This document shows positions 1 to 20,000 of a stretch of 20,000 bases of DNA, piece after piece. The notes under the pieces were generated by a model. The model was not told the DNA's origin and did not search any database. It saw only the letters and a list, made by a program, of their open reading frames with translations. Source of the DNA: an uncultured virus (IMG/VR IMGVR_UViG_3300014720_004424). Lineage: Duplodnaviria > Heunggongvirae > Uroviricota > Caudoviricetes. Position 1 is the stretch's first letter, and each line of letters starts with the position of its first letter. A program made the position numbers and the translations under genes. The stretch lies in the IMG/VR virus record IMGVR_UViG_3300014720_004424, one strand, 5' to 3'.

Positions 1-1
1 T

Positions 2-1849
2 AAGGCTGGGACCGTGTTTCACCTGTCCTCTTCCTACGCTGTTTCTCTAATTTCTGGAAGCACAAAGGACATCAACGGTTTTGTTGACTCGTATAAAATA
101 CTGCTTCAGTTGAGCCACAGCGCCGATATTGCTCCCTCAACAATTGCTCCCGGCGTGAGTGGATTCACGACATCGCTCGCAGGTGCCTATAGAACAGATC
201 TTATTTACACGTCATCTGACATTCCAAGAAATAGATGGACTCACGTCGCAATTAGGTGGGAGGCACCAACAACTGCTTCTATAGAAGCTGCAAATAAGCA
301 CACAGGCTCTATAGTTCTTAACGGTGCTGTTGATAGAGTTTTTGTAATACCCTCTTCCAGCCTATGCCCACAGTCATTTGACAATCCTCAGGGAGACCCT
401 GACGCTTTCTTCATAGGCAACTATTTTAATGGACCAAACAATGGTGGGTCAGGTGTGCTCCTGTCAAGATTCTTTAATGCCTATGCTGCATGGCATGAGG
501 GTCTAACTCCTGCATATACTGATATTGTAGATGAGACAACTGTCCCCCTGGGTCCGTCTCTGACAGACAATAATGACACACAGTACACTCTAAATCATCC
601 TCTCAACGCAGAGATACACGACATAAGGATCTACGGCGCACACAGGTCTCTACAACAGATACAGAGTGATGCTGCTGCAGGACCTAGCACGCTAGGTGAG
701 GACTTGCTGTTCTATTTGCCTCCATTTTTTGTCAAGGAGACAAGAGAGCGCGACATCCTGCAGACGCCCTTTAAGTCCGTGCGGACAACCACAGACGATC
801 CTTTTAATGTGGCCCTATCGTTCGGAGTTGCAGGCAGGCTTATAAATCTCCCAAATTTCACCAGAGAGTTTGTGCTGAAGGAGTACCCGCGACTTTTTCA
901 CCTTTCTGCTTCAACAATCAACACTTCAACGACCGCAGAGCCTGCTAACAATTTCCTCTACTCAAATAACTCAACTGTCAAGGGAAATTTGACGGTCCTG
1001 CCCAACGACAACGGATTGTTTAAGCCAAACTTTGACCTGCTGATGACGGGAACAAGTCCAATGACAAGCCCACCAGCGTCAGGCACACTGACAGATAAAT
1101 TTGTCTCAGACACAAATGTGTTGAGGTATGATCTCGTGAGCTTGAATGATATGGTCGAAACTTCGTCTTATATCACACAAATTGCGCCGTTTGAGATATC
1201 AGCACTGTCCACAGGCACAATCTCGGCAGCTCTGCAAGGATCGACGCCTGAGGATCCTGGACTTGAAAGCGGCCCCATCCTGACTGTGCTTGACAGGACA
1301 AGAGATCCATCGTCGAATGAGGTGGAATTCTTTGACGTGTCTAATATGTTCTACGGTGGAAAGATCATGCAGGAGTCTTTCTCAATCTATGACTCAAGTC
1401 TAACGGGATCAGGAGGAAAGGTTTCAATGCGCCTCAGGGACAACGGTATGGGTGGACTATATAGAGCGGATGCTGAGTCCTTAAACGCCTTGTGGAGCAC
1501 TGTTGGATCAATTGTGTACGATGAGGGAATATCTGTCGTTACTGATCCGACTGCAATTCACTTTGGAAAAGATCAATTTGAGGTCAAGATGACGGGAGTG
1601 CGACCTGTCTTCGTCAAGGAGATTAATGTTCTAGCTTCTGCAGGGACTGTTAACTCCTCATCAAATCCAAACTGGAAGCAGCTTGCACCCTCAGATAATC
1701 CAAACGAGACTGCAAATCAGTTTGTTTACATCACACATGTAAATCTTCACGATGATAATTTCAATATCATCGGAAAGGCGACTCTCGCTCAGCCTCTTGT
1801 AAAGAGAGACGATGATAAATTCTTAGTGCGTCTAAAGATGGACTACTGA
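2..1849 (+). CDS. Virion structural protein with LamG/concanavalin A-like domain (5'-truncated)
   Basis: The frame is open from base 2 (AAG GCT GGG ACC GTG), so GTG 14 is probably internal. LamG-like motifs NRWTHVAIRWE and EIHDIRIY..SLQQI. The C-terminal YITHVNLHDDNFNIIGKATLAQPLVK resembles ends of tail/baseplate-associated proteins of large phages. Confidence 0.6.
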   Translation, partial: KAGTVFHLSSSYAVSLISGSTKDINGFVDSYKILLQLSHSADIAPSTIAPGVSGFTTSLAGAYRTDLIYTSSDIPRNRWTHVAIRWEAPTTASIEAANKHTGSIVLNGAVDRVFVIPSSSLCPQSFDNPQGDPDAFFIGNYFNGPNNGGSGVLLSRFFNAYAAWHEGLTPAYTDIVDETTVPLGPSLTDNNDTQYTLNHPLNAEIHDIRIYGAHRSLQQIQSDAAAGPSTLGEDLLFYLPPFFVKETRERDILQTPFKSVRTTTDDPFNVALSFGVAGRLINLPNFTREFVLKEYPRLFHLSASTINTSTTAEPANNFLYSNNSTVKGNLTVLPNDNGLFKPNFDLLMTGTSPMTSPPASGTLTDKFVSDTNVLRYDLVSLNDMVETSSYITQIAPFEISALSTGTISAALQGSTPEDPGLESGPILTVLDRTRDPSSNEVEFFDVSNMFYGGKIMQESFSIYDSSLTGSGGKVSMRLRDNGMGGLYRADAESLNALWSTVGSIVYDEGISVVTDPTAIHFGKDQFEVKMTGVRPVFVKEINVLASAGTVNSSSNPNWKQLAPSDNPNETANQFVYITHVNLHDDNFNIIGKATLAQPLVKRDDDKFLVRLKMDY

Positions 1850-2421
1850 TGCCTGAATACTACCTTGGCTTAGACATCTCAACAAGCTGCACAGGATGGT
1901 GTGTAGGAAAATTTAACGAGTCTGGTCCCGTCTCTGTTCAGATGGGAGCAATTAAGCTTGACAGCGCTGATGATCTGATAGGCAAGGCATACATTGTAAG
2001 GGATGAGATCCTGAAAATAAGCAGGGAGTTTTGTCTTAGCAGGATCTACATCGAGGAGAACATGCAGGCATTTCGACCGGGTGCATCATCGGCACAGACG
2101 CTTGTGAAACTTGCAAAATTTAATGGAATTGTGATGTTCTTGTGCCATCAGGTGACACAAATTTCTCCAATCAGCGTCAATGTCAACAAGGCCAGAAAAA
2201 CTTTAGGAATTAATCTTCAGCGTGAAAAAGTCTGTGGAATTCCAACTAAAGTTCAAATTCATAATTGGGCTCAAGGACACGCCCTTCTGGAGTCGTATAA
2301 GTGGCCTACAAAGGTGATATCATCAGGCCCTAGAAAAGGCTCATCTGTCCTAGACACTAGCGCATATGACATAGCCGACGCATTTGTCATTTGTGTGTCA
2401 GGGCCCATCGTGTCTGTGTGA
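1849..2421 (+). CDS. ruvC: RuvC-like Holliday junction resolvase
   Basis: RNase H-fold acidic motifs LGLDISTSCTGW, IYIEE and YDIADAFVI; TGATG overlap with the upstream gene. Confidence 0.8.
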   Translation: MPEYYLGLDISTSCTGWCVGKFNESGPVSVQMGAIKLDSADDLIGKAYIVRDEILKISREFCLSRIYIEENMQAFRPGASSAQTLVKLAKFNGIVMFLCHQVTQISPISVNVNKARKTLGINLQREKVCGIPTKVQIHNWAQGHALLESYKWPTKVISSGPRKGSSVLDTSAYDIADAFVICVSGPIVSV

Positions 2422-2453
2422 ACATGCAAGAGAATTATTGTAGAATTGTTTGA

Positions 2454-3428
2454 TTGTCAAACTTGTCTAAAAAGGTTGCCCTTCTCAATGACGCGTTTGG
2501 AAGGGGAGATCTTTCCCGAGATGAGTCTGATATTGTTCTCACCTGCCCTTCCTGCAAGAAGACAGGCAAGCTGAAGAAGAAGCTCAGCGTTCGACTCGAC
2601 GACGGTGTGTACCACTGCTGGGTGTGTGGCCTCAAGGGACACAACATAGAGGTTCTATTCAGAAAGTTCTCTCCGAGACATCTGGATGCTGTCAGGGAGA
2701 TTAAGTTTGGAAGGCATGAGGTAAATCATAGGCACGAAGAGGATGTCACAGAGGGTCACCCAGAGGTCCAGATGCCTTCTGGATTTGTTCTGCTCGGAGC
2801 CTCCCTAAAGTCAAGCGACCCAGACATCAAGGACACGATACGATACTGTTACGATAGAGGACTTACAGATCACGATCTGTGGTACTTTAAGCTAGGAACT
2901 TTTAAGGATGGAAGCCTGAGAAGAAGAGTTGTTTTTCCCTCATTTGACTCAGAGGGTCATTTAAACTACTTTACCGCCAGATCAATAGACGGGTCTGATA
3001 GGATGAAATACATCAACGCAAAAGTTTCCAAGAAGTCTGTCATATTCAATGAGATCAATATCGACTGGAGGCGTGAACTCACGCTTGTTGAGGGCCCCTT
3101 TGATCTCACAAAGTCAAATGGAAATACCGCGTGCTTGCTCGGGTCTCACTTGTCAAAAGACAGTGAGCTATTTAAGAAAATTGCGAGGCATGGAACTCCA
3201 ATTCTCCTCGCGTTAGATCCGGATGCGAGAAGAAAATCTCACGATATCGCTAAGCTTTTAAGCTCATACGGTGTCGCAATTAGGACTGTCGATGTTCCTG
3301 TGGGAAGGGACGTCGGTGACATGTCTAAAAGTGAGTTTAAGGGCCTCATTAAAAGTGCAGCAGAGTGGGACAGGCGTGACAGGCTGCTGCATATGATATC
3401 TAATATTAAGACTGGATCAATAATTTAG
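2454..3428 (+). CDS. DNA primase (Zn-ribbon + TOPRIM, gp61/DnaG-like)
   Basis: CPSC...CWVC zinc ribbon; RVVFP..YFTARS; TOPRIM motifs LVEGPFD, LALDPDA, DVGDM. The TTG start follows an in-frame TGA; exact start uncertain. Confidence 0.9.
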   Translation: MSNLSKKVALLNDAFGRGDLSRDESDIVLTCPSCKKTGKLKKKLSVRLDDGVYHCWVCGLKGHNIEVLFRKFSPRHLDAVREIKFGRHEVNHRHEEDVTEGHPEVQMPSGFVLLGASLKSSDPDIKDTIRYCYDRGLTDHDLWYFKLGTFKDGSLRRRVVFPSFDSEGHLNYFTARSIDGSDRMKYINAKVSKKSVIFNEINIDWRRELTLVEGPFDLTKSNGNTACLLGSHLSKDSELFKKIARHGTPILLALDPDARRKSHDIAKLLSSYGVAIRTVDVPVGRDVGDMSKSEFKGLIKSAAEWDRRDRLLHMISNIKTGSII

Positions 3429-3439
3429 AGGAGTTTTCA

Positions 3440-6400
3440 ATGAAGCTTCGATGCGTACACCTTAGCGACATACACTGGAGAGGCCTCTCACGACATGAGG
3501 AGTACCGTGAGACGTTTGAGGGAATGTTCTCAAAGGTGAGAGAGCTTAATCCTAATCTCATTTTTATTGGTGGAGATATACTTCACACCAAGACACAGGG
3601 TATCTCTCCTGAGATTATCGACTGCCTCAATTGGTGGTTCACGGAGATGGCAAAGATATGTCCCGTTCACGTCATTCTAGGGAACCATGATGGCCTTATT
3701 ATGAACAAGGACAGGCAGGACGCGATCTCTCCTATCATCAATGCGCTAAACTCTCCAAATATTCATCTTTATAAGAAGTCAGGGGTCTACCCCACGGGAA
3801 TTCCAGGTTTTAACTGGTGCGTGTTCTCCTGTTTTGATGAGGAGGGCTGGCCCACAGTAAAGCCTGCCCCTGGTGAGATCAATATTGCGACGTTTCATGG
3901 TGGTGTTCTAGGATCAGTGACAGACATTGACTGGGACATTGACGGTGAAATTGACGTCTCATTTTTTAAGGACTATGACTTTGCTTTCTTAGGCGATATT
4001 CACAAGCTTCAGTACCTTGATCCTGAAAAAAGAGTGGCATATCCAGGCTCCACGATTCAACAGAACTACGGTGAAGGCACAGGAAAGGGCTTTTTATTCT
4101 GGGAGATTGACTCAAGGGATGAGTATCGGAGCACATTTTACGAGGTTGCACACAGCAAGCCCTTTGTTACTGTTGAGTGGGGAGGAACAGTCCCTGAGAC
4201 TGTGAAGAACTGCCTCAGCTATCCTATTGGCACTAGGTATAGAATCAGAACATCTTCTCAGATCTCGCACGCTGAGATGAAACAGCTGTTTGGAGAGCTA
4301 AAGGAGCTAAGAAAGCCCACTGAGATTGTTTTCAAGGACGAGCAGGACAAGGACACAAAGACTGCAGTCGTTGCAAAAAGTCAATACAGCAGAGAAAATC
4401 TTAGAAATCTTCAGACACAAATATCCCTGATGAAGGATTTTTACTCAACCGTAAAATTGTCAGAAGATGAGTGGAAGAGCCTTGAGATGCTGACAGCGAA
4501 GTATTTTAACGCTGCATCACACAGTGACTGCGTTAGAAATATCAAGTGGTCGATCAAGAAGCTCCAGTTTGACAATGTTTTCTCCTATGGAAAGGGAAAC
4601 TTAATAAATTTTGACTCTCTAAAGGGCATTACTGGAATCTTTGGTAGGAATAGGGCAGGAAAGTCCTCAATTCCAGGCACAATTATGTACGGTCTTTACA
4701 ACACCACAGACCGAGGCGCAATGAGCAATCTCCACGTAATCAACATGCGCAAGGGACACTGTGAGGTGAAGATGGACATCTCAGCAAATGGAGACTTTTA
4801 TCGTCTTGAGAGACAGTCTGTTAGAAAAAATAACAGGAGCGGTGGAGAAAGCGCTGTAACACAGCTAAATTTTTACAGCCTTGACGAGGATGGAAACATC
4901 ATCAAAGACTTGAATGGTGAGCAGAGGAGAGACACTGAAAAGTTTCTAAGGGCTGTAGTGGGCACTGCAGACGATTTTTTGATGACATCACTTGCTAGCC
5001 AGGGTGAGATGAATACCTTCATAAATCACAAGGCGTCCGCTAGAAAGACTATTCTCACAAAATTCTTGGACCTTGAAATCTTTGATGAAATGTGCTCGCT
5101 AGCGAAGGCAGACGCTGCTGCAGCAAAAGCGCTTCTTTCAAACGTTCCTGATCGGGACTGGGATGCGATGATCTCTGATCTTGTGACAGAAAAATCAACC
5201 AAGGAAAAGGAAAAGATCGAGGCTGAGAGAGCTCTTGATGTTCTTCGACTGAAGCTCCAGAAGGCGCAGATAGACCTTGCCACCTTTAACACAAAATCTC
5301 TCGTGACCCAGGAGGACGTTGACGAGAAGGCCGCACAGCTGGAAGCAAAGAGAAACGAGCTTTTGGCGTCTGAGGCTCACTGTGCTTCTCTTTCCAAAGA
5401 AGTCACTTCAATTGAGGAAAAGATCACATCGATTTCTGAGTTAAAGAAGCAATTTCCAATTTCTGACTTAAAGTCAAGGTTTGAAGAGCGCCAAGATCTA
5501 GAGAGAAGCCTCCTGGAGCTCAAACACGCTCTAGAGACAGAGAAAAATTCCGTCTCTGTTCACAAAAAGTCCCTCAAGCTCCTTGAGGAGGTGCCGTGCG
5601 GCGACAAGTATCCGACCTGCAAGTTCATTAAGTCTTCACACGAGAGCAGAAAGAAAATTCCAAGCCATGAGTCTAAGGTGACTGAGCTTGTTGATAGAAT
5701 TGCTGCGTCTGCGAAGACTCTGACTTCACTTGACAGAGAGAATTTGAAGGAAAAAATTGAGAAGTATAATCAAGTCTTGGAGAAGGAGCGAGATGGCCAG
5801 ATTCGACTTTCTACAAAGGAAATTGAGCTCACAAAAGCGAACAACAAGACCGCCTTGCTAAAGAGTATGATTCAGAGTCTCGAGGACGATCTCAATTCCA
5901 TGAGGCTCAGAGTCTCATCCTCCGCGGAGTCTGATCGTCTTCGGGCTGCGAGAAAGGTCATCTCGGACCTCACGTCTGACATCAATGAGAAAGATGCGCA
6001 AAGAATTGGCAGTACACAGATGATCGGCACACTAGAGTCAAAAATTGAGAGAGCGAAGTCTGAGAAGGAAAAGTACACCAAGCTGATCTCTGATTGGCGC
6101 ATATATGAGATCTTTATCGGAGCAGTCTCAAAGAATGGAATTCCTCTCAAGATAATGTCGACTATGCTTCCTGCGATTAACGATGAGATCTCAAAGATAC
6201 TCCAGGGCGTGGCAGGATTTACTGTGGAGCTTGTTGCTGATCCCGACACAAATGAGATGGAGATATACCTGAATTACGGTGACTCTAAGAGAATTGTTGA
6301 GTGCGGAAGCGGGATGGAAAAGATGATGGCGTCTCTTGCGATAAGAGTTGCCCTCATCAACACTACGACACTTCCCAAGTCTGATATGCTTATCATTGAC

Positions 6401-6580
6401 GAGGGATTTGGCGCTCTTGATGACATGAATGTGGAGTCGTGCACAAGGCTTCTGCGGTCCCTAAAGCACTGGTTTAAGAATATTCTTGTCATATCGCATG
6501 TTGACGCAGTCAAGGACGCTGTCGATAGCGTGCTTGATATCACTCACAAGGAGATGAATGCGAATGTCTTCTGCGAGTGA
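3440..6580 (+). CDS. Fused Mre11/SbcD nuclease - Rad50/SbcC ATPase (gp47-gp46-like)
   Basis: Phosphoesterase motifs SDIH, GGDILH, GNHD, FHGG, LGDIHK; Walker A GRNRAGKSS; Q-loop SQGE; long coiled coil; signature-like GSGMEK; Walker B LIIDEGFGALD; H-loop ISH. AGGAG at 3429-3433. Confidence 0.92.
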   Translation: MKLRCVHLSDIHWRGLSRHEEYRETFEGMFSKVRELNPNLIFIGGDILHTKTQGISPEIIDCLNWWFTEMAKICPVHVILGNHDGLIMNKDRQDAISPIINALNSPNIHLYKKSGVYPTGIPGFNWCVFSCFDEEGWPTVKPAPGEINIATFHGGVLGSVTDIDWDIDGEIDVSFFKDYDFAFLGDIHKLQYLDPEKRVAYPGSTIQQNYGEGTGKGFLFWEIDSRDEYRSTFYEVAHSKPFVTVEWGGTVPETVKNCLSYPIGTRYRIRTSSQISHAEMKQLFGELKELRKPTEIVFKDEQDKDTKTAVVAKSQYSRENLRNLQTQISLMKDFYSTVKLSEDEWKSLEMLTAKYFNAASHSDCVRNIKWSIKKLQFDNVFSYGKGNLINFDSLKGITGIFGRNRAGKSSIPGTIMYGLYNTTDRGAMSNLHVINMRKGHCEVKMDISANGDFYRLERQSVRKNNRSGGESAVTQLNFYSLDEDGNIIKDLNGEQRRDTEKFLRAVVGTADDFLMTSLASQGEMNTFINHKASARKTILTKFLDLEIFDEMCSLAKADAAAAKALLSNVPDRDWDAMISDLVTEKSTKEKEKIEAERALDVLRLKLQKAQIDLATFNTKSLVTQEDVDEKAAQLEAKRNELLASEAHCASLSKEVTSIEEKITSISELKKQFPISDLKSRFEERQDLERSLLELKHALETEKNSVSVHKKSLKLLEEVPCGDKYPTCKFIKSSHESRKKIPSHESKVTELVDRIAASAKTLTSLDRENLKEKIEKYNQVLEKERDGQIRLSTKEIELTKANNKTALLKSMIQSLEDDLNSMRLRVSSSAESDRLRAARKVISDLTSDINEKDAQRIGSTQMIGTLESKIERAKSEKEKYTKLISDWRIYEIFIGAVSKNGIPLKIMSTMLPAINDEISKILQGVAGFTVELVADPDTNEMEIYLNYGDSKRIVECGSGMEKMMASLAIRVALINTTTLPKSDMLIIDEGFGALDDMNVESCTRLLRSLKHWFKNILVISHVDAVKDAVDSVLDITHKEMNANVFCE

Positions 6581-6800
6581 AATTATTCCCCATGACTGCC
6601 CAGTGTGTGGTCTCTCAATGCGAGACATGGACGATGTTCTATCATACGAGGAGTTTGAGTGCTGCACAGAGTGCCAAGATAAGTTTGTCTTCAGGGACTT
6701 AAATGCCTGGATGTCAGGAAGCAGACCCAGTGAGTCTGAAATATTGGAGTTCAGGGAGCATCAGATGACTCGTGCTTCATATTTAGTAAGGAAAGTGTAG
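6564..6800 (+). CDS. Small Cys-rich putative zinc-binding protein
   Basis: CPVC...CCTEC motif. AAGGAG at 6548-6553 favours ATG 6564 over ATG 6558. Overlaps the end of the nuclease gene. Confidence 0.65.
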   Translation: MSSASEIIPHDCPVCGLSMRDMDDVLSYEEFECCTECQDKFVFRDLNAWMSGSRPSESEILEFREHQMTRASYLVRKV

Positions 6801-6809
6801 GAGATAAAA

Positions 6810-7178
6810 ATGATGATGAGTCGATACGATGCCCTGAGCACGTTGTGCAACACAACGTACGGTAGGTCGGGTTCACCTTCAGGCACGAGATCAGTGACCG
6901 CCTCATTTGCTGGGCACACTTTAACCCTTAAGTACACGACTGTATTTCACTACGCCGAAGAGCAAAGTCTCCAGATGCAGATGTCACATCTCGCTGAGGA
7001 GTCAATGTCGTATCTGGGTCAAATGATCTCTAAGCTCAAGGATGACTTCAAGGAGATGACCGGTGAGTCTCTCAAACTGAAGGAGATAAAGTCTACTGAC
7101 AGCGTAGAGCTAGTCTCAGCGCTCTCAATGAGAAAAGTGGCTTATTACAGAAGGATCCACATCCTCTCAGTGGAGTGA
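6810..7178 (+). CDS. Hypothetical protein upstream of terminase
   Basis: 122-aa ORF filling the gap; AGGAG at 6799-6803; ATATTTA motif variant at 6779-6785. Confidence 0.7.
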   Translation: MMMSRYDALSTLCNTTYGRSGSPSGTRSVTASFAGHTLTLKYTTVFHYAEEQSLQMQMSHLAEESMSYLGQMISKLKDDFKEMTGESLKLKEIKSTDSVELVSALSMRKVAYYRRIHILSVE

Positions 7179-7190
7179 TATACTTGTCAA

Positions 7191-8801
7191 ATGACAATCA
7201 CATCCAAGCCCGCACAAATTAAAGAAGTAATTAGATGCGGAAAAGACCCAGTCTACTTTATTAATAAGTACATTAGAATTCAGCATCCAACAAAAGGGCT
7301 GATACCCTTTCAGACGTACCAGTTTCAGGATGACTGCATTAATGACTTTTTAAAGCACCGTTTCAATATCATCTTAAAATCTAGGCAGCTAGGAATCTCC
7401 ACAGTCGCTGCTGCTTATGCAGTGTGGCTTGCCTCTTTCTACAAAGACAAGAATATTCTTATCATCGCGACTCGGCTCGCTGTCGCACAAAATTTCATTA
7501 AGAAGGTAAAAGTCGCGCTTAGATCAATGCCAAAGTGGCTTCTGATCCCAGAGATAACTATAAACAACAGGCAATCTGTTGAGCTAAGTAACGGCTCTTC
7601 CATCAAGGCGATTCCCACATCTGAGGACGCCGGCCGCTCTGAGGCGCTCTCACTGCTAATCGTTGATGAGGCGGCCTTCGTCAGGAACTTTGACACACTG
7701 TGGACCTCGCTCTATCCCACCATCTCAACAGGTGGACGTGCCATCATTCTCTCCACGCCAAACGGAATGGGAGGTCAGTACTATGATCTCTGGGTAAAGG
7801 CTGAGAACAAGACGAATGAGTTCAATCCCATCAAGCTGCCATGGGATGTCCATCCTGAGCACGATCAGGTGTGGTTTGAGAACGAGTGCAAGAACTTTAC
7901 AGATAAGCAGATTGCTCAGGAGCTCCTGTGTGATTTCTCAACCTCAGGAGACACGTATTTTAGCAGCGAGGATATTGAGAAATTAAGCTTTGGAATTAGG
8001 AATCCAATTGAGAGGTGGGGACCTGAGATGGGCGTCTGGGTCTGGAAGTACTCACTCGCGTCTCACAATTACGTGATATCTGCTGACGTTGCCAGAGGAG
8101 ACTCAGCTGACTACTCTGCTTTTCATGTGATAGACACAGATGAGTCTGAGGTTGTCTCCGAGTTTAAGGGAAAAGTACCACCCGATCAGTTTGCTGTAAT
8201 TTTGGCTGAGGCAGGGAAGCGATACAACAATGCGATGATATGTCCAGAGAGCAACACATACGGTTATGCAGTCAACATGAAACTTAGGGACATGAGCTAC
8301 AAGAATCTCTACTTTAAGAGTGATAGAGACAAGTTTAACGCTCTTTACAGCACATCTGAGGCTGACATATCAAAGGCAGGATTCACGACATCAGGACAGA
8401 CACGTGCTCAGATTCTAACAAAGCTCGAGGAAGTCCTCAGGAATGGAAGTATTAGAATCTACTCGTCTCGTCTCTATAATGAGCTAAAGACATTTATCTG
8501 GACAGGATCAAAAGCTCAAGCTCAGAAGGGCAAGAATGATGACCTGATCATGTCACTCGCCATAGGCGTGTGGCTCTACGATGCCTCGCCGACACACAAT
8601 AACACTGCAAAAGAGATAAATAGAGCAATGCTTGCAGGATTTGCTGTCAATACGACACGTAAAGACCAGATCATAAGTCCGTGGGCAGGAAAATCATACA
8701 ATCCTTTTAAGCCATTTCATGCGACAGATATACCCATGCTTCCTGCGTCAGGAAGTGCTGATCCCTCTCCGTATGGTGATATGCTGTGGCTATTGAGATA
8801 G
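7191..8801 (+). CDS. terL: Terminase large subunit (T4 gp17-like)
   Basis: Walker A KSRQLGIST, Walker B LIVDEAAF, coupling motif STPNG, nuclease motifs ISADVARG..DYS and NDDLIMSLAI. Confidence 0.96.
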   Translation: MTITSKPAQIKEVIRCGKDPVYFINKYIRIQHPTKGLIPFQTYQFQDDCINDFLKHRFNIILKSRQLGISTVAAAYAVWLASFYKDKNILIIATRLAVAQNFIKKVKVALRSMPKWLLIPEITINNRQSVELSNGSSIKAIPTSEDAGRSEALSLLIVDEAAFVRNFDTLWTSLYPTISTGGRAIILSTPNGMGGQYYDLWVKAENKTNEFNPIKLPWDVHPEHDQVWFENECKNFTDKQIAQELLCDFSTSGDTYFSSEDIEKLSFGIRNPIERWGPEMGVWVWKYSLASHNYVISADVARGDSADYSAFHVIDTDESEVVSEFKGKVPPDQFAVILAEAGKRYNNAMICPESNTYGYAVNMKLRDMSYKNLYFKSDRDKFNALYSTSEADISKAGFTTSGQTRAQILTKLEEVLRNGSIRIYSSRLYNELKTFIWTGSKAQAQKGKNDDLIMSLAIGVWLYDASPTHNNTAKEINRAMLAGFAVNTTRKDQIISPWAGKSYNPFKPFHATDIPMLPASGSADPSPYGDMLWLLR

Positions 8802-8837
8802 TTTAAGGTTCACTCTCACTGACTAAAATGTGTCATG

Positions 8838-8844
8838 ATACTTA
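8838..8844 (+). promoter_or_regulatory. Putative late promoter ATACTTA upstream of portal gene
   Basis: Exact motif copy in the terminase-portal gap, 10 nt before the ATG. Confidence 0.55.
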
Positions 8845-8854
8845 AGGCTGAATA

Positions 8855-11800
8855 ATGGCAGACAAATACAATAGAAATCTCTTTGGAAGACTAACAAAGC
8901 TCTTTAGGTCTGGCCCAATTATTCGCCGCAAGGTGAAGGGCATGAACCAGAAGTCTGGTGGTGCCTCAACTGCTCTTGAGGTGTTTCGAAGCGCTCACAG
9001 TGATGTCTACAACAGCACTCTATCAGCTTATGGCGCATTCGATAGAATGTCGAGATACTCAGATTTCAGCGAGATGGAGTCGTGCATCTCCGGAGACACA
9101 CTCATTGCAACACCTGACGGCTATGTAGAAATTCAGGAGCTGGCAAAGAGATATGGTCCGGACGAGGCGTTTATCGTATATGCCTATGATCACCAGAAGA
9201 AGCAGATAGTGCCTGCGCTTGGAAAGCAGGCACGTAAGACCACTACTGCGATGTCATTCAAGGTGACATTTGACAGTGGCAAGGTTCTCATTGCTACTCC
9301 GGATCACAGGGTGATGCGTCGAGACGGCACCTACTGCGAAGTGCAGGATCTCAAGACGGGTGACTCGATGATGCCATTCTACCGCAGAGACTTCTTTGCC
9401 GGCGAGAACAAAGAGAGCTCAGACGGCTACTGCTGGATCTACACTATGGACTATAAGGGGTCCACTGTCAAGAACGGATGGATTGCCGAGCACAAGCTCA
9501 TAGCTGAGTGGGCGGCAGGTCGAAAAATCGATAGTGATGAGGTAGTTCACCACAAGAACTTTGTGAAGAGCGACAATCGTCCTGAGAACCTGCAGATTAT
9601 GACTGCAGAGGCACACAGGAATTATCACGCAAAGATCATCAATGGTAAGAAGTGGGACGCAGGCAGTAACGCTGAGTGGATTGAGAGCTTTAAGAAGCGT
9701 CATTCCGAGTTCATGCGCAATAACAATCCAGCTCAGCGTCGCGATGTGACCTTTGCAAAGATCCTGCAGGTCTGTGACAGGGATGGTTTCAATCTGTACA
9801 ATGTCTCTCGCGTCCTCGACTGTGATTTCCGCGTCATCGGCAGGAGACTAAGTGAGAACGGATTTGATAATTTCACCACCTTTGCGAAGGCCTATGATCC
9901 CGAGTGGAGGAATAACAGTTGGGACAATCTCGGAGATAAAAATCCAAGATATGACAGGACCCTGACATTTCAGGCTGTGTGTGATGCGTTTAGAGGACAG
10001 ACCTCTAAGCAGCTGGCTACTGAACTAGGCACAACGCCCATAAAGATTCTGAATCGTGTAAAGTCTGCAGGTTATAAGGGTTGGTCAGACTTTAAGGAAA
10101 ACTTTTATAATCACAAGGTTGTCTCTGTCGAACCGCATGCTGTAATTGATCTATACGATCTTACAGTTGATGGTTATAAAAACTACGCAACTGACAGCAT
10201 CATTGTTCACAATACCCCTGAGATTGCCTCTGCACTTGATATCTACGCGGAAGAGACAGTTGCTTCTGGACCAGACGGAAGAGTGCTGCACATATATTCA
10301 GACAACAGGAAGGTTCAGGAGCTTTTAGAGTCGCTCTTCTACGACACGCTTAACGTTGAATTTAATCTTGTCATGTGGGTGAGAAATCTCTGTAAGTACG
10401 GCGACTTCTTTCTCTTTAATGACGTGTCACCTGAGTACGGCGTCATAAACTGTGTTCCAATCTCAATCTCAGAGATTGAGAGAGAAGAGGGATTTGACTC
10501 CAAAGATCCGATGGCAGTTCGCTATAGGTGGATAACGCAGGGAAACCAGACACTTGAGAACTGGCAGGTCACTCACTTTAGACTTCTTGGAAATGATGCA
10601 TTTCTACCCTACGGATCCTCAGTCCTGGAGGCGGCAAGAAGAATCTGGCGCCAGCTGATCCTCATTGAGGATGCAATGCTCGTCTATAGAGTGATAAGAG
10701 CACCGGAGCGCAGGGTCTTCTATATTGATGTGGGAAATGTTCCACCTGAAGAGGTTGCAAACTACCTAGAGCAGGCACAGACATCGCTAAAGAGGAACCA
10801 GATCGTAGATAAGACCACGGGCAAGGTGGATCTTCGATTTAATCCAATGGCAGTAGATCAGGACTACTTCCTCCCTGTCAGAGGCGGAGAGACAGGAACG
10901 AAGATCGACACACTTGCAGGTGGGCAAAACACAGCAGCGATCGAGGACGTTCAGTACATTCAGAAGAAGCTTTTTGCCGCCCTCAAGATACCGAAGGCAT
11001 ATCTTGGATACGATGAGGAAGTCGGTTCCAAAGCAACTCTCGCGCAAGAGGACATACGATTCTCTAGATCGATTCAGAGAATTCAGAAGACCGTGCTCTC
11101 AGAGCTCAATAAGCTCGCCATGATTCATCTTTACTGCCATGGCTACGAGGGCGAGGACTTAATGGACTTCACTCTAAAACTCTCAAATCCAAGCTCAATT
11201 GCACAGCAGCAGAAGCTTGAGCTTATTAAGGCAAAGTTTGAGATCGCAGGAAACGCTCCCGAGGGCGTTGTCAGCAGAAGATGGATCAGAAAGAACATCC
11301 TCGACATGACAGATCAGGAGATAAAGCAGATAAAGAAAGAGCGCCTCGATGACAAGATGGAAGACACAGAAGTTGAGTCAACAGGTCAAGAGTCTTCTGA
11401 GGCAGGTGGCGAGACAGGTGGCGAGACAGGAGGCACCGAAACTGGCGGCGGTGAGGAGGCAGGTGGAAGTGCAGGAGGCCTCTTTAGCGCAGACATGCCT
11501 ACAGGTGATCTACTAACAGCGCTGCCGCCGAAGAGAAAAAACGTTCTAGCTGATTATGATGAGACGGACGATGAAGATGAACCAGAAGTATCAGTTTCTC
11601 TGAATCTATCAATTCGTGATCCTGAAGCACCTATCAAGGCACTAAACGCAATAAACAAGAGCAGTGAGCGACTCAATGCGTTTGGCGAGCCTCTTCGTGC
11701 GAAGAAGTCAAGAAGGGTCACAGACGGTCCGGGATCCACACACATGCCGAACTTTTCTAACATGCTAGGCTTAGGAAACACTCAGAGCTCACTTCGAGAT

Positions 11801-12064
11801 CCGTATCAGAAAAATTGGCTCAAGAATCCTTTGGGCAATCCGTTCGGCGAGTCCTTTGACATCGAGGGAGACGCCGCAATAAGCGATGGTAGTGCAACAA
11901 GGCTCGCTTCGGACGTCAAAAGGGCGATTGATAAGTTTTCTTCCTCCGTAAGAAACGCTAAACCCGCGATACTTAAGGAGGAGCAGACAGTCAAGCCTGT
12001 CTCTTCAGAAAAAACAATCGACATTGACCTAGAAAGACTTGGGAGTGACACACCAGATGAGTAA
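8855..12064 (+). CDS. Portal protein (T4 gp20-like), intein-containing; 692 aa after splicing
   Basis: gp20-type motifs LIEDAMLVYRVIRAPERRVFYIDVGNVPP, DYFLPVRGG..TKIDTLAGG and IEDVQYIQKKLFAALKIP; adjacent to terminase. Confidence 0.95.
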   Translation: MADKYNRNLFGRLTKLFRSGPIIRRKVKGMNQKSGGASTALEVFRSAHSDVYNSTLSAYGAFDRMSRYSDFSEMESCISGDTLIATPDGYVEIQELAKRYGPDEAFIVYAYDHQKKQIVPALGKQARKTTTAMSFKVTFDSGKVLIATPDHRVMRRDGTYCEVQDLKTGDSMMPFYRRDFFAGENKESSDGYCWIYTMDYKGSTVKNGWIAEHKLIAEWAAGRKIDSDEVVHHKNFVKSDNRPENLQIMTAEAHRNYHAKIINGKKWDAGSNAEWIESFKKRHSEFMRNNNPAQRRDVTFAKILQVCDRDGFNLYNVSRVLDCDFRVIGRRLSENGFDNFTTFAKAYDPEWRNNSWDNLGDKNPRYDRTLTFQAVCDAFRGQTSKQLATELGTTPIKILNRVKSAGYKGWSDFKENFYNHKVVSVEPHAVIDLYDLTVDGYKNYATDSIIVHNTPEIASALDIYAEETVASGPDGRVLHIYSDNRKVQELLESLFYDTLNVEFNLVMWVRNLCKYGDFFLFNDVSPEYGVINCVPISISEIEREEGFDSKDPMAVRYRWITQGNQTLENWQVTHFRLLGNDAFLPYGSSVLEAARRIWRQLILIEDAMLVYRVIRAPERRVFYIDVGNVPPEEVANYLEQAQTSLKRNQIVDKTTGKVDLRFNPMAVDQDYFLPVRGGETGTKIDTLAGGQNTAAIEDVQYIQKKLFAALKIPKAYLGYDEEVGSKATLAQEDIRFSRSIQRIQKTVLSELNKLAMIHLYCHGYEGEDLMDFTLKLSNPSSIAQQQKLELIKAKFEIAGNAPEGVVSRRWIRKNILDMTDQEIKQIKKERLDDKMEDTEVESTGQESSEAGGETGGETGGTETGGGEEAGGSAGGLFSADMPTGDLLTALPPKRKNVLADYDETDDEDEPEVSVSLNLSIRDPEAPIKALNAINKSSERLNAFGEPLRAKKSRRVTDGPGSTHMPNFSNMLGLGNTQSSLRDPYQKNWLKNPLGNPFGESFDIEGDAAISDGSATRLASDVKRAIDKFSSSVRNAKPAILKEEQTVKPVSSEKTIDIDLERLGSDTPDE
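9083..10213 (+). mobile_element. Intein (377 aa) with HNH homing endonuclease in portal gene
   Basis: Block A CISGDTLIAT, block B ATPDHRV, block F LYDLTVDGYKNY, block G IVHN followed by Thr+1. HNH EHKLIAE..VVHHKNFVKSDNRPENL at 9488-9628. Removal restores FSEMES/TPEIASALDIYAEE. Confidence 0.95.
11403..11430 (+). repeat. 12-bp tandem repeat (CAGGTGGCGAGA x2 plus CAGG) encoding GGET in the portal low-complexity tail
   Basis: Read directly from the sequence. Confidence 0.8.
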
Positions 12065-12917
12065 GGGACACAATAAAAAGAGAAATGTCGGAATAGTCTA
12101 TGAGCAGCTCGTCGCGACTGTTTCTAAGGCAATGGTCGAGAGTGATAGGCCTACCTCTGACAAAGCTCTAAAGATTATTAAGAGGTATTTCGCACCAGGC
12201 ACTGAGCTCTACAAGGAGTTTCGTCTATTTAATGCTCTTGTTCAGACTCATGTCTCAACTGATGCTCTTGCGTCTAGAATCCTGCAAGAGACGAAGGAAG
12301 CCGCCAACAAATACAATGTCGTTAAGCTTAGAAGTGAAAAGTCTGATCTCATCAATGAGATTAATAGATGCTTCAACAAGGACACATTTTACAACACGCC
12401 TGTAAAGAACTACAAGACACTTGCGACGATTCACGTCCTCATGGAGGAGTGGCGCAAAGATTATCCTGATGTAGCTCGCCGCGTGATGTACGAGTCAAAT
12501 TTGCACAAGTGGCTGCTTACACCAAAGTCCATCGATACGCTAGAAAGCCAAAAGACTCCGAGCGTCAACAATCTTTCTGTAAAGATTATGAGAGAGTCAT
12601 TTAACAGGAAGTATGATAAGCTGCTGAACGATAAGCAGAAAACACTTCTTAGATCTCTTGTCCTCGATCCAAATGGCAGTGCATCATCTGCTGAGACAAT
12701 TTCTAATCGAATGACGGAGCAGAGAGAGAAAGCAAAGGGTCTTCTCCTAAATTATGGATCGATATGTGAGAGTAGCCACGTCAAAAAGAAGATACCAGAC
12801 GCTGTAAGAGTTCTTGAGGGAATGGACACGAGTGACACATCTGACAAGAATATTGCCAGAATGATGACAGTCATACAGCTTTGCGACGAAATACTGGAGA
12901 ATAGAAATGAGCAATAA
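12057..12917 (+). CDS. Hypothetical head-module protein (286 aa)
   Basis: ATG 12057 overlaps the portal end, GGGAG at 12041-12045. N-terminus MSKGHNKKRNVGIVYEQL. Lies between portal and protease and overlaps both. Confidence 0.75.
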   Translation: MSKGHNKKRNVGIVYEQLVATVSKAMVESDRPTSDKALKIIKRYFAPGTELYKEFRLFNALVQTHVSTDALASRILQETKEAANKYNVVKLRSEKSDLINEINRCFNKDTFYNTPVKNYKTLATIHVLMEEWRKDYPDVARRVMYESNLHKWLLTPKSIDTLESQKTPSVNNLSVKIMRESFNRKYDKLLNDKQKTLLRSLVLDPNGSASSAETISNRMTEQREKAKGLLLNYGSICESSHVKKKIPDAVRVLEGMDTSDTSDKNIARMMTVIQLCDEILENRNEQ

Positions 12918-14586
12918 CCTTAAGCTTCTGACTGAGTGGCGACCCTTTGATTATTCGAAGGAGATGATTGAGGAGTCAAAGAGAGCGAACGGCGGCAAGA
13001 TTCTTTTGAAGGGAATTTTACAGAAGTCTGATACTCTCAATCAGAACGGAAGAGTGTATCCACGCCCCATACTTGAGCGAGAGGTTCGAAACTATCAGAA
13101 GTTCATAAATGAGAATCGTGCGTTAGGTGAATGTGTAGATCCAGAGACTCAGATAATGACAACGCGGGGGTGGAAGCACTTTGAGGATCTTGATCAAGAT
13201 GATAGAGTTTTCACATTAAACATCGAGACAAATGAACTTCATGAGCAACAAATAGCTCACATTACAAATAAGCACTATGTTGGTAAGATGCTGCATTTTA
13301 AGAATGCAGAGTCGCTTGACATGATGCTTACGCCCGATCATAAGGTTCTTGTGTTTGATAGATCTGGCAAGCCTACATACATGACGGCACAGACTGTGTA
13401 TGATCTATACAAGGAGGGATCCAGCTGGCTATCTCATTCAAGTCTAAAATTTTCATCTAATTGGTCCGGAAAGTCTCCTGAAGTGTACACAGTGCCGGGA
13501 ACAAACATGTCTATGTCTGCTGATGTTTGGGCAGCATTTCTTGGAATATATCTAGCAGAAGGTTGTGCCGACGGTGTAAAGCGAGGATTTAAGACATCTA
13601 ACGGCATTCAAATAACACAGAAAAAGACACAGACTATTGAAATGATCAGAGCACTTTTGTCTGAAATGCCAATAGAGTGGAATGAGAGAGTTCGAGCTGA
13701 TGGTGAAACTGTTGACTTTACATGCAGTCACGAAGGACTGCACGACTTTCTTTTTAAGCTAGGCGCTAGCAATACCAAGAGAATACCTGAAGATGTAAAG
13801 TCTTGGTCTGCAGAGACACTAGATATTTTACTAACATGGCTTTTGTTAGGGGACGGAAGAAATAGAGTTGTAAGAGGAAGGCTTGTTCGTGAGCTTTACA
13901 CGACATCTTCCGCTTTGGCAAATGATGTTTGCGAAATATTTCTTAAACTAGGCATCGGATCGAACGCACGTGCTTATCAACAAAAAGACAGAGAAATAGA
14001 GCCAGGTAGGATGATTCTCGCAGAGAATTCCAAGCCCATGTGGATTGTTTCTGAGAATCGTGCGGTCAATATTGGTCTAGACCTAAGATTTCTAAGTGTT
14101 GAGGAAGTGGACTATAGTGGAAAGGTTTACTGTGTCACAACGCCTAATGGCAACTGGATGGCAAAGAGACATGGAAAGATGTTTTGGACAGGAAACTGCG
14201 ACCACCCCGAGACGTCAGTTGTTGAGCTAAAAAATGCTTCTCATATTGTGCGTGAAGCCTACATGCAGGGCGATGTGTGTCTTGGATCAGTTGAGCTTTT
14301 AGACACGCCTAGTGGAAAAATCCTGCAGAGCTTAGTCGAGAGTGGAGTGACACTAGGCATCTCATCTAGAGGTGTAGGATCAACTCGTAGAGAGGGTGAT
14401 CATGACATAGTCCAGGATGACTTTCAGCTCATATGCTGGGACTTTGTCAGCGAGCCCTCCACGCCGGGTGCCTTTATGATGAAGGAGAGCAGACTTATTA
14501 AGCAGGGAGACCTCGACAGGCTCTTCAATAAGAGTGATAAGGTCGATAGGATTTTAAACGACATTATCTCATGGGAGAAAAAGTGA
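12907..14586 (+). CDS. Prohead core protease (T4 gp21-like), intein-containing; 204 aa after splicing
   Basis: NQNGRVYPRPILERE, RALGE/CDHP (catalytic His region), LLDTPSGKI, GISSRGVGS (catalytic Ser), WDFVSEPSTPGA. Confidence 0.95.
   Translation: MSNNLKLLTEWRPFDYSKEMIEESKRANGGKILLKGILQKSDTLNQNGRVYPRPILEREVRNYQKFINENRALGECVDPETQIMTTRGWKHFEDLDQDDRVFTLNIETNELHEQQIAHITNKHYVGKMLHFKNAESLDMMLTPDHKVLVFDRSGKPTYMTAQTVYDLYKEGSSWLSHSSLKFSSNWSGKSPEVYTVPGTNMSMSADVWAAFLGIYLAEGCADGVKRGFKTSNGIQITQKKTQTIEMIRALLSEMPIEWNERVRADGETVDFTCSHEGLHDFLFKLGASNTKRIPEDVKSWSAETLDILLTWLLLGDGRNRVVRGRLVRELYTTSSALANDVCEIFLKLGIGSNARAYQQKDREIEPGRMILAENSKPMWIVSENRAVNIGLDLRFLSVEEVDYSGKVYCVTTPNGNWMAKRHGKMFWTGNCDHPETSVVELKNASHIVREAYMQGDVCLGSVELLDTPSGKILQSLVESGVTLGISSRGVGSTRREGDHDIVQDDFQLICWDFVSEPSTPGAFMMKESRLIKQGDLDRLFNKSDKVDRILNDIISWEKK
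13132..14196 (+). mobile_element. Intein (355 aa) with LAGLIDADG homing endonuclease in prohead protease gene
   Basis: Block A CVDPETQIMTTRGW, block B LTPDHKV, LAGLIDADG helices FLGIYLAEG and LLTWLLLGDG, block F VYCVTTPNGN, terminal TGN followed by Cys+1. Confidence 0.95.
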
Positions 14587-14592
14587 ACCAGT

Positions 14593-15060
14593 ATGAGCAA
14601 GTTTAGCAGAAATGATCTGAAGGTCCTAGTCAAGGAGTGCCTAGTAGAGATTTTATCTGAGGGCATTGGAAGTGTCCCGGTGATAACTGAGAGGGCTGCA
14701 AGGACTCAACAGCCCAAGTCCGCTCCCACGCCACTTAGATCACAGAGCTCTGCACTCAACGCGATATCATACGGAAAGATTCCCGCTAAAGAGACAAAGG
14801 CAGTCACACCTTCAAGGGCGGTTCCTGCTATCAACGAGAGCATCAGGAGCATCACGTCAGATCCTGTCATGTCTGAGATATTTTCAGACACGGCTTCCAC
14901 CACACTGCAGGAGCAGATTCAGGCCGACTCTGCGCCGGGAAGAGCATCTGCTGCGGAGACTGCCGCCCCCGGTCAGGACATCTCCTCGATTGACATTTTC
15001 TCTGATGGTGCAAAAAATTGGGCCACTTTGGCTTTCTCTGATGCACCAAAGAAAAGATGA
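14593..15060 (+). CDS. Hypothetical protein, probable prohead core/internal protein
   Basis: 155-aa ORF after the protease; LKVLVKECLVEILSE N-terminus and several (I/L)xE motifs. Confidence 0.7.
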   Translation: MSKFSRNDLKVLVKECLVEILSEGIGSVPVITERAARTQQPKSAPTPLRSQSSALNAISYGKIPAKETKAVTPSRAVPAINESIRSITSDPVMSEIFSDTASTTLQEQIQADSAPGRASAAETAAPGQDISSIDIFSDGAKNWATLAFSDAPKKR

Positions 15061-15131
15061 TTTTTTTGATAGTGCATACCTATTAATGTCGCTGTAGAGA
15101 CTACAGTCTAAAATTCACACCGGAGAATCAC

Positions 15132-15425
15132 ATGACAACTGTTCGCAAGCTTACACCCGCGCTCCTTAGAAAGATCGTTCTCGAGGAGAAGGCAAAGATG
15201 ATGAGAGAGAGCAAGAGCAAGGATCCGATCGAGGCAGGCGTGGAGTCTGCTGACAAGATCTCTGCTGCCGAGGTCGACGCCGAGGACCTTGCCTCGACAC
15301 TCGCGAAGGAGATCGATTACATGAAGGCCCTCAAGATTCACGAGAAGCGCCTCGCAGACAAGCTCCAGAAGATTCAAGAGGCCAAGCGCACAATTCTCGC
15401 TCGCGTCACAAAGAACTTTAAGTGA
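15132..15425 (+). CDS. Hypothetical helical protein, probable prohead core protein
   Basis: 97 aa; GGAG at 15122-15125; codon usage like the capsid gene; LLRKIVLEE N-terminus. Confidence 0.75.
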   Translation: MTTVRKLTPALLRKIVLEEKAKMMRESKSKDPIEAGVESADKISAAEVDAEDLASTLAKEIDYMKALKIHEKRLADKLQKIQEAKRTILARVTKNFK

Positions 15426-15429
15426 TCAC

Positions 15430-15458
15430 ATACTTATGTGCAAGTAGCACATAAGCAT
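15430..15458 (+). promoter_or_regulatory. ATACTTA motif overlapping a 9-bp inverted repeat next to a Shine-Dalgarno
   Basis: CTTATGTGC (15433-15441), AAGTA loop, GCACATAAG (15447-15455); AGGAG at 15459-15463. Confidence 0.6.
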
Positions 15459-15469
15459 AGGAGAACGCA

Positions 15470-15970
15470 ATGCCGACACATAGACAGAGAACCGTTAATA
15501 TTGATGTGACTGCGAGATCACTAGGTCGTCTAGGAGGACTTAGCACCTCTGACACTACACAGATCAAGGCCATGTATCCTGCAAGTCCAATTTATAGTGG
15601 CGTTGTAACCGTTGAAGAGCGGCGTGAGTATTTTCAAAGCAATGTTGTGAACAATGTGACAAGCGACGGTGGTCACACATTTGGCACGTTCAATATGGAC
15701 TATATTGGTTCTCCTGACATGGGTGATGTTGATACGGCCGCGCTGAATATTCCAAGCGCGTACGTCCCAAATCCTGCCTCTCCTGGCCCCGGCTCACAGA
15801 ATGATGCCGACAAGCCCGCTCCTCCGGAAGGCTTTGGACAGACTCCAAGTGAGGCATACGGCACAGGCGTTGGATCTCGTCTCTCTCCTCACGCTTCGTC
15901 CGCTAGGATCGCCGGGCAGACGCTCGGTGATTACGTCCTAGGACGGTCTAGCACGACGTCTGAGGGTTGA
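15470..15970 (+). CDS. Hypothetical Gly/Pro/Ser-rich protein
   Basis: 166-aa ORF with AGGAG 6 nt upstream of ATG. Confidence 0.75.
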   Translation: MPTHRQRTVNIDVTARSLGRLGGLSTSDTTQIKAMYPASPIYSGVVTVEERREYFQSNVVNNVTSDGGHTFGTFNMDYIGSPDMGDVDTAALNIPSAYVPNPASPGPGSQNDADKPAPPEGFGQTPSEAYGTGVGSRLSPHASSARIAGQTLGDYVLGRSSTTSEG

Positions 15971-15980
15971 AATGTGATTG

Positions 15981-16562
15981 ATGCCGCACTACGCTAAATT
16001 TGGTGCGCAAGATTCGAGGGACGGTCTCGGCTACGGCCTGGTCGTCCCTCGTTTTCATGTGCAGCGGTCGCTGCAGTCCACCTATCCATACACTGATGAA
16101 GATCCTTATGAGTTTGATCTTGCTGATCTGGAGGACGATGAGGACACATTGGACGCCATAGGTCATAAGGTGCAGACGGGAAACTACATGACCAACGATC
16201 CGCTGGCGATCGGAAAAGTGAACCCTTTCTACTACGCTGCAGGAAACACAAAACTATCAGACTGCTTCTGGAGGACAGACGCAGTCCTCGCGGAGGTGGA
16301 GACGCTTGCTCGGTCCATGACACCCATTCCGCAGCTCTACAAGAAAAAGGGGCTCGGAACATCAGGCACAGGATTCAGCGGAAATGTGGGGCATGCCCAG
16401 TACCTCACACCTGGCAACTATCGAAGGACAGGGACCCTTCAGGGCTGGAGCCACGCGCCACCAGACATCGTTAATGATGAGGAGGAGGATGCAGATCTCG
16501 CGCCAAAGACGCTGTCTGACCTTCTCCTGTTTCTTCAGAAGCGATCAAGGGGTGAAGCGTGA
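15981..16562 (+). CDS. Hypothetical protein
   Basis: About 193 aa (ATG 15981 or TTG 15978); GTGA overlap with the next gene. Confidence 0.65.
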   Translation: MPHYAKFGAQDSRDGLGYGLVVPRFHVQRSLQSTYPYTDEDPYEFDLADLEDDEDTLDAIGHKVQTGNYMTNDPLAIGKVNPFYYAAGNTKLSDCFWRTDAVLAEVETLARSMTPIPQLYKKKGLGTSGTGFSGNVGHAQYLTPGNYRRTGTLQGWSHAPPDIVNDEEEDADLAPKTLSDLLLFLQKRSRGEA

Positions 16563-16786
16563 GTCGTCCAATCAATGTTGAGGTGCATTCAGATGACCCA
16601 AGCATCAGGAGCCTCGAGCAGATGATAAGAAGATTTCTTCGCAAGTGCAAGGACGAGGGAATCCTCCGTGAGCACTTGGAGCAGTTCCATCATGAGACGA
16701 AGGGCCAGAAGGAGCGTCGAAAGAGGCGCGAGGGAGCCCGACGGTGCAAGAAGAAGGGAAAGCCTGCTCGCACAGATGATAAGTAG
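16559..16786 (+). CDS. rpsU: Ribosomal protein bS21 homologue
   Basis: 75-aa basic protein following the bS21 pattern: VEV..SLEQMIRRFLRKCKDEGILRE..HETKGQKERRKRREGARR. Confidence 0.8.
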   Translation: MSRPINVEVHSDDPSIRSLEQMIRRFLRKCKDEGILREHLEQFHHETKGQKERRKRREGARRCKKKGKPARTDDK

Positions 16787-16808
16787 TGTCTGTGCCTGCA
16801 GGTTTTTT
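16759..16808 (+). terminator. Probable intrinsic terminator over the bS21 stop codon
   Basis: AAAGCCTGC (16759-16767) pairs with GCAGGTTTT (16798-16806, one G-U); GCACAGA (16770-16776) pairs with TCTGTGC (16789-16795); T6 run at 16803-16808. Confidence 0.55.
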
Positions 16809-16821
16809 AGCAGCATCAATC

Positions 16822-16828
16822 ATACTTA
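16822..16828 (+). promoter_or_regulatory. Putative late promoter ATACTTA upstream of scaffold gene
   Basis: The same heptamer occurs at 8838, 11969, 15430 and 17517, with one-mismatch variants at 6779, 7180 and 15076. Confidence 0.6.
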
Positions 16829-16859
16829 ATTACTGACCATAGCAGCAAGAGAGACAAAC

Positions 16860-18521
16860 ATGAGCCAGACACTTTATGAGGAAGCAATTGCTGAGGCGCG
16901 CCGTCTCACTGAGATGGCCGAGCAGAACGCTAAGAACAAGATCATCGACGCAGTCACTCCACAGATCAGGAAGCTGATCGAGCAGGAGCTCCTCGGCGCA
17001 GGTCCCCTAAATGAGGATGACCTCATGGATCCGACTGATGAGGAAGAGGATTAGGAGGACGACGACGATGCAGAGGCGGGTGGGGACATGGAGATGCCGC
17101 CCGAGGGACCTGAGACACTTGACATGGACTCAATGGGATCAGACCTGATGCCACCCCAGATGGCTGCATCAATGCCCCCACCCGCAATGGCACCCAGCGC
17201 CCCACCGGCCGGTGCCTCTCCTGTCTCCTCGCTTGAGGTCTCTGAGGACGGCGTCGAGCTCAAGGTGGGTGATGTTGAGATTGAGATTCACAGGACTGAG
17301 GCAGATGACGAGCTCGACGAGGCTGTGGCCCGACGACTTGGGAATGCCGCCTCCCGGAAGTTTAAGCAGGAGGTCGCTGCCCTCTCAAAGAGGCACGGAG
17401 TTCTCAAGGCCGCCATCGCAGAGGCGAGAAGCACGGGCACAGAGGACCAGAAGCTTCGGATCGCAAAAATATTCGAGTCTCTGGCGCGCGACGCAGTAAA
17501 GCTTCAGCGCCAGGTCATACTTAACGAAAGAACTGCGGGAGGTGTTCCTCTCGAGACAAAGCTATTAAGCTCAATTATCAAGGAGATGAAAGATATGTCA
17601 CGGAGGAATAACAAGAATGTTTTCGACTTCCTATTCGAGGCCGAAGAGGCAGACGATATGATGGCGCCCGCTGATGCGGCACCTGCTGATGAGCCTGCTG
17701 ATGCTGATGCGCCCCCTGATGCTGATGAGCCTGTGGAAGCCTCTCCGGAGGTGGAAGCTGCTTTGAAAGATCTTGCAGACGCACTTGGAATGGAAGTTGT
17801 TCCTAAAGGCACCGCCGAGCCCGAGGGCGAGGGCACTGAGGGCGAGGGCACCGAGGACGAGGGAGCAGTGGTTGAGATGGATGACGGCCAGACATACGAG
17901 ATCGCAGAGTCGGATCTTCGTCGTGAGCTCAAGCGCCTCCGCAGCCTCCACGAGGCAGACGCAGTCGCAGGATCCGGCGCCTCCTCCTTCGGCGGCGGCA
18001 AGGCGGGCGACGACATGTTTGTTGACGTCGACGAGGAGACGCTCCTCAACGCGCTCGCTGATGAGCTTGGATCCGTCAAGAAGATCAAGTCCACCGCGAA
18101 GATGGCAGAGGCCCGTGTGGCCAAGCCCGCCGTCAACGAGGCGGCAGTCCTCCGCCGCCAGGTGCAGGACTACAGAAATGTTGCTGATCAGCTCAAGAAG
18201 CAGATCGTTGAGATGAACCTCTTCAACGCGAAGCTTCTCTACGCGAACAAGCTGATGCAGAACAGAGACCTTTCAGCTAAGCAGCAGCGTGCAATTGTTG
18301 AGGCGATAGACAATGCCAAGACGCTACGTGAGGCGAAGCTTCTTTACAAGAGCCTGACAGACTCCCTCAACAAGCCCACCAATAGGGGTGGTCTAACAGA
18401 GGGGCGTGATCTAAGGGTGCTCGGTTCTTCCTCAAAGTCAGCCCGCTCAGGTCAGCCAGTGGCTGAGGGTGCGGCTGGAGCAGATCGCTGGGCGCTCCTA
18501 GCAGGAATCAAGAAAGATTGA
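16860..18521 (+). CDS. Prohead scaffold/core protein (gp22-like position), 553 codons, interrupted by in-frame TAG at 17052-17054
   Basis: ORFs 16860-17054 and 17088-18521 share one frame joined by *EDDDDAEAGGD. Acidic, helical protein directly upstream of the capsid gene; C-terminal MNLFNAKLLYANKL..AKTLREAKLLY..RWALLAGI. Confidence 0.75.
17517..17597 (+). promoter_or_regulatory. Internal ATACTTA motif, Shine-Dalgarno and in-frame ATG inside the scaffold gene
   Basis: ATACTTA 17517-17523, AAGGAG 17580-17585, in-frame ATG 17595, within a local AT-rich patch. Confidence 0.55.
17823..17864 (+). repeat. 15-bp tandem repeat encoding EGEGT in the scaffold
   Basis: GAGGGCGAGGGCACT, GAGGGCGAGGGCACC, then degenerate GAGGACGAGGGA. 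Confidence 0.75.
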
Positions 18522-18552
18522 GATCAATTCACTAACGTTAAGGAGATAGAAG

Positions 18553-20000
18553 ATGTCTAATAATTTCACACTTGAGCAGCTGACGGAGGGCATCCGCCAG
18601 CGACACCTCGGGACGCAGAATAAGCGTCTCATCGAGAAGTGGTCCCGCACGGGACTCCTTCGTGGACTCAATGAGACCGGCCGTGAGAACATGGCCCGCC
18701 TCCTCGAGAACCAGGCAGCGCAGGTCCTAAAGGAGGCCTCCACGCTCTCAACCGGCGGCGGAAACCTCACCTCCTCGGGCGATCTCCGCGGCTTCTCCAA
18801 CATCGCCTTCCCAATCGTTCGCCGCGTGTTCGGTGGCCTCGTCGCCAACGAGCTTGTGTCGGTCCAGCCGATGAGCCTTCCCTCGGGTCTGCTCTTCTAC
18901 TTAGACTACACGTACGGCAACACGGTGGGCGACGACGGCTCGGGCACAGGCACCTACGTCGCGGGCCAGTCGATCTACAGCAGCCCAACCGGTCGCGGAA
19001 TCCGCTCCGGATCGCTCGCTGTGGGCGGACAGTACGACCTCGTCGGCAGCGGCTTCTCCCGCGTGCACAAGCAGACGGGAACTGTCACGCTCCTCGCATC
19101 AGGCGCCTTCGGCGGAACGACAACGTTCAGCAACGCAAGGGTCCTCCACGCGACGGGCTCCGACGGCAAGCTCCTCGGCTTCGATCCTCAGGTCGCTGAC
19201 GCGGTCGAGGGCAACAGCAACGGCCCCGGCGCAGCAACGGGCGACGGCGTCTACACGGCGGTCGTCGTCAGCTACCCCGCTCTCCACTTCTCAGCCTCAG
19301 ACGGCACGATGGTGAAGGACTTCGTCCTCCACAGGGCTGGCGGCGGCGCGGGCACAGTGTACAAGGGCGTGTCTCCCACGATCCAGGCAGGAGGCTCCAA
19401 CGTGATGAACGTCCGCCGCCTCAATCGCCTCGGCACGTGGAGCGGCAACGGCTTCGTTGACAATCCCCTCGTTCAGCCCGGCGACGCGAATGCGGCGCTC
19501 CTCATGGTCGTCTCAGGCGCGAACGCTGCAGCCTCTGTTGACACCCTCAACGTTGACTTCGTTGTCGCTTCAAGCCTCAACGTGGACAGCTCTGACGGCT
19601 CCACACTCACGGTTCCCGCGTTCGAGTCCAACATGGCCGATCAGGGATCCGCGACCTCGCCCACGATCCCCGAGATCGACATCAAGGTCGAGTCCATCGC
19701 CGTCACCGCGGTCACCCGCAAGCTCCGCGCGAAGTGGTCCCCCGAGCTCGCTCAGGACCTCAACGCGTACCACAGCCTCGACGCTGAGGTGGAGCTCACG
19801 CAGATCCTGTCCGAGCAGATCGCCATGGAGCTCGATCGCGAGATCCTCAACGACCTCCTCACGCAGGCGAGCGGCGCGAACTATTACTGGAGCCGCGCTC
19901 CTGGCAAGTTCGTCAACAAGGCGACCGGCGCAGAGGTCCTCCGCGCGACCTCGGCTCCCGGCCCGGCCTTCACCGGCACGGTCCGCGAGTGGTACGAGAC
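18553..20000 (+). CDS. Major capsid protein (T4 gp23-like), 3'-truncated by the window
   Basis: Translated by hand: MSNNFTLEQLTEG..LIEKWSRTGLL..LLENQ..FPIVRRVFGGLVANELVSVQPMSLPSGLLFYLDY..TRKLRAKWSPELAQDLNAYHSLDAEVELTQILSEQIAMELDREIL. AAGGAG at 18540-18545. No stop before the window end, so the ORF track omits it. Confidence 0.97.
   Translation, partial: MSNNFTLEQLTEGIRQRHLGTQNKRLIEKWSRTGLLRGLNETGRENMARLLENQAAQVLKEASTLSTGGGNLTSSGDLRGFSNIAFPIVRRVFGGLVANELVSVQPMSLPSGLLFYLDYTYGNTVGDDGSGTGTYVAGQSIYSSPTGRGIRSGSLAVGGQYDLVGSGFSRVHKQTGTVTLLASGAFGGTTTFSNARVLHATGSDGKLLGFDPQVADAVEGNSNGPGAATGDGVYTAVVVSYPALHFSASDGTMVKDFVLHRAGGGAGTVYKGVSPTIQAGGSNVMNVRRLNRLGTWSGNGFVDNPLVQPGDANAALLMVVSGANAAASVDTLNVDFVVASSLNVDSSDGSTLTVPAFESNMADQGSATSPTIPEIDIKVESIAVTAVTRKLRAKWSPELAQDLNAYHSLDAEVELTQILSEQIAMELDREILNDLLTQASGANYYWSRAPGKFVNKATGAEVLRATSAPGPAFTGTVREWYE

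Follow-up and report, generated by a model that had tools for sequence, protein, structure and literature searches.

A candidate nested scaffold protein, co-terminal with the long product of its gene, upstream of the capsid gene in uncultured T4-like phages

Does the gene immediately upstream of the capsid gene of an uncultured freshwater phage, a distant relative of T4, encode one protein or two? The window (the whole stretch of 20,000 nucleotides analysed here) contains an open reading frame of 553 codons (16860..18521, plus strand) situated between a gp21-like prohead protease gene and a gp23-like major capsid protein gene and adjoining the latter on its 5' side. The protease gene carries an intein (12907..14586, plus strand; Peptidase_S77 2.6e-19, LAGLIDADG_3, Intein_splicing, phrog_207 2.5e-42) and is separated from the scaffold-position gene by five small genes. 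The capsid gene (18553..19998, plus strand; Pfam Gp23 1.4e-36, phrog_138 5.2e-39) extends past the window end. Since the protease is encoded by a gene of its own, the long form of the scaffold is not the protease; Pfam and PHROGs searches of 16860-17051 and 17088-18521 produced no family match. Nested within the long frame is a shorter one (17595..18521, plus strand; 308 aa), which begins MSRRNNKNVFDF and has the N-terminus, as encoded, (M)SRRNNKNVFDFLFE. Both frames are in the same phase and end at the same stop codon (18519-18521), and their products would thus be co-terminal. We consider it likely that this one gene encodes two in-frame proteins, of 553 and 308 aa.

In the window, and only there, the long frame is interrupted by an in-frame TAG codon (17052..17054, plus strand) that had been missed by the initial annotation. 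Because of it, the open reading frame under translation table 11 is 17088-18521 (477 aa) and not 16860-18521. This TAG is probably an error or a private variant. Five other assemblies have GAG here: the three public runs whose contigs cover base 17052 all show G, and L097 and L098, a pair of nearly identical metagenome contigs, have the same codon. The long frame is uninterrupted in all full-length relatives, and a pattern search of viral contigs for this stretch gave no match. Reassignment of TAG to glutamine was rejected, as no fewer than four other genes in the window end in TAG, which thus is an ordinary stop codon here. Programmed read-through and an amber-split scaffold were rejected as well, given the G at 17052 in the three runs and in L097 and L098.

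The in-frame internal ATG at 17595 is preceded by a candidate Shine-Dalgarno (SD) box AAGGAGAT (17580..17587, plus strand), which falls within Lys-Glu-Met codons of the long form and is followed by a spacer of 9 nt. The leader AAGGAGATGAAAGATATG (17580-17597) had been described as resembling the capsid gene leader AAGGAGATAGAAGATG (18540-18555), and both sequences were verified; the SD 8-mer of the capsid gene (18540..18547, plus strand) is identical to the internal one. In a single sequence, such a pair of SD box and ATG is not beyond chance. The hexamer AAGGAG is not rare in the window (23 occurrences against 15.5 expected), and eight of its copies are followed, after 4-10 nt, by a start codon, two of them at called gene starts and two in-frame within genes. 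The weight of the prediction comes from relatives.

Related loci were collected from two collections (169 in total, of which 37 were duplicates, 10 were cut off by contig ends and 4 were failures of the anchor search), leaving 118 unique sequences that cover the site, where unique sequences are not the same as independent lineages and the two collections overlap by 16 sequences. All of these, without exception, contain AAG/AGG-GAG-AT, then 6 or 9 nt, and then ATG. The first SD codon is AAG (Lys) in 114 sequences and AGG (Arg) in four, and the distance from GAG to the start is 9 nt in 112 and 6 nt in six. Three of the four loci lost in the anchor search, when inspected by hand, also have AAGGAG and ATG. 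The second retrieval relied on C-terminal peptide patterns only and thus did not select for the SD or ATG site; it yielded 49 new unique sequences, with GAG retained in 49/49. The clade is large, wholly uncultured and aquatic, and its contigs reach 318 kb. Just two phages in culture, Flavobacterium phage immuto and Microcystis phage Mel-JY01, have the N-terminal helix together with the C-terminal domain, and both lack the central island and the internal start.

The conservation extends to synonymous positions. When changes were mapped on a tree built from 61 unique sequences, neither SD codon had undergone a synonymous change, compared to 4-10 changes in each of six other conserved Lys columns and 5-15 changes in each of 14 other conserved Glu columns; only three of 90 conserved degenerate columns had zero changes. 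In L057, the GAG of the SD box is kept although GAG accounts for just 9 of the 79 Glu codons of the gene. The spacer after the SD box is variable (ATGAAAGAT, ATGAGAGAA, ATAATAGAA and others), whereas the ATG is invariant. Conservation of the ATACTTA motif (described below), the SD box and the methionine, accompanied by reduced synonymous variation, is what had been proposed as a check of the nested start, and this pattern is indeed observed for all three.

The internal start lies in a G+C-poor, weakly folding stretch (17520..17640, plus strand; G+C 0.38-0.43). Our counts reproduced exactly the earlier hand counts of 25/60 and 24/60 in the lines starting at 17521 and 17581, against 37/60 at 17341 and 44/60 at 17941; the dip to 0.38 equals the level of the true intergenic gaps 16800-16860 and 18510-18570. 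The 50-nt fold at the internal start of the window has an energy of -2.3 kcal/mol, the weakest in the frame, whose mean is -12.2. In relatives, the region from -30 to +20 of the start averages -4.2 kcal/mol, compared to -9.7 for other 50-nt segments of the frames, and in 37 of 61 sequences the start belongs to the least structured tenth. Pairing with the anti-SD 9-mer has a mean duplex energy of -9.0 kcal/mol at the internal site and -8.5 at the capsid gene (n=61 each); at the start of the long form it is weaker, -5.3 (n=47). The window's own internal site has -8.5 kcal/mol. Thus position 17595 combines anti-SD complementarity, a 9-nt spacer (in the 5-10 range), a start codon and weak structure, as in SD-led initiation.

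From these features, the synonymous-site conservation, the relative SD strengths and the folding energies, we infer translation from 17595. The 553-aa form would start at 16860 from a weak ribosome-binding site, and the 308-aa form would be produced by ribosomes recruited to 17595 by the strong SD box in A+U-rich, weakly folded RNA. As the short form would be translatable from any mRNA spanning the gene, and its SD box equals the one before the capsid gene, it probably makes up most of the scaffold and is probably produced in parallel with the capsid protein. The long form, which has in addition a conserved helix at the N-terminus and some 245 more residues, is probably less abundant and probably has a separate function in the head core; the weaker SD box at its start is consistent with its being minor.

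Whether the short form may also have its own transcript depends on a second element. An exact ATACTTA box, as given in the initial annotation, is present at 17517..17523 (plus strand), 78 nt upstream of the internal ATG, and another precedes the ATG of the long form by 38 nt (16822..16828, plus strand). Both are promoter-like. This 7-mer occurs five times in the window, all on the plus strand, against 1.04 expected, and five copies were reached in one of 200 shuffles. Together with one ATATTTA, there are six boxes, all on the plus strand, and each precedes either 17595 or the ATG of a gene by 17-88 nt. The box of the portal gene ends only 10 nt before the ATG, which would leave almost no leader if the box is of the -10 type. 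In relatives (313 kb), ATA[CT]TTA is found 143 times on the plus strand and 11 times on the minus strand, and in most relatives the start of the long form is preceded, at 20-45 nt, by ATATTTA or ATACTTA. As for the internal ATG, 36 of 61 sequences have the box in the 130 nt before it (63-78 nt away in 32 of 61), against a background of 0.02 per 130 nt over the remainder of the frames. The internal ATACTTA may, with less certainty than the start itself, serve this phage clade as a late-promoter box. A transcript begun there would carry the gene of the short scaffold along with that of the capsid protein.

The main alternative keeps the internal start and dispenses with the promoter: the short form would be made only from mRNA begun upstream of 16860, which an internal SD box permits, as it requires no promoter of its own. 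The pattern ATA-NTT-A, which 44 of the 60 aligned sequences show at the corresponding codons, would be conserved for other reasons, such as a Val-Ile-Leu-Thr-Glu helix and local codon context. This seems rather unlikely to us, although the 16 sequences lacking the box at the aligned place all keep the SD box and the ATG, and the box differs from the late box of T4. Against it, isoleucine in the box column is encoded by ATA in 43 of 45 cases, compared to 18% ATA overall, and the codon after it invariably reads NTT, with A as the following base, whichever hydrophobic residue is encoded. The identical 7-mer precedes real gene starts, and on the coding strand only. The absence of ATACTTA directly upstream of the capsid gene, pointed out earlier, holds for the whole region from 17523 to the capsid ATG at 18553, and 55 of 57 relatives have no box anywhere from the internal ATG to that of the capsid gene; the two exceptions, L003 and L005, have no internal box. 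This distribution is consistent with the short scaffold being made together with the capsid protein.

The candidate late-promoter box can be compared with the late promoter of T4, an 8-bp TATA box that precedes the start site by approximately one helical turn (PMC2988020). In both, a single short A+T-rich box on the coding strand just upstream of late genes is the sole conserved element. However, the putative box here is ATA[CT]TTA, compared to TATAAATA in T4, of which there is no copy in the window. A gp55-like factor (phrog_234) was found in the records of two of five relatives (E 5e-7 and 3e-6), both at least 90% complete, the other three being 40-78% complete. A scan of the plus strand near the internal site called no sigma-70 promoters. 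The nearest record, G001, a fragment of 5.9 kb, matches neither the scaffold region nor phrog_234.

A more far-reaching reading is one to which we would give somewhat less than an even chance. The uncultured aquatic T4-like clade may set its scaffold-to-capsid ratio by a late-promoter box (ATAYTTA) within the scaffold gene combined with an SD box as strong as that of the capsid gene, which together would give a bicistronic mRNA for the short scaffold and the capsid protein. The long isoform, with its conserved N-terminal helix, would be rare and would act in nucleation or on the portal side, and the first 15 residues of the short form (MS-basic-...-F-L-F-E) would be a cleavable leader like those of neighbouring head proteins.

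The SD box lies within a conserved peptide island IIKEMKDMSRRNNKNVFDFLFE, and this raises the question of whether the conservation acts on the protein. If so, there would be no internal initiation, the island would be a protein signal (cleavage sites or a binding motif), and the SD-like bases would be a by-product of Lys-Glu-Met. The peptide [IVL]-[KR]-E-[MI]-x-x-M-S ... F-D-F-L-F-E is indeed conserved, and AAGGAG is common in this Lys/Glu-rich window. Moreover, the island contains two candidate protease sites, I-K-E (17577-17585) and L-F-E (17631-17639), both fitting L/I-x-E, after which the prohead protease of T4 is reported to cut (PMC9026906). Given this fit, a part of the conservation is at the protein level. 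As the whole explanation, a protein signal is nevertheless very improbable, as it leaves synonymous sites free to vary: every other conserved Lys/Glu column makes free use of AAA and GAA (4-15 changes), which never occur here (0 changes; 118/118). The methionine after the spacer is invariant, whereas that of K-E-M varies (M/I/L). The spacing is constrained to 6 or 9 nt and the region is selectively unstructured.

Least probable of all, and hardly credible, is that the SD-like sequence acts on elongating ribosomes by pausing them or by stimulating frameshifting, and causes no initiation. Internal SD-like sequences stimulate frameshifting in some bacterial genes, and a run of A follows the SD box in a few relatives (L061, L067, L086); but there is no conserved slippery sequence, the 6-9 nt after the SD box vary while the ATG is invariant, and no conserved frame in another phase begins nearby in the window.

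Two in-frame proteins with a common C-terminus, from an internal start, are thus the preferred reading, and several known systems resemble it. In phage lambda, a shorter head-assembly scaffold protein is produced from an internal in-frame start and has the same C-terminus as the long form (C 4418-5737 and nu3 5132-5737 in the lambda record). However, the long form of lambda is an S49 prohead protease, whereas here the protease is separate and the extra part has no family match; nor is lambda T4-like. To our knowledge, no intragenic promoter box is involved in the C/Nu3 case. Gene I/Z of phage Mu and its counterparts in Mu-like Pseudomonas phages represent the same nested in-frame kind, but there the long form is a protease, and the evidence is other than conservation of the SD box at synonymous sites. 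In herpesviruses (UL26/UL26.5), a promoter within the gene drives a short scaffold protein that shares its C-terminus with the long form and outnumbers it. This case differs in that the virus is eukaryotic, the long form is the protease and translation proceeds without SD boxes.

In T4 itself, according to the genome record, gene 21 (the protease) has an internal translation start, and gene 17 has both internal transcription and in-frame internal translation. Thus nesting, including intragenic late transcription, is established for head genes of T4, and the short gp21 starting from Met45 is reported to be essential (PMC9026906). On the other hand, the T4 scaffold gene 22 has a single annotated product, and the scaffold gene considered here is twice as long. 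A literature search, with few subscription journals covered, found no nested product in a T4-like scaffold gene and no ATACTTA late box. The layout therefore appears to be a variant of nesting of the lambda C/Nu3 type, undescribed for T4-like scaffold genes in the literature searched.

Scaffold proteins determine the assembly and size of phage heads, and the ratio of scaffold to coat protein is important for correct assembly. Nested scaffolds have been known where the long form is a protease, as in lambda, Mu and herpesviruses. In the T4-like gene described here the protease is separate, and so the extra domain of the long form must serve some other function; it offers a handle on head-core nucleation in distant relatives of T4, including very large ones. 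Gene-calling programs would list one protein of 550 aa where two are probably made. A simple rule, AAGGAGAT followed by 6 or 9 nt and ATG within the K-E-M island, predicts the second product in more than 100 environmental sequences, and ATAYTTA is a candidate late-promoter box for this uncultured clade. More generally, invariance of synonymous sites can reveal hidden starts without expression data.

The N-terminus of the short form resembles, by eye, the leaders of the neighbouring proteins encoded at 14593 and 15132. A capsid-targeting-like leader was rejected: a profile built from six leaders had its best match at the internal methionine in only four of 61 scaffolds, all scores being negative, and for this reason the resemblance is unsupported. 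The gene had been called gp22-type. Its position and the character of its protein agree with this label; similarity of sequence to T4 gp22 does not, as hhalign of the scaffold alignment A1 against T4 gp22 detected none (probability 0.09, E 0.58). A fold search with the low-confidence model of the short form (mean pLDDT 62) gave only weak matches, some of them to entries named scaffolding protein, with the best TM at 0.29, and is uninformative. As expected for the gp22 family, the scaffold protein is acidic and, judging from its sequence and the predicted model, largely helical and disordered: in the model of the short form, eight helices are joined by disordered, low-confidence acidic linkers.

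The 553-codon ORF at 16860-18521, an acidic ORF without family match that is the candidate scaffold gene, contains a probable second, internal start of translation. It consists of an SD box at 17580-17587 and an ATG at 17595, in frame with the common stop at 18521, and would yield a short form of 308 aa. We consider this start likely genuine on the strength of sequence conservation. The coordinates, sequence strings and hand counts of the initial annotation, which had proposed it, were all exact on recheck.

The window is a portion of a distant T4-like phage. It codes for a large terminase (7191-8801). Inteins occur in two further genes, those for the gp20-like portal (8855-12064; intein splicing domain and HNH nuclease) and the gp21-like prohead protease (12907-14586; splicing domain and LAGLIDADG). 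These are followed by five small genes, the ribosomal protein S21 gene (16559-16786, Pfam 4.6e-9), the acidic ORF, and the gp23-like major capsid gene (from 18553). The closest cultured phages, all remote, are Flavobacterium phage immuto, Rhodothermus phage RM378 and Microcystis phage Mel-JY01. DNA near-identical to the window comes from lake-water metagenome runs and from two metagenome contigs, 121 kb and 123 kb long.

The initial annotation overlooked an in-frame TAG at 17052-17054 that interrupts the long scaffold frame. TAG is a normal stop here, as several other genes of the window terminate with it. No full-length relative is interrupted at this position. The contigs of all three public runs spanning it have G at this base (GAG, Glu), and the long contigs of these runs (16800-18053 or 16842-17222) differ from the window in exactly one letter each. 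The near-identical metagenome contigs L097 and L098, with 2 and 3 differences from the window in 3,906 positions, also have G, but the assemblies reading GAG are possibly not independent of each other or of the source of the window. Given these assemblies, the amber codon probably reflects a mistake in assembly or is private to this sequence, and we take the long form to be a 553-aa protein.

No family in Pfam or PHROGs matches the protein, and profile comparison with T4 gp22 found nothing. The protein is assigned as a scaffold on three grounds: its gene lies immediately upstream of the capsid gene, its sequence is acidic and repetitive, and it is modelled as helices joined by disordered linkers; a fold search with this model was uninformative. 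Immuto and Mel-JY01 have shorter homologues, of 413 and 366 aa respectively. In these the N-terminal helix and C-terminal domain are retained, but there is no central island bearing the internal start; accordingly, the nested start belongs to the long-scaffold clade.

By itself, the SD-ATG pair is unremarkable. AAGGAG occurs 23 times in the window against 15.5 expected, and is followed after 4-10 nt by a start codon in eight cases, two of them at called gene starts and two in frame within genes. Relatives came from two retrievals. The first (89 loci, viral contigs) used the peptide at the internal site as one of two search patterns, so the presence of the peptide, though not its codons, is partly ascertained there; the second (metagenome contigs) used C-terminal patterns only. 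The total of 169 loci comprises 118 unique sequences covering the site, 37 duplicates, 10 loci ending short at a contig end, and four that failed the anchor search, three of which contain the site on inspection. All 118 unique sequences read AAG (114) or AGG (4), GAG, AT, a spacer and ATG, and none covering this place lacks the pattern. The distance from GAG to the start is 9 nt in 112 sequences and 6 nt in six. GAG is present in 49/49 sequences new in the unbiased C-terminal-pattern set, and is retained where GAA prevails in the gene (9/79 Glu codons in L057, 23/87 in L085).

Synonymous changes were counted by parsimony on a tree built with FastTree from 61 unique sequences, in degenerate columns with a residue at least 90% conserved. 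Each of the two SD codons has zero changes, as against 4-10 in the six other conserved Lys columns and 5-15 in the fourteen other Glu columns; among 90 columns, only one besides the SD codons has zero. The Met of the Lys-Glu-Met codons holding the SD is variable (M, I, L), while the Met after the spacer never varies. In these alignments, such a pattern is characteristic of a signal in the nucleotides rather than a motif in the peptide. Conservation of SD and Met with less synonymous variation is what the initial annotation had named as its check, and it holds.

The internal SD is predicted to be strong and accessible. The mean predicted anti-SD duplex energy is -9.0 kcal/mol for the internal start (n=61), -8.5 for the capsid gene (n=61) and -5.3 for the long-form start (n=47), and in the window the internal and capsid SD are the identical 8-mer AAGGAGAT. 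Judging from SD strength only, the short form likely outnumbers the long form. For the 50 nt around the internal ATG the folding energy averages -4.2 kcal/mol, compared to -9.7 for the other stretches of these ORFs, and they belong to the least structured tenth of the ORF in 37/61 cases. In the window no other stretch of the ORF folds as weakly as this one (-2.3, the mean being -12.2), and it coincides with the G+C dip that had been counted by hand.

One could assume that the SD-like bases are a pause or frameshift signal, but no slippery site is conserved. Another possibility is a pure protein signal, the island being conserved as two sites I-K-E and L-F-E of the L/I-x-E type, the cleavage motif of the T4 prohead protease (PMC9026906). 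This would account for the peptide island, but it leaves the lack of synonymous change, the constant spacing and the open structure unexplained.

The window holds five copies of ATACTTA, where 1.04 would be expected, and none of them is on the - strand. Together with one ATATTTA, boxes ATA[CT]TTA start at 6779, 8838, 11969, 15430, 16822 and 17517, all on the + strand and 17-88 nt upstream of ATGs at 6810, 8855, 12057, 15470, 16860 and 17595; the portal box ends only 10 nt ahead of the ATG. Ahead of the terminase gene, at 7180-7186, there is a near match, ATACTTG. In 313 kb of relatives, 143 boxes are on the + strand and 11 on the - strand. We regard ATA[CT]TTA as a candidate for the clade's late-promoter box, with a likely function as a promoter. 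Its sequence is not that of the late box of T4, where a late promoter consists of just one 8-bp TATA box, placed roughly a helical turn ahead of the transcription start (PMC2988020). A gp55-like late sigma factor was found in the records of two relatives, both at least 90% complete; three records of 40-78% completeness gave none.

The internal box (17517-17523) has counterparts no more than 130 nt upstream of the internal ATG in 36/61 relatives, at 63-78 nt in 32/61; the remainder of the scaffold ORFs has 15 copies in 91 kb. At the aligned codons, 44/60 sequences read ATA-NTT-A. Ile in this column is ATA in 43/45 cases, whereas ATA makes up 18% of the Ile codons in these genes overall, and the next codon is CTT, ATT, GTT or TTT, so that the residue varies and the last two bases are constant. 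The conservation of the motif expected in the initial annotation thus holds in these sequences but not in the remaining aligned ones. No box lies between the internal and capsid ATGs in 55/57 relatives. L003 and L005 have a box 27 nt before the capsid gene and none at the internal site, but some other relatives have neither, hence the complementarity is only partial. The live alternative is a genuine start served by the upstream promoter alone; the long-form start in relatives is preceded by ATATTTA or ATACTTA at 20-45 nt. The nested scaffold probably has its own late-promoter box, and we lean slightly towards an internal promoter within the scaffold gene. The composite ATACTTAAGGAG, a box abutting an SD, is found at 11969-11980 inside the portal gene end and, in L058, L060, L063, L064 and L084, 21 nt before the internal ATG, besides the box at 75 nt.

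In lambda C/nu3 and in Mu I/Z (PMC4378225), the scaffold is nested in the protease gene, whereas here the protease is a separate gene, and thus the 245 extra residues of the long form are not a protease. T4 has nested products in genes 21 and 17 (PMC9026906; T4 record) and one annotated product of gene 22. A literature search of incomplete coverage gave no instance of a nested product described for the scaffold gene of a T4-like phage. The internal-start scaffold would follow the C/Nu3 logic, here within a T4-like head module whose protease has its own gene. The same nested start occurs on contigs of jumbo-phage size (L004, 318,267 bases; L027, 284,429; L067, 267,118).

Two small head-region proteins (14593-15060 and 15132-15425) have basic, amphipathic leaders ending V-K-E / L-V-E and V-L-E that resemble capsid-targeting propeptides. 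The N-terminus of the short form is similar to them by eye; a leader profile run against the 61 scaffolds picked the internal Met in only 4/61, with negative scores. A second stretch of the scaffold gene with little synonymous change, at 18417-18450, precedes the capsid ATG by about 100-135 nt (consensus CTCGG.TCGTCTTCCAGATCAACCCGGTCGGC in relatives); its Ser codon TCA at 18438 is invariant in 56/56. At 3440-6580, one 1046-aa ORF fuses an SbcD-like phosphoesterase domain to an SbcC/Rad50-like ATPase, functions that are on two genes, 47 and 46, in T4. Between the S21 stop and the box at 16822, a short GC-rich palindrome followed by a T-run (16795-16812, gcctgcaggtttttt) looks like a terminator, but was not called by the scan. 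The S21 gene adjoins the scaffold gene on its upstream side; L006 and L009 have an S21 gene at the matching position, and rpsU is also in the head module of Mel-JY01. The presence of a phage S21 beside late genes whose AAGGAG leaders are perfect may not be due to chance alone.
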